Source of the DNA: Idiomarina loihiensis L2TR
GTDB taxonomy: Bacteria; Pseudomonadota; Gammaproteobacteria; Enterobacterales; Alteromonadaceae
Direction of reading: 5' to 3'
DNA: 32,000 nucleotides
Assembly (NCBI RefSeq): GCF_000008465.1
Contig: NC_006512.1
Span: forward strand, 2,760,001 to 2,792,000
The translations under genes were made by a program, and so were the position numbers. A model generated the notes under the pieces. The model had not been told where the DNA came from. It did no database searches and saw only the letters and a program-made list of their open reading frames with translations. This document shows, piece after piece, positions 1-32,000 of this stretch (the stretch's first letter is position 1; the number at the start of each line of letters is the position of its first letter).

Positions 1-356
1 TGCAATATCTGCTCAAACGCCCAGGCAGCTTTCTCTGCACTGGTCTGAACAACCACCTGCATAGACTCATTAAGTCCATAATGATGTAGGCCAGCAGCCG
101 ACAACCAGGCCGGAGGGTTTACCCAGAAAACCGACAGCTTTTGTTGCACCGCATGCTGTATTAATGGCAACAATAGTGCCTGTTCCGAAAACGGAGTTTG
201 CAACTGCCACTCATGCAACCCCGGGTATTGCCAGCCACCGCCCAGCGCCGTATCTAACGACGAAAAACCGGAGCTTAAGGTTGCTGTCTGATTGTCGGTA
301 ACCTGACCATGCCAAACAAGCCCTTGCTGAATAAGAGTCTGAAGCTTTGTCTGCAT
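1..356 (-). CDS. SulA/ImuA-family SOS-inducible protein (N-terminal part; the gene runs off the left window edge)
   Basis: Absent from the ORF track because the window edge truncates it. My minus-strand translation from the ATG (complement of 354-356) reads MQTKLQTLIQQGLVWHGQVTDNQTATLSSGFSSLDTALGGGWQYPGLHEWQLQTPFSEQALLLPLIQHAVQQKLSVFWVNPPAWLSAAGL... and stays open to position 1. The pattern VW(H/R)G...SGF..LD..LGGGW..G..E is typical of the RecA-fold ImuA/SulA family. GGAGG lies 4 nt upstream of the ATG, with a LexA box just upstream of that. Confidence 0.6.
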   Translation of the reverse strand, partial: MQTKLQTLIQQGLVWHGQVTDNQTATLSSGFSSLDTALGGGWQYPGLHEWQLQTPFSEQALLLPLIQHAVQQKLSVFWVNPPAWLSAAGLHHYGLNESMQVVVQTSAEKAAWAFEQIL

Positions 357-368
357 AAAACCTCCGAA

Positions 369-388
369 TACTGTACATATATACAGTA
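369..388. promoter_or_regulatory. LexA (SOS) box TACTGTACATATATACAGTA
   Basis: Perfect CTGT-N8-ACAG gammaproteobacterial SOS-box core (371-386) inside a 20-bp palindrome. It sits 13 nt upstream of the SD/ATG of the imuA/sulA-like gene and 86 nt upstream of the divergent yihG ATG. Confidence 0.8.
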
Positions 389-474
389 TCATTAATTTTT
401 ACTCGTTACCAACAGACATCATTACTGGCTTCAGTTATTATTTATCTCATTGTTTCTAATTAGGATAGGGCAGC

Positions 475-1386
475 ATGCTGACATCAATACTCATTCCCTT
501 CAGAGTCGTTATTAACTTTTCATGGGGATTAATCACCACCGCTATTATTGGTGTTTCGATTATTAGTATTGGTATTTTTAAAGTGTTACTGCCTTTTAAA
601 ACGCCTCAGCGCATTTGTTCTTTTCTGGGGAATGCTCTATTCAGAGTCTGGGCGTACTGTATGTCAATGATGTTCCAGCTGACTCAACGCATGGAATGGC
701 ACATTGAAGGTGACCTCGATATCCACGAAAAAGGCTGGTACATGGTTATGGCTAACCACCGTAGCTGGGTCGATGTGCTGGTATTAATGCATTTGACTCG
801 TCGCCACATGCCTATGCCCCGCTTCTTTTTAAAGTCACAACTTATGTGGATACCCATTATTGGCTGGGGCTGCTGGGTACTGGATATGCCTTTTATGAAA
901 CGCTACTCAAAAGAGTTGCTGGAGAAAAAACCACACTTAAAAGGCAAAGACATTGCAACAACAACACGCTCCTGCGCCAAATTCCGCCACATTCCTACAA
1001 CTGTGGTGAATTTCTGTGAAGGCACGCGCTTTACCCCGGAAAAACACGAAAAGAAACAGAGCCCCTTTCGCAACCTGCTGCCACCTAAGGCCGGCGGTAC
1101 GGCTTTCTCTTTGCAAATTATGGGAGGTCAGTTTGAGGCCATTCTGGATATTACCATTGTCTATCCGGGAACCGATAAACGCCCGGTAGTCTGGCATTTA
1201 TTAAGCGGACAATTGAAAAACGTCTATGTTGATATAAAGACACGGCCCATTACCGCTGACTTAATCGGCGATTACGCCAGTGACGAAGTCTTCAGAGCCC
1301 ATTTTCAACAATGGTTGAATCAGCGCTGGCAGGAAAAAGATCAAACCATTGACGAAATGCGTAAGCAAATTCACAGCACCCGCTAA
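475..1386 (+). CDS. yihG: PlsC-family acyltransferase, YihG-like
   Basis: 303-aa ORF with the HX4D acyltransferase motif (NHRSWVDV) and the FCEGTRF block. Long colinear blocks match my recollection of E. coli YihG (LDMPFMKRYS, TTRSC.KF, NLLPPKA, HFQQWLN..WQEKD). It lies near srkA/dsbA, as yihG does in E. coli. Confidence 0.85.
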   Translation: MLTSILIPFRVVINFSWGLITTAIIGVSIISIGIFKVLLPFKTPQRICSFLGNALFRVWAYCMSMMFQLTQRMEWHIEGDLDIHEKGWYMVMANHRSWVDVLVLMHLTRRHMPMPRFFLKSQLMWIPIIGWGCWVLDMPFMKRYSKELLEKKPHLKGKDIATTTRSCAKFRHIPTTVVNFCEGTRFTPEKHEKKQSPFRNLLPPKAGGTAFSLQIMGGQFEAILDITIVYPGTDKRPVVWHLLSGQLKNVYVDIKTRPITADLIGDYASDEVFRAHFQQWLNQRWQEKDQTIDEMRKQIHSTR

Positions 1387-1398
1387 GGGAGTTTTATA

Positions 1399-2634
1399 AT
1401 GGACTTCGAGTTTGTAAAAGAGTGGCTACAAAAATTCGGTCTTCAGAGCAACCTGGAGGAACTGAGTCTGGCTATCAGTTCGTTATTAGTTCTAATTGGT
1501 TGTTACATTACCTATGCCATAGCGCGTTGGCTTATCGATCATGCCATAGAGCACTTGTTAAAAAGGGCGCCCGAGCGGTGGTATAAATCGCTGGTTAACA
1601 GTGGCCTTTTTAAGCGTTGCGCAAACTTAGCCCCGGTTATCCTGATACACAGTTTCATACCAATTCTGTTTATCAATAACTTTGAAAGTTGGCAGTCCCC
1701 TCTGCGAACGGTTGTGGGTGTTTATCTGACCTGGGTTATTACCAGTATTCTGACAGCCCTGGCCAACGTCGTTTCCATTGCCTATGACTATACTTATAAA
1801 GCACGTGAGGTCCCCATTACCGGAGTCATTCAGGTCATAAAACTGATACTGGTACTCATGGCGATTCTCATCACTATTGCCATCATTATGAACAAGTCGC
1901 CTATGTACTTGCTAAGTGGTTTCGGCGCCATGACCGCCATTCTTATGGTGGTTTTCAGGGATACCCTAATGGGCTTTGTTGCCGGAGTGCAATTGGCGAC
2001 CAACCGTATGGTTGCTATTGGTGACTGGATTGAGCTGACTGATCACGGGGTTGATGGTACGGTTCAGGAAGTCGGCCTAATTTCCGTGCAAGTTGAGAAC
2101 TGGGATAAAACCATTGTTTACTTGCCCACTTATGTATTAATACACGAGTCGTTTAAAAACTGGCAGGGAATGATCAATACAGGTGGGCGGCGCATGAGAC
2201 GTTCACTAATGATTGATTTGGACAGCTCTAAAATTCTGTCGAACGAACAGTTAGAAGAACTTGCTAAAAAACATTTTAATCAGTCCGCTGACGACTGGTT
2301 AAATGCCAATGAACTCGACAAACCGGTAAGTAACTTAACTGTATTCCGGGTATTTACTGACAATTATCTAAGGAACCACAAACAGGTAAGAGAAGATCTG
2401 ACTATTATGGCTCGCCTTATGCAGCCTACAGCAGCAGGGTTACCGCTGGAAATTTATGCGTTTTGTAAACAAACGGACTGGATGAAATACGAAGCGGTAC
2501 AAAGCTCAATTATCGAGTATTTATACAGTGTGATGCCAGACTTTGGACTGAAGAATTATCAGTACTTGAATAACAACCACGCCTTCTCTGAAAACAAAGA
2601 AGGCGCTTATTGTGACTATAAACCGGAGTCCTGA
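1399..2634 (+). CDS. Mechanosensitive ion channel family protein (MscS-like)
   Basis: 411-aa ORF starting 12 nt after the yihG stop, so probably in the same operon. N-terminal TM helices are followed by an MscS-type pore helix and beta-domain block (FRDTLMGFVAGVQLATNRMVAIGDWIEL..GTVQEVGLISVQVENWDKTIVYLP). Confidence 0.75.
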   Translation: MDFEFVKEWLQKFGLQSNLEELSLAISSLLVLIGCYITYAIARWLIDHAIEHLLKRAPERWYKSLVNSGLFKRCANLAPVILIHSFIPILFINNFESWQSPLRTVVGVYLTWVITSILTALANVVSIAYDYTYKAREVPITGVIQVIKLILVLMAILITIAIIMNKSPMYLLSGFGAMTAILMVVFRDTLMGFVAGVQLATNRMVAIGDWIELTDHGVDGTVQEVGLISVQVENWDKTIVYLPTYVLIHESFKNWQGMINTGGRRMRRSLMIDLDSSKILSNEQLEELAKKHFNQSADDWLNANELDKPVSNLTVFRVFTDNYLRNHKQVREDLTIMARLMQPTAAGLPLEIYAFCKQTDWMKYEAVQSSIIEYLYSVMPDFGLKNYQYLNNNHAFSENKEGAYCDYKPES

Positions 2635-2635
2635 G

Positions 2636-3250
2636 TTACTTTTCTAACAGGTAACCGGCTAAATCAGAAAAGTCTTCCTGGAAGTTGTCGCTGTCACGGA
2701 ACCCCTGTGGCAGCATTTTGTACTTACCGTTAACAATAAAAGTTGGCGTTGCGTTAACCCCTAAGTTGCTTGCCCGGCGATCCATTTTAGACGCCGCAGC
2801 GCGGACAGTGAAGCTCGCCATAGCTTTGTCAAACTCATCACCGGAAACACCGTTAACAATAAACACATTACGAATGTCCTGCTTGCTGGTCAGCATGCTA
2901 TTTTTATTAAAGTTGTAATCAAAAATAGCCGCGGCAATTTCTTCTTCCTTATTCAGTTTTTGCGCAACGACAAAAGCCTGAGTCATGGTCTCGCCCATAT
3001 TACGAGGCCCCAGGAACGACACGTGAGCCTTCTTGAAAGCATCCGGGTATTCAGACTTGATTTCTTTTGCAATAGGTTCAAAGCGATAGCAGTGCACGCA
3101 GTAAAATGAGAAAAACTCTGCAATTTCCGGCTTGCTGGTCGCTTCATCTGCTACCACTTCGTAGTGGACACCTTCTTCAAAATTCTGAGCCTGAGCAAAA
3201 CCCGCTGCGACCATTAATGCCCCGGCAAAACCCATTAACCACTTTTTCAT
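2636..3250 (-). CDS. dsbA: Periplasmic thiol:disulfide oxidoreductase DsbA
   Basis: Signal peptide, thioredoxin-fold active site FFSFYCVHCYRFE, and the C-terminal VNGKY..PQG block as in E. coli DsbA. I prefer the third Met of the track ORF (ATG complement 3248-3250) because AGGAA then sits about 8 nt upstream. The track start is 3256. Confidence 0.9.
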   Translation of the reverse strand: MKKWLMGFAGALMVAAGFAQAQNFEEGVHYEVVADEATSKPEIAEFFSFYCVHCYRFEPIAKEIKSEYPDAFKKAHVSFLGPRNMGETMTQAFVVAQKLNKEEEIAAAIFDYNFNKNSMLTSKQDIRNVFIVNGVSGDEFDKAMASFTVRAAASKMDRRASNLGVNATPTFIVNGKYKMLPQGFRDSDNFQEDFSDLAGYLLEK

Positions 3251-3288
3251 TATCATTTCCTGTTATCTGTTAAAACTATCTATTCAAA

Positions 3289-4293
3289 TTAGCCATTAAA
3301 ACCAAGGTTCAGCGGCGCTTCATCCAGCCCCGCCAATTGTTCTTTCAGTGCCAGAATCTGCTGCTCCCAATATCGGCTTTCTGCAAACCAGGGAAACGCT
3401 CGCTGAAAGGCACTATCTTGCCACCGGCGTGATAACCATGCCATATATTGAATGATTCTGAAACTGCGCAAAGGTTCAATTAATATCAATTGCGCCGTAT
3501 CGAATTCGCAGAAATCTTCGTAGCCAGTCAGCAGGGCATCCATCTGTAATGTTTGCTCCTGATGCGATCCGTTCAGCATCATCCATAAGTCCTGAACTGC
3601 AGGGCCGGAGCGACAATCATCAAAATCGACAAAAGTCAGTTGCTCTTCATACTGCAGAATATTACCAATATGGCAGTCGCCATGCAGACGCTGATACTCG
3701 AAGTCCTGCAAAGGTGTAGAACGTAAGCGCTCACTTAAGGGATCAAGAATGGCAAAAAAGGCGTCTTTTAATTCAGCGGGTAATAAAGCGGACTGGTGTA
3801 GCTCGACCACGGACTGTTCCACAAAACCTTCATAGTCAATGGTTTCCCGGACTTTAAACTTGCCTGCCTGAGCCACCGCATGCATACGGCCTATTTGACG
3901 GCCCAGTCGCTCAAGTTCGTCCAGGTCATTCGGCTCAAAGGCTCTGCCGCCAATGCTTGTATACACACAAAAACGATAGCCTTCAAACTCGTGCAGACGC
4001 TTTCCCTGAAGCTCCAGAGCCGAAACCGCCGGAACCTCGGCTTGCGCCAGTTCCTCAACAAACTCCAGTTCTTCGTTAATTTGCTCTGTGCGCCAGCGCT
4101 GCGGGCGATAGAATTTTGCCACGTAACGTTTGCGATCGTCGTCAGCAAACTGATAAACCCGGTTTTCGTAGCTGTTAAGTGCCAGCAAGCCCGATGCGGG
4201 ATACAAACCGACACTTTCTAAGGCATTAACAACCAGATCCGGCGTCAGTCCCTGAAAAGCAAAGTCCGACGCGTTCTCTGTAAAATCATTCAT
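3289..4293 (-). CDS. srkA: Stress-response Ser/Thr kinase SrkA (RdoA/YihE)
   Basis: 334 aa, colinear with recalled E. coli YihE: LNSYENRVYQF, KFYRPQRW, RLHGDCH.GNIL, GPA.QDLWM.LNG, IEPLR. It lies immediately upstream of dsbA, the same gene order as E. coli yihE-dsbA. Confidence 0.9.
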   Translation of the reverse strand: MNDFTENASDFAFQGLTPDLVVNALESVGLYPASGLLALNSYENRVYQFADDDRKRYVAKFYRPQRWRTEQINEELEFVEELAQAEVPAVSALELQGKRLHEFEGYRFCVYTSIGGRAFEPNDLDELERLGRQIGRMHAVAQAGKFKVRETIDYEGFVEQSVVELHQSALLPAELKDAFFAILDPLSERLRSTPLQDFEYQRLHGDCHIGNILQYEEQLTFVDFDDCRSGPAVQDLWMMLNGSHQEQTLQMDALLTGYEDFCEFDTAQLILIEPLRSFRIIQYMAWLSRRWQDSAFQRAFPWFAESRYWEQQILALKEQLAGLDEAPLNLGFNG

Positions 4294-5716
4294 ATAAAAA
4301 GCGGCTCTGATGCGTATTAGTTATATCCGCATTATCAACCGCTGTGACCACGAAGTAAAACTCTGTGACCTGACCTTCTAATAATGATGGTGGAACCGCT
4401 ACGGTTACCGGCAAGGTTCCGACTTCACCCGCAGAAACCTGTTTCGTAGAATCGCCAATTAACTCGAACTCATCAAAACCTTTAACTTCCACGCGGTAAG
4501 TCATGTCCTGTTGCGACTTATTGACCAGCTTTAAGGTAAAGACGTTTTCAATTTGTCCTTCTATATTTTCTCTGAACAGTTGGTTACGGTCACGTAATAC
4601 ATCAACCTCCAGAGGCACACGGGTCGCGACGTCCCAAACCAGTACGGTACTAACTACGAGAACCATAATAAAGTAGCCGATACTCTTCATCCGCCACGGA
4701 TTGGTTTTCTCTTTTTTGTTTTTGGCGGCTAAGTTACGTTCAGTGGTAAAGCGGATAAGTCCTTTTGGATAATTCATTTTATCCATAACGTCATTACAGG
4801 CATCAATACAGGCGCCACAGTCGATGCACTCGTATTGCAGACCGTTTCGGATATCGATGCCGGTAGGGCAGACCTGCACACACATATAGCAGTCAATACA
4901 GTGACCTAAGCCTTTTTCAGCCGGATCAGCCTTACGCGAGCGTGGGCCTCGGGGCTCGCCCCTTTCAGCATCATAAGACACGGTGTAAGTGTCTTTATCG
5001 AACATAGCCGACTGGAAACGCGCATAAGGACACATGTGCGTACACATAATTTCCCGCATATAACCGGCGTTACCATAAGTACAGAATGCGAAAAAAAGAA
5101 CACTGAAGGTTGCCCAGAAACCGGCGTCCAGGGTAAAGAAGTTCAGGAAAAGTTCGCGTATGTCAGTAAAGTAACCCACAAAGATCATTGCGGTTAATAG
5201 AGACACCAGGATCCAGCCGGTCTGTTTACCGGTTTTGCGCCAGAACTTGTCAAAGTCCATTTTGCGTTCATCCAGTTTTATACGCTTATTGCGCGGCCCT
5301 TCGAACTTTTTCTCAAACCACATGAAAATAAAGGTCCAGGTGGTTTGCGGGCACATAAACCCACACCAGACCCGACCAAAAACGGTTGTCACAAAAAATA
5401 ACGCAACGGCGGCCACAATCGCAAACCAGGCAACTACAGTGAAGTCCTGCGGCCACAAAGTTAAGCCATAAATACGGAAGCGCTGATCCATAATATCGAG
5501 CAGAACTGCTTGTTCGCCCTGATAAGTCAGCCAGGGAATGAGAGCAAAGACAGCCAGCAATAGAAAACCAAACCCACGTCTAAAATACTCCATGGCACCT
5601 TTGGTATCACGCACGTAAATTCGGCTGCGGGGGGAGTAGTTATCGTTGTGTTTCTGTCCGTCTGGACGTTGAATTTTGACTTTATCGGCGGACTGAACCG
5701 TTATTTTTTGTTCCAT
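4286..5716 (-). CDS. ccoG: Cytochrome c oxidase accessory protein CcoG/FixG (polyferredoxin-like membrane protein)
   Basis: TM helices plus two 4Fe-4S ferredoxin motifs (CIDCYMCVQVCPTGIDIR and CIDCGACIDAC), a CGFMCPQ motif and a C-terminal Ig-like region. The start is uncertain: ATG at 5716 (MEQKITV) or GTG at 5728, neither with a strong SD. The stop overlaps the srkA start by 8 nt. Confidence 0.85.
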   Translation of the reverse strand: MEQKITVQSADKVKIQRPDGQKHNDNYSPRSRIYVRDTKGAMEYFRRGFGFLLLAVFALIPWLTYQGEQAVLLDIMDQRFRIYGLTLWPQDFTVVAWFAIVAAVALFFVTTVFGRVWCGFMCPQTTWTFIFMWFEKKFEGPRNKRIKLDERKMDFDKFWRKTGKQTGWILVSLLTAMIFVGYFTDIRELFLNFFTLDAGFWATFSVLFFAFCTYGNAGYMREIMCTHMCPYARFQSAMFDKDTYTVSYDAERGEPRGPRSRKADPAEKGLGHCIDCYMCVQVCPTGIDIRNGLQYECIDCGACIDACNDVMDKMNYPKGLIRFTTERNLAAKNKKEKTNPWRMKSIGYFIMVLVVSTVLVWDVATRVPLEVDVLRDRNQLFRENIEGQIENVFTLKLVNKSQQDMTYRVEVKGFDEFELIGDSTKQVSAGEVGTLPVTVAVPPSLLEGQVTEFYFVVTAVDNADITNTHQSRFLYE

Positions 5717-5782
5717 GAGCAATACCACATAGTGTCACGGCGAGGTGCGCACAGTATAACGGATCTTAACTGTTTGCGCAGC

Positions 5783-7015
5783 TCACTGGGCTGAATTAAT
5801 GATGCAATCTAAAAGTATGTTACAACCAGCTTCCACGTCATGCCAGTGCGACCACTCATCGGGTGCGTGACTGACCCCATTTACAGACGGGATAAATATT
5901 AGCCCGGACTCCGTAATCTCTGTAAAAAATTGAGCATCGTGTCCTGCGCCACTGGGCATTTTAAGACACGAATAATTTCGAGCTTTAGCTTTCTCTTCTA
6001 TTTGTTTTGTCAGCTTTTCTGAACAGGCCTGAGGGTTCAGCCAACTCACTTGCTCGTATTCAAACTTCAAACGGTGCTTACGCGCTATTGCTGATAACGC
6101 CTTGTTACAGGAGTCTGCCAGCTCTTTCATTACATCGTTACTCATGTCGCGACCAACAATAGTAAACACCGCTTCACCCGGCACGGTGTGCGGACTCCCG
6201 GGCTTCAAGTCCACTTTGCCCACGGTAATACGCGTTTTATCGGTACCGTCTTCAGCAATAATGCGCTCAATTTCGTGAGCAAAATCTGCCAGCCCCATAA
6301 AAGCGTCACTGCGCATATTCATAGGAGCAGTACCAGCGTGGTCGGCTTTACCTTTTAAGTGAACTATCCATTTAAACACCCCGGAAATGCCTTCCACTGC
6401 GCCAATGGTTATCTCTTTCTGAAACAGCACCGGTCCTTGTTCAATGTGCAGTTCGTAAAAGGCTTTTAGCCGCTCCGGAGGCCAGGCAGCGTCCAGTGCA
6501 TCCATAACGTCCATGCCATGGGCGGCCATTGCGTCCTTTAAGTACACATTATCAGCATCGTGAGCCGACATAAGCCAGTCCGGATTCAGCACACCTGCAA
6601 TAGCCTGAGAACCCATCATGCCGCCAAATCGGCCTTCCTCTTCGGCAGTACCAACAACCCATACAGGATGCGCTAATTTCACGTCATTTTCTTTGATCGA
6701 GCGCAAAACTTCGAAGCCCGCTAACACTCCGAGTGCGCCATCGAAAATCCCCCCGGCGGGAACAGTATCTAGATGTGAACCGGTAAGAATAGCTGGTTTT
6801 TTGCTGTAGTCGCCAATACCAAAAAACACATTACCGGCACCATCCATAAAGGTCTTGAAACCTTCGGCTTTAGCTTGCTCCATCATCCAGCGGCGGGCTT
6901 CCATATCGGCATCGGTAAAACCCCAACGGTACATACCATGATCGGTCTCGTTATAACCAATTTTGGATAGCTCCAGCACAGATTTTTTTAAGCGGTCAGC
7001 ATTAATACTCAGCAT
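5783..7015 (-). CDS. M20-family Zn-dependent amidohydrolase (allantoate amidohydrolase / N-carbamoyl-L-amino-acid hydrolase type)
   Basis: GSHLDTVPAGGIFDGALGV motif and overall M20/AmaB-like layout. I place the start at MLSINADRL (ATG complement 7013-7015) behind AAGGAGG (complement of 7021-7027). The track's longer ORF (to 7123) reads through the ahpD terminator. Confidence 0.8.
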   Translation of the reverse strand: MLSINADRLKKSVLELSKIGYNETDHGMYRWGFTDADMEARRWMMEQAKAEGFKTFMDGAGNVFFGIGDYSKKPAILTGSHLDTVPAGGIFDGALGVLAGFEVLRSIKENDVKLAHPVWVVGTAEEEGRFGGMMGSQAIAGVLNPDWLMSAHDADNVYLKDAMAAHGMDVMDALDAAWPPERLKAFYELHIEQGPVLFQKEITIGAVEGISGVFKWIVHLKGKADHAGTAPMNMRSDAFMGLADFAHEIERIIAEDGTDKTRITVGKVDLKPGSPHTVPGEAVFTIVGRDMSNDVMKELADSCNKALSAIARKHRLKFEYEQVSWLNPQACSEKLTKQIEEKAKARNYSCLKMPSGAGHDAQFFTEITESGLIFIPSVNGVSHAPDEWSHWHDVEAGCNILLDCIINSAQ

Positions 7016-7076
7016 AGTCACCTCCTTTGCTTTTATTATTAAGCGTAGGACATAAACTAAGGAGCACCAAAGGCGT

Positions 7077-7105
7077 AAAAAAAGCCCGCACCAAAAAGTA
7101 CGGGC
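7077..7105 (-). terminator. Rho-independent terminator downstream of ahpD
   Basis: The minus strand reads GCCCGTAC-TTTTTG-GTGCGGGC followed by TTTTTTT, which is a GC stem plus a 7-U tract. It lies 38 nt after the ahpD stop. Confidence 0.7.
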
Positions 7106-7142
7106 AAAGGTTGCACGGGGCAAAGGGGAGCCCCTAGAGGGT

Positions 7143-7670
7143 TTACGACAGTTTGCGTGCAGTTAAGGCTGCATTAAGTACCGCCGCCAACTTAATTGAC
7201 GATTGAATCGCTTGCGCTGAGACCTCGTGCTTCAGCAAAGTTTGTACGTGCGAATCAATGCACATACCACAACCATTCAGGGCCGACACCGCCAGTGAGA
7301 ACAGCTCAAAGTCTGCTTTGTCCACACCCGGGTTAGCCATTGCATTCATGCGGAGCCCCGCAGGAAGCTTAGAAAATTGTTTATCGCTAGATAAGTGCAG
7401 GAAGCGATAATAAATGTTGTTCATTGCCATTAACGACGCTGCCGTTTTCGCTGCTGCCTTAACGTTTTCTTCAATTTTGCCTTCGGCTTCTTCTTCCACT
7501 GCCTGAGTCAGCTCGCCGTCCGACAAGGTGTAAACCAGCGAAAGTGCTGTGCCATAGAACTGGTCGTTGGTTAAACCTGACTGCTCAACATTTGAAAACA
7601 AGCTCGACAGGTTAAGCTTGGTGTCTTTACTGTGATCACCCAATAACTGTTTGTAGTCTGCAATTGCCAT
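7143..7670 (-). CDS. ahpD: Alkylhydroperoxidase AhpD (carboxymuconolactone decarboxylase family)
   Basis: 175 aa with the CXXC..H active-site block NGCGMCIDSH. It lies directly downstream of ahpC. Confidence 0.85.
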   Translation of the reverse strand: MAIADYKQLLGDHSKDTKLNLSSLFSNVEQSGLTNDQFYGTALSLVYTLSDGELTQAVEEEAEGKIEENVKAAAKTAASLMAMNNIYYRFLHLSSDKQFSKLPAGLRMNAMANPGVDKADFELFSLAVSALNGCGMCIDSHVQTLLKHEVSAQAIQSSIKLAAVLNAALTARKLS

Positions 7671-7706
7671 ACTTTACTCCTGAAATCCTCTGAAAGTGGG
7701 GAACAG

Positions 7707-7731
7707 GCGCCGATGGCATTGCCATCAGCGC
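7707..7731 (-). other. Intercistronic stem-loop between ahpC and ahpD
   Basis: GCGCCGATGGCA / TGCCATCAGCGC inverted repeat with 11 of 12 positions pairing. No U-tract follows it on the transcribed (minus) strand. Confidence 0.5.
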
Positions 7732-7755
7732 TTAGTTTAGGGAAGTAATCACCAA

Positions 7756-8301
7756 TTAAAGGGTGTCGCCGCCCAACGCGCGGTTACAAGGACACAGTTC
7801 ATCGGTCTGCAAACCATCTAAAATACGAACGATTTCTGCCGGGTTACGACCTACGTTCAGGTTGTTTACCGATACGTGCTGGATAACATTGTGCGGGTCA
7901 ACAATGAACGTAGCACGCAGAGCAACATTCTCAGCTTTGTCACGAACACCTAATCCGTCGACCAAAGAACCGTCGTCAGCAAAAGAGTACTGGTTCAGGC
8001 GGTCAAGGTCAGGGTGCTCACGGCGCCATGCCAATTTCACAAATTCATTATCAGTGCTGCCGCCCATCACGACTGCGTCACGGTCAGCGAAGTCTTCGTT
8101 CAGTTTTGCGAACTCAACAATTTCAGTTGGGCAAACAAAGGTGAAGTCTTTCGGGTAGAAGAAAATGATTTTCCACTTACCTTCAAAGCTGTTGTTGTCG
8201 ATAGTTTCAAAAGCGCTTTCGCCGTTTTCTTCCGGCATGTTGAACTTAGGTTTTGCCGCAATTACGCTGAATTCTGGTAGTTTATCGCCTACTGTTAACA
8301 T
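7756..8301 (-). CDS. ahpC: Peroxiredoxin AhpC (AhpD-dependent type)
   Basis: 181 aa. Peroxidatic Cys motif DFTFVCPTE, plus a C-terminal ELCPCN pair of cysteines as in AhpD-coupled (mycobacterial-type) AhpC. Confidence 0.9.
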   Translation of the reverse strand: MLTVGDKLPEFSVIAAKPKFNMPEENGESAFETIDNNSFEGKWKIIFFYPKDFTFVCPTEIVEFAKLNEDFADRDAVVMGGSTDNEFVKLAWRREHPDLDRLNQYSFADDGSLVDGLGVRDKAENVALRATFIVDPHNVIQHVSVNNLNVGRNPAEIVRILDGLQTDELCPCNRALGGDTL

Positions 8302-8450
8302 AAATTGTCTCCTTGATTGGGATTTAAAATGTATTCGTTCCTTAACGAGTCGAGAGCTAGTGTACGGACGGAGACAGATTGGATAAAACGAATAAAACGA
8401 ATTATGATAATCGAAAATACCAATTAAACAAATAACACGACGGATAACCT

Positions 8451-9365
8451 ATGAGTAAATTGCCGAGCCTGAAAAACCTGAGCTACTTACTGGCACTGCA
8501 CCAGGAACAAAACTTTAATCGTGCGGCAGCGGAATGCAATGTCAGCCAGTCGACACTGAGCAGTGGCATTCAAAATTTGGAAGAACAACTCGACTGCCAA
8601 CTTATTGAGCGTGACCATAAATCCTTTCTCTTTACCGCTTTAGGCGAGGAAATTGTGGAGAAAGCGCGGGACATTATCAGCGCCTCAGAAGAATTACTCC
8701 ATTATGCTCAGGGGCAGGGCAATATTATGGAGGGGCCGTTAAGACTCGGCATTATTCCCACCATAGCGCCCTTTGTCATTGGCGAGCTCAGTAAAAACTT
8801 ACAAAACAAGTTTCCTAAACTGCTACTGCAACTCTCTGAAGATACCACGCAAAATTTGTTGCACCGCCTGCGTAACGGCGAACTGGATATTCTTTTGCTG
8901 GCGCTGCCTATGGATATTCAAGGGAATCAGAAGTGGGTACTGGGTCGTGACCCGTTCAAGCTGGTTGTCCACAAAGAATTAGCAGAAACAATAGGCGAGC
9001 CCGTTGATTACGACAAGTTACCTGATCGCAGTATTTTTCTGCTGGAAAAAGAACACTGCATGACCGGCCATGCGGTCGCAGCCTGCCAGCTAACCGACTC
9101 AATTAAGATGAACCCTTTTACAGCAACCAGCCTGCACAGCCTGGTACAAATGGCTGACGCCCGCTTAGGCGCTACCTTTATTCCACAAATGGCCATTGAC
9201 CAGGGCATTTTGGAAAATACCGACCTTGTTTCATTAAAGCCTACCGGGCAGGAAGCCTCCCGCGATATTGGCCTGGTATACCGCCCAACCACCAGCCGCC
9301 GACAAACTTTCCGTAAAATTGCGGAAGAGGTTGCCAGGCTGCTGCCGGTCAATACCCTGAACTAA
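8451..9365 (+). CDS. oxyR: LysR-family hydrogen-peroxide sensor/regulator OxyR
   Basis: N-terminal wHTH (FNRAAAECNVSQSTLS), GPLRLGIIPT, FPKL...LSE, and the redox cysteine pair EKEHC-x8-C with the same 9-residue spacing as E. coli C199/C208, plus IGLVYRP. It is divergent from ahpCD. Confidence 0.85.
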   Translation: MSKLPSLKNLSYLLALHQEQNFNRAAAECNVSQSTLSSGIQNLEEQLDCQLIERDHKSFLFTALGEEIVEKARDIISASEELLHYAQGQGNIMEGPLRLGIIPTIAPFVIGELSKNLQNKFPKLLLQLSEDTTQNLLHRLRNGELDILLLALPMDIQGNQKWVLGRDPFKLVVHKELAETIGEPVDYDKLPDRSIFLLEKEHCMTGHAVAACQLTDSIKMNPFTATSLHSLVQMADARLGATFIPQMAIDQGILENTDLVSLKPTGQEASRDIGLVYRPTTSRRQTFRKIAEEVARLLPVNTLN

Positions 9366-9366
9366 A

Positions 9367-10878
9367 CTAACGACGTCTGGCCGGCGGCAACGGATAACGC
9401 TCGGCCAGACTAATGCTTTCCCCGTCGGGCTTAATGACCCGGGCATGGCGACGGTTCAACCGACGCGGATCGGTGACACCACAAGAGTGCGCAATAATAT
9501 TAACGCCATACTCCATGTATTTGTGGTAGTTGGCGACACGCACCGATTTATCTTCTGGATCAAGCCCTCGCATTAACTTAGGGTCGTCGGTAGTGACTCC
9601 TGTTGGGCAAGTATTTTTATTACACTGCATAGCCTGAATACACCCCAGCGAGAACATAAAACCACGTGCAGAAGTGACAAAGTCGACTCCCATAGCAATG
9701 GCCCAGGCAACATCAGCAGGTGTGATCATTTTACCGGAGACAACCACGCGAATACGGCCGTGCAACCCAGCTTCGGTGAGCTTATCAATAAGCATAGGTA
9801 AGCTTTCAGTCACTCTCAGACCAACATAATCCATTAACGGCTGTGGTGCTGCGCCGGTTCCACCATCAGCGCTGTCCAGCGTAATAAAGTCTGGGGCGTA
9901 TTCTTCTCCACGGGTCAGGATGCAGTCGACCAACTCGTCAATCCAGGACGGGTCACCCATAACAAATTTAAAGCCGGTAGGTTTGCCGGTAATTTTGCGA
10001 ACTTTTTCAATGAAATCGAGCAGCTCTTCATTGTTACTGATTTCCGGATGTCGGTTCGGGCTAATGGCATCTTCGCCCTCCACAAGACCACGAATTTGTG
10101 CAATTTCCTTATTCACTTTTATGCCCGGCAAAATGCCACCTTTACCCGGCTTAGCGCCCTGACTCAGCTTTATTTCAAACATTTTCACATTGTCGTGGCG
10201 GCCCAGCTCAGCAAGCCGATCTTCATCAAGCCGCCCTTCTTTATCCCGTACCCCAAACTTCGCGGTGCCCATTTGGAAAACAATGTCGCAATGTCCCATC
10301 AAGTGGTAAGGCGATAAACCGCCCTCGCCGGTATTCAGCCAGCAGCCGGCCTTCGCCGCCCCCTGAGACAATGACTTAACCGCAACCGGTGACAAGGCAC
10401 CATAGCTCATCCCGGACACATGAAAGTACGAAACCGGAGAATAGGGCTTTTGACAATAAGGACCAATAATAACCGGCTCCGGCGATGTCGCCTGTTCAGC
10501 CATAGGTGGGTAAGGAGCGTTACTAAAAATGATGGTGCCGGTGCGGCTTAAATCTCGGGTGGAGCCGAAAGCCACGTTACGGTCCGCATTTTTTGCGGCA
10601 CGGTAGACCCAGCTTCGTTGGGCACGATTAAATGGCATTTCTTCGCGATCCATAGCAAAGAAATACTGGCGCATGAATTCCCCCATACGCTCGAATAAAT
10701 AGCGAAAGCGCCCCACAACCGGATAGTTATGGCGAATAGTATGCTTATTCTGGGTTTTATCGACGACATACATAACGCCAATAGAAATCACCAGCGTAAT
10801 AATAGCCAAAACAAAAATGGCGGCTAACCACTGCGCTAAAGTAAGTAAGGAATCCGTGCTAAAAACGTTGCCGCTCAT
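9367..10878 (-). CDS. FMN-binding glutamate synthase family protein (GltB domain-2-like, membrane anchored)
   Basis: 503 aa with one N-terminal TM helix followed by a glutamate-synthase FMN/Fe-S central-domain-like sequence (LSQGAKPG.GG.LPG.KV, DGGTGAAP, VSGK...D). Confidence 0.8.
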   Translation of the reverse strand: MSGNVFSTDSLLTLAQWLAAIFVLAIITLVISIGVMYVVDKTQNKHTIRHNYPVVGRFRYLFERMGEFMRQYFFAMDREEMPFNRAQRSWVYRAAKNADRNVAFGSTRDLSRTGTIIFSNAPYPPMAEQATSPEPVIIGPYCQKPYSPVSYFHVSGMSYGALSPVAVKSLSQGAAKAGCWLNTGEGGLSPYHLMGHCDIVFQMGTAKFGVRDKEGRLDEDRLAELGRHDNVKMFEIKLSQGAKPGKGGILPGIKVNKEIAQIRGLVEGEDAISPNRHPEISNNEELLDFIEKVRKITGKPTGFKFVMGDPSWIDELVDCILTRGEEYAPDFITLDSADGGTGAAPQPLMDYVGLRVTESLPMLIDKLTEAGLHGRIRVVVSGKMITPADVAWAIAMGVDFVTSARGFMFSLGCIQAMQCNKNTCPTGVTTDDPKLMRGLDPEDKSVRVANYHKYMEYGVNIIAHSCGVTDPRRLNRRHARVIKPDGESISLAERYPLPPARRR

Positions 10879-11009
10879 GGGTACCTAATACATTTCTAGT
10901 AATTGATAAGAGTATTAACGGTTAAAGCGACAAACAGATCAAGCACAGTGTCATCAAAATTTTGAAGAATGACGTATACTCTAAATAATTCAATAACAAG
11001 GAGAGACCT

Positions 11010-12143
11010 ATGTTCAATCCAAAGTTTGTTTTAACGGCAATATTGGCAGCTTCCGTAAGCGTGACGGCCACAGCCGAAGATGTCGAAACCGAACGCCATA
11101 AAGTTAGTGTCAGCACACTTGCGGATGGCTTTACTAACCCCTGGGGTATGACTTTTCTTCCTGACAAAAGCATTTTAGTTACCGAGCGCTCCGGCGACAT
11201 CTACTGGGTATCCGCCGACGGCAGTTATCGCGAAAAGATAAGCGGAACACCAGAGGTGGTAGCACAAGGCCAGGGTGGTATGCTGGATATTACCACTGAC
11301 CCTGACTTTGCTGAGAATAACTGGGTTTATATTAGCTACTCTGAAGCAGCACAGGACGGTGGGAAAGGGAATAGTACGGCCGTTATGCGGGCGAAACTTG
11401 ACGATAAAGAATTTACTGAGCAGGAAGTTGTTTTCCGTCAGGCACCTAAGTATGAAAGCAATAACCACTTTGGTTCCCGGTTAGTCTTTTCACCTGAAGG
11501 GCACTTATACATTACTTTAGGTGACCGCTATTCACGTATGGATGACGCACAGACACTGGATAACCATCACGGTAAAGTGATACGCATATGGCCTGATGGC
11601 AGCATCCCGAAAGACAACCCTTTTGTTAACAATGATAACGCTCTGGACGAAATCTGGTCTTACGGTCACCGCAATGTGCAGGGTGCCGATATTCATCCTG
11701 AAACGGGCGAGCTCTGGACTGTTGAACATGGCCCACAAGGCGGTGACGAAGTAAACATTCCGGAAGCTGGCAAAAATTACGGTTGGCCAGAAATTACTTA
11801 TGGTGTTGATTATGGCGGTGGCATTATCAGCGAAGACGCAGTCAAAGAAGGTATGGAGCAACCCTTCTATTACTGGGTACCCTCTATTGCCACGGCCGGA
11901 GCCACATTTTACAACGGCGATGCGTTTCCTGAGTGGAAAGGCGATTTCTTTGTCGCAGCTTTGAAAAGTTCACTGGTTGCTCGCCTGGACTTGTATGAAG
12001 GTCGTATGATGCATGAAGAGCGTTTATTTGAAGATGCTGTTGAAGCTCGTATTCGCGACATTAACCAAGGCCCTGACGGTTACCTCTATTTATTAACCGA
12101 CCAGCCTGACGGTGCCATCATTCAAATAAAACCGGCGGATTAA
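11010..12143 (+). CDS. yliI: Periplasmic PQQ-dependent aldose/sugar dehydrogenase (YliI/Asd type)
   Basis: Signal peptide (..SVSVTATA/ED). Colinear blocks match recalled E. coli YliI: PWGMTFLPD, GQGGMLD, NHFGSRLVF, IWSYGHRN.QG, EHGPQGGDE.N, GKNYGWP, IRD...GPDGYLYLLTD. AAGGAGAG SD upstream. Confidence 0.85.
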   Translation: MFNPKFVLTAILAASVSVTATAEDVETERHKVSVSTLADGFTNPWGMTFLPDKSILVTERSGDIYWVSADGSYREKISGTPEVVAQGQGGMLDITTDPDFAENNWVYISYSEAAQDGGKGNSTAVMRAKLDDKEFTEQEVVFRQAPKYESNNHFGSRLVFSPEGHLYITLGDRYSRMDDAQTLDNHHGKVIRIWPDGSIPKDNPFVNNDNALDEIWSYGHRNVQGADIHPETGELWTVEHGPQGGDEVNIPEAGKNYGWPEITYGVDYGGGIISEDAVKEGMEQPFYYWVPSIATAGATFYNGDAFPEWKGDFFVAALKSSLVARLDLYEGRMMHEERLFEDAVEARIRDINQGPDGYLYLLTDQPDGAIIQIKPAD

Positions 12144-12144
12144 T

Positions 12145-14178
12145 ATGTTGTACTCAGCTGTATTAAGAAAACTCACTTACACGGGGCTGCCTTTATTGGC
12201 GGCCTCTTTCGTTGTTCACTCCGCAGAAGTAGATGAAACCGTTGTTGTTACAGCGACACAAAGCGAGACGCCCTGGTTGACTACTGCGGCCAGTATCGAC
12301 CGCGTGAGCGTGGAAAACACCTTACCTTCTATGAAGATTGATGCTGGCGATGCCTTAGCCGGGGTGGCGGGCATTCAGGCTGACAACCGTTACAACTACG
12401 CACAGGATACACGCCTGGTGGTTCGGGGCTTTGGCTCGCGTGCGGCCTTTGGAGTAAGGGGTTTGCAGTTAAATGTCGACGGCATTCCGTTATCTATGCC
12501 CGACGGACAGGCACAAACTTCGAGCATTTTTCTCGACAGCATTGATTCGCTGGAAGTATTGCGCGGTCCATTAGCAACGCTGTACGGTAACTCCGGCGGT
12601 GGTGTGGTTGAATGGTTCAGCCGCAAGCCAACAGAAACCGCGTTGGAATGGGGTGGACAGTTCAGCGAAAATGACACTCAGCGGTACAATATTAATGCCC
12701 AGTGGGCAACCAACACCAATCAGCTGCAAATTTTAGCCTCAGATTTTCAGACCGACGGCCCGCGCAGGCATAACTCAGCCGAGCGCCAACAGCAGGCGAT
12801 ACGCTGGTATCATCAGTGGGACGAGCAGAACCGCTTTGTTATTCGTTACGACAATAACGATGCGCCATTATTGCAAGACCCCAGCGCACTAACGCCCGAA
12901 GACTGGCGCGAAGACCCAACTCAGACAGTACAACGGGCAATTGATTTCAACACGCGGAAAGATATTCACCACCGTCAGGGGTCTTTCAGCTGGTTTCATG
13001 AGAGCAACAATGGTGAGGGGTTACTCTCGCTGTGGCAGGGTGACCGCGATATAGAGCAGTTTCTGCCTTTTGCCGGTGACGACACAACAAGCTCGGGGGC
13101 CGTCATTGATGTCTCTCGTCAATTTGAAGGTGCTCATGCGCGCTGGCGTCAACGCGGAGTTAACTGGTCAGCAACCGTGGGAGCGCAATTAGAACGCCAG
13201 CAGGATCATCGCTTTGGTTATGTGAATGACAGCGGTGAAAAAGGTGACTTGCGCCGCAACGAATTCAACTGGATTGAAAATGCATCAGCTTATCTACGTT
13301 TTCAGTGGCAGTTATCGGAAGAGCTTTCAGCAACCGGCGGAGTTCGTTACAGCGACATCAATTATGAGGTAGAAGACTACTTTACCGATCTGGATAACTC
13401 CGATGACAGCGGCAGCAGCGACTTTAGTGAGACCACCGCAGCTGTTTCAGTTACCTGGCAGTTTCTGCCTACCTCGGCGACTTATCTGAGCATCGGGCAG
13501 GGATTTGAAACACCGACACTGACTGAGCTGGCATACCGAAATCAGGGCTCGGGCCTGAACCGCGAACTGGGTCCGTCCACGAATGATCAGTGGGAATGGG
13601 GTATCAAACACCAACTACCACAAGACTGGCGACTGCATTTCGCGTTCTTCGGTATTAAAAGCGAGGACGAAATACTGGTGGATCAGTCAAACGACGGTCG
13701 CACAACCTACCGCAACGCGTCGGAAACCTCGCGCGAAGGTGCTGAGCTCAGTATTAACGGCGCACTGACCCAGCAGTTAGATTTACTACTGTCATACAGT
13801 TACATCGATGCCACCTTTGATAATGGTCCGTTACAGGGGAATCAGTTGCCCGGCGTAGCAAAAAGTCAGGGCTATCTGCGTCTTAACTGGCAACCCACAG
13901 AGCAGTGGCTAGTTCAGTTAGCCGGCCAGTACCGTAACGAGACACCGGTTAATGATGCAAATGATACCTTTGCCCCGTCTTACACGACCTGGGATATTGC
14001 TGTAAGCCGCGATTGGCAATGGGCTAAGAGCGAGCTGGATGTGTGGGTACGGGTTGATAACATTACCGACAAAGACTACGTAGGAGCTGTTGTGGTTAAT
14101 CAGGGCAGTGGACGTTCATTTGAGCCCGCCGTAGGCCGGCAGGCAAGCGTCGGCATTAGCTGGCGCCGACGCTTTTAA
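12145..14178 (+). CDS. TonB-dependent receptor, YncD/PqqU-like (candidate PQQ importer)
   Basis: Signal peptide, plug domain and a beta-barrel ending in an aromatic residue (..ISWRRRF). Blocks NYAQD..L.VRGFGSR...G.RG..L.VDGIP..MPDGQ.QTS and DN..DK.YVG.V.VN...GR..EP..GR resemble my recollection of E. coli YncD. The ATG lies 1 nt after the dehydrogenase stop. Confidence 0.8.
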   Translation: MLYSAVLRKLTYTGLPLLAASFVVHSAEVDETVVVTATQSETPWLTTAASIDRVSVENTLPSMKIDAGDALAGVAGIQADNRYNYAQDTRLVVRGFGSRAAFGVRGLQLNVDGIPLSMPDGQAQTSSIFLDSIDSLEVLRGPLATLYGNSGGGVVEWFSRKPTETALEWGGQFSENDTQRYNINAQWATNTNQLQILASDFQTDGPRRHNSAERQQQAIRWYHQWDEQNRFVIRYDNNDAPLLQDPSALTPEDWREDPTQTVQRAIDFNTRKDIHHRQGSFSWFHESNNGEGLLSLWQGDRDIEQFLPFAGDDTTSSGAVIDVSRQFEGAHARWRQRGVNWSATVGAQLERQQDHRFGYVNDSGEKGDLRRNEFNWIENASAYLRFQWQLSEELSATGGVRYSDINYEVEDYFTDLDNSDDSGSSDFSETTAAVSVTWQFLPTSATYLSIGQGFETPTLTELAYRNQGSGLNRELGPSTNDQWEWGIKHQLPQDWRLHFAFFGIKSEDEILVDQSNDGRTTYRNASETSREGAELSINGALTQQLDLLLSYSYIDATFDNGPLQGNQLPGVAKSQGYLRLNWQPTEQWLVQLAGQYRNETPVNDANDTFAPSYTTWDIAVSRDWQWAKSELDVWVRVDNITDKDYVGAVVVNQGSGRSFEPAVGRQASVGISWRRRF

Positions 14179-14183
14179 GCCAA

Positions 14184-14870
14184 TTACAGGCTGGCTCTTA
14201 ACACATCGAGCAGGCGCTGTGCCGTCTGCTCAGATGAACCGGGATTCTGACCGGTAATTAACATACCGTCCTGAACGGCATATGCCTGCCAGTCATCCAC
14301 CTTACGATAATGGCCGCCTTTGGCGGTCAACTCGTCTTCCAGCAAGAACGGAACTACATTGGTCAGTTCTACTGCAGCCTCTTCGCTGTTACTAAAGCCA
14401 GTTACCGTGCGTCCCTGAACAATCGGGTCACCACTTGGCGATTTAGCATTTAACAACACGGCTGGGGCATGACAGACCGCAGCAACGGGTTTACCCTGAC
14501 TCCAGAAATGCTCAATCAGCTTAATTGAATGCTCGTTATTGGTTAAATCCCACAATGGTCCGTGACCACCCGGATAGAAAATTGCGTCGAAACCTTCCGG
14601 ATCAACTTCATCCAGCTTACAGGTCGTTTCTAATTTGTGCTGAGCCGTCTCATCTTTATCAAAGCGTTCTGTTGCTTCGGTTTGTGCATCTGGTGTGGTG
14701 CTGTTTGGATCAATCGGTGGCTTGCCACCCTTAGGCGATGCCAGAGTCACGTCCACACCGGAATCCGTAAAAACATAGTACGGAGCAGCAAACTCTTCTA
14801 CCCAGAAACCCGTTTTATGGTCTGTGTCACCAAGCTTATCGTGTGAGGTTAATACCATTAATACTTTCAC
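14184..14870 (-). CDS. DJ-1/PfpI family (class I glutamine amidotransferase-like) protein
   Basis: 228 aa with the nucleophile elbow AAVCHAP and the YPGGHG block. GTG start at 14870 with AGGAG 7 nt upstream. Confidence 0.8.
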   Translation of the reverse strand: MKVLMVLTSHDKLGDTDHKTGFWVEEFAAPYYVFTDSGVDVTLASPKGGKPPIDPNSTTPDAQTEATERFDKDETAQHKLETTCKLDEVDPEGFDAIFYPGGHGPLWDLTNNEHSIKLIEHFWSQGKPVAAVCHAPAVLLNAKSPSGDPIVQGRTVTGFSNSEEAAVELTNVVPFLLEDELTAKGGHYRKVDDWQAYAVQDGMLITGQNPGSSEQTAQRLLDVLRASL

Positions 14871-14933
14871 TTAGTACTCCTGTTAAATGATTCAAAAACT
14901 TAGTATAGACTACGTGCCTAAACGCGCGTTTGA

Positions 14934-16274
14934 TCACTCGCCATGCTGTTCCAGCCAACGGTATAGAGTGCGCCTTGTGACTCCGAGAATTTCTGCCGCT
15001 TTAGATTTATTCCCTTCGGCATGCGTCAATACCTTACGAATGTACTGATTCTGATATTCATCCAGAGTCGGCCACTCGGTGCCATAATCCACGTCGGGTT
15101 CATGCTCACTATCCAAAATTCTTTGCGGTAAATCTTCAACCGCTATTTTATCGTCTCTGGAGAAAGTAAAGGCACGTTCAATAGCATTCTGTAATTCACG
15201 TACGTTGCCCGGAAAGCGATAGCAATAAAGCTGCTCCAGTGCAGCCGGAGAAATGCTGCGAACCGGTTTATCACTGTTTTTCTGCAGCTGCTGTAGGAAA
15301 AAATTAGCTAAACGCTCAATATCTTCTCCCCGTTCCCGCAGCGGTGGTACTCGTAAACTAAAGGTTTCCAGACGGTAAAATAAATCCTGCCGGAAGCGCC
15401 CATCTTCTACCTGTTGCTCTAAGTTCTGGTGGGTTGCAGCCAGGATCCGGACATTCACCGTTTCTTCTTCGTCGCTGCCCACGGCGCGAATCGTGCCTTC
15501 CTGCAATACACGTAGCAGTTTAGCCTGTAACGCCATTGGCATTTCACCAATTTCGTCCAGCAACAAAGTACCGCCGTCGGCCTGCTTAAGCAGGCCCTGA
15601 CGCTTTTTCTGAGCACCGGTAAATGCGCCAGCTGTGTGACCAAAGAATTCGCTTTCCATTAACTCGGCTGGAATGCCCGCACAGTTCACCGCCTGGAAGC
15701 TCTGCTCAGCGCGGTCACTTAACTGATGCAGTGCCTTTGCCACCAACTCTTTACCCGTACCGCTTTCACCGGTAATTAAGACGCTGCCGTCTGCCGGAGC
15801 TATGCGCTCTATCTGGTCATACAGTTTACGCATTGACGGGCTTTGGCCGACTAAGCCCCCGGGGCCCTTTTGTTGCTGACGATACCGTTTAAGCTCACGC
15901 TGCAGTGACCGATGTTCTAATATCCGTTTTACGCTAAGCAATAGGTGTTCAACATCCAGCGGCTTGGTTAGAAAGTCATCGGCTCCTTGTTTTAAAGCAT
16001 CAACCGCCTGATCAACCGTACCAAATGCGGTAATCAATAACAGCGCAGGGGAGTTCTCTTCATTTTTTAAACTTTCCAGTAAAGACAAGCCTGACAATCC
16101 CGGTAAGCGAATATCGCTGATAACCAAATCCAATGGCGTTACCGATTTTTTAAAGGCTTCAATACTTCCCCACGCGGTGACTTTATAGCCCTCGGCCTCC
16201 AGCTCTTCAACCAGCAACTCCTGCAGAGCCGGATCATCCTCAATAACGCCTATCATGGCTTTTGCTGCGGTCAT
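14934..16274 (-). CDS. Sigma-54-dependent response regulator (NtrC/ZraR class)
   Basis: Receiver domain (DLVISDIRLPG), AAA+ Walker A GESGTGKE, sigma-54 contact loop GAFTGA, and a C-terminal Fis-type HTH (AAEILGVTRRTLYRWL). Its ATG overlaps the kinase stop (ATGA). Confidence 0.9.
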   Translation of the reverse strand: MTAAKAMIGVIEDDPALQELLVEELEAEGYKVTAWGSIEAFKKSVTPLDLVISDIRLPGLSGLSLLESLKNEENSPALLLITAFGTVDQAVDALKQGADDFLTKPLDVEHLLLSVKRILEHRSLQRELKRYRQQQKGPGGLVGQSPSMRKLYDQIERIAPADGSVLITGESGTGKELVAKALHQLSDRAEQSFQAVNCAGIPAELMESEFFGHTAGAFTGAQKKRQGLLKQADGGTLLLDEIGEMPMALQAKLLRVLQEGTIRAVGSDEEETVNVRILAATHQNLEQQVEDGRFRQDLFYRLETFSLRVPPLRERGEDIERLANFFLQQLQKNSDKPVRSISPAALEQLYCYRFPGNVRELQNAIERAFTFSRDDKIAVEDLPQRILDSEHEPDVDYGTEWPTLDEYQNQYIRKVLTHAEGNKSKAAEILGVTRRTLYRWLEQHGE

Positions 16275-17758
16275 TCACTACCTCCTTTAATAACGGCTTG
16301 CCGAAGGCATTGCGCAGGTAAACTCAAGGTAACCCGACAGCCACCATTGGGGTTGTTTGTTAAAGACAACTCTCCGTTATGGTCATTCAATACGTGTTTC
16401 ACTATGGTTAAACCAAGCCCGGTGCCTTTTCCCTGAGGTTTATTAGTTTCAAAAGGCTGCAAAGCTTTATCTTTCATAGACTCGGGCAACCCCTCACCGT
16501 CGTCATCAACGGTGATAATGACACCTTCACCGGCGTACTCAGCTGCCACCACAACTTCCGATTCAGCTGCCTGCAAACCATTGCGAAGAACATTAACCAA
16601 CGCCAGTTCCAGTCGCTTGACATCTACTTTCAGAATAACGTCGACAAGTTCCTTAATCACCACTTTGGCCGAGCCTTTATCCTGCTCAAACTCTATGCTG
16701 GTCATGGCTGTTGCTATCAGGTCACGTAAAGAAATAGCTTCGCGCTGCTGTACCGGCGTGCGGGAGAAGGCCAACAGCTGGTTTACCAGCCCGGTTAACC
16801 GCTGCACCTGGCCTCTTACCGCTTTTAGCTGGCGCTGACTGTCTTCGTCTTTATGGTTGCGTAATAAGCGGCTGGCGCGTCCGTCAATAACGGTAAGCGG
16901 AGCACCTAGCTCGTGCGCAACACCACTAGCAACGCTACCAATAGCCGCCATTTTTTCCTGTTCTCGCAAAGCTTGCTGCAGAGAGGCCTCGTGCTCTCGG
17001 CGCTGCTCCAGCTCTTGCTCAGCCTCGGTGATACTATCGAGCATTCGGTTGAAACCCTGAGCAACCTCCTGCAACTCTGACGGGCCAGCCGGTGTAACCC
17101 GTGTACTTCGGTGCCCTTCAGCTACCCGCAACATGGCATCCTTAAGTGCCACCACATGCCGTCCAACACCGCGGTAATGACCAAACACCAGCACCGCAAT
17201 AGTAATTAAACCAAACGCCCCCCAACTGAGCCAGGCGTATTGGCTTAACGTTTCAAAGGACTCATCAAAATCGCTGGCCCGCCGGTTTATCTGTAATAAA
17301 CCAATAATGCGACCACCGCGATCAACAATAGGCAGGAATTGAGAGAAGACATCACGTCCCTCAACCCGTCGGTAATCGTCTTGCTTTATTCCGGTCTGAA
17401 CGGTTTGCAGTGCTAGCTGACTATTGCTTAAGTCGGTTTCAGTAATGCCCGCTTCCGCTACCTGCTGGCCATACACATTATAAACCGACGCACCATAAAC
17501 CCGACCAATATTAAACACCGAATCCAGGTTAGCCTGTACTGTGGACAAATCGTTATTCAACAAGGCGTCACTTATAGGCAAGCTAATGGCTCGGCCGAGA
17601 AGCTCTAAGTCACTTTTTAGCCGTTCATTGGCCTCATCAGAGGCAACCTGTAACCCCACGCTTATTGCCACGCCGGAAATTAACAACATAGGCATAACGA
17701 CATAAACCAGAAGCCGCCTTTGCAGACTGGATAGTGGCCAACTGTATCTTTTTGTCAC
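16271..17758 (-). CDS. Sensor histidine kinase (two TM helices, periplasmic domain, HAMP, HisKA, HATPase)
   Basis: 495 aa with the H-box VAHELGAPLTVI and the G-boxes DDDGEGL and GTGLGL. GTG start at 17758 with AGGAGG 4 nt upstream. Confidence 0.9.
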   Translation of the reverse strand: MTKRYSWPLSSLQRRLLVYVVMPMLLISGVAISVGLQVASDEANERLKSDLELLGRAISLPISDALLNNDLSTVQANLDSVFNIGRVYGASVYNVYGQQVAEAGITETDLSNSQLALQTVQTGIKQDDYRRVEGRDVFSQFLPIVDRGGRIIGLLQINRRASDFDESFETLSQYAWLSWGAFGLITIAVLVFGHYRGVGRHVVALKDAMLRVAEGHRSTRVTPAGPSELQEVAQGFNRMLDSITEAEQELEQRREHEASLQQALREQEKMAAIGSVASGVAHELGAPLTVIDGRASRLLRNHKDEDSQRQLKAVRGQVQRLTGLVNQLLAFSRTPVQQREAISLRDLIATAMTSIEFEQDKGSAKVVIKELVDVILKVDVKRLELALVNVLRNGLQAAESEVVVAAEYAGEGVIITVDDDGEGLPESMKDKALQPFETNKPQGKGTGLGLTIVKHVLNDHNGELSLTNNPNGGCRVTLSLPAQCLRQAVIKGGSE

Positions 17759-17773
17759 ACGACCTCCTTTAAC

Positions 17774-17792
17774 TGTGTACTAAGGATACACA
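17774..17792. promoter_or_regulatory. Inverted repeat TGTGTA-N7-TACACA, candidate enhancer (UAS) for the sigma-54 activator
   Basis: Perfect 6-bp arms centred about 82 bp upstream of the -24 GG of the sigma-54 promoter, in the divergent intergenic region. The function is an inference. Confidence 0.3.
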
Positions 17793-17863
17793 TTTTTTAG
17801 TTGGTTTTCTCGGCGCAAACTTCGCAAGAACAAAAAGCTATAAAAATCAGTTAATTGAAAAGT

Positions 17864-17879
17864 TGGCACAGTCTTCGCT
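17864..17879 (+). promoter_or_regulatory. Sigma-54 (-24/-12) promoter TGGCAC-AGTCT-TCGCT
   Basis: GG (17865-17866) and GC (17877-17878) have the canonical spacing of TGGCAC-N5-TTGCW. The site is about 48 nt upstream of the DUF4168 ATG and next to a sigma-54-dependent regulator gene. Confidence 0.7.
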
Positions 17880-17926
17880 TTAGTTAGAGCGTAAGTAAAA
17901 CTGATAAATTCATCTAGGAGATTATC

Positions 17927-18307
17927 ATGCAAAAGACAATTATCGCATTAGCAACAGTATTCGCACTGGGTAGCACAGCAGCAATGGCTCAAGAGCAACA
18001 AGCTCAAGATCCAATGGCGCAGCAACAGCAGCAAACTCAGGAAATTTCTGAAGGCATGCTGGTTAAGTTTGTAACCGCTATGGAAGATGTTCAGGGCGTT
18101 ACTGAAAAATACCGTGACCAGTTCCAGGAAGCTGAAAATCAGGAAGAAGCTCGTGAAATTCAACAGTCTGCACAGGAAGAAATGATTGCAGCAGTTGAAG
18201 ACGCAGGTCTAACTCCACAAGAATACAACATGATTATTCAGCAAGCGCAAAACGACGAAGAGCTTCGTGGCCGCTTAGAAGAGCTGACGGGTGACGAAAA
18301 CTCTTAA
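17927..18307 (+). CDS. Small secreted Q/E-rich helical protein, DUF4168-like
   Basis: 126 aa with signal peptide MQKTIIALATVFALGSTAAMA/QE. The mature part is highly Gln/Glu rich, with I.EGML.KF..A...VQ....Y and GLTPQEYN.I..QAQ.D.ELR blocks that I recognise as the DUF4168 pattern. AGGAGA SD; strong terminator downstream. Confidence 0.7.
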   Translation: MQKTIIALATVFALGSTAAMAQEQQAQDPMAQQQQQTQEISEGMLVKFVTAMEDVQGVTEKYRDQFQEAENQEEAREIQQSAQEEMIAAVEDAGLTPQEYNMIIQQAQNDEELRGRLEELTGDENS

Positions 18308-18332
18308 TCGATTTACTCGATTGTAGGTTAAG

Positions 18333-18358
18333 AAGGCAGCCTTTTGGCTGCCTTTTTT
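18333..18358 (+). terminator. Rho-independent terminator
   Basis: AAGGCAGCC-TTTT-GGCTGCCTT followed by TTTTTT, 26 nt after the stop of the DUF4168 gene. Confidence 0.9.
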
Positions 18359-18426
18359 GATCATCTCTCCTATGCTTTACGTAGGCCTAACTAGAAGAAT
18401 ATTCTTTAACGCAAGGAGAAAGCGAA

Positions 18427-20085
18427 GTGAAAGCATCCGATTTATTCGTAAAAGCACTTGAAAACGAGGGTGTGAAGTACATTTTCGGCATTCCCGGCGA
18501 AGAAAACCTGGACTTACTTGAGTCGCTCTCAAAATCCAGCATTGAGCTAATTTTAACCCGCCACGAACAGGGCGCAGGTTTCATGGCCGCCACTTATGGT
18601 CGCCTGACCGGCAAACCCGGGGTGTGCCTTTCCACCTTAGGCCCGGGGGCAACCAACTTGGTTACACCGGTGGCCTACGCGCAACTCGGCGCTATGCCTA
18701 TGGTTGTCATTACTGGACAAAAACCCATAAAGGAACGTCATCAGGGTCAATTCCAGATCATTGATGTGGTCGACATGATGACTCCCATTACCAAATACAC
18801 TCAGGCGATTATTAGCGCCAGCAGTATTCCGGCGCACATCCGTGAGGCTTTTCGTCGCGCTGAAGATGAACGCCCCGGCGCTTCTCACCTGGAGCTCTCA
18901 GATGATATCAGTCGCGAAGAGGTCAGCAGCCTTCCGATAGAAGCCAGTCATTCGCGCCGCCCCATTACCGAGCATAAATCGGTCCGCCACGTGCTGGAAC
19001 TACTGCGCGAAGCAAAACACCCGGTACTGTTGATAGGGGCTGCGGCCAATCGGAAAATTACAGCAAAAATGCTGCGCGCATTTGTCGATAAAACCGGTAT
19101 TCCTTTTATTACCACGCAAATGGGTAAGGGTGTTATTAACGAAGACCACCCACGCTGGCTTGGTAATGCGGCGGTTTCCGACGGCGATTACCCGCACCGC
19201 GCCATCGAAAAATCTGACCTGATTCTTAATGTCGGTCACGACGTGGTGGAAAAGCCGCCCTTTATGATGAAAACCGGCGACAACGACAACCGTAAAGTGG
19301 TGCACATTAACTTTCAGGGTGCCCAGGTTGATTCGGTTTACTTTCCTCATGCCAGCATGATCGGCGATATTGGTAACAGTATCTGGCAGTTAAAAGAAGG
19401 GATTGAGCCGCAAAGTCACTGGGATTTCAACTTTATGCTGAAAGTTCGCGATCACATGCGCGACCATACCGATGAAGGCGCTCATGACGGCAGCTTTCCG
19501 GTGTTACCCCAGCGTCTGGTAGAAGATGTGCGTGAAGCTATGCCAGATGACGGTGTCATTGCACTGGATAACGGCATCTACAAAATTTGGTTTGCACGTA
19601 ATTACCCGGCTCGTCAGCCAAATACGGTACTACTGGATAATGCCCTTGCCTCAATGGGTGCAGGCTTACCATCGGCCATGGCCGCGAAGCTGGTTAATCC
19701 GGAAAAGAAAGTCATGGCAATATGCGGTGACGGCGGTTTTATGATGAACTCTCAGGAGCTTGAAACTGCTGTGCGCATGGGGCTGGATATCGTTGTCGTT
19801 ATCTTAAATGACAGCGGCTATGGCATGATCAAGTGGAAACAGCAGCATATGAAACTGAGCGACTACGGCTTAGATTTCAATAACCCGGATTTTGTGAAAT
19901 ATGCAGAGTCTTACGGCGCTAACGGTTACCGTTTAGATAAAACCGAAAACTTGATACCGCTGTTAAAAGACTGCCTGAACAAACCCGGCGTACACCTTAT
20001 TGATGTACCCGTGAACTATTCACAAAATGACCGACTGCTGAACGAGGAAATCCCCGAACGCAGCCGCGCCATTAAAGATATTTAA
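18427..20085 (+). CDS. Thiamine-diphosphate enzyme, acetolactate synthase (AlsS-like, catabolic type)
   Basis: 552 aa. N-terminal GIPGEENLDL, and the TPP-binding motif GDGGFMMNSQELETAVRMGLDIVVVILNDSGYG. GTG start with AGGAGA 7 nt upstream. No small regulatory subunit gene is adjacent. Confidence 0.85.
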   Translation: MKASDLFVKALENEGVKYIFGIPGEENLDLLESLSKSSIELILTRHEQGAGFMAATYGRLTGKPGVCLSTLGPGATNLVTPVAYAQLGAMPMVVITGQKPIKERHQGQFQIIDVVDMMTPITKYTQAIISASSIPAHIREAFRRAEDERPGASHLELSDDISREEVSSLPIEASHSRRPITEHKSVRHVLELLREAKHPVLLIGAAANRKITAKMLRAFVDKTGIPFITTQMGKGVINEDHPRWLGNAAVSDGDYPHRAIEKSDLILNVGHDVVEKPPFMMKTGDNDNRKVVHINFQGAQVDSVYFPHASMIGDIGNSIWQLKEGIEPQSHWDFNFMLKVRDHMRDHTDEGAHDGSFPVLPQRLVEDVREAMPDDGVIALDNGIYKIWFARNYPARQPNTVLLDNALASMGAGLPSAMAAKLVNPEKKVMAICGDGGFMMNSQELETAVRMGLDIVVVILNDSGYGMIKWKQQHMKLSDYGLDFNNPDFVKYAESYGANGYRLDKTENLIPLLKDCLNKPGVHLIDVPVNYSQNDRLLNEEIPERSRAIKDI

Positions 20086-20654
20086 GAACGGTTCGGATCA
20101 GTATCCGCGAAATAAGGGTAGTCGTTTAACTTATCGACAAAGGCCTGAAGTCGCGGATACTTATCTAAGTTAAAACGCTCACGGAAAAGCCCCCAGCTAA
20201 GGAAACAACCTAAACGTAGCTCTCCGTCACTAAAGGGATGAGGCCCTTCATAAGCCACCGCATGCTCTTTATCTTCCATCAGTTGCAGTATGTCATTAAT
20301 ACGCTGCTGTTGGCGTTTAACATACTTAACACTGTCAGCTGTTACGCCTTCTCTCTCCAGCAAAAACACGTTAATTGCCGAGTCCATCGCCGTATTGACC
20401 AGACAGTACTGATCAAAATCTTTTACATCGGCAAAGAAGCGCTCATCCGCCTTGTCCCGCACGTATTTGAGAATGCTGGTCGAGTCGTGCAGGCGCAAAT
20501 CATTGTGGTGAAGAAAGGGAACCTTTTTCGCCGGACTTAATTTGGCACTGGTTTCAAAATCCGTTTCGGTAAATGAAAACTTTGTCTTGGTTTCAAGTAA
20601 AGCAATACGGCAATGTCTTACGAACGGCGAGGTATAACTTCCGAACAATTCCAT
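20082..20654 (-). CDS. Glutathione S-transferase family protein
   Basis: 190 aa with an N-terminal thioredoxin-like GST pattern (LFGSYTSPFVRHCRIALLE..VPFL..D..L.DS..I..Y) and a helical C-terminal domain. AGGAGA SD overlaps the end of the upstream CDF gene, with a 12-nt gap between the two. Confidence 0.65.
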   Translation of the reverse strand: MELFGSYTSPFVRHCRIALLETKTKFSFTETDFETSAKLSPAKKVPFLHHNDLRLHDSTSILKYVRDKADERFFADVKDFDQYCLVNTAMDSAINVFLLEREGVTADSVKYVKRQQQRINDILQLMEDKEHAVAYEGPHPFSDGELRLGCFLSWGLFRERFNLDKYPRLQAFVDKLNDYPYFADTDPNRS

Positions 20655-20666
20655 GATCTTCTCCTG

Positions 20667-21545
20667 TTAATGGTCTCGACAAGCTTCGTCAGGGTATTCC
20701 AGTTCAATGGTGGTATGAGCTAATTCAAACGCTGCCAGCTGCTGTGATATTTGCTGCTTTAACTGTGCGCGCTCTGAACATTCCAGTTCTTTTGATACCA
20801 CAATATGCGCGGTTAATACATGACGCTCGCCATCCAACGACCAAAAATGCAAATGATGGGCGTCATCAACCAGTTCCAGCGAGGTCAATTGCTCACGTAT
20901 TTTCCGGTACACTTCGAGGTCTGGTGAGGCCTGAACAAAGAGCTTAACGGTAGAACCCAAGTGACGAAGAACGTTAACCAGAATGAACAAAGTGAAGCCA
21001 ATGGAAAGCAGAGGGTCAAGAATAGGCCAGTCGACAAAGATTAAGATAATCGACACGATTAAAACAGCAACCCAGCCCAGAACGTCCTCTAGTAAGTGCC
21101 AGTTAAGTACGCGTTCGTTTAACGATTTACCATGAGACAATTTAAACGCCGCATAACCATTCACAATAACGCCAAATACCGCCAGTAACGCCATACCCTC
21201 CGCCATCGGCATTACCGGGTTCCATAAACGGGGAATGGCTTCAAATAAAATCCAGATTGAGCCTGCAGTCAGTACAACCGCGTTAATAAAAGCGCCAACC
21301 AGAGATAAGCGTTGATAGCCATAGGTAAAGGTCTGCGTGGCATCTTTACGACTGAATTTATCCAGCAACCAGGCCATACCAATAGAAATGCTGTCGCCGA
21401 GATCGTGCACCGCGTCAGCTAAAATGGCCGTACTATTGGTTAATATCCCACCGATAAATTCAATAACGGTAAAGCACAGATTAAGGAAAAACGCCCAACC
21501 AATTCGCTCCGATGAGCTCTCGTGGTGATGATGGTGATGGTGCAT
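20667..21545 (-). CDS. Cation diffusion facilitator (CzcD/ZitB-type) metal efflux transporter with an N-terminal His7 tract
   Basis: Six TM helices with the CDF metal-site motifs HDLGD (TM2) and HLLED (TM5), plus a C-terminal cytoplasmic domain. I place the start at MHHHHHHHESS (ATG complement 21543-21545) with AAGGAG 5 nt upstream. The track ORF starts 27 nt earlier. Confidence 0.9.
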   Translation of the reverse strand: MHHHHHHHESSSERIGWAFFLNLCFTVIEFIGGILTNSTAILADAVHDLGDSISIGMAWLLDKFSRKDATQTFTYGYQRLSLVGAFINAVVLTAGSIWILFEAIPRLWNPVMPMAEGMALLAVFGVIVNGYAAFKLSHGKSLNERVLNWHLLEDVLGWVAVLIVSIILIFVDWPILDPLLSIGFTLFILVNVLRHLGSTVKLFVQASPDLEVYRKIREQLTSLELVDDAHHLHFWSLDGERHVLTAHIVVSKELECSERAQLKQQISQQLAAFELAHTTIELEYPDEACRDH

Positions 21546-21621
21546 AAAGCTCCTTATTACCAATGTTAGCACCCATTCATCTTAATACTAAGCGAGTCAG
21601 AATTCGACATCAGAGATTTAT

Positions 21622-21636
21622 TGTTATAATATAACA
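21622..21636. promoter_or_regulatory. Zur box TGTTATAATATAACA overlapping the -10 hexamer of the TonB-receptor promoter
   Basis: 15-bp palindrome (symmetric apart from the central base) identical to the core of the gammaproteobacterial Zur operator (..ATGTTATAATATAACAT..). It contains TATAAT (21625-21630), with a possible -35 TTCGAC at 21603-21608 (16-nt spacer). It lies 38 nt upstream of the receptor ATG and 77 nt upstream of the CDF ATG. Confidence 0.8.
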
Positions 21637-21673
21637 TTACACTTAAACACAATAACTGAGTTGTCTTGGACCC

Positions 21674-23755
21674 ATGAAATACCAAACAGTTACCTTAAGT
21701 TTACTCTCTATCATAAGTATGGGCTCGTTTGCGCAAGAACAGGAGTCTTTCGAACACATTGAAGTCAATTATCGTCAGGCTTACCGCGGAGATGTTCCTG
21801 TTTCAGAAATTCCTCAGGCAATTACTACGCTGGACCGCAGCCTGGTGGATGATATTAATATTTCCCGTTTTCGCGATATTTTGCTGTTTTCTCCGTCAAT
21901 TGCTTTGCAAAACGACGGCGGTAACTTATGGGACAGCTACTCCATGCGCGGGTTTCCGGGCAACGAAAATGTACCTACTGGTTATTTAGTTAATGGTTTC
22001 TCCAGTGGTCGCGGATTCGGCGGGCATCGGGACGTTTCCAATATTGAGTACGTAGAAGTTCTGAAAGGCCCGGGCTCTGCACTGTATGGCCGCTCGGACC
22101 CGGGAGGGGTAATTAATGTAGTTACTCGTAAACCACAATACGCGCCGGAAGGATACTTAAAGACTTCCCTTGGCAGCGATGACCGCTATCGTCTTGAAGG
22201 AGACTACACCAGCGGCCTTAGCGATAGCCTCGCCATGCGGATAAACGGTGCAATACAGGACGACGACAGTTTCCGCGATCATGTCAGCAGCAAGAAAAAG
22301 GTTATTAACCCGTCGCTGCGCTGGCAACTGGATAAAGACACCTCCATACTTTATTCGTTTGAGTTCATGCAGCAGGAGCAGTTGTTTGACCGCGGCATTG
22401 TCGTTTTAGATAACAACATTAAAACTGTTCCACGAGAACGCTTTCTGGGCGAACCAAGTGATGACCCTACTAAAATCAATTCACAAGGCCACCAGTTAAC
22501 CTTTGAGCACTATCTGCAAAACGACTGGTTTTTAACCGGTGGTATTAATGCCAGAAGCACAAAGTTGGACGGCTACTCGTCAGATGCCGAGCTATCCGGC
22601 TCGCGCCAGAAACTATTTGAAGACGGCCGCACTCTGACACGTCAGCATCGCCGTCGTGACTATGACTCCGATGATTTATCAGTAAGGTTGGAATTAAGCG
22701 GTAACACAGAGCTGTTCGGTATGACCCATCACTTATTGATGGGAGCCGACGCATACCGTTATGACTTATACACCTTATTGGCTCGCGCCCGTCCGGAGCC
22801 AGGCACTTACGAGCTGGATATTTTTAACCCTCAGTATGGCGCAGCTAAACCAGAACTCCAGACTCAATACATTAACGATGAGAATCAAAAGGGCTTCGGT
22901 TTGTACGTGCAGGATCAACTTGAGCTTAATGACCAGTGGCATCTACTGCTGGGTTTAAGGCTGGATCAGTACACACAGGAAACCTTAGAGCTGGTTTCAG
23001 GTACGGAATCTGAACAGGATGACAGCCGGGTTAGCCCACGCGTTGCACTGAGCTACTTGCCAACGGATAACTTAACCCTGTATGCCAGTTATTCAGAAGG
23101 CTTTGTTCCTATTAGCGGCACCGACTTCGAAGGTCAGGGTTTTGACCCGGAAGAGAGCGACTCAGTAGAGCTGGGCATGAAATATTCCGCTCATGGCTTT
23201 CGGTTAAATGCGGCTGTTTTCGATGCCACCAAAACCAACATTCTTACGGATGACCCGGCTCACCCAGGCTATCCAGCCACGCTGGGCGCAGCAACCAGTA
23301 GAGGGTTTGAAATAGAAGGGGGCATGTCGCTAGGCAGTTACACCGATTTACAGGTTGCCTACAGCTACATAGACAGTGAAACAAAAAATGATATTACCGT
23401 TTACGACTGGGGCGTCAATGTCCCTGCCGGTAGTGACCTGGTAAATATTCCTCAGAATACCTTTAACGCCATGGTTAAACACGACCTCAGACACTGGCAA
23501 ATTAATGCTGATATAGGGCTTACTGCTCGCTATGTGGATGACCGTTTAGGCGCTACGGTCGATCAGTCGTATCGTCTGCCCAGTTATCAGGTGTTTGATC
23601 TGTTCTATACACACCGGTTAACCGACAACACTGAATTACAGATAAACGTTGATAACCTTTTTGACGAGTATTACATGTCGAACGCCTACTCTGCGCTTTG
23701 GACAACACCAGGAGCCCCAAGACAGTTTTCAGTGAGCCTGACTTATGAATTCTAA
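21674..23755 (+). CDS. TonB-dependent outer-membrane receptor (Zur-box controlled; ZnuD-like role inferred)
   Basis: 693 aa with a signal peptide (..SMGSFA/QE), plug domain (VEVLKGPGSALYGRSDPGGVINVVT) and a barrel ending ..SLTYEF. Confidence 0.9.
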   Translation: MKYQTVTLSLLSIISMGSFAQEQESFEHIEVNYRQAYRGDVPVSEIPQAITTLDRSLVDDINISRFRDILLFSPSIALQNDGGNLWDSYSMRGFPGNENVPTGYLVNGFSSGRGFGGHRDVSNIEYVEVLKGPGSALYGRSDPGGVINVVTRKPQYAPEGYLKTSLGSDDRYRLEGDYTSGLSDSLAMRINGAIQDDDSFRDHVSSKKKVINPSLRWQLDKDTSILYSFEFMQQEQLFDRGIVVLDNNIKTVPRERFLGEPSDDPTKINSQGHQLTFEHYLQNDWFLTGGINARSTKLDGYSSDAELSGSRQKLFEDGRTLTRQHRRRDYDSDDLSVRLELSGNTELFGMTHHLLMGADAYRYDLYTLLARARPEPGTYELDIFNPQYGAAKPELQTQYINDENQKGFGLYVQDQLELNDQWHLLLGLRLDQYTQETLELVSGTESEQDDSRVSPRVALSYLPTDNLTLYASYSEGFVPISGTDFEGQGFDPEESDSVELGMKYSAHGFRLNAAVFDATKTNILTDDPAHPGYPATLGAATSRGFEIEGGMSLGSYTDLQVAYSYIDSETKNDITVYDWGVNVPAGSDLVNIPQNTFNAMVKHDLRHWQINADIGLTARYVDDRLGATVDQSYRLPSYQVFDLFYTHRLTDNTELQINVDNLFDEYYMSNAYSALWTTPGAPRQFSVSLTYEF

Positions 23756-24890
23756 AACTATCACGCAAAGAATTAACAGTATTGATGCGTTGCGTGGGCT
23801 GGTCATTATATTGATGTTGCTGGACCACGTACGGGAGAGGTTCTTTTATAATCACCCGGTTGCAGACCCTATGATACTGGAAACTACGGAGCCGGGCTTA
23901 TTCTGGAGCCGTTTTGCCGCACATTTTTGTGCGCCCATATTTGTGTTTCTAACCGGCCTTTCAGCCTGGTTGTATCAGCAAAAGCATGACGGTTCGCCCA
24001 GCGTCGCCCGTGAGTTTTTATGGAAGCGCGGACTGTTCCTGGTGATATTGGAACTTACGGTCATCAACTTTTCATGGTTTGGCGCCTACGAAACACTGTA
24101 CCTGCAAGTAATATGGGTTATTGGTCTGTGCATGCTCATTCTGGGTGCCTGCGTTAATTTACCGTACCGGCTTCTGTTTGTGTTGGGTCTGCTTATTGTT
24201 GCCGGGCATAACGCGCTGGACTTTATCCACCTTAAACCGGGTGAGTGGGGCTATACAGCCTGGACCATTCTTCATGACCGCGGCTATATTTTACAGTCCG
24301 ACGCATTATCAATACGAGCCAGCTACCCGTTACTGCCGTGGATAGGCGTTATTTTGCTGGGTTATGCGGCCGGACCTTTGTATTCCAAATCCTTCTCATC
24401 TGAGCGCAGAGCCTATTGGTTATTAGGGCTAACGACGTTTTGCCTCGCCGGCTTTCTGTTGCTGCGTGGTTTTAATATCTACGGCGAGACACAGGCCTGG
24501 TCTCAGCAAGAGAGTTTAGCCGCCACCGCGCGGGCTATATTCAATGTGACCAAGTACCCGCCATCGCTGAATTTTCTGCAAATAACCTTTGCCGGCATGT
24601 TTGCCATGCTTTACCTAATGGAGCGCTTACAAGGAAAGTGGACGGAAGTTCTGACCGCTTTCGGTGGCGCACCCATGTTTTTCTACATAGTCCATCTTTA
24701 CGTTTTATTGCTGCTTTATACTCTGGCTACCGCAGTTTTAGGGGCGCCGGAGGAAGGCTTTATGAGTCTGCCCAACATTTATTGGGTGTGGTTAACCACC
24801 ATTGTACTGGCCGCCTTACTGTATAAGCCAACGCAAGTGTTTAACCGATACAAACGTCGCAGCAATAAAGCCTGGGTGAAATATTTATGA
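23745..24890 (+). CDS. DUF1624 (HGSNAT-like transmembrane acyltransferase fold) membrane protein
   Basis: 381 aa, polytopic. N-terminal R.NSIDALRGLVIILMLLDHVRE and C-terminal FGGAPMFFYIVH blocks are characteristic of DUF1624 / heparan-alpha-glucosaminide N-acetyltransferase-like proteins. Its ATG lies 11 nt inside the receptor gene. Confidence 0.75.
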   Translation: MNSKTITQRINSIDALRGLVIILMLLDHVRERFFYNHPVADPMILETTEPGLFWSRFAAHFCAPIFVFLTGLSAWLYQQKHDGSPSVAREFLWKRGLFLVILELTVINFSWFGAYETLYLQVIWVIGLCMLILGACVNLPYRLLFVLGLLIVAGHNALDFIHLKPGEWGYTAWTILHDRGYILQSDALSIRASYPLLPWIGVILLGYAAGPLYSKSFSSERRAYWLLGLTTFCLAGFLLLRGFNIYGETQAWSQQESLAATARAIFNVTKYPPSLNFLQITFAGMFAMLYLMERLQGKWTEVLTAFGGAPMFFYIVHLYVLLLLYTLATAVLGAPEEGFMSLPNIYWVWLTTIVLAALLYKPTQVFNRYKRRSNKAWVKYL

Positions 24891-24907
24891 TGGTTAAGGA
24901 GAAAGGC

Positions 24908-25267
24908 ATGAGTGACAGACTCGGTATATTTTTCTCTGGCCTGTGTTTTGTTCATTGTCTGGCAACGCCAATACTGCTTATTTTTCTGGGGACAAACTCG
25001 TTAGCGAGTGTTCTGGAAACGCCTTTGTTCCACCGGCTATTATTGCTGCCGGTGTTAACCATGGCGATATTTCAGGGGTATTATGCCTGGAAAAACCCGC
25101 AGGCGAAGCTCAGTCGGGTACTACTGCCGCTTGGTTGTTTAGCGGTCGTTATCGCCCAGTTTTTTCATGGCCCAATTGAAATCTTACTCACTATTATTGG
25201 CTCGCTTACCTTAATTAGTGGTCACTTTTTTCATTTAAAGCACGAGCACTGCGCAGATCAGAACTGA
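24908..25267 (+). CDS. MerC-like small membrane protein (4 TM) with Cys/His motifs
   Basis: About 119 aa from the ATG at 24908 (AAGGAGAAAGGC upstream; the track ORF starts at 24887). DR.G...SGLCFVHCLATP in the first TM helix resembles MerC-domain proteins. The C-terminal tail HFFHLKHEHC is rich in metal ligands. Confidence 0.6.
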   Translation: MSDRLGIFFSGLCFVHCLATPILLIFLGTNSLASVLETPLFHRLLLLPVLTMAIFQGYYAWKNPQAKLSRVLLPLGCLAVVIAQFFHGPIEILLTIIGSLTLISGHFFHLKHEHCADQN

Positions 25268-26490
25268 CCCGCGCTACTTGTAAGATAAAAGCCCATTCCG
25301 CCTAGCAGCCAAAGAACACTGATACCACACAGCCCATTCATAACCTTGTCACCTAAAGACGAACCGCCGCCATGGTCATGATGATGGTGGTGTTCGTGTT
25401 CTTTTTGCTTCTGCCGCCAAAGCACAACCATAACCACGCTCAGCAGTAAGAAAATAAGGTTGAGAACAAAACCATAGTCCAACTTAAAGTGCTGTTGTTC
25501 TGCCGGAGAGGACCACTGCGACGCATCCGGCAGTAGATCAAACGCCAGTAAACCATAATGCATAGCTAAAGACGCCGCTACCAGGCAGGTAAATAGCATT
25601 AAGGTAATATACAGTGCCATTTTCCAGCCATAATAACGCGCATTAATTTTAACAACCGGCAGTACAATTAAGTCGGAGAAAATAAACGCCATAACCCCGG
25701 CAAAGGCCACACCTTCACCAAACAAAACGGCCGCTAATGGAATGTTGCCCATAGAACCAATAAAGGTGAAAAATGCAGCCACCGGACCCACTATCGCTTG
25801 TTGAAGTAACGACCAGAAACCCGGGTCACCCTCTGTACCCACACCAATAAACAACCATTCAAAAAACGCACTAGGCAAAAAGGCTGAAATAACGCCGGCA
25901 ACGGTAAAACCAATGAGTACGTCTTGCCAGACCATTTGCCATTCCATTACGTACTTTTGGCCAACTTTCTGCCAGGTATCCTTACTGAAAAGATCCGATA
26001 ATGTGCTCTCGTGTTGATGTTCGTCGTCCTCTTCGTCTTCTTTTCGCGCATTCTTAATTAGGTTTTTAGGGTTGGTTAGCGTAATAAAGAGCCAGACGAA
26101 TAGAATTAGCAACAACCCGCCAACGTATTCACCAACTACAAACTGCCAACCAAGGAAAATAGAAATAACAAAACCCAGTTCAATAACCAGATTCGTGGAG
26201 GCCAGCATAAACGCCATTGAAGCACTGAACGCAGCCCCTTTGTTAAACAAAGCCCGGGTGGTTGATAGCGCAGCAAAACTGCAGGAACTGGAGATAAAGC
26301 CAAAGAAAGTACCCAGCGACACAGACTTAAGATCATTGCCGCCCATAGCCTTGCGCATTCGCCGCTTAGTGATAAGCACTTGGATTAAGCTACTGATTAA
26401 ATAACCTAATACAAACGCCCACAGCGCCATCCAGAAAAAACCCAGGCTGGTATAGGCCGACTCACCCCATAGCGATAGAAAATTCTCCAT
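25258..26490 (-). CDS. DUF318/ArsP-type permease with His/acidic-rich loops
   Basis: 410 aa, about 10 TM helices. The GFISSSCSFAALSTTRALFNKGA and ASTNLVIELG blocks are typical of the DUF318 permease family. A central loop reads KEDEEDDEHQHES and a C-proximal loop reads KEHEHHHHHDHGGG. AAGGAG SD. Confidence 0.7.
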   Translation of the reverse strand: MENFLSLWGESAYTSLGFFWMALWAFVLGYLISSLIQVLITKRRMRKAMGGNDLKSVSLGTFFGFISSSCSFAALSTTRALFNKGAAFSASMAFMLASTNLVIELGFVISIFLGWQFVVGEYVGGLLLILFVWLFITLTNPKNLIKNARKEDEEDDEHQHESTLSDLFSKDTWQKVGQKYVMEWQMVWQDVLIGFTVAGVISAFLPSAFFEWLFIGVGTEGDPGFWSLLQQAIVGPVAAFFTFIGSMGNIPLAAVLFGEGVAFAGVMAFIFSDLIVLPVVKINARYYGWKMALYITLMLFTCLVAASLAMHYGLLAFDLLPDASQWSSPAEQQHFKLDYGFVLNLIFLLLSVVMVVLWRQKQKEHEHHHHHDHGGGSSLGDKVMNGLCGISVLWLLGGMGFYLTSSAGQF

Positions 26491-26683
26491 GCTGGCTCCT
26501 TGGTCTGGTTAAATTATTTTAGAATTCAGCAGATTAAAATAAAAATATGACTACATTCAAAATAGTAGCTTACGTTAAGCCTGTCCAAAATTGATCAAAA
26601 CGCCTTGTTCCGTGACAGTCTCGTGACGTTTTCTTAAAAGAGCACTTTTGAGCCGCTTTCGTGTAGCCCCTTTTCATTTCCAG

Positions 26684-28003
26684 TTAAGCTGAGCTTTTAA
26701 TAAGAGTCTTTGAGTGTTCTTTATAGAAGCGCTGGCGGAAAAACCAGGCGGAACATACCATCAACACGCTACCCAGAAGAGCCGTAAAGTAAGCGCTCTC
26801 TAATAGAAAGTTTAGCCAACTTAGCTTTATTTCAAAGAAGTTACGGTACAGCAGTATACCGACGGTTCCCGCATAACCCATAGCATCCGCGATATAAATA
26901 AGAAATCCGGCATTAGCTTTGTCGTTTATCATCGATAACATGCGATCGAAAATAAGACAGTTAAAAGGAACATAAGCCAGATAAATCCCAATAGTTAGCG
27001 CTATCATCCATGATGAACCTGAAATTCCACCGCTTTGATAGAATAAGCTGCTAACACCTAAGAGAAGAAATCCCCCAATAACCATCAGATGGTTAACCAT
27101 AAATGCCCGAAAATTGTTTTTAATCCACATTATCGAGCTTAGCAAAAGTAGAACAGTCAATGACGTATACAGCGCAACGGAAGAAAATATTGCGGGTCTG
27201 TCGCCATACCCTAGTTCTATCCATATTTCTGCTGCAAAATTGTCACTGAAGTCGCGCATAGCGGTCAGTAATATATAACTGACGACCATGCAGCCCAAAC
27301 CTATCGAGTATTTCCGCACTAATTGGATCCTATCTTCGGATGTCATTGGCTCCCTTTTATGGCGTTCCTCTTTATCCTGGTGTGTCGGCGGGGGAATCCT
27401 GGAAAGAAAATATACGGAAATGAATAACGGGATAGTAAAAATAGCGCCCGTGGCAGCCGGCATCCAGTATTCGCTGACTTGTAAGTCCAGCATCAGGTAT
27501 TTACCGACGGTTTTTACGACACCAGAAGACACAATGAAACTAATAGATAAAATAGCACCCAAGACTTCCGTGGTTCTTCTTCCCTCTAAGTAACTGAAGA
27601 CCAGGCCCCAGATTATGCCTAACGGTAAACCGTTAAAGAATAGCGCGACTAGCTTCCAGTTCCCCGGCGCAACGGCAAAAGCCATAAGTGAGCACTGTGC
27701 TGCCATTACCAACGTGAGAATGGCAACACTGCGATAATTTGCCGTCATTTCCGATACGACTTTAATACCGACAAACTTGGATAGGGCGTAACCTAATACC
27801 TGCGCAATAATTAATGCACTTTTGAAATCGATCCCTGCAACGAACTGAGCCTGTTCGTAGCTTGCCACGGCAAAAGGCTTCCGGAACGCATACATACAAA
27901 AATAGGTCGAGAAAGCGGCACTTGAGGCGTAGAGAATAAACCAGAAGGTGTTACTGCGCTTTGTATTCTTAGTGAGAGAAACCATAAGTGCCATTCCTAC
28001 CAT
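26684..28003 (-). CDS. 12-TM MFS-fold-like transporter of unknown substrate (resembles the DUF5690 family from memory)
   Basis: About 440 aa and very hydrophobic with about 12 TM segments. It carries the blocks YFCMYAFRKPF and LGYALSKFVGIKVVSE. The track start (28018) is a TTG, so I list the first ATG (28003), but the start is uncertain. It lies 58-73 nt downstream of the DeoR gene on the same strand. Confidence 0.55.
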   Translation of the reverse strand: MVGMALMVSLTKNTKRSNTFWFILYASSAAFSTYFCMYAFRKPFAVASYEQAQFVAGIDFKSALIIAQVLGYALSKFVGIKVVSEMTANYRSVAILTLVMAAQCSLMAFAVAPGNWKLVALFFNGLPLGIIWGLVFSYLEGRRTTEVLGAILSISFIVSSGVVKTVGKYLMLDLQVSEYWMPAATGAIFTIPLFISVYFLSRIPPPTHQDKEERHKREPMTSEDRIQLVRKYSIGLGCMVVSYILLTAMRDFSDNFAAEIWIELGYGDRPAIFSSVALYTSLTVLLLLSSIMWIKNNFRAFMVNHLMVIGGFLLLGVSSLFYQSGGISGSSWMIALTIGIYLAYVPFNCLIFDRMLSMINDKANAGFLIYIADAMGYAGTVGILLYRNFFEIKLSWLNFLLESAYFTALLGSVLMVCSAWFFRQRFYKEHSKTLIKSSA

Positions 28004-28076
28004 TGTGAGAACGGCCAATATTACGCGCAGAATATGAAGAATTTATGTTACTACCCGACGCTAACCTGATAGCGGG

Positions 28077-28832
28077 TTAACGGCTACAAATAACCTCCAC
28101 TTGGGCATTATCGAGTGCAGATTTCAACGGGTCTTCGGGCGGTTTATCACAAACTATCGTATCAATTTGGTCAAAATCGGCCAGATGAACGGAACCAGCC
28201 CCACTAAACTTTGAAGAATCGGTCAGTACGACTTTTCGGCGAGCTCTATCAAGAAGTGAACGCTTAAAATTAGCCTCATCAATACTGAAATCAAGTAGCC
28301 CTATGTCGGAATGAATACCACCGATAGACAGAAATAGCAGATCGGGTGTGAACTGCCGAGCCTGAATAATAGCTTCCCGCCCGAAAGCGGCCCGGTAATC
28401 TGGATCAATTTGTCCACCAGTAAATGCTAACCGCCAATCATCGCGACCAATGACTTCATTTGCTACATCCAGCGAATTTGTCACTACCAGTAACTTCTTA
28501 GGTTTGGTCAACATTCTTGAAAACCAGTAACTGGTTGAACCACAGTCAATAAAAACCGTCATCCCATCTTCGACTAATTCGGTAGCTTTCTCTCCAACTT
28601 CTTTTTTAGCCGCAGCATTCAAACTTACGCGCCCTTGGTATGGGGGCTCTAGAGTTGAAGTGGAAAGACGAACTCCACCATGCACTTTAACCACTCTGCC
28701 GGTAGTTTCTAACTGCCGTATATCACGTCGTATGGTTTCTTCTGACACCTCAAAACGCTGTGAAAGATCGACAACAGACATTGATCTATGAAGCCTAATC
28801 AACTCCAACATAGTGATTAAACGCTCAGACAT
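28077..28832 (-). CDS. DeoR-family transcriptional regulator
   Basis: N-terminal HTH (LSQRFEVSEETIRRDIRQLE..G.V.KVHGG) and a C-terminal sugar-phosphate-binding DeoR_C-like domain. The start is ambiguous: Met at 28832 (MSERLITML, typical DeoR N-terminus), 28844 or 28880. Confidence 0.85.
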   Translation of the reverse strand: MSERLITMLELIRLHRSMSVVDLSQRFEVSEETIRRDIRQLETTGRVVKVHGGVRLSTSTLEPPYQGRVSLNAAAKKEVGEKATELVEDGMTVFIDCGSTSYWFSRMLTKPKKLLVVTNSLDVANEVIGRDDWRLAFTGGQIDPDYRAAFGREAIIQARQFTPDLLFLSIGGIHSDIGLLDFSIDEANFKRSLLDRARRKVVLTDSSKFSGAGSVHLADFDQIDTIVCDKPPEDPLKSALDNAQVEVICSR

Positions 28833-28980
28833 ATTCACATCCATCCCCACACGTTTATTGGTTGCGCGCATGTAATTCAATGAGTTAACAAGTTGCTACT
28901 TTAGAGCAGAAGTAAATCTTAATCCACTTCCAACATTAAAAACCACATAAACTCACATTATTAATAATTAATACAACAAA

Positions 28981-29014
28981 ATATCACACCACTGTCACAT
29001 TTTAATTCTATATT
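28981..29014 (+). promoter_or_regulatory. Candidate PhoB-dependent promoter: Pho box ATATCAC-ACCA-CTGTCAC, then 10 nt, then -10 TATATT
   Basis: Two 7-bp direct repeats at 11-bp periodicity (28981-28987 and 28992-28998). The second is a near-consensus half-site (CTGTCAT). The spacing to a -10 hexamer (29009-29014) matches what I recall for E. coli phoA. It lies 84 nt upstream of the receptor ATG. Confidence 0.45.
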
Positions 29015-29097
29015 GGCCTCGCTCAAAATCATAGCTGGAGGTGAAAGGTCATTTTGGTCCTATTACTTCCACGTTTAGCATACCTGGGGAGATACAC

Positions 29098-31443
29098 ATG
29101 AACGGCTACAAACGATTTGCACTTTCACCATTAATACTGGCAATAGCCTCAGCATCAGCGATAGCTGATCAGGATAAAGAAGAAACGAGTAAAAAAGACG
29201 AACAAATGGAAGAAATCATTGTTGTAGGTAAGAGACAGACTTTCGCCTCAAACACGGTTTCAATGGATATGATTTCACGTCGTCCAGCCAATGCTTCAGT
29301 AAACACTGTTGTACAGGAATTACCCGGAGTTATTGTACAGGAAGCTGATACCTTCGGTTCATCTGACTGGATGACTAACATCCGAATGCGAGGCTTTAAT
29401 ACCAATAACGGGCAAATTGGTACAACGCTTGATGGCTTACCAAACGGCGGCTCAAACTACGGCGGCGGTAGTAAAGCGAATAGATTTATTGACGTGCTCG
29501 ATCTTGAAACCGTGGAAGTCAGTCAGGGAACGGCGGATATCAGCTCGAGATCAAATGAGGCATTAGGTGGAACACTGAATTTCATTACTTCCGATCCATT
29601 AATGGAAGAAAACTTAAGCTTACTCTATATGGCAGGCGACCAGGACGCGAGTAAGTACCGTTTCCGTTACGACTCAGGTGAAATTAGTCCAGATACCTAC
29701 TTCTATCTCAGTGGCTCATCTTCGCAAAATAAGGACGTTTGGGATAATGAAGCTATCACGGAGAAAGATTATCTTACGGGTAAAATCACAACCATTATTG
29801 ATGGGTTTCATATTACAGGCTTCGCTACCTACAATTCGGCTAATGAAAACGAATATGAATATGTTTCTTTAGAAGATTATTATGAAAACCCTCGTCACGA
29901 CGGATTACACATGAACTGGACCGGAATTCCTGGTCTTGATGAAAACTATCGCGATGGCTGGCGTGCACTGCGTGATAATTCATTTTATAGTTTTCAGGTC
30001 GAAAAAGACTTTGGCAACTTTTCATTCAATACCGCCGTTTATTATCACAGAATGAAAGGCCGTGGTGACTGGATCCCTCCCTACATTACCGATGTCGATG
30101 GAGATGGAAACCTGGATAACGAACGCTCCGGTAACACAATTTATGGCGATTACGAGGGTGACGATATCTTTTTCGTTAACGCCGGTACAAATGTACCAGG
30201 TACATTGATTGACTCTTGCACTGGTCGATATGGTTTAGACGCTGAAAAAGATCCCAATTGTTATGATGGCAATGTCGAAGGGGTTGGCTCATATCGTACG
30301 TCAAATTATGCCAATCATCGTTATGGCATAACGGGGGATGTTTCCTACGACTTTGAAACTGGCAACATACAACATACCTTACGCAGCGGGTTTTGGTATG
30401 AAAACTACGATGCCGATGTAACGCGCTCATGGCATTTAGTTGAGAACTCGGCAATTAGCCCGGAATTCAATGAAACCCCTTACTGGATTCAATATAAAAC
30501 CGAAGCAAACACTAAAGAACTCATGTACTACGCTCAGGAAAAAGCGGTTTTAGGCCCGCTGAGCGCAAGTCTCGGCGTAAAACAATATCAGGTCGATACT
30601 ACGGTTGATCACTTCTATAACGATGACAGAACGGGTCAATTAGACTCCACTTCAGATCCGTTACTCTACGCAGGGTTAACCTATACAACACCGGTTAATG
30701 GTTTAGAGTTATTTGCCGGCTACTCTGAAAACTATAAATCCATTGTTCCTGGTATCATTGATTCCGGTTTATCTAATTCAGAACTGGGTGGCATTGATCC
30801 TGAAACGGCGGAGAACATTGAGTTAGGCTTCCGTTATATCAACAATGGCTTTAACGCAGCGGTTACCTTATACGACATTAAATTCGATAACCGAATTGTA
30901 CAATTGGATACTAGTGTATTGGATGGTATCGATTACAAAGAAGAAGTCGACGGCAGCTATGTGAACGTTGGTGGTCAGAAGAGTCGCGGCGCTGAACTGC
31001 TCACCTCATATCAAGTTACCAGCGGCCTGAGAGTTTCTGGGTCTTATACCTATAATGATGCTGAGTACCTTAGTACAGGTGATACCGGTCTTGACCAAGA
31101 CGCAGAAATTCGGGCTGGGAACCAAGTATACGGCGGACCAAAAACTTTCTTCACCATCGCAGCTGATTATGTCGGTAGCAACATAACGAGTGGAATCTCT
31201 CTGCGCCATATTGGGGATAGATTTATCAACTTTGAGAACTCAGCCACCGCGCCTGGGTATGAAGTGGTAGATGCCTACATTGGTACTGATATTCAGGGTG
31301 TTTCCTCCAGCATATCGGCTCTTCGCCTGCGTTTGAATGTGAATAACCTGCTCGACGATGAGTATATATCGGCTGTTGGCAGTAACAGTGTTTATCCCGG
31401 TTCACCAAGAACGGTGACTTTCTCTGTTAGTGCTGATTTTTAA
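29098..31443 (+). CDS. TonB-dependent outer-membrane receptor
   Basis: Start placed at MNGYKRFALSPLILAIASASAIA (ATG 29098, GGGGAGA upstream). The track's GTG at 29041 adds a non-signal-like extension. Plug domain (VEVSQGTADISSRSNEALGGTLNFIT) and a barrel ending ..SVSADF. Confidence 0.9.
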   Translation: MNGYKRFALSPLILAIASASAIADQDKEETSKKDEQMEEIIVVGKRQTFASNTVSMDMISRRPANASVNTVVQELPGVIVQEADTFGSSDWMTNIRMRGFNTNNGQIGTTLDGLPNGGSNYGGGSKANRFIDVLDLETVEVSQGTADISSRSNEALGGTLNFITSDPLMEENLSLLYMAGDQDASKYRFRYDSGEISPDTYFYLSGSSSQNKDVWDNEAITEKDYLTGKITTIIDGFHITGFATYNSANENEYEYVSLEDYYENPRHDGLHMNWTGIPGLDENYRDGWRALRDNSFYSFQVEKDFGNFSFNTAVYYHRMKGRGDWIPPYITDVDGDGNLDNERSGNTIYGDYEGDDIFFVNAGTNVPGTLIDSCTGRYGLDAEKDPNCYDGNVEGVGSYRTSNYANHRYGITGDVSYDFETGNIQHTLRSGFWYENYDADVTRSWHLVENSAISPEFNETPYWIQYKTEANTKELMYYAQEKAVLGPLSASLGVKQYQVDTTVDHFYNDDRTGQLDSTSDPLLYAGLTYTTPVNGLELFAGYSENYKSIVPGIIDSGLSNSELGGIDPETAENIELGFRYINNGFNAAVTLYDIKFDNRIVQLDTSVLDGIDYKEEVDGSYVNVGGQKSRGAELLTSYQVTSGLRVSGSYTYNDAEYLSTGDTGLDQDAEIRAGNQVYGGPKTFFTIAADYVGSNITSGISLRHIGDRFINFENSATAPGYEVVDAYIGTDIQGVSSSISALRLRLNVNNLLDDEYISAVGSNSVYPGSPRTVTFSVSADF

Positions 31444-31456
31444 CCAGATGTTAGGT

Positions 31457-31490
31457 AAGAGGCATTAGATTTCGAAATCTAATGCCTCTT
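31457..31490. repeat. Perfect 34-nt palindrome AAGAGGCATTAGATTTC/GAAATCTAATGCCTCTT between the receptor and phospholipase C genes
   Basis: Read directly: two 17-nt arms that are exact reverse complements. It starts 13 nt after the receptor stop and ends 1 nt before the AAGGAG SD of the next gene. No U-tract follows it on either strand. Confidence 0.9.
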
Positions 31491-31505
31491 CAAGGAGTTA
31501 CTTCT

Positions 31506-32000
31506 ATGGTCGATATTAGTCGCCGTCGGTTTCTTTTAGGGGCAGGAGCTGCCAGCGTAATGGCTTCTTTTCCCGCAATATCAAGAGCTTTGGCTATTCC
31601 TGCTGCGGTACGTACTGGCACGATAAAAGATATTGAGCACGTGGTTATTCTGATGCAGGAAAATCGGTCTTTTGATCATTACTTCGGTACCTTGTCAGGA
31701 GCACGAGGTTTTTCCGACCCTTATCCTGCACCAGCTAAATCGTTTGACCAAATCAAAGACCGTACGATATTCACGCAATTAAACCAAACTGAAATAGGCC
31801 CTAAATTTGTCACCCCATTTGCGTTAAATACACGCCAAACATTCGAACATATGCGTGTAGAAGGCACGCCTCATTCCTGGCCAGATGCGCAAGCGGCTTG
31901 GGATAACGGGCACATGGATCGTTGGCCAGAAGCAAAAAATCTGCACTCAATGGGTTACTTTGAGCGCGCGGATATGCCATTTCAGTACGCCTTAGCCGAT
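31506..32000 (+). CDS. Phosphocholine-specific (non-haemolytic type) phospholipase C / acid phosphatase family, Tat-exported (N-terminal 165 aa; continues beyond the window)
   Basis: My translation: MVDISRRRFLLGAGAASVMASFPAISRALA..GTIKDIEHVVILMQENRSFDHYFGTLSGARGF... This shows a twin-arginine signal (SRRRFLLG) followed by the conserved VILMQENRSFDHYFGT block of the PlcH/PlcN/AcpA phosphoesterase family. Confidence 0.85.
   Translation, partial: MVDISRRRFLLGAGAASVMASFPAISRALAIPAAVRTGTIKDIEHVVILMQENRSFDHYFGTLSGARGFSDPYPAPAKSFDQIKDRTIFTQLNQTEIGPKFVTPFALNTRQTFEHMRVEGTPHSWPDAQAAWDNGHMDRWPEAKNLHSMGYFERADMPFQYALAD

Follow-up and report, generated by a model that had tools for sequence, protein, structure and literature searches.

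The TonB-dependent PQQ receptor PqqU (YncD) was named in 2022, work on its structure and distribution followed in 2025, and its function has an experimental basis (PMC12124388; bioRxiv 10.1101/2022.06.07.495086; bioRxiv 10.64898/2026.04.27.721047). In E. coli, in which PQQ synthesis is absent and Gcd and YliI are both present, pqqU (b1451; structures 6v81 and 9c4o) is monocistronic and divergent from yncE, and it lies at 1,521 kb, 640 kb away from yliI at 878.7 kb, so the two genes are unlinked, as the initial annotation of the DNA described below had already pointed out. In P. aeruginosa, a host that makes PQQ, the PqqU gene PA2289 stands beside gcd (PA2290) (bioRxiv 10.64898/2026.04.27.721047), and in four Burkholderiales genomes pqqU adjoins pqqABCDE (Munder et al. 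2025, fig. S11). The 2025 survey of PqqU covered eight-bladed PQQ Pfams only, and a third of the PqqU carriers were left in it without a PQQ enzyme.

In a stretch of 32,000 nucleotides of the Idiomarina loihiensis genome (hereafter the window), the gene of a YliI-type dehydrogenase is directly followed by that of a PqqU-type receptor (Table 1), and we consider it likely that they form a two-gene yliI-pqqU operon in a PQQ auxotroph, in which PqqU supplies PQQ to the dehydrogenase and to a Gcd-type enzyme. The gene identities, the PQQ-contact residues, the missing pqq genes and the conserved tight linkage are established here. The dehydrogenase, a predicted Ca/PQQ-type soluble aldose enzyme, would be exported by the Sec route and made as an apoenzyme, and the receptor would be translated from the same mRNA, probably by the same ribosomes, given the 1-nt gap and the Shine-Dalgarno sequence within the upstream gene. 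PqqU would then capture nanomolar PQQ released by other microbes and bring it into the periplasm, where it would load the dehydrogenase as well as the membrane-bound Gcd-type enzyme; because both enzymes act in the periplasm, no inner-membrane step would be needed. The receptor resembles E. coli PqqU in its plug and barrel, its TonB box and its seven PQQ-contact positions, and the hosts are alike in lacking PQQ synthesis and having both enzymes, but in Idiomarina the receptor gene is the second of a putative operon. As in P. aeruginosa, it lies near the gene of a PQQ-dependent dehydrogenase, although the partner there is the eight-bladed membrane Gcd in a PQQ producer, whereas here it is a six-bladed soluble enzyme in a predicted auxotroph. 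The Burkholderiales loci likewise place PqqU in synteny with other PQQ genes; however, import is linked to synthesis in those genomes and, in Idiomarina, to use, synthesis being absent.

Table 1. Coordinates, within the window, of the yliI-pqqU pair and its associated features
Feature	Position	Strand	Remarks
Probable promoter region of the pair	10950..10990	+	Conserved block and consensus-scan match; putative function
Shine-Dalgarno AAGGAGAG of the dehydrogenase gene	10998..11005	+	Read from the sequence; 4 nt 5' of ATG 11010
YliI/Asd-type soluble PQQ-dependent aldose sugar dehydrogenase	11010..12143	+	377 aa, N-terminal signal peptide
SD-like GGCGGA	12134..12139	+	Read from the sequence; overlaps the last codons of the dehydrogenase ORF, with 5 nt between it and the ATG of the receptor
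PqqU (YncD)-type TonB-dependent PQQ receptor, predicted	12145..14178	+	677 aa; domains, NF041535, 6v81/9c4o, tree
DJ-1/PfpI gene, convergent	14184..14870	-	Bounds the gene pair on its 3' side; outside the system

The dehydrogenase is the single GSDH of the whole genome, covers the Pfam GSDH model almost completely (PF07995, 472 bits, model positions 2-331 of 332), is 43% identical to E. coli YliI (2g8s; E 4e-94) and carries an N-terminal hydrophobic signal that ends in ...TATA/ED. It has in common with E. coli YliI/Asd (2g8s) and the P. aeruginosa-type enzyme 7cdy the six-bladed GSDH fold family, the signal peptide and the invariant catalytic His and PQQ/Ca positions; what sets it apart from E. 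coli YliI is a gene context in which it is coupled to the gene of a predicted cofactor importer. Residues H153, R221, N222, E239, H240, E247, Y257, R347 and R349 show no variation in 21 orthologues, E. coli YliI included, where H153, E247 and Y257 correspond to H147, E240 and Y250, respectively. We take these invariant positions to be the catalytic His and the PQQ- and Ca2+-binding residues. Of these roles, PMC4133262 supports that of a conserved catalytic His only. Aldose oxidation is the predicted activity of the protein.

A supply of PQQ from within the cell appears to be missing. The initial annotation had seen no pqq biosynthesis gene in the window, which we confirm, and the full-genome search that it proposed, run with profiles on 2.84 Mb in a single contig (99.9% complete), returned no match to PqqC/TenA (PF03070), PqqE (TIGR02109) or PqqB (TIGR02108), with a PqqC model that does detect pqqC in two other genomes (G150 and G248). 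The dehydrogenase is not the sole PQQ client, and a Gcd-type membrane dehydrogenase (TIGR03074, 1145 bits) is also present, encoded elsewhere in the genome. As judged from its gene content, I. loihiensis is a PQQ auxotroph with PQQ enzymes, of both the GSDH and the Gcd type. A TBDR located 3 kb from the Gcd-type gene was considered as a second PQQ receptor and rejected, being a FauA/FhuE-type siderophore receptor.

The role of the YliI-type protein itself may be read in other ways. In the most far-reaching of them, it would be, in this clade, a dedicated periplasmic acceptor of PQQ, produced at a fixed ratio to PqqU through translational coupling, stripping PQQ from the receptor and buffering it for Gcd, and PqqU would have evolved chiefly alongside six-bladed GSDH proteins and not alongside eight-bladed quinoproteins; we regard this as unlikely. 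The plainer form, in which the dehydrogenase does not just use PQQ but acts as a periplasmic acceptor or store of it, made in step with PqqU and passing the cofactor on to Gcd, is favored by the conservation of the putatively translationally coupled layout and by the presence of a strong six-bladed GSDH in 9/12 PqqU carriers devoid of an eight-bladed PQQ enzyme, a small sample. It also draws on the PQQ site of E. coli YliI, which is reportedly very exposed (Southall 2006, as cited in PMC4133262), and on that enzyme having no known physiological substrate. Nevertheless, PqqU of E. coli functions with yliI unlinked, and the Idiomarina protein keeps all catalytic residues, in line with a functional enzyme, which makes a storage role quite unlikely in our judgment; a client enzyme loaded by PqqU is the reading that we retain.

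The identity of the receptor was approached from its domains, its closest relatives and its ligand-contact positions. A signal peptide (approximately residues 1-27) precedes the TonB box ETVVVTA (residues 31-37, 12235-12255), which aligns with QTMIVSA of YncD, and the Plug (PF07715, 54.7 bits) and TonB beta-barrel (PF00593, 133.9 bits) domains are both recognized. The similarity to YncD, which the initial annotation had proposed, proved real, since phmmer aligns residues 13-674 with E. coli YncD (6v81) at E 2e-122; the solved structures 6v81 and 9c4o match at E about 1e-120 to 1e-122, the E-value of YncD being more than 100 orders of magnitude better than that of any other solved structure, and identity to E. 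coli PqqU is 38% over the full length. The best NCBIfam family is PqqU (NF041535, 490 bits, the next family scoring 149 bits), with 490 bits lying below the equivalog cut-off of 1200 bits. This cut-off is passed by 0/401 sampled Gammaproteobacteria and by the E. coli control alone, so it is essentially enterobacterial. The seven published PQQ-contact positions are kept (Q84, Y99 as F, Q121, K274, R304, R365 and R536 in E. coli numbering), and the published PqqU signature, Y/F/W99 + R304 + R365 (PMC12124388), is present as F102, R301 and R356 in the receptor's own numbering and is kept across its clade. Among 97 PqqU-like receptors compared, Q84, Y/F99, R304, R365 and R536 are occupied by accepted residues in all 97, while Q121 varies in two and K274 in three.

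The alignment and phylogeny suggested at the outset lead to the same placement. In a FastTree analysis made up of the 97 PqqU-like rows and eight other TBDRs of the same genome, the two groups are split at 99 with the receptor inside the PqqU clade, where its own clade is sister to the enterobacterial PqqU proteins. Its profile score is 976 bits, against at most 113 for the other TBDRs of the genome, in which its gene is the only PqqU-like one, and the matches listed from a profile search of a 5.8-billion protein set are close relatives and enterobacterial PqqU only. These comparisons identify the receptor as homologous to PqqU (YncD), with PQQ as its predicted substrate. It could be objected that the protein is only PqqU-like and imports a lanthanide or metallophore, as LutH-like receptors do, or a sugar or glycan oxidized by the dehydrogenase: its score is under the equivalog cut-off, Idiomarinaceae homologues are called merely 'TonB-dependent receptor' in public records, and lanthanide TBDTs are similar to PqqU in sequence, retrieve it as their top PDB match and have at times been wrongly annotated as YncD (bioRxiv 10.64898/2026.07.10.737718). 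However, these lanthanide receptors are reported to be without the PQQ-binding residues, 7/7 of which are present in the Idiomarina receptor, and we rejected the lanthanide reading on these kept residues, the tree containing no LutH-type sequences. YliI-type enzymes, moreover, are Ca/PQQ enzymes, small aldoses need no TonB transporter, and an operon found in genomes without pqqC fits a cofactor need, all of which argues against a non-PQQ substrate and makes it very unlikely; import of PQQ remains the function that we predict.

The pairing of the two genes extends well beyond I. loihiensis. The dehydrogenase gene lies directly upstream and on the same strand in 17/21 distinct members of the receptor clade (Idiomarina, Aliidiomarina, Alishewanella, Rheinheimera and relatives), with a junction of -1 to +8 nt in 16/17 loci measured and genome sizes ranging from 2.4 to 4.7 Mb; in the family sample, a GSDH gene is immediately upstream on the same strand in 9/10 other PqqU-positive genomes (six genera). 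Across the linked loci, identity drops to 30-47% for the receptor and 43-50% for the dehydrogenase, and order, strand and tight junction are retained. Because these features recur in many genera at 30-50% protein identity, the adjacency is more than chance. The pairing is clade-restricted, with the same tight pair occurring in only 1/34 other PqqU-positive genomes of a class-wide sample. Elsewhere, a Gcd-type gene adjoins the PqqU gene in three Acinetobacter species, Serratia and one further genome (G276), and distant six-bladed GSDH-like proteins are linked to PqqU in at least eight loci. Among relatives with the co-directional pair, pqqC is absent in 10/10 tested. On the other hand, 13 relatives keep a YliI-type gene without PqqU and without pqqC, so an enzyme of this type can be retained in the absence of PqqU. 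The proposal that a PQQ apoenzyme is paired here with the importer of its cofactor is supported by the place of the receptor in the PqqU clade, by the missing biosynthesis genes and by a conserved putative operon in genomes lacking pqqC, with the transport itself predicted.

At the junction, the TAA stop of the dehydrogenase (12141-12143) and the receptor ATG (12145), on the same strand, are separated by 1 nt, exactly as first described, and the geometry of the GGCGGA motif would fit translational coupling. There is no space between the genes for a terminator or a promoter, which, together with the conserved linkage, is what is expected of a bicistronic operon, and the two are presumably co-transcribed. 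Upstream of the pair, four Idiomarina loci share the block TGACGTATACT (10970-10980, containing TATACT), which two other genera retain in part, and a promoter consensus match, TTGAAG-16-AATAAT at 10962-10989, is not above shuffle expectation; over the scans as a whole, promoter and terminator consensus counts are at or below shuffle expectation. Fur-type control was considered and set aside, as the nearest Fur-box-like stretch (~10897-10919) fits about 10/19 positions by eye and is closer to the divergent gene. That the genes are functionally related and yet no regulatory unit, the 1-nt gap reflecting how compact the 2.8-Mb genome is and the receptor being transcribed from a separate promoter internal to the dehydrogenase gene, would agree with pqqU being expressed alone in E. 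coli and in the majority of other carriers and with PA2289 being reported as constitutive, but it is highly improbable given that order, strand and the -1 to +8 nt junction persist despite protein divergence and in genomes of up to 4.7 Mb.

Both parts of the system, PqqU and YliI, were already known, and the locus confirms at the genomic level, soundly but without surprise, a link that experiments in E. coli had shown. Our literature searches, with most subscription papers outside their coverage, found no description of a yliI-pqqU or GSDH-TBDR operon. The links between PqqU and its clients have so far rested on co-occurrence in species other than E. coli and P. aeruginosa, and the locus adds clean gene-neighborhood evidence in the form of a conserved, probable yliI-pqqU operon in marine and alkaliphilic Alteromonadales-type bacteria. 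It also indicates that the 2025 survey of PqqU has a gap, namely the six-bladed GSDH family, which lay outside that survey and probably accounts for many of the carriers to which no PQQ enzyme was assigned. With its small genome, Idiomarina is an organism in which the physiological role of YliI could be studied, and the whole receptor clade, now labelled 'TonB-dependent receptor', can be annotated as predicted PQQ importers.

The dehydrogenase, of the six-bladed GSDH family, and the TonB-dependent receptor, akin to the E. coli PQQ importer PqqU (YncD), are unremarkable representatives of known families. Their genes constitute a two-gene unit, since a divergent gene bounds them upstream and a convergent one downstream. 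The 1-nt spacing claimed by the initial annotation agrees with the ORF coordinates, which leave a 1-base gap between the dehydrogenase TAA and the receptor ATG, and a Shine-Dalgarno-like GGCGGA lies within the dehydrogenase gene, 5 nt ahead of that ATG. The divergent gene encodes a stand-alone protein of 503 aa with the FMN 'Glu_synthase' domain (PF01645) alone, and adjoins an OxyR-like LysR gene. The block TGACGTATACT upstream of the dehydrogenase gene, a possible -10 region or operator, is shared by four Idiomarina loci and in part by two further genera. Inside the stretch of the receptor gene that encodes the signal peptide, 40 nt past the gene's start, a 9-bp GC-rich hairpin precedes a T-rich run; the regional count of such sites is not above shuffle expectation.

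Coordinates of the gene pair, its surroundings and the loci compared with it (G, genome, G000 being the window's own; L, locus; C, contig)
Feature	Position	Strand	Detail
Glutamate-synthase-domain gene	9367-10878	-	divergent, upstream boundary
Block TGACGTATACT	10970-10980		
Dehydrogenase ORF	11010-12143	+	377 aa; TAA at 12141-12143
Receptor ORF	12145-14178	+	677 aa; ATG at 12145
Hairpin and T-rich run	12183-12216		
DJ-1/PfpI gene	14184-14870	-	convergent, downstream boundary
Gcd-type membrane dehydrogenase gene	G000:C1:846371-848701		L103:4371-6701
Distant GSDH-like gene at pqqU, G248	L019:5604-6968		
Distant GSDH-like gene at pqqU, G163	L020:2537-3799		
Gcd-type gene at pqqU, G276	C37:16393-20357		
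yncE, E. coli	L006:4308-5369		
GSDH-type gene and divergent TonB receptor, G002	L115:4024-8023		
GSDH-type gene and divergent TonB receptor, G006	L118:4042-7612		

The dehydrogenase, the only GSDH gene product of its genome, matches PF07995 with 472 bits over 330 of 332 profile positions; its nearest solved structures are 7cdy and E. coli YliI (2g8s; E about 1e-94), it is 43% identical to YliI (sequence from NC_000913), and its N-terminus reads as a Sec signal. Invariant across 21 aligned orthologues are H153 (E. coli H147, within the NHFG motif), R221/N222, E239/H240, E247, Y257 and R347/R349, which we take to be the catalytic base and PQQ/Ca ligands known from sGDH and Asd structures. The conserved catalytic His, and nothing further on residue roles, is supported by PMC4133262.

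The receptor consists of a Plug and a barrel, and its best NCBIfam model is PqqU NF041535, with 490 bits against 149 for the runner-up, below the equivalog cut-off of 1200; this cut-off is narrow, as the E. coli control alone passes it and none does in the 401-genome class sample. The likeness to YncD put forward by the initial annotation was borne out, with phmmer E-values of 2e-122 to YncD (6v81) and 2e-120 to the PqqU-PQQ complex (9c4o), FhuA following at 3e-10 as the next E. coli transporter, and 38% identity to E. coli PqqU by MAFFT. PqqU is defined by Y/F/W99, R304 and R365, with further PQQ contacts at Q84, Q121, K274 and R536 (Munder et al. 2025), and 7/7 of these positions are kept, Tyr99 as Phe102. 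This matters because the PqqU-like lanthanide receptors are reported to lack the PQQ-contact residues (bioRxiv 10.64898/2026.07.10.737718). A profile built from PqqU-type receptors gave it 976 bits and the genome's other receptors 113 or less, and in a FastTree phylogeny of 105 rows it groups with the PqqU-like proteins, 97/97 of which split, at a starred node of value 99, from eight other receptors of its own genome. Public records name the Idiomarinaceae receptors just 'TonB-dependent receptor' or 'hypothetical protein'.

The lack of pqq biosynthesis genes, first noticed within the window, extends to the complete genome (single contig, 2,839,318 bp, 99.9% complete; window at 2,760,001-2,792,000), where PqqC/TenA (PF03070), PqqE (TIGR02109) and PqqB (TIGR02108) had no match anywhere; the PqqC model TIGR02111 picks up pqqC in other genomes. 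Imported PQQ has a second client, a Gcd-type membrane-bound dehydrogenase of 776 aa that scores 1145 bits, above cut-off, to TIGR03074, the model for the glucose/quinate/shikimate family. Its gene is followed after 3 kb by that of an unrelated TonB receptor, a siderophore receptor of FauA/FhuE type. The gene content thus matches that of E. coli, where Gcd, YliI and PqqU are present and PQQ synthesis is absent, and, since PQQ acts in the periplasm, an outer-membrane importer suffices for such an auxotroph. Related loci, with 95% identity to Idiomarina ramblicola, assign the organism to Idiomarina.

A PqqU-like gene occurs in 11/100 genomes of the same GTDB family (six genera), and 9 of the 10 besides the window's own have a YliI-type gene directly upstream on the same strand. 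Among the best 80 PqqU loci, one genome per species, this arrangement recurs in Idiomarina (3), Aliidiomarina, Alishewanella, Rheinheimera (2) and one MAG. In the tree, these receptors fall into a single starred clade with 23 rows (21 distinct genomes), in which 17/21 genomes have the dehydrogenase upstream; it is missing there in Alkalimonas delamerensis, Marinimicrobium and two Cellvibrio-like genomes. From dehydrogenase stop to receptor start, 16 of 17 measured loci have -1 to +8 nt and the remaining one 19 nt, while identity to the window proteins falls to 43-50% (dehydrogenase) and 30-47% (receptor). E. coli PqqU belongs to the sister clade (71 rows), none of whose members showed linkage to YliI. 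All ten tested relatives carrying the co-directional pair lack pqqC (10/10); in the two pqqC-positive genomes tested, the two genes are instead convergent or the neighbour is a distant GSDH-like gene. Alkalimonas delamerensis (L009/L025) has lost the upstream gene, a divergent HAD hydrolase standing in its place, and has two GSDH genes elsewhere; its congener (G090, L008) keeps the pair.

Outside the pair, strong YliI-type genes occur in 13 members of the window's GTDB family (among G001-G030; L104-L123) that have neither a PqqU-like receptor nor pqqC, for which porin diffusion or another importer are possible PQQ routes. Two genera of that family, also without PqqU and pqqC, carry a GSDH-type gene (about 500 aa) divergent to an uncharacterised TonB receptor (L115, L118). 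These receptors share 49% identity and may represent a second type of PQQ importer; one scores a weak 74 bits to NF041535 and the other has no match to the PqqU family at E 1e-20.

Munder et al. (PMC12124388) searched PF01011, PF13360 and PF13570 as the sole PQQ-enzyme families and reported 33% of PqqU carriers without a PQQ enzyme. Of the 34 PqqU-positive class genomes, 12 lack an eight-bladed match at E 1e-30 or better; among these, GSDH is strong in nine and weak in another two. GSDH at E 1e-30 or better occurs in 26/34 PqqU-positive class genomes, and, of the genomes without PqqU, in 4/19 belonging to other families of the class but also in 13/21 of the window's own family. Because counts are small and genomes related, all these figures are descriptive only.

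A yliI-pqqU or GSDH-TBDR operon finds no mention in Hantke and Friz, Munder et al., the YncD structure paper, the PA2289 preprint, the six-bladed lanthanide preprint or the PQQ proteomics paper; the functional link between PqqU and PQQ enzymes is already established by experiment. We infer co-transcription, translational coupling, PQQ transport and enzyme activity for the pair, in which placing the importer gene behind that of its client would bring about joint expression of the two.

Among the 34 other PqqU-like gene carriers in the class sample of 400 genomes, the same tight pair occurs in G147 alone; PqqU and a YliI-type gene are convergent in G150, and a distant six-bladed GSDH-like gene lies upstream of pqqU in G248 and G163. 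Such distant six-bladed proteins abut pqqU in about eight of the best 80 loci. Those encoded beside pqqU at L019, L020, L088, L092, L083, L044 and L082 come from Burkholderiales, Pseudomonas and other lineages, one of them also matching DUF7133, and may belong to the CcPDH-like, possibly lanthanide-type, six-bladed class of a 2026 preprint. Even E. coli pqqU has a propeller neighbour, the divergent yncE, annotated 'PQQ-like domain-containing', though it is not a known PQQ enzyme. The Gcd-type gene beside pqqU is a second recurrent importer-client pairing: this eight-bladed enzyme is encoded directly upstream on the same strand in G276, an eight-bladed gene lies 1.2 kb away in G149, and among the best 80 loci a co-directional Gcd-type gene adjoins pqqU in three Acinetobacter species (L031, L036, L038) and one Serratia (L098), the published example being the proximity of PA2289 and gcd in P. 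aeruginosa (bioRxiv 10.64898/2026.04.27.721047). Given these varied neighbours, PqqU has repeatedly become linked with different PQQ enzymes.

Follow-up and report, generated by a model that had tools for sequence, protein, structure and literature searches.

Within the window (the whole 32,000-nucleotide stretch of Idiomarina loihiensis L2TR DNA that was analysed) a sensor kinase gene and a sigma-54-dependent response regulator gene lie divergently from a small gene of the DUF4168 family. The genes and the features associated with them are as follows.

14934–16274, − strand: sigma-54-dependent response regulator (NtrC-type enhancer-binding protein), 446 aa, from Pfam domains and motifs
16271–17758, − strand: sensor histidine kinase, 495 aa, GTG start, with Pfam HAMP, HisKA (H282) and HATPase_c
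17743–17759, − strand: site B, second candidate regulator site, TGTGACAAAAAGATACA, from a one-mismatch pattern search
17774–17792, no strand assigned: site A, candidate upstream activator site, 17-bp palindrome TGTGTActaagGATACA at 17774–17790, from sequence reading and conservation
17845–17857, + strand: IHF-like candidate site, AATCAGTTAATTG, consensus match preceded by an A/T-rich tract
17864–17879, + strand: candidate sigma-54 promoter TGGCAC-agtct-TCGCT (−24 GG, −12 GC), from pattern and conservation
17927–18307, + strand: DUF4168 gene, 126 aa, Pfam PF13767
18326–18362, + strand: intrinsic terminator closing the single-gene transcript, from fold energy and U run

The regulator matches the Pfam families Response_reg (2.1e-22), Sigma54_activat (5.9e-71) and HTH_8 (1.8e-11) and has the make-up of an NtrC-type bEBP, namely a receiver domain with a phospho-acceptor aspartate (D54), an AAA+ domain with Walker A (169–176, GESGTGKE at 169), GAFTGA (216–221) and DEIGE (at 240), and a C-terminal HTH of the Fis type. 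Its best solved relatives are NtrC-family proteins, and neither regulator nor kinase reached any NCBIfam equivalog cutoff (NtrC 422 against 558.6, AtoC 408 against 714). The kinase stop codon and the regulator start codon overlap as ATGA (...GAATGACC...), and the pair, its strand, the overlap and GAFTGA were all found where the sequence-only reading had placed them. In the kinase a periplasmic domain of ~140 aa between two predicted membrane helices is followed by HAMP, HisKA and HATPase_c. This domain is strongly conserved in the alignment of orthologues, in which it contains no conserved His or Cys, and Pfam gave only GAPES3 and SMP_2 there, both sub-threshold. An AlphaFold model of the sensor domain is of moderate confidence (pLDDT 70, from a shallow alignment of five close sequences), and a Foldseek search with this model returned the sensor domains of WalK (E 5e-7, TM 0.76), KinD, CitA and DctB. 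A PDC/Cache fold, taken here as a PAS-like alpha/beta core that follows a long N-terminal helix, with a membrane helix on either side, is predicted on this basis; the ligands of such domains are usually small organic molecules.

The DUF4168 gene (ATG at 17927, ribosome-binding site AGGAG at 17916–17920) was assigned by HMM, as had been proposed (E 2.7e-16, 60.8 bits against a cutoff of 25.8, residues 43–116), and all 79 aligned relatives match the same HMM. Residues 1–21 form a signal-like peptide (boundary AMA/QEQQ). The predicted mature protein of 105 aa (pI 4.05, 20% Q, 18% E, 25 acidic against 6 basic residues, and no His, Cys or Trp in its composition) would consist of a Q-rich disordered stretch followed by a four-helix domain (residues 42–125), modelled by AlphaFold with pLDDT >95 over residues 41–120. 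Downstream lies a hairpin of −22.8 kcal/mol (z = −5.55, a stability reached by 0/200 shuffles) with a U run behind it, in line with the strong terminator first described there; a simple terminator scanner made no call for this hairpin.

Membership of the CpxP/Spy/ZraP (LTXXQ) group, which the sequence-only reading had wanted excluded, was rejected by HMM, by profile comparison and by predicted fold. The window protein gave no Pfam LTXXQ or Metal_resist match at E up to 1, and the 25 families listed for the 79 relatives (each matched by at least two members) include neither of them. In hhalign the DUF4168 alignment scored 5% probability against E. coli ZraP and 0.4% against Spy, and in both cases only the signal peptides aligned (PDB 3LAY and 3OEO served to check the reference sequences). 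The family has no conserved LTXXQ motif: the window protein reads LTPQE at 95–99, where the consensus is GL-x-V-x-EYN, with no conserved Q. The structural comparison with Spy and ZraP that had been suggested gave no likeness either: every match listed for the confident DUF4168 model against the PDB had E >1, and no Spy, CpxP or ZraP structure is among the 50 listed of 83 Foldseek matches (E <10), although the monomer model used in this comparison cannot represent a dimeric cradle and a remote resemblance to these proteins may escape it.

The intergenic region between kinase and DUF4168 gene (17759–17926, 168 bp) contains the −24/−12 element and the inverted repeat TGTGTA-N7-TACACA as first read. 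In the −24/−12 element, GG and GC are 10 nt apart, 10 of the 11 specified positions match TGGCAC-N5-TTGCW, and the element lies 48 nt before the ATG, with a predicted transcription start near 17890 and hence a leader of ~37 nt. It is the only match to the one-mismatch pattern in the window. By itself this match is not statistically significant in 32 kb, 1.38 being expected by chance and at least one occurring in 77/100 shuffles; it carries weight because of its position in the spacer, where roughly 0.004 would be expected by chance on the given strand, and because of its conservation in orthologous loci. No sigma-54 promoter was found for the kinase operon, the sole −24/−12 match of the window being on the + strand; reading of the − strand of the spacer gave no GG-N10-GC in a usable position, and no kinase-operon promoter of any kind was identified.

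The inverted repeat extends to 17792 and its conserved core, TGT-N11-ACA, occupies 17774–17790 (site A), with its centre ~108 bp upstream of the predicted transcription start. Site B, 31 bp from site A centre to centre, overlaps the start codon of the kinase gene and was found in most Idiomarina and three Pseudidiomarina loci; because it lies in coding sequence its conservation is ambiguous and may reflect the protein. The IHF-like site has one mismatch to the consensus WATCAANNNNTTR and is placed between activator site and promoter. This site had originally been doubted for its closeness to −24, and the doubt is answered in part: in 19 of the 21 Idiomarina loci WWTCA-N5-TTR keeps one fixed distance from TGGCA, exactly 19 nt upstream, but the motif is shifted in three Pseudidiomarina loci and, among the Idiomarinaceae loci compared, was not found in Aliidiomarina or part of Pseudidiomarina.

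Recurrence of the divergent kinase–regulator–DUF4168 arrangement, which had been put forward as a check, was found from both sides. Starting from DUF4168, an orthologous kinase and regulator adjoin it in 37 of 58 genome loci, spanning Idiomarina, Pseudidiomarina, Aliidiomarina, Saccharospirillum and halophilic Pseudomonas; further linked cases are Marinobacter segnicrescens, Thioalkalivibrio denitrificans and one more metagenome contig. In Thioalkalivibrio denitrificans the genes are in same-strand order, so the linkage survives rearrangement. Starting from the kinase, with the sensor domain alone as query, a divergent DUF4168 gene was present in 74 of 80 metagenome loci (38–99% identity); of the remaining six, five lie on contigs with <450 nt upstream, too little to judge, and one has a 21-codon remnant, and from this side the linkage is thus nearly obligate. 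The −24 element is kept before DUF4168 in 73 of these 74 loci and the palindrome in 69, its two arms changing together by clade (for example TGTATC/GATACA against TGTGGC/GCCACA), and a TGT-N11-ACA palindrome is at the equivalent place in all Idiomarinaceae loci. A canonical GC at −12 is present in only 31/74, and in most of the distant clades the C is replaced (TGGA, TGTA, TTGAT), making sigma-54 dependence less certain there. The other neighbours of the trio vary between families, and within Idiomarinaceae a wider gene block is also syntenic. Every host found is either marine or adapted to salt. The window also has a CDF cation-efflux gene, at a distance of 2.4 kb and outside the conserved unit.

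Gene order may in principle be inherited without regulation, the −24/−12 match and inverted repeat being chance occurrences, and both the expectation of ~1.4 promoter patterns in 32 kb and the wider synteny within Idiomarinaceae would fit this. The linkage nevertheless persists in several bacterial families despite different neighbours and a changed gene order, and the palindrome stays symmetrical as its sequence diverges. In addition, one Marinobacter locus, in which DUF4168 is 80% identical and the outer neighbours are the same, lacks the kinase–regulator pair and lacks the −24/−12 element too. Chance is already very unlikely as an explanation.

Some loci depart from the simple layout. Saccharospirillum has two tandem DUF4168 copies away from the kinase, each with a −24/−12 match after palindrome-like sequence; the exact pattern TGT-N11-ACA is found only at the first. 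In P. saliphila and P. profundi DUF4168 is 2.7 kb from the kinase and is preceded by TGGCAC, a −12 that departs from the canonical form, and a near-palindrome; in P. saliphila two more small secreted proteins are encoded between kinase and DUF4168, and a palindrome adjoins the kinase. This last arrangement could be taken to mean that the two-component system mainly controls genes elsewhere, for example in transport or metabolism, with DUF4168 as a minor or incidental target. NtrC-type regulators often control several operons and our view of this genome is of 32 kb, both of which fit such a reading. Against it, DUF4168 is the sole constant partner over 38–99% kinase identity while the other neighbours all change, and neither the window nor 33 genome loci of 14 kb each showed a second pairing of promoter and palindrome, the combination occurring in those loci only before DUF4168. 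Control directed mainly elsewhere therefore seems improbable.

The sequence, together with comparison between loci, establishes the components, how they are arranged and that kinase, regulator, palindrome, −24 element and DUF4168 stay linked; from this we infer a phosphorelay, sigma-54 dependence in vivo, export of the DUF4168 protein and a role for it outside the cytoplasm. The membrane kinase would sense an extracytoplasmic cue through its PDC/Cache-like periplasmic domain and phosphorylate D54 of the regulator, which would assemble on one or two TGT-N11-ACA palindromes ~108 and ~139 bp upstream of the start. Contact of the regulator with RNA polymerase–sigma-54 at TGGCAC-N5-TCGCT is probably aided in Idiomarina by an IHF-type bend, and ATP hydrolysis would then open the promoter. 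The sole local product would be a single-gene mRNA for the small, very acidic, Q/E-rich four-helix DUF4168 protein, which would be exported to the periplasm. The palindromes cover the start codon of the kinase gene and its ribosome-binding site, so that the regulator, once bound, may also reduce transcription of the operon that encodes it. We consider the regulatory link from kinase through regulator and sigma-54 promoter to DUF4168 highly probable, and the overall explanation, a dedicated three-gene signalling module in which this link is combined with an effector role for DUF4168, has in our estimate a probability of about 0.7.

For the role of DUF4168 itself our best guess, made by analogy, is that it acts in the periplasm as a stress-response effector, protecting or buffering the envelope in the manner of the unrelated ZraP, Spy and CpxP. 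As no sequence or structural relative of known function was detected for DUF4168, this role is argued from context only, and we hold it tentatively, at somewhat less than even odds. The working analogy is a possible dual role of CpxP/Spy-type proteins as effector and feedback inhibitor, and DUF4168 may also feed back on the kinase. Periplasmic proteins shut off signalling in this way in the case of CpxP on CpxA and ZraP on ZraS, and DUF4168 might be mainly such a negative-feedback accessory, binding the kinase PDC domain to switch signalling off and having no protective role of its own. The near-obligate linkage to one particular and strongly conserved kinase sensor domain, and the position of DUF4168 as the single dedicated output gene, are consistent with this. 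An orthologous DUF4168 is, however, kept in the Marinobacter locus from which kinase and regulator are absent, and other DUF4168 genes are beside ECF sigma/anti-sigma pairs or have no nearby sensor. A purely feedback function is accordingly rather unlikely, though it can coexist with the effector role preferred here.

The sequence-only reading had likened the locus to ZraPSR, and this stands for the divergent layout and the sigma-54 two-component pair. In ZraPSR a sigma-54-dependent promoter serves a divergent small periplasmic protein, regulator sites are in the shared spacer and the zraSR operon is reported to have its own sigma-54 promoter (PMC4987338). As in ZraP/ZraS–ZraR of E. coli and Salmonella, a periplasmic-sensor kinase and NtrC-type activator are here divergent from a gene for a small helical secreted protein, but no kinase-operon sigma-54 promoter corresponds to that of zraSR and DUF4168 is unrelated to ZraP and lacks His and Cys with which to bind metals of the Zn type. 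Orthology of the pair with ZraSR was rejected, the scores being far below the NCBIfam equivalog cutoffs (ZraS 120.9 bits against 479, with only the catalytic core, residues 254–487, aligning; ZraR 353 bits against 760). The analogy is good for layout only. ZraPSR is also metal-linked, whereas a metal link for the DUF4168 circuit is hypothetical only. Were this a true metal or cation circuit, the kinase would sense a metal ion and the acidic DUF4168 protein would bind or buffer periplasmic cations; its 25:6 excess of acidic residues, the saline habitats of the hosts and the nearby CDF gene would suit such a function. The absence of His and Cys from DUF4168 and of conserved His or Cys from the kinase periplasmic domain, the predicted PDC/Cache fold with its usual preference for small organic ligands, the dissimilarity to ZraP and the position of the CDF gene outside the conserved unit all speak against it, and we regard it as improbable.

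Other known systems share part of this design. CpxP/CpxA–CpxR and Spy likewise have a small helical periplasmic protein beside or under an envelope-stress two-component system (a putative one here), but CpxR belongs to the OmpR type and acts at sigma-70 promoters, as opposed to the NtrC-type, sigma-54-dependent regulator of this locus, and Spy has no similarity to DUF4168. The circuit type is known and DUF4168 as its output is a new variant; the recurrence of the trio in many marine bacteria gives a first regulatory clue to the DUF4168 family, whose role we infer. Some DUF4168 genes occur without this two-component system. In four alphaproteobacterial loci DUF4168 is in the same divergent target position, here relative to an ECF sigma gene and a putative anti-sigma gene (a weak assignment, zf-HC2 E 3e-4 in one locus only), a context that links DUF4168 to envelope signalling. 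These loci carry −35 motifs of the GGAAC type, and three of the four have them on both strands. Both the class of regulator and the kind of promoter are wholly unlike those of the window, in which the ECF arrangement is absent. GlrK–GlrR (QseE–QseF) and other NtrC-family systems are similar in regulator architecture, mechanism class and TGT...ACA upstream dyad, although the regulator scored 362 bits against a GlrR cutoff of 763 and the output of GlrK–GlrR is small RNAs rather than a predicted secreted protein. The dyad listed for GlrR, TGTC-N10-GACA (PMC4987338), differs in spacing by one base from that found here.

The DUF4168 (PF13767) gene of the window, whose product is predicted to be secreted, is divergent from a two-gene operon, kinase gene first and sigma-54 response regulator gene second, in which the two reading frames overlap by ATGA. 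The features of this unit are as follows.

14934-16274, minus strand: response regulator gene, 446 aa; REC, Sigma54_activat, AAA_lid and HTH_8 (Pfam)
16271-17758, minus strand: histidine kinase gene, 495 aa, GTG start; HAMP, HisKA and HATPase_c (Pfam)
17743-17759, minus strand: second candidate palindrome copy (site B), 31 bp from the first (site A, 17774-17790) and overlapping the kinase start codon
17759-17926: spacer between the kinase and DUF4168 genes, 168 bp
17774-17792: inverted repeat TGTGTA-N7-TACACA, read in the sequence
17845-17857, plus strand: IHF-like motif AATCAGTTAATTG, read in the sequence
17864-17879, plus strand: predicted sigma-54 promoter TGGCAC-agtct-TCGCT, GG-to-GC spacing 10 nt
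17916-17920, plus strand: AGGAG, 5' of the DUF4168 ATG (17927)
17927-18307, plus strand: DUF4168 gene
18326-18362: terminator hairpin, -22.8 kcal/mol, z -5.6, followed by a U run (from folding); the next gene is at 18427

Everything that the sequence-only reading had listed here (overlap, GAFTGA motif, promoter, repeat, IHF-like motif, secreted DUF4168 protein and terminator) is present as it described. The terminator was found by folding and was not picked up by a simple terminator scan, and Rfam gave no match in the window.

Linkage of the three genes was examined from both sides. In the scan from the DUF4168 side, which took one genome per species (58 loci), orthologous kinase and regulator genes adjoin DUF4168 in 37 loci; these include all Idiomarina, Pseudidiomarina and Aliidiomarina, together with Saccharospirillum, four halophilic Pseudomonas and a gammaproteobacterial MAG. 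In the scan from the kinase side, metagenomes were searched with the sensor-domain alignment alone, giving 80 loci with 38-99% kinase identity, and a divergent DUF4168 ORF lies upstream of the kinase in 74 of them (profile search, E at most ~1e-31). In five of the other six the contig ends within 450 nt on the upstream side of the kinase, and the sixth retains the first 21 codons of DUF4168, so that DUF4168, viewed from the kinase, is a near-obligate partner. The recurrence of such divergons in other genomes, which the sequence-only reading had put forward for checking, is therefore borne out by both scans. Six further, more distant DUF4168 proteins were checked one by one: the divergent trio recurs in Marinobacter segnicrescens, in Thioalkalivibrio denitrificans all three genes lie on one strand, one metagenome contig ends within a kinase N-terminus divergent from DUF4168, and no two-component system was found near DUF4168 in the other three. 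The trio is common to several families, whereas the neighbouring GSDH, TonB-receptor and DJ-1/PfpI genes accompany it only within Idiomarinaceae; because their synteny is confined to that family, the DJ-1/PfpI and TonB-receptor genes were rejected as members of the unit. DUF4168 itself is sometimes duplicated: in Saccharospirillum (L028:6193-7267) two copies stand in tandem, and each is preceded by a -24/-12 element and palindrome-like sequence of its own. A metagenome locus (L137) likewise holds two DUF4168 copies.

With one mismatch allowed, the promoter pattern is expected by chance 1.4 times per 32 kb, so the match carries weight because of its position and conservation. All Idiomarinaceae genome loci, and Saccharospirillum as well, have a -24/-12 element 50-80 nt 5' of the DUF4168 start codon; a gammaproteobacterial MAG and one Pseudomonas MAG have the element too. 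In 73 of the 74 metagenome loci there is a TGGCA(C/T) with T-G at -14/-13. The C at -12 of sigma-54 promoters is normally near-invariant, but just 31 of these 74 loci have it, the distant clades reading TGGA, TGTA, TGAA or TTGAT, and this replacement is a real uncertainty for those clades that leaves the window unaffected. Among the DUF4168 promoters of L065-L144, L037-L039, L059 and L060, most of the distant clades have the -12 C replaced, with TGGCAC, the T-G at -14/-13 and the distance between the elements preserved.

The inverted repeat is this locus's version of a 17-bp palindrome (TGT-N11-ACA), which lies just 5' of the kinase ribosome-binding site, at the same place, in all Idiomarinaceae loci and is present in 69/74 metagenome loci. 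Its arms vary jointly by clade (TGTGTA/GATACA, TGTATC/GATACA, TGTGAC/TATACA, TGTTTA/GATACA and TGTGGC/GCCACA), and symmetry that is kept despite drift in sequence is the pattern expected of a site for a dimeric DNA-binding protein. Site B is common to many relatives, although the evidence for it is weaker because it is coding sequence. Across the 33 Idiomarinaceae genome loci (~14 kb each) a sigma-54 match and a palindrome fall within 220 bp of one another only at DUF4168, 14 other sigma-54-like matches having no palindrome, and the window holds no other such pair. As for the IHF-like motif, which the sequence-only reading had doubted for its closeness to -24, a constant offset of exactly -19 relative to TGGCA, seen in 19 of 21 Idiomarina loci, speaks in its favour there, but it is displaced in three Pseudidiomarina loci and undetectable in the remaining loci; judged from these sequences, an IHF site is plausible in Idiomarina and no universal part of the module. 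Promoter scans of the window gave no convincing candidate, sigma-70 or sigma-54, for the kinase operon.

The DUF4168 product (126 aa) has a signal-like peptide at its N-terminus, ending in AMA|QEQQ, and matches Pfam DUF4168 with E 2.7e-16 and 60.8 bits against a cutoff of 25.8, which confirms by HMM the family given to it from sequence. The mature protein (105 aa, 12 kDa, pI 4.05) is 20% Gln and 18% Glu and lacks His, Cys and Trp altogether. Its nearest relatives are DUF4168 proteins named as Idiomarina, at 94% identity; loci in the genomes of Idiomarina species match at up to 98%. The family as a whole is large (1,648 clusters at 50% identity, E up to 0.001). An AlphaFold model built with 79 relatives has a disordered N-terminus and then a confident four-helix domain (helices 42-67, 72-92, 97-109 and 111-125; pLDDT >95 over residues 41-120). 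Membership of the CpxP/Spy/ZraP (LTXXQ) group, whose exclusion had been advised, was rejected on several grounds. Among meaningful Pfam families all 79 relatives match DUF4168 only, none matching LTXXQ or Metal_resist; when the family profile is compared with E. coli ZraP and Spy (reference sequences verified against PDB 3LAY and 3OEO) the signal peptides alone align; and the DUF4168 alignment, run as a profile against PDB sequences, met nothing significant (best HP0242, E 0.12). The structural likeness to Spy or ZraP that the sequence-only reading had wished to see compared did not emerge, since every match listed by Foldseek for the model against the PDB had E above 1, and Spy, CpxP and ZraP were absent from those listed. 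Weak matches to the NOG1 N-terminal helical domain, seen in 45/79 relatives in the alignment (best E 1e-5), are probably helical or compositional similarity. The JGI name for the cluster holding the Idiomarina protein, flagellar basal body P-ring protein, looks like a mis-annotation, nothing having been found in its support. No paper mentioning DUF4168 or PF13767 was found in the searchable literature, nor anything relevant on Idiomarina, RpoN and two-component systems together.

The regulator is a generic NtrC-family protein that carries D54, the Walker A (169) and Walker B (240) motifs and GAFTGA (216). Both it and the kinase score below every NCBIfam equivalog cutoff, and on those scores orthology to ZraSR, AtoSC, NtrBC or GlrKR was rejected. 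The kinase has a periplasmic stretch of ~140 aa between two hydrophobic segments, and the sensor domains of all linked kinases align well, with R56, Y88-G89-A90, S139, F141, P143, Q156, R159 and D163-F164 invariant and no conserved His or Cys. A homologue search with this domain returned four close fragments only and no PDB sequence match was found; a moderate model (pLDDT 70, from a shallow alignment of five close sequences) has PDC/Cache topology and resembles the sensor domains of WalK, KinD, CitA and DctB (Foldseek).

In zraP/zraSR two divergent sigma-54 promoters are activated by ZraR, and ZraP acts in the periplasm as a chaperone that depends on zinc (PMC4987338). The sequence-only reading saw the present unit as a mirror of that system, and this holds for the gene layout, which is the same. 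It does not hold for the output protein, as DUF4168 is unrelated to ZraP and is without metal-binding residues of the ZraP type, nor for the kinase and regulator, which are not orthologues of ZraS and ZraR, nor for the kinase operon, which lacks the sigma-54 promoter of zraSR. With the layout alike but the proteins different, the module is ZraPSR- or CpxP-like in outline but stands outside those families: it is a known circuit type in a new form, built round an uncharacterized protein family.

DUF4168 persists without the two-component system in some genomes. Two Marinobacter-type loci (L064 and L059), with DUF4168 proteins 80% identical and EamA and DctP neighbours in common, are a natural deletion or insertion contrast, as the one that lacks the kinase-regulator pair lacks the -24/-12 element too. 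In four alphaproteobacterial loci (L033, L047, L051 and L052) DUF4168, at ~6870-7000, is divergent from an ECF sigma gene that is followed by a gene of ~260-310 aa, possibly for an anti-sigma factor; all four have GGAAC-N16-17-GTC motifs 5' of DUF4168, and in three of them GGAACTTTT faces the sigma gene. Because two unrelated extracytoplasmic signalling systems have the same type of divergent target, an envelope role for DUF4168 is supported, although unproven.

The comparative sequence data show which parts are present and that their coupling is conserved; the course of the signal, the export of the product and its function we infer from established NtrC-type systems. On that analogy the kinase would sense a periplasmic cue and phosphorylate D54 of the regulator, which would bind the palindrome(s) ~108 bp, and perhaps also 139 bp, 5' of a start near 17890 and activate sigma-54 polymerase at the -24/-12 element, helped by IHF in Idiomarina. 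The product would be a single-gene mRNA for a secreted, acidic, helical protein. Since the candidate binding sites overlie the ribosome-binding site and start codon of the kinase gene, the regulator could possibly also occlude, and so autoregulate, its own kinase operon. From its persistence without the two-component system and from the ECF-linked loci we favour DUF4168 as a periplasmic stress-response effector, which may also modulate the kinase. A bolder proposal, to which we give roughly one chance in three (about 0.35), is that DUF4168 is a new periplasmic envelope-response family, like CpxP/Spy/ZraP in function and evolutionarily unrelated to them, recruited independently as the dedicated output, and possibly feedback partner, of a sigma-54 two-component system in marine gammaproteobacteria and of ECF sigma/anti-sigma pairs in alphaproteobacteria.

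It is common for an uncharacterized two-component system to have a small periplasmic partner, but here the regulatory link is backed by unusually clean comparative evidence, which gives a first functional handle on DUF4168. The locus places the family in a concrete, testable regulatory setting (one kinase, a sigma-54 activator, an operator with promoter, and an output) that is kept in many marine bacteria, and its compact promoter and operator might be used as a clean reporter in the search for the signal. Should DUF4168 protect the envelope or modulate the kinase, the CpxP/Spy/ZraP job would have been solved independently a second time; if its role proves unrelated, the unit is still a well-delimited orphan two-component regulon.

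Several features of the neighbourhood may be recorded. GSDH and TonB-dependent receptor genes lie near DUF4168 both in Idiomarinaceae (window 11010-14178) and in Thiohalophilus (L061:5590-8882), where no kinase or regulator occurs within 5 kb; the GSDH proteins are 46% identical, and the co-occurrence could be coincidence. At window 20667-23755, 2.4 kb from DUF4168, a CDF cation-efflux gene (minus strand), which is outside the conserved unit, and a second TonB-dependent receptor gene are transcribed away from each other. Some close Idiomarina relatives have an extra 864-aa TonB-dependent receptor gene, absent from the window, between DUF4168 and a TPP-enzyme gene (L001:7597-10191, L002, L003, L005, L006 and L009). 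Directly downstream of the regulator in Idiomarinaceae is the DJ-1/PfpI gene (window 14184-14870), after a 63-nt gap with no clear terminator, and in Pseudomonas sp. WN033 (L038:3061-3744) a Glyoxalase/VOC protein gene takes this place; the two families are unrelated and both tied to glyoxalase-type chemistry, a weak hint that is unconserved elsewhere. In Pseudomonas saliphila and P. profundi (L037:4421-5760 and the matching L039 region) a palindrome is beside the kinase start, and two extra small secreted low-complexity proteins, without a Pfam match, are encoded between kinase and DUF4168 and have a signal peptide (MNTLKxLTxAVAFA) nearly as in DUF4168.

Follow-up and report, generated by a model that had tools for sequence, protein, structure and literature searches.

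The window analyzed here, 32 kb of DNA from Idiomarina loihiensis, carries on its + strand three coupled genes encoding, in this order, a TonB-dependent receptor (TBDR), a DUF1624/HGSNAT-fold membrane protein, and a MerC-family protein with four transmembrane (TM) segments. These genes, the sequences that precede them, and the two flanking genes are as follows:

20667..21545, - strand: CDF (ZitB-like) cation-efflux protein with an N-terminal His7 tract (Cation_efflux and ZT_dimer domains; TIGR01297, 202 bits)
21604-21609, + strand: -35-like sequence TCGACA
21622..21630, + strand: candidate extended -10 element TGnTATAAT, overlapped by the operator (promoter scan; consensus match only)
21622..21636, strandless: Zur-type operator, a perfect 15-bp palindrome, TGTTATAATATAACA, a motif also found ahead of orthologous and cobW/ZrgA operons
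21674..23755, + strand: TBDR of the metallophore/siderophore class, 693 aa (Plug and barrel domains, TIGR01783)
23745..24890, + strand: DUF1624/HGSNAT-fold polytopic inner-membrane protein, 381 aa (PF07786, PF01757, AF2, Foldseek)
24896..24901, + strand: Shine-Dalgarno sequence AAGGAG, 6 nt ahead of the ATG at 24908
24908..25267, + strand: MerC-family 4-TM protein of the CxxHC subfamily, 119 aa (PF03203, AF2)
25258..26490, - strand: ArsP_1-family permease with a His-rich loop and an HEHHHHHDH tail (PF03773, 3e-55)

Gene order and the Zur-type operator

The TAA stop codon of the receptor gene (23753-23755) sits within the DUF1624 open reading frame (ORF), which begins with the ATG at 23745; judging from this 11-nt overlap, DUF1624 is translationally coupled to the receptor. 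The DUF1624 gene ends with TGA at 24888-24890, and an alternative ATG of the MerC-like gene, at 24887, overlaps this stop codon; the start at 24908 is favored because the MerC-like orthologs of other Idiomarina (119 aa) begin with MSDRLG or MTDRLG. The preliminary description of this DNA had reported three stitched + strand genes along with their stops, starts, and AAGGAG sequence, and all its coordinates were reproduced on re-reading the sequence. The ArsP_1 permease gene is convergent with the MerC-like gene (3' overlap of 10 nt). Its product weakly resembles the SO_0444 Cu/Zn efflux and SaoE models, at scores below the cut-offs, and probably serves this island as a further metal transporter. 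With two probable efflux-type proteins (CDF and ArsP_1) on the flanks, the context does not settle the direction of transport.

The operator lies between the divergently transcribed CDF and TBDR genes, at a distance of 77 bp from the CDF start codon (ATG at 21545) and 38 bp ahead of that of the receptor (the longest CDF ORF extends to 21572, and 21545 is the start in the deposited annotation). Since TGTTATAAT resembles an extended -10 element, the operator overlaps the predicted -10, which agrees with the earlier placement of a Zur-type site on the -10 hexamer. This site is the sole match in the window, even with three mismatches allowed (a palindrome scored on both strands being counted as one site). 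Shuffled sequence yields 1.2 matches on average at the same tolerance (≤3 mismatches), so that a lone site is not statistically exceptional; the significance of the operator derives from the recurrence of its motif upstream of orthologous operons and not from single-window statistics. At ≤2 mismatches, the 15-mer was detected 40 to 150 bp upstream of the operon in 21 of the 33 TBDR-DUF1624 loci, and 35 of 50 motif matches fell inside promoter windows that make up 20.8 kb (1.9%) of the 1.106 Mb of fetched loci. Orthologous operons preceded by the motif are found in Pseudoalteromonas (often with two boxes), Rheinheimera, Colwellia, some Shewanella, Parathalassolituus, Aliidiomarina, Salinimonas, and an Oceanospirillaceae MAG. 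A full Zur box (≤2 mismatches) is absent in 12 of the 33 TBDR-DUF1624 pairs; among the boxless pairs are Shewanella loci in which a small Cys/His protein is encoded upstream.

The receptor and the DUF1624 protein

The receptor scores 334 bits against TIGR01783 (cut-off, 223.5), and its nearest solved structures are FetA, FhuA, CntO (148 bits), and FoxA. The ZnuD class is ruled out by a score of 32 bits against the ZnuD model (cut-off, 950), and the protein belongs instead to the metallophore class. Like ZnuD of Neisseria, a receptor of a different class, and CntO, the pseudopaline receptor of Pseudomonas aeruginosa, it is a TonB-dependent outer-membrane receptor behind a Zur operator. Unlike the CntO system, however, the Idiomarina operon is devoid of cnt-type biosynthesis or export genes, and no metallophore biosynthesis genes were found within the 32-kb window.

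HGSNAT uses acyl-CoA across the membrane to acylate its substrate. The DUF1624 protein is assigned to the same Pfam family (PF07786 HGSNAT_cat, 3e-18) as well as to PF01757, and the best Foldseek matches of its AF2 model (pLDDT 86.6) are human HGSNAT (TM 0.59-0.64) and GWT1, in support of the HGSNAT-like acyltransferase fold proposed earlier, although it is just 13 to 16% identical to HGSNAT; a sequence-profile search of the PDB returned nothing. Its orthologs (47 to 59% identical) reach other classes and phyla, share ∼90 invariant positions in a set of 15, and keep the HGSNAT-like N-terminal motif RxxS[IV]DxxRG. A His residue is found in 115 of 117 orthologs at the hhalign equivalent of the HGSNAT catalytic H297, in an alignment that is itself a weak match (probability 26%) and covers the N-terminal 87 columns only. 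Another member of PF07786, the bacterial protein NagX, was proposed from fitness data to be a periplasm-directed transacetylase (PMC9007349). In contrast to HGSNAT and NagX, the DUF1624 ortholog group is linked to Zur and paired with a metallophore receptor, and the Idiomarina gene has no nag or chitin genes nearby.

A TBDR gene is located directly upstream of DUF1624 in 33 of the 80 surveyed loci (gaps of -19 to 157 nt, many of them overlaps), and these receptors are 40 to 56% identical orthologs of the one described here. Such a translationally coupled pair of a TBDR and a polytopic membrane protein has the classic receptor-permease layout, as in the FptA-FptX uptake pair, which raises the possibility that DUF1624 acts as a permease that takes the receptor cargo across the inner membrane, the two proteins forming an outer/inner-membrane uptake pair, and that the MerC-like gene is an unrelated member of the Zur regulon. 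Nearly all DUF1624 loci lack a MerC-like gene, and in the closely related Aliidiomarina and Salinimonas, a Zur box precedes the TBDR and DUF1624 genes, with neither a MerC-like gene nor any other transporter gene in the operon. In addition, TfMurT, a distant relative of the family, has been proposed to be an N-acetylmuramate transporter (PMC9007349). Against a permease function, the protein has the fold of transmembrane acyltransferases (HGSNAT, GWT1, AT3) and falls into their Pfam family, and its orthologs conserve both an N-terminal motif of the acyltransferase type and the His on the extracytoplasmic side. Furthermore, some DUF1624 orthologs follow Zur boxes without any receptor: in Pseudomonas sp. 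Leaf48, the box is followed by DUF1624-Peripla_BP_2-FecCD-ABC_tran, that is, a full FecBCD-type ABC importer, so DUF1624 need not be the importer itself. A Flavobacteriaceae ortholog is likewise found with ABC-2/DUF3526 permeases. We regard the permease function as possible but on the unlikely side. Other orthologs come after a gene for a DUF4198 protein, with a HupE protein also present; the gonococcal protein Zcp, which captures zinc in the periplasm, is itself a DUF4198 protein (PMC12663993).

The MerC-like protein and its genomic neighborhoods

The third protein matches PF03203 MerC (5.7e-27, 95 bits), includes the sequence GLCFVHCLATP, and ends in GHFFHLKHEHCADQN; both the CFVHC of TM1 and the terminal HFFHLKHEHC noted previously are thus present. 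Tn21 MerC, a mercuric/organomercurial importer, matches the same model at a similar score (91 bits), and the two proteins share a size of ∼120 to 140 aa, four predicted helices, a TM1 with metal-ligand residues, and a cytoplasmic tail that contains Cys. While this upholds the earlier assignment to MerC at the Pfam level, the assignment fails at the level of the NCBIfam MerC equivalogs (NF010318 and NF033784), which are matched by Tn21 MerC at 264 and 200 bits but not by the Idiomarina protein, and in a BLASTP comparison with Tn21 MerC, which gave no pairwise similarity (E=14). These results, together with the CxxHC motif (C13-F-V-H16-C17) in place of CxxC (C-A-A-C in Tn21 MerC), rule out a MerC ortholog. 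CxxHC, found in 147 of the 149 top cluster representatives examined, marks a large subfamily in which C13, H16, C17, H42, E91, and T95 are invariant and H106 is nearly so; H42, E91, and H106 are additional to the Tn21 MerC set. The AF2 model has four helices (pLDDT 80), with no informative structural neighbors.

The Pfam match, the neighboring CDF and His-rich ArsP_1 permease genes, and the unexceptional statistics of a lone operator in one window would also fit a true MerC importer of mercury (or cadmium) in a heavy-metal resistance island, with TGTTATAATATAACA being fortuitous or the site of another Fur-family regulator. Such a role appears highly improbable given the sequence comparisons above and the genomic context. 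A tblastn search of 72,556 plasmids, 3,616 of them with canonical merC, found no mer-operon gene for the MerC-like protein; neither the scanned ORFs of the window (Pfam/NCBIfam) nor the genes called at the identical locus, among them those of the unscanned ORFs, include merR, merP, or merA; and the operator and Zur context are conserved across genera.

The context of the CxxHC genes is the Zur regulon rather than mer operons. Zur islands (cobW, DUF1826, ZrgA, Zur, folE2, ZnuA) surround the gene in all 6 sampled neighborhoods, in 4 of which it is directly downstream of a Fur-family gene, and the TGTTATAATATAACA-type motif also leads cobW-DUF1826-ZrgA-(Zur)-MerC operons. Mainstream CxxHC genes are housed in ZrgABCDE/COG0523 zinc-starvation islands of the Vibrio cholerae type, known from marine gammaproteobacteria, between zrgA/zur and cobW, folE2, or DUF3299-ABC-FtsX genes, whereas the Idiomarina gene has been relocated into the TBDR-DUF1624 operon. 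Its product represents a divergent branch, 25 to 33% identical to the mainstream proteins, with a His-rich instead of a Cys-rich tail. In five Pseudoalteromonas loci, a MerC-like gene located after a Fur-family gene adjoins the TBDR-DUF1624 operon. The trio itself does not recur, as the MerC-like gene follows DUF1624 in Idiomarina only: judging from these neighborhoods, the operon fuses two modules, each Zur-linked separately elsewhere, and is not a conserved unit. Comparative genomics thus ties both DUF1624 and MerC-like proteins to Zur regulons, a much stronger link to Zur and zinc than could have been known at the outset, and no non-metal context emerged for the ortholog group surveyed.

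A ZnuABC or ZIP partner, described at the outset as missing, is indeed absent from the window, but in other neighborhoods ZnuA and ABC-3 are encoded in the same operon as MerC-like genes, so that the MerC-like protein would supplement known importers and not necessarily replace them. Since it coexists with ZnuA/ZnuB, an importer role is not demanded by a gap in the pathway, and its position immediately after zur in many genomes indicates that it could have a regulatory or sensing role. Zur regulons hold many nontransport genes, and zinc-independent paralogs (folE2, hisI-like PRA-CH, DHOase) adjoin MerC-like genes. The receptor-DUF1624 pair might belong to a zinc-sparing response rather than to zinc uptake: the receptor would import an organic nutrient that is otherwise made by zinc-dependent enzymes and which then gets N-acylated, or DUF1624 would acylate an envelope polymer such as peptidoglycan, LPS, or glucans under zinc starvation, with the MerC-like protein acting as a membrane zinc buffer, a Zur-linked sensor, or a thiol-redox protein. 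AT3/HGSNAT-fold enzymes usually act on glycans, and the NagX proposal points the same way. We consider such a response improbable, as a common substrate is suggested both by the tight coupling of DUF1624 with a receptor of the metallophore class and by its association with ABC metallophore importers and Zcp-like/HupE metal proteins, and the conserved Cys/His/Glu ligands within the MerC-like helices fit metal passage.

A predicted route for zinc uptake

The operator and the recurrent Zur-linked context predict a Zur-repressed zinc-starvation operon, within a best explanation that, as a whole, holds about half of our confidence. In the mechanism proposed, which we believe and doubt in equal measure, the receptor would bring a zinc-loaded chelator (a zincophore or xeno-metallophore) into the periplasm, zinc being the presumed substrate and import the presumed direction. 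DUF1624 would acylate this periplasmic cargo, its presumed target, from cytoplasmic acyl-CoA, as HGSNAT does and as proposed for NagX; acylation might lower the metal affinity of the cargo and release Zn(II), or ready the ligand for the next step. MerC and MerT hand Hg(II) along cysteine pairs, and the MerC-like protein could, in parallel, pass Zn(II) through the inner membrane by ligand exchange, from the periplasm-facing E39/H42/E91 to the mid-membrane C13/H16/C17 and on to H106 and the cytoplasmic His/Cys tail.

Release of a metal through modification of the imported chelator has precedents in the periplasmic esterase PfeE and in ferrichrome acetylation by FiuC (P. aeruginosa). The likeness is in concept only: these are soluble enzymes acting on iron siderophores, whereas DUF1624 is membrane-embedded and part of a putative zinc system, and we know of no membrane-embedded HGSNAT-fold enzyme described in such a system. 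The searchable literature yielded nothing on DUF1624 or the MerC-like family in zinc biology, and both partners are outside every zinc system described in the literature searched. The DUF1624 and MerC-like proteins are good candidates for novel steps of zinc uptake in bacteria.

Gene arrangement around the Zur-type operator

Three + strand genes, encoding a TonB-dependent receptor (TBDR), a DUF1624 protein and a MerC-like protein, follow a Zur-type operator and are flanked by genes for a cation-efflux (CDF) protein and a permease.

20667-21545, - strand: CDF protein, ZitB-like, with an N-terminal MHHHHHHH tract; divergent from the operon
21622-21636: Zur-type operator TGTTATAATATAACA, a perfect palindrome
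21674-23755, + strand: TBDR ORF, with its TAA stop (23753-23755) inside the following ORF
23745-24890, + strand: DUF1624 ORF (ATG 23745), overlapping the TBDR ORF by 11 nt
24896-24901, + strand: AAGGAG, 6 nt ahead of the MerC-like ATG
24908-25267, + strand: MerC-like ORF, 119 aa
25258-26490, - strand: ArsP_1-family permease, converging on the MerC-like gene with a 10-nt overlap

What the preliminary description stated about the ORFs, their junctions, the AAGGAG sequence and the operator all holds when rechecked in the window. An alternative MerC-like start, ATG 24887, overlaps the TGA stop of the DUF1624 gene; other Idiomarina have the 119-aa form that corresponds to the start at 24908. The DUF1624 protein is identical to one encoded on the Idiomarina loihiensis chromosome CP005964.1, where the gene order is the same. 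The operator, the sole such site in the window, matches the Zur-box consensus at 15 of 15 positions, contains the extended -10 sequence TGnTATAAT, thus overlapping the -10 element, and lies 38 bp ahead of the receptor ATG. A single match per 32 kb is statistically unremarkable, so the weight of this operator comes from cross-genome comparison and not from the lone match.

The Zur box is located 77 bp from the ATG of the CDF gene, which might also be under Zur control, by activation or repression; this arrangement of CDF gene and Zur box is not conserved in other genera. Two features stand out in the ArsP_1-family permease, an acidic/His loop, EDEEDDEHQHES, and a tail reading HEHHHHHDH; the protein matches the models of the SO_0444 Cu/Zn efflux protein and SaoE weakly (44-45 bits, below the cut-off), and has no Zur box upstream in the window scan. 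With a CDF protein and a His-rich ArsP_1 protein on its flanks, the operon belongs to a region whose local theme is metal homeostasis in general.

TBDR genes also lie in two other parts of the window. At 11010-14178 (+ strand), the gene for a PQQ-dependent soluble glucose/sorbosone dehydrogenase (PF07995, 472 bits) is separated by 2 nt from a downstream TBDR gene. Among NCBIfam models this TBDR scores best on PqqU (490 bits, under the cut-off of 1200), and the pair has the look of a receptor for PQQ scavenging alongside an enzyme that depends on PQQ. The segment 26684-31443 carries genes for a DUF5690 membrane protein and a DeoR regulator on the - strand and a divergent TBDR gene, beyond which the full locus encodes a phospholipase C and a HAD hydrolase; this is a separate cluster, probably for scavenging phospho-compounds, and unrelated to the operon behind the Zur-type operator.

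Genomic distribution of the receptor-DUF1624 pair and the MerC-like gene

The receptor encoded in the operon passes the TonB-dependent siderophore receptor model TIGR01783 (333.9 bits, cut-off 223.5), with 67 bits for the plug and 205 bits for the barrel domain. Its score against the ZnuD model NF038289 is 32 bits with a cut-off of 950, and assignment to the ZnuD class was rejected. The nearest relatives of solved structure are the enantio-pyochelin receptor FetA, FhuA, the metal-pseudopaline receptor CntO and FoxA. Judged by these scores and this kinship, the receptor is therefore of the metallophore type and not of the ZnuD type.

Homologues of the DUF1624 protein number in the thousands; the top 120 are 52-100% identical to it, and at least 590 relatives were found in a scan of one genome per species. 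The best 80 loci span Gamma- and Betaproteobacteria, Bacteroidota and Acidobacteriota. In 33 of them, the gene directly upstream on the same strand encodes a receptor orthologous to that of the operon (tblastn, bit score >300); the gaps are -19 to 157 nt, with an overlap of 8-19 nt in eleven pairs. Within 250 bp upstream, 21 of the 33 pairs have one Zur box or two (≤2 mismatches), and in four receptor-less loci (from Vibrio, Psychromonas and two Pseudomonas) a Zur box directly precedes the DUF1624 gene. Altogether, 35 of 50 Zur-box matches fall inside promoter windows that make up 20.8 kb of 1.106 Mb, an approximately 120-fold enrichment.

The preliminary description raised the possibility that receptor, DUF1624 and MerC-like genes recur as a trio behind Zur boxes. 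No such recurrence was seen when all ORFs of 97 loci were searched with a subfamily HMM: apart from Idiomarina, five Pseudoalteromonas loci alone have the MerC-like gene in the vicinity of DUF1624, and the trio was rejected as a conserved unit. Aliidiomarina minuta and Salinimonas chungwhensis have the Zur box, TBDR and DUF1624 genes, with the same 11-nt overlap, and no MerC-like gene at these loci. In the five Pseudoalteromonas loci, the MerC-like gene lies upstream, outside the TBDR-DUF1624 operon: it comes after a Fur-family gene (158 aa) and ahead of DUF3297 and, in 3 of the five, a gene for a TonB_C protein on the other strand, after which come two Zur boxes and the TBDR-DUF1624 operon.

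At about 3950-4800, the Pseudoalteromonas Zur islands carry two additional genes of note, one for the 86-aa DUF3297 protein (in loci L007-L010, L014, L016, L017, L020 and L021) and one for a periplasmic TonB_C-domain protein of ~150 aa (in L007, L010, L014, L016, L017, L020 and L021; absent from L008 and L009). Both are divergent from the TBDR-DUF1624 operon, with the same two Zur boxes serving both sides, and their uncharacterised products are candidate members of the Zur regulon.

Outside Idiomarina, the neighbourhoods of the MerC-like gene were sampled for six mainstream members of its subfamily, those with the motif CxxHC in the first transmembrane helix (TM1), from two metagenome contigs, Pleionea, Colwellia, a Pseudomonadales MAG and a Cellvibrionaceae MAG. 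Every one of the six sits in a typical zinc-starvation island, usually with the order cobW (COG0523), DUF1826, ZrgA, Fur-family gene and MerC-like gene. After or around these come paralogues of PRA-CH (hisI-like) and DHOase, GCHY-1 (folE2), another cobW and a divergent DUF3299-ABC-FtsX (zrgBCDE-like) operon. In 4 of the 6, the MerC-like gene stands immediately after the Fur-family gene, presumed to be zur, and in one it shares a gene string with ZnuA and an ABC-3 permease; operons running from cobW to the MerC-like gene are headed by Zur boxes in three surveyed loci (L090, L094 and L095). On a 2.7-kb contig, the gene for another homologue, P0013, adjoins a CDF gene.

By operators and gene order, then, the conserved core is the putatively Zur-controlled TBDR-DUF1624 pair, and the MerC-like gene is an independent predicted member of the Zur regulon that was recruited into the Idiomarina operon. 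Both membrane protein families are tied to predicted Zur regulons across many genera, given the conserved operators, the gene order and the candidate ligand or catalytic residues. A consistent association with a non-metal substrate, which the preliminary description had named as evidence against its zinc proposal, did not emerge; comparative genomics links both proteins to zinc.

Several DUF1624 genes have other neighbours. In Pseudomonas sp. Leaf48, a Zur box is followed by DUF1624, Peripla_BP_2, FecCD and ABC_tran genes. Immediately upstream of this operon (L076, 4444-6779), an iron-containing redox enzyme (Haem_oxygenas_2) and a SAM methyltransferase are encoded, which could be tailoring genes for a small molecule, perhaps a metallophore. 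Three loci encode a small protein with no Pfam match, HupE/UreJ, a second no-Pfam protein and DUF4198 ahead of DUF1624; the gonococcal periplasmic zinc-capture protein Zcp belongs to the DUF4198 family (PMC12663993). A Flavobacteriaceae locus has the order ABC ATPase, TBDR, two DUF3526/ABC-2 permeases and DUF1624. In seven Shewanella loci (L012, L015, L025, L026, L043, L048 and L053), a membrane protein of ~100 aa (cluster C7), with conserved His/Cys residues, a C-terminal SRAPP motif and no Pfam match, is encoded just upstream of the TBDR or DUF1624 gene. No full Zur box was found upstream in these loci, with a half-site at most, and L012 has a Fur-box-like sequence, gataatgttaataatgatatta, between the C7 gene and DUF1624.

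The CxxHC subfamily of MerC-like proteins

In line with the preliminary description, the 119-aa protein matches the Pfam MerC model (PF03203, 94.9 bits, cut-off 27.6, model positions 1-107 of 108). On this broad model the window protein, its mainstream relative P0191 and Tn21 MerC score about alike, at 91-104 bits. The Tn21 MerC sequence used for comparison is 100% identical to plasmid genes annotated as merC, and it reaches 264 and 200 bits on the two NCBIfam MerC equivalogs, NF010318 and NF033784; the window protein has no NCBIfam match at E≤0.01, these two included, and P0191 has none at E≤0.001. BLASTP of the window protein against Tn21 MerC gave E=14, and tblastn against 72,556 plasmids, 3,616 of which carry canonical merC, found no mer-operon gene. 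Orthology to Tn21 MerC was rejected on these three grounds. The mercury transporter MerC has a Cys-x-x-Cys pair in TM1 (C-A-A-C in the Tn21 protein), whereas the window protein lacks this pair and has C13-F-V-H16-C17 (C-x-x-H-C). Similarly, merC belongs to mer operons with merR, merT/P and merA, while the window gene lies beside TBDR, DUF1624, CDF and ArsP_1 genes and has homologues in Zur islands. As far as sequence comparison can tell, the small protein is a member of the MerC superfamily but is not MerC.

An exhaustive HMMER search retrieved 2,184 cluster representatives at E≤1e-3. The motif was examined in 149 of those listed at the top, and 147 have CxxHC. By these counts, the CxxHC proteins are a large and distinct subfamily. 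In an alignment of 41 sequences, D3, S10, C13, H16, C17, H42, G76, A83, E91, T95 and G98 are invariant, and almost the same holds for P21, H106 and a Cys near the C-terminus. Within the subfamily, the Idiomarina protein represents a divergent branch that shares 25-33% identity with mainstream CxxHC members and has a His-rich tail as opposed to their Cys-rich one. Its structure model has four helices (pLDDT 80); Foldseek returned generic four-helix bundles alone (E>0.5), and a sequence-profile search of PDB gave nothing beyond spurious matches to repeat proteins and CbiM.

The positive-inside rule and the helix model would place both termini in the cytoplasm, with E39, H42 and E91 facing the periplasm, C13, H16 and C17 mid-membrane in TM1, and H106 and the HFFHLKHEHC tail on the cytoplasmic side. 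A ligand-exchange relay for Hg(II) is established for MerC and MerT, and the predicted layout would fit such a relay for a borderline or soft cation. Co-regulation with zinc-starvation genes argues for import, and we give zinc import by the MerC-like protein about an even chance. The protein might, as a speculation, hand zinc to the co-encoded COG0523 chaperones.

The DUF1624 protein and its possible roles

The DUF1624 protein matches PF07786 (HGSNAT_cat, formerly DUF1624; 66.6 bits, cut-off 22) and PF01757 (44.2 bits, cut-off 31), and no NCBIfam model names it. Its AlphaFold (AF2) model, built on 15 orthologues, has pLDDT 86.6 and pTM 0.89, and the 15 best Foldseek matches in PDB are all to the human transmembrane acetyltransferase HGSNAT (E down to 3e-6, TM 0.59-0.64), with the acyltransferase GWT1 next in rank. 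Sequence-profile searches of PDB returned nothing even at E≤10, so the relationship to HGSNAT is remote. The orthologues conserve an N-terminal motif, R-x-x-S-[IV]-D-x-x-R-G, that is common to HGSNAT. In hhalign, H37 pairs with the catalytic H297 of HGSNAT (sequence checked against PDB chain 8VKJ_A) at an alignment probability of only 26%; His occupies this position in 115 of 117 orthologues. Also invariant are H28 (in a DHVRER motif), H60, H155, H177 and H317 in the alignment of 15 orthologues from Gammaproteobacteria and Bacteroidota, which is 65% identical per column and has about 90 invariant residues.

Tentatively, we favour a catalytic role, in which DUF1624 would acylate an imported ligand, leading to metal release or ligand processing. 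This preference rests on the fold and both Pfam families being those of transmembrane acyltransferases, on the motif in common with HGSNAT, on the conserved histidines, among them H37 with its low-probability pairing to H297, and on the proposal of Price and colleagues, drawn from fitness data, that the bacterial relative NagX acetylates periplasmic glucosamine with cytoplasmic acetyl-CoA (PMC9007349). No nag (nagA/nagK/nagP) or chitin-utilisation genes were seen in the window or the surveyed orthologue loci, which sets this orthologue group apart from the NagX branch. Alternatively, DUF1624 would itself be the permease for the receptor cargo, as the two-gene layout of receptor and membrane protein and the proposal of the distant relative TfMurT as a transporter (PMC9007349) might suggest; we consider this somewhat less likely, and the Pseudomonas Leaf48 orthologue comes with a complete ABC importer, beside which DUF1624 is unlikely to be an importer there. 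Under the favoured catalytic reading, DUF1624 would draw on acyl-CoA from the cytoplasm to alter a zincophore that has been brought into the periplasm, and the ensuing zinc release would be a new mode of freeing metal from a chelator. That both proposals are correct, with CxxHC MerC-like proteins as a widespread and hitherto unrecognised family of inner-membrane Zn(II) importers that act through a Cys/His ligand relay and the Zur-linked DUF1624 as a zincophore-modifying transmembrane acyltransferase, is rather improbable.

Systems for TonB-dependent zinc uptake under Zur control are already known. The literature search found no description of a Zur-controlled receptor coupled to an HGSNAT-fold protein and no paper tying the CxxHC MerC-like subfamily or DUF1624 to Zur or zinc; the main text of Haas et al. 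2009 does not mention these taxa or genes. Regulon databases such as RegPrecise may list the operon genes as predicted Zur targets.

The two candidates bear on the only partly understood passage of zinc across the Gram-negative envelope when ZnuABC is insufficient, and on how zinc is freed from imported metallophores. If DUF1624 acylates an imported chelator, this would be the first membrane-embedded, acyl-CoA-driven metal-release step. The findings suggest that the label "MerC mercury resistance" is misleading for many genes of marine genomes. Should the MerC-like protein prove to import zinc, the range of Mer-type "ligand relay" transporters would reach beyond toxic-metal resistance to essential-metal nutrition, and hundreds of marine genes annotated as "MerC mercury resistance protein" would be misnamed, with consequences for mer gene counts in metagenomic surveys. 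Two concrete candidate functions emerge, both of wide distribution and easy to test.

Follow-up and report, generated by a model that had tools for sequence, protein, structure and literature searches.

A candidate phosphorus-scavenging locus joining a TonB-dependent receptor, a PlcH/PlcN-type phospholipase C and a DUF5690 transporter

Gene layout and its recurrence

The DNA analysed here, a 32,000-nucleotide stretch from the genome of the marine bacterium Idiomarina loihiensis (the window), ends in two divergent gene units. The minus strand carries deoR (28077..28832), which encodes a DeoR-family regulator of 251 aa, and behind it a transporter gene of the DUF5690 family (PF18943; 26684..28018, 444 aa from a TTG start, with alternative ATG starts at 28003 and 27985). 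On the plus strand, a gene for a TonB-dependent outer-membrane receptor (TBDR; 29098..31443, 781 aa) is followed by a PlcH/PlcN-type phospholipase C gene (PLC; 31506..32000), which the window end cuts after its N-terminal 165 codons. An earlier note had described these two units, and the open reading frame check found all four genes where it had placed them. Counted to the TTG start, the gap between deoR and the transporter gene was 58 nt, and counted to the ATG at 28003 it was 73 nt, the same values as had been claimed. The longest DeoR reading frame spans 28077-28880 (-), and the start at ATG 28832 is backed by orthologues of 251-253 aa. The control region between deoR and the TBDR gene, given before as 217 bp or longer, measures 217 nt from the longest DeoR frame and 265 nt (28833-29097) from the orthologue-supported starts. 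The TBDR frame opens at GTG 29041, but the ATG at 29098, which gives 781 aa and matches the orthologues, is probably the real start.

The layout of the window was seen again in four relatives (L001, L085, L090 and L091; 97%, 89% and 61-76% identity). The near-identical contig L089 contains the complete PLC gene and then a fifth gene for a HAD-IB hydrolase, which would lie just outside the window, and this five-gene layout is identical in L091. The four gene families also occur together, in differing orders, in distant high-GC contigs. Since the layout recurs in relatives and the families co-occur in distant contigs, it is not a chance juxtaposition. This co-occurrence lends partial support to the single pathway proposed earlier for the four genes, although the unit has five. 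The conservation of the four-gene neighbourhood is partial: the families meet repeatedly in varied arrangements, one of them the TBDR-PLC-DUF5690 operon of L106, whereas the conserved core is only TBDR-PLC, with or without the divergent DeoR gene.

The TBDR contains Plug and TonB_dep_Rec_b-barrel domains (Pfam), and its translation shows a signal peptide and a TonB-box-like EEIIVVG. The PLC start (ATG 31506) lies 62 nt past the TBDR stop, and the TBDR gene appears to be the first of a TBDR-PLC-HAD operon. A PLC gene was found on the same strand, 11-300 nt 3' of the TBDR gene, in essentially all orthologous loci where the TBDR was at least 42% identical and the sequence continued far enough past it; these receptors were 42-79% identical, and the pairing was absent from more distant TBDRs. 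About 50 proteobacterial loci have kept the pair, a count that overstates independence, as do the other locus counts, because many of the metagenomic loci are closely related to one another. DUF5690 was carried by about 10 of about 55 TBDR-PLC loci, almost only by those with DeoR, and it joined TBDR-PLC(-DeoR) in several lineages with differing gene orders. Among TBDR-PLC loci, HAD-IB was confined to those with DUF5690, and four further loci of Alteromonadales type (L002, L084, L169 and L171) also carry both. Since most TBDR-PLC loci have no DUF5690, HAD-IB or DeoR, these three are accessory rather than obligatory. The TBDR-PLC spacer itself contains a stem-loop with a perfect 15-bp stem (31457..31490, plus strand; RNA fold -24.2 kcal/mol, z -4.46), and the equivalent spacers of L091 and L087 also form hairpins, with unrelated sequences. 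The stem-loop of the window probably sets the receptor:enzyme ratio, either as a partial terminator or by stabilising the mRNA.

Putative DeoR and PhoB sites in the control region

DeoR matched the Pfam domains HTH_DeoR (2.8e-16) and DeoRC (4.8e-43) and stayed below every NCBIfam equivalog cut-off; AgaR came closest, with 161 bits against 260. Orthologues of 50-55% identity are divergent from an orthologous TBDR gene in Bowmanella and Phenylobacterium. A direct CACAT repeat, CACATAAACTCACAT (28944..28958, plus strand), lies between deoR and the TBDR gene. The exact pattern of its 14 specified bases has a single copy in the window and a single one among 88 loci, and this second copy (L088, 6888-6902) is also in a DeoR/TBDR intergenic region. 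A related CCACA-repeat motif beside the Pho box upstream of the TBDR, a pattern chosen post hoc, was present in 11 of 13 loci with DeoR and in 1 of 61 loci without it. The CACAT/CCACA repeats are thus a putative DeoR operator. The window regulator shares with DeoR/GlpR-type repressors, which sense sugar phosphates or glycerol-3-phosphate, the same HTH_DeoR and DeoRC domains, the divergent gene and the direct-repeat operator candidates, whereas the operon that it presumably represses encodes an outer-membrane receptor and a lipid phosphodiesterase and is not a sugar catabolic one.

A Pho-box-like site, ATATCAC-ACCA-CTGTCAC (28981..28998, plus strand), is followed after 10 nt by a -10-like TATATT (29009-29014). 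It differs from CTGTCAYN4CTGTCAY at two positions, and 0.43 sites of this quality are expected per window. L085 has retained the half-sites with a different spacer, and in Bowmanella, Phenylobacterium and Stenotrophomonas a site of the same orientation was found at the corresponding position (shuffle fractions 0.0002-0.012). Such a site precedes the PLC-linked TBDR in 41 of 54 loci; none of the 54 in-gene controls has one. This conserved position fits the Pho regulation that had been suggested from the known phospholipases.

Phospholipase, phosphatase and transporter families

The PLC translation starts with MVDISRRRFLLGAGAA and contains the twin-arginine motif SRRRFLLG. The window fragment matched Pfam Phosphoesterase (5.1e-28), TAT_signal (6.4e-4, slightly under the cut-off) and the NCBIfam model TIGR03396 PC_PLC (2.4e-60 on 165 residues). 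The complete PLC on L089 has 679 aa, is 99% identical to the window over the fragment region and scores 776 bits against TIGR03396, of which the cut-off is 580. This protein also has the C-terminal PLC domain, PLipase_C_C is present in the L001 orthologue, and the solved phospholipase C 9gy2_A matches at E 1e-186. On these profiles the window enzyme is a true PlcH/PlcN-type PLC, as the earlier note had read from its N-terminus and twin-arginine signal, and L089 extends the assignment to the part outside the window. Its function is predicted from sequence and gene context, as are those of the other genes, and the substrate specificities of the PLC, TBDR, DUF5690, HAD-IB and DeoR are predicted from context.

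The Pseudomonas aeruginosa enzymes PlcH and PlcN belong to the same family (TIGR03396, Phosphoesterase and PLipase_C_C, Tat signal); phosphate starvation probably controls both systems, and in each a HAD-superfamily phosphatase acts after the PLC. The window differs in that the PLC gene is the second of a TBDR-headed operon, that no PlcR-like chaperone gene was seen at the locus as judged by gene content, and that a dedicated candidate MFS importer, DUF5690, is encoded. In P. aeruginosa, where the phosphocholine phosphatase PchP and choline uptake complete the system, the head group is dephosphorylated in the periplasm, whereas the HAD-IB hydrolase has no signal peptide and is thus cytoplasmic. 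A dedicated importer implies that the intact phospho-head group would be imported and dephosphorylated inside the cell. The closest named relatives of HAD-IB are histidinol-phosphate and phosphoserine phosphatases. Both of these substrates are 2-aminoalkyl phosphates with the scaffold of phosphoethanolamine, which would fit a release of phosphate from such head groups.

The transporter had been described as a 12-TM protein of unknown family; the 12 TM helices stood, and Pfam assigned the family as DUF5690 (1.5e-156), while no NCBIfam model matched and Pfam MFS_1 gave no match at E <= 0.01. The AF2 model (pLDDT 86.6) shows 12 TM helices in the MFS fold, which is shared with the organophosphate:phosphate antiporters GlpT/UhpT/SLC37. 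Its best PDB match by fold was human G6PT/SLC37A4 (E 3.3e-8), a likeness barely above that to other MFS families, and SLC37A4 was also the best PDB match by sequence, at a non-significant E of about 0.4. The TM1 'RK-F' (R-K), 'SKF' and 'LNG..G..W' motifs align between the two proteins.

In other genomes, catabolic genes for 2-aminoethylphosphonate (AEP) were found within 10 kb of DUF5690 in 64 of 74 loci. They encode a PbfD-type FAD oxidase, a PhnX-like hydrolase, PhnW, PbfA and PhnZ-type proteins; the FAD oxidase occurs in 41 DUF5690 loci and is directly adjacent in most (median gap 0). PbfD-PhnX, PhnW-PhnX and PhnY*/PhnZ clusters for aminophosphonate degradation have been described (PMC10590968). 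They are the usual partners of DUF5690, whereas the window pairs the transporter with PLC and HAD-IB and with none of these enzymes. The genes for PLC and DUF5690 lie side by side or in one operon in L077 (PLC, DUF5690, FAD oxidase), L012, L014, L020 and L106. Since the PLC-linked DUF5690s interleave in sequence with the AEP-linked ones, the association arose several times. The usual partners point to a cargo more specifically of the aminoethyl-phosph(on)ate type, which may be a phosphonate, and DUF5690 is thus a candidate importer of such head groups. As the association is chiefly with phosphonate and not with phosphate-ester genes, yet no phosphonate catabolic gene is seen in the window or next to the cluster, the cargo is ambiguous.

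Proposed head-group scavenging and competing readings

We propose with moderate confidence, from the gene and site content, that the five genes form a phosphorus-scavenging module controlled by both PhoB and DeoR. Lipid head groups are most likely its source of phosphorus, and phosphate starvation is probably the switch. At low phosphate, PhoB would activate TBDR-PLC-HAD through the Pho box, while DeoR would repress through the adjacent repeats, with a phosphorylated or phosphonylated derivative of the substrate as inducer. The Tat-exported PLC would cut the lipid-O-P bond of phospholipids, possibly also of phosphonolipids or lyso/glycerophospho-diesters, and would free a small zwitterionic head group: phosphocholine, phosphoethanolamine or AEP. 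The TBDR would carry the substrate or the product over the outer membrane, although a small head group could pass through porins without it. DUF5690 would import the aminoethyl-phosph(on)ate over the inner membrane, and HAD-IB would release orthophosphate from phosphate-ester head groups. In sister loci with PhnW, PbfD/PhnX or PhnY*/PhnZ-type genes, the same transporter would serve AEP-type phosphonates.

The strong tie of DUF5690 to AEP catabolism also fits a dedicated phosphonolipid system, in which PLC frees AEP or an N-methylated form from, for example, ceramide-AEP, DUF5690 imports AEP only, and HAD-IB acts as a non-canonical phosphonoacetaldehyde hydrolase in place of PhnX, with the transaminase or oxidase elsewhere in the genome. 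A PLC of the same family is paired with DUF5690 and PhnZ-type and/or PbfD-type genes in L077, L012, L014 and L020. Moreover, outside the Alteromonadales a PhnX-like HAD partners DUF5690 (49 of 75 loci), so that HAD-IB may be its analogue, and in Paraglaciecola (L002) HAD-IB overlaps phnW at the usual position of phnX, with no PhnX within 10 kb. However, the 32-kb window contained no phnW, pbfD, phnY*, phnZ or phnA, and none of them was found next to the cluster in L089, L091, L104, L106, L114 or L146, which favours phosphate-ester head groups (phosphoethanolamine, phosphocholine) as the main cargo. The closest named HAD-IB relatives are phosphomonoesterases, HAD-IB also occurs in oxidative PhyH/HD loci, where phosphonoacetaldehyde is not formed, and the PLC scores as a phosphocholine-specific equivalog. 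We thus regard the exclusively phosphonate system as unlikely, though it is worth serious consideration.

It is improbable that the exported PLC strips the cell's own phospholipids in a lipid remodelling under phosphate starvation, with DUF5690 recapturing the head group from the periplasm, HAD-IB recovering the phosphate and the TBDR being a co-regulated but mechanistically separate phosphorus-uptake gene. The upstream Pho box would suit such recycling, and in Caulobacter a phospholipase C belongs to the PhoB regulon along with lipid-remodelling genes and TBDRs (PMC11208175). The tight and ancient TBDR-PLC coupling, with spacers down to 11 nt, argues instead that the enzyme acts on the cargo of the receptor, and foraging agrees better with a DeoR repression of the substrate type and with the loci in which PLC is combined with catabolism of exogenous phosphonates. 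Two unrelated neighbours, a TBDR-PLC(-DeoR) scavenging unit and an aminophosphonate permease brought beside it by rearrangement, would account for the many TBDR-PLC loci without DUF5690 and for the presence of PLC in only 4 of 74 DUF5690 loci. This is likewise improbable, since at least four DUF5690 lineages that differ in sequence show the association, since it takes at least three gene orders, including an in-operon one with DUF5690 directly after PLC (L106, L077), and since DUF5690 among TBDR-PLC loci keeps almost only to those with DeoR.

The idea that a TonB receptor serves organophosphorus uptake has some precedent, although the earlier note knew of no dedicated TonB receptor for such compounds. 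In plant-associated Bacteroidetes, the Pho-induced SusCD-like 'phosphate utilisation systems' (PusCD) and TonB-dependent transporters occur with periplasmic phosphodiesterases (PMC8115612). The logic is the same, in that phosphate depletion induces a TonB-dependent importer of the outer membrane whose gene accompanies those of phosphodiesterases, whereas the window TBDR is a classical proteobacterial one without SusD, the enzyme is a PlcH-type PLC, and an inner-membrane step (DUF5690) and a specific DeoR repressor are encoded as well. Among the AEP transporters AepXVW, AepP and AepSTU (PMC8316502), aepP and aepX co-localise with AEP catabolic genes, as DUF5690 does with genes of the phnW/phnX type or related ones. 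AepXVW and AepSTU are ABC systems, unlike DUF5690, which forms a Pfam family of its own without significant sequence similarity to that of AepP. DUF5690 is absent from that study and from a 2023 review (PMC10574752), and no function has been published for it. The present locus provides a first functional lead for this unstudied family, as a candidate importer of aminoethyl-phosph(on)ate head groups.

Gene layout and the exported phospholipase C

The ORF map and the Pfam and NCBIfam domain scans confirmed the four genes from which the earlier note had assembled a candidate system for scavenging phospholipid head groups or organophosphates. The transporter gene (26684-28018, minus strand) encodes a 444-aa membrane protein and lies 58-73 nt after the gene of a DeoR-type regulator (28077-28832, minus strand; the longest ORF extends up to 28880). 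On the plus strand, the ORF of a TonB-dependent receptor (TBDR) stops at 31443 and is followed, after a 62-nt spacer, by the phospholipase C (PLC) ORF from 31506, which is cut by the window end. The receptor probably starts at the ATG at 29098, since the resulting 781 aa is the length of all close orthologues. The divergent control region measures 217 nt with the longest DeoR ORF, or 265 nt (28833-29097) with the starts supported by orthologues.

The PLC begins with MVDISRRRFLLGAGAA... and carries the twin-arginine export motif SRRRFLLGAGAA at residues 5-16, although the Pfam TAT_signal score (20.0 bits) was slightly below the cut-off of 22.7. The fragment in the window matched the Pfam Phosphoesterase family (PF04185, 5.1e-28), and its 165 residues matched TIGR03396, the NCBIfam model of phosphocholine-specific PLC (2.4e-60, 204.7 bits). 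A full-length PLC that is 99% identical to the fragment was found on the near-identical metagenome contig L089 (9409-11448, 679 aa) and scored 776.3 bits on TIGR03396, whose cut-off is 580.25. Both PF04185 and the C-terminal PLipase_C_C domain (PF05506) matched in L001, a 97% identical relative, and the nearest solved relative is the phospholipase C 9gy2_A (E 1e-186). An acid phosphatase of the AcpA type was rejected because TIGR03397 reached 94.9 of the 362.75 bits required and the enzyme has the C-terminal PLC domain. By these matches, the enzyme is a bona fide member of the PlcH/PlcN family. The earlier note had left room for the part beyond the window to contradict this; given the TIGR03396 score, the PLipase_C_C domain and the match to 9gy2_A, that part does not speak against a phospholipase. 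PlcH-type enzymes may also cleave phosphonolipids. Our literature search on PLC action on ceramide-AEP (AEP, 2-aminoethylphosphonate) returned no usable account.

The same layout is common to L001, L085 (89% identical) and L089, all of which contain a complete PLC. The genes of L085 and L089 are intact. Nearly every gene of L001 (ENA contig_407) is split by frameshifts, with the TBDR in three pieces and the transporter in two, a pattern to be expected of a long-read assembly left uncorrected rather than of pseudogenisation. In the related contigs a fifth gene starts 26 nt past the PLC stop and encodes a HAD-IB hydrolase of 222 aa (TIGR01490 136 bits, above the cut-off of 98.3) with a DxDGT motif at residues 10-14. 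Since it has no signal peptide, it is predicted to be a cytoplasmic enzyme. Among named families, those of histidinol-phosphate and phosphoserine phosphatases are nearest to it, with scores below the cut-off of either.

The receptor-phospholipase pair and its control region

The TBDR matched the Pfam plug (1.3e-11) and barrel (2.6e-34) domains, and a signal peptide and the TonB-box-like EEIIVVG were seen in its translation. Identity as a siderophore receptor was not supported: TIGR01783 scored 158 bits against 223.5 and covered only the C-terminal half, and the gene is coupled to a PLC and a Pho-box-like site. Likewise, PDB matches to CntO and FoxA covered the C-terminal barrel only. There is no SusD-like gene at the locus, and the protein is a classical 781-aa TBDR outside the SusCD-type phosphate utilisation systems (PUS) of Bacteroidetes.

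Full-length orthologues of 41-53% identity occur in Bowmanella, Idiomarina, Caulobacterales, Sphingomonadales, Xanthomonas and Stenotrophomonas. In S. maltophilia the TBDR precedes the PLC by a 9-nt gap and PhoD adjoins; Bowmanella denitrificans has a DeoR gene divergent from TBDR-PLC; and one Phenylobacterium has DeoR divergent from the TBDR only. A metagenome scan with the TBDR alignment added 80 further loci. The key co-occurrence table was made by tblastn, because some spurious long ORFs had been called in high-GC contigs. With TBDRs of at least 42% identity and room downstream, a PLC was found on the same strand within 11-300 nt in essentially all of about 50 loci, and TBDRs of 40% identity or less were never followed by a PLC; the metagenomic loci are phylogenetically non-independent. 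A divergent DeoR orthologue stands at the TBDR in 13 loci. Conservation of the four-gene neighbourhood, which the earlier note had proposed to check, thus held in graded form: broadly for the TBDR-PLC pair, less widely for DeoR, and for the transporter in several arrangements.

The receptors of 40% identity or less include a sister subfamily (L150-L167) with Pho-box-like sites of 1-2 mismatches upstream, and in several of these loci a phosphodiesterase of the PF01663 type (about 360-390 aa) follows the TBDR in the place of the PLC. The wider receptor clade appears to be dedicated to phosphorus scavenging.

A Pho box was sought as two 7-nt CTGTCAY repeats with a 4-nt spacing, followed after about 10 nt by a -10 hexamer. 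On the TBDR strand the site ATATCAC-ACCA-CTGTCAC (28981-28998), with 2 mismatches, ends 10 nt before TATATT. The 89% identical relative keeps the half-sites with a different spacer, and Bowmanella, Phenylobacterium (1 mismatch) and Stenotrophomonas have same-strand sites with at most 3 mismatches that lie 67-117 nt before the start. Per locus, a fraction of 0.0002-0.012 of the shuffled sequences reached the observed match. Pho-box-like sites were present in 41 of 54 PLC-linked loci, whereas none of 54 in-gene control windows contained one; many of these loci are related to one another, but their sites differ in sequence. The site is conserved by position and strand across orthologous loci, and predicted Pho control of the TBDR-PLC operon is thus well supported by sequence.

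The regulator matched HTH_DeoR (PF08220, 2.8e-16) and DeoRC (PF00455, 4.8e-43). Among the NCBIfam equivalogs compared (AgaR, GlpR, SrlR, FucR, UlaR, DeoR), no cut-off was reached; AgaR gave 160.7 of 260 bits, GlpR_Halo 159.6 of 300, and the others were lower. A short way upstream of the Pho box is CACATAAACTCACAT (28944-28958). Its pattern of 14 specified bases occurred once among 88 loci, between the DeoR and TBDR genes of L088, an alphaproteobacterial locus. A CCACA-repeat variant, a pattern defined post hoc, was located upstream of the TBDR in 11 of 13 loci with DeoR and in 1 of 61 without. We read the repeat as a putative DeoR operator, placed so that the repressor could interfere with activation by PhoB.

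The TBDR-PLC spacer contains a perfect 15-bp hairpin (31457-31490; folding z -4.5), and hairpins of unrelated sequence occupy the same spacer in two further loci, L091 and L087, which suggests attenuation or stabilisation of the transcript after the receptor gene. Generic scans for sigma-70 promoters and terminators over 26400-32000 gave fewer hits than, or no more hits than, shuffled sequence.

A second Pho-box-like site, ACGTCACGAGACTGTCAC (26612-26629, minus strand, 2 mismatches), is located between the gene of an ArsP_1-type permease and the end of the transporter gene, about 120 nt upstream of the former. It may be there by chance, as 6 of 100 shuffles had at least 2 sites in the window. 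The permease gene (25258-26490), whose product has a His-rich tail, is convergent with a siderophore-type TBDR gene (21674-23755) that overlaps an HGSNAT/acyltransferase_3 membrane protein gene (23745-24890), which in turn overlaps a MerC-like gene (24887-25267). The block 21674-26490 is kept in L085 and L001, and the unusual operon of receptor, acyltransferase and MerC is possibly metal-related. Elsewhere in the window (11010-14178, plus strand), the gene of a PQQ-dependent glucose/sorbosone dehydrogenase (GSDH, 1e-141) is separated by 1 nt from a following TBDR gene, for which the PQQ importer PqqU was the highest-scoring NCBIfam model (490 bits, below the cut-off of 1200). The two resemble an apo-dehydrogenase and a partner receptor that scavenges its cofactor.

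Fold and genomic company of the DUF5690 transporter

The transporter, which the earlier note had left without a family and suggested assigning by HMM, proved to be a full-length member of Pfam DUF5690 (PF18943; 1.5e-156, 521.6 bits against a gathering score of 25, profile positions 1-382 of 382). No NCBIfam model matched it, and literature searches on DUF5690 and PF18943 returned no functional description, the one mention found being unrelated. A sequence search of the PDB with the DUF5690 profile gave nothing significant and found only SLC37A4 (E 0.39-0.99), so that a search by fold was needed. An AlphaFold2 model built from 18 homologues (pLDDT 86.6, pTM 0.86) has 12 TM helices, and Foldseek returned 386 PDB matches at E <= 0.001, of which the best 50 were all MFS transporters. 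The model therefore has the MFS fold in both its helix number and its solved counterparts. The top match was the human glucose-6-phosphate transporter G6PT/SLC37A4 (E 3.3e-8, 16-17% identity). Three motifs aligned in register between DUF5690 and G6PT: 'yafRKpF' with 'yfnRKtF' in TM1, 'GyalSKfiG' with 'aYAiSKFvS', and 'flnGlplGmiW' with 'FLNGLaQGLGW'. In the family alignment R46, K47, R255 and D256 are invariant. Because of these motifs and residues, a distant kinship of DUF5690 with organophosphate:phosphate exchangers is suggested, which falls short of being established. The known AEP permease AepP is GlpT-like and 28% identical to GlpT (PMC8316502). Identity of the transporter with AepP, judged from the description of the latter, was rejected, since Pfam treats DUF5690 as a family of its own and its only match to organophosphate:Pi antiporters is insignificant.

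The DUF5690 homologues that were scored number more than 6,700 and belong to Bacteroidota, Alteromonadales, Caulobacterales, Sphingomonadales and Steroidobacteraceae. When one genome per species was scanned with the DUF5690 alignment, at least 80 loci were obtained; the matches listed, at 53% identity or less, came from Bacteroidota, Caulobacterales, Sphingomonadales, Steroidobacteraceae and Alteromonadales, and closer relatives were reached through exact-protein look-ups. Neighbouring ORFs within 10 kb were called and clustered for the 75 listed loci with a DUF5690 ORF, and each cluster was named with NCBIfam and Pfam from one representative. A PhnX-like HAD of the phosphonatase type (best hit TIGR03351) was a neighbour in 49 of the 75, this name and that of the HD-type Phn enzyme resting on scores just below curated cut-offs. 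TIGR03364 FAD oxidoreductases were found in 41 (median gap 0); they represent the PbfD family, which has been shown to oxidise AEP and N-methyl-AEP to phosphonoacetaldehyde (PMC10590968). PbfA (16/75), PhnW (15/75) and PhnZ-type HD oxygenases (12/75) were also present. SusC and SusD occurred in 30 and 28 of the listed loci, respectively, with pairs flanking DUF5690 in 28-30 Bacteroidota loci. Further neighbours were a PF01663 phosphodiesterase with a PA14 domain (21/75), a 933-aa TBDR (7/75), a Tat-exported PLC of the same family as that of the window (4/75) and a 945-aa PF04185 phosphoesterase (4/75). Since at least one AEP-catabolic gene accompanied DUF5690 in 64 of 74 loci among the matches listed, DUF5690 is best read as an importer of AEP-type compounds. 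A DUF5690-type transporter is mentioned neither in PMC8316502 and PMC10590968 nor in the 2023 review PMC10574752.

DUF5690 also joins the TBDR-PLC pair. L089, L090 and L091 have the layout of the window, L091 together with HAD-IB; in the high-GC contigs L104, L114, L119 and L146 DUF5690 is convergent with DeoR; in L106 the TBDR, PLC and DUF5690 genes form one operon in this order, and L143 also contains DUF5690. In the DUF5690-anchored set a PLC adjoins DUF5690 in Caulobacter, Phenylobacterium and one sphingomonad, alongside PhnZ-type and PbfD-type genes, and in L077 a PhnZ gene is divergent from PLC, DUF5690 and an FAD oxidase, in this order. The window protein is 70% identical to that of L084, from an AEP context, and 61% identical to that of L091, from a PLC context, while that of L106 is 73% identical to that of L048, again from an AEP context. 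The PLC-linked DUF5690 proteins thus belong to more than one clade. This scatter indicates that the association with PLC arose repeatedly, and no other argument for a joint function of the genes is as strong.

Beside PLC, PhnZ and DUF5690 in Caulobacter (L014 3224-6319, L012 1508-4406), a TPR-sulfotransferase protein and an Asp/Arg-beta-hydroxylase-like oxygenase recur; the former is also found near the Bowmanella pacifica cluster (L169 1-743).

No phnW/phnX, pbfD/phnX-like, pbfA or phnY*/phnZ-type genes were found in the 32-kb window or in its relatives of the same layout. In Paraglaciecola hydrolytica (L002 8058-9808), phnW overlaps a HAD-IB (TIGR01490) gene at the usual position of phnX, next to a GntR gene, TBDRs and a large metallophosphoesterase, with no PhnX within 10 kb; this HAD-IB may act as a non-canonical hydrolase of phosphonoacetaldehyde or as a phosphatase of phospho-amines. 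In L084 a metallophosphoesterase gene is directly followed by DUF5690, with divergent HD, Ureidogly_lyase-like and HAD genes. Bowmanella pacifica L169 and Alteromonas gilva L171 carry a GntR gene divergent from TBDR, PA14 phosphodiesterase, Ureidogly_lyase-like, HAD-IB and PhyH genes, together with DUF5690 and an HD oxygenase, which by gene content is an oxidative route like PhnY*/PhnZ or TmpA/TmpB. In these three loci (L084 5868-7815, L169 10336-12550, L171 10349-12570), the Ureidogly_lyase-like cupin, HAD-IB, PhyH-family dioxygenase and HD oxygenase genes adjoin DUF5690 as a trio or quartet. The cupin and HAD, which have no assigned role in the known oxidative AEP/TMAEP pathways, may be new accessory steps.

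Judged by gene content, these loci repeat one plan, in which an outer-membrane receptor is combined with an exported phosphodiesterase, DUF5690, HAD-IB and a regulator, while C-P cleavage enzymes may be present or absent. The window locus is a version of this plan with PLC as the phosphodiesterase and without a C-P enzyme.

A candidate pathway for head-group phosphorus

From sequence and gene context, we propose a module that PhoB would activate and DeoR would repress. The exported PLC would free an aminoethyl-phosph(on)ate head group, the TBDR would handle the substrate or product at the outer membrane, DUF5690 would import the head group, and HAD-IB would liberate phosphate in the cytoplasm. 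The chances for this module as a whole we put as evenly balanced. For the lineage of the window we favour a phosphate ester, phosphoethanolamine or phosphocholine, as the cargo, because the cluster is not accompanied by a C-P cleavage gene, the PLC scores as phosphocholine-specific, and relatives of HAD-IB dephosphorylate 2-aminoalkyl phosphates. The same lack of a C-P cleavage gene speaks against the main rival, a system specific for phosphonolipids in which HAD-IB acts in the stead of PhnX. The overlap of phnW with HAD-IB in L002 and the loci that combine PLC with PhnZ or PbfD speak for this rival, which we nevertheless consider unlikely. Remodelling of the cell's own membrane, and a mere juxtaposition of units, both fit less well with the tight TBDR-PLC coupling and the repeated re-assembly; we regard the former as improbable and the latter as slightly more so.

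Pho-induced, TonB-dependent uptake of organophosphorus is already a concept from the SusCD-like systems of Bacteroidetes (PMC8115612), and the PhoB regulon of Caulobacter includes TBDRs and a PLC (PMC11208175). Our literature searches found no description of a conserved TBDR-PLC operon, of its DeoR partner or operator, or of a DUF5690 function, and nothing specific on the combination of the operon with a Pho box. A joint reading, which we advance tentatively and hold to be less than probable, combines the scavenging module with the wider family. DUF5690 would be a widespread and so far overlooked family of importers in the inner membrane that take up 2-aminoethyl-phosph(on)ate head groups (2-AEP, its N-methyl forms, phosphoethanolamine and phosphocholine), and it would supply the AEP permease still missing for marine Bacteroidota and many Proteobacteria. 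The TBDR-PLC operon with its Pho box would be a TonB-dependent route across the outer membrane, the first one devoted to phosphorus from phospho- and phosphonolipids. DeoR would sense the head group, and HAD-IB would serve as a new phosphatase of phosphoethanolamine and phosphocholine or as an alternative phosphonatase.

In the sea and in soil, phospholipids and phosphonolipids make up a large pool of organic phosphorus, and the transfer of their head groups across the two membranes of Gram-negative bacteria is poorly described. If the model holds, there would be a conserved, Pho-regulated operon of TonB receptor and phospholipase C, also in relatives in Stenotrophomonas and Xanthomonas, and a regulator-operator pair open to testing. 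The marine phosphorus redox cycle would gain a fourth route of aminophosphonate uptake that is neither ABC-type nor GlpT-like, and a large family of transporters with a domain of unknown function would be given a function. This functional lead for DUF5690 is the most valuable by-product of the analysis.
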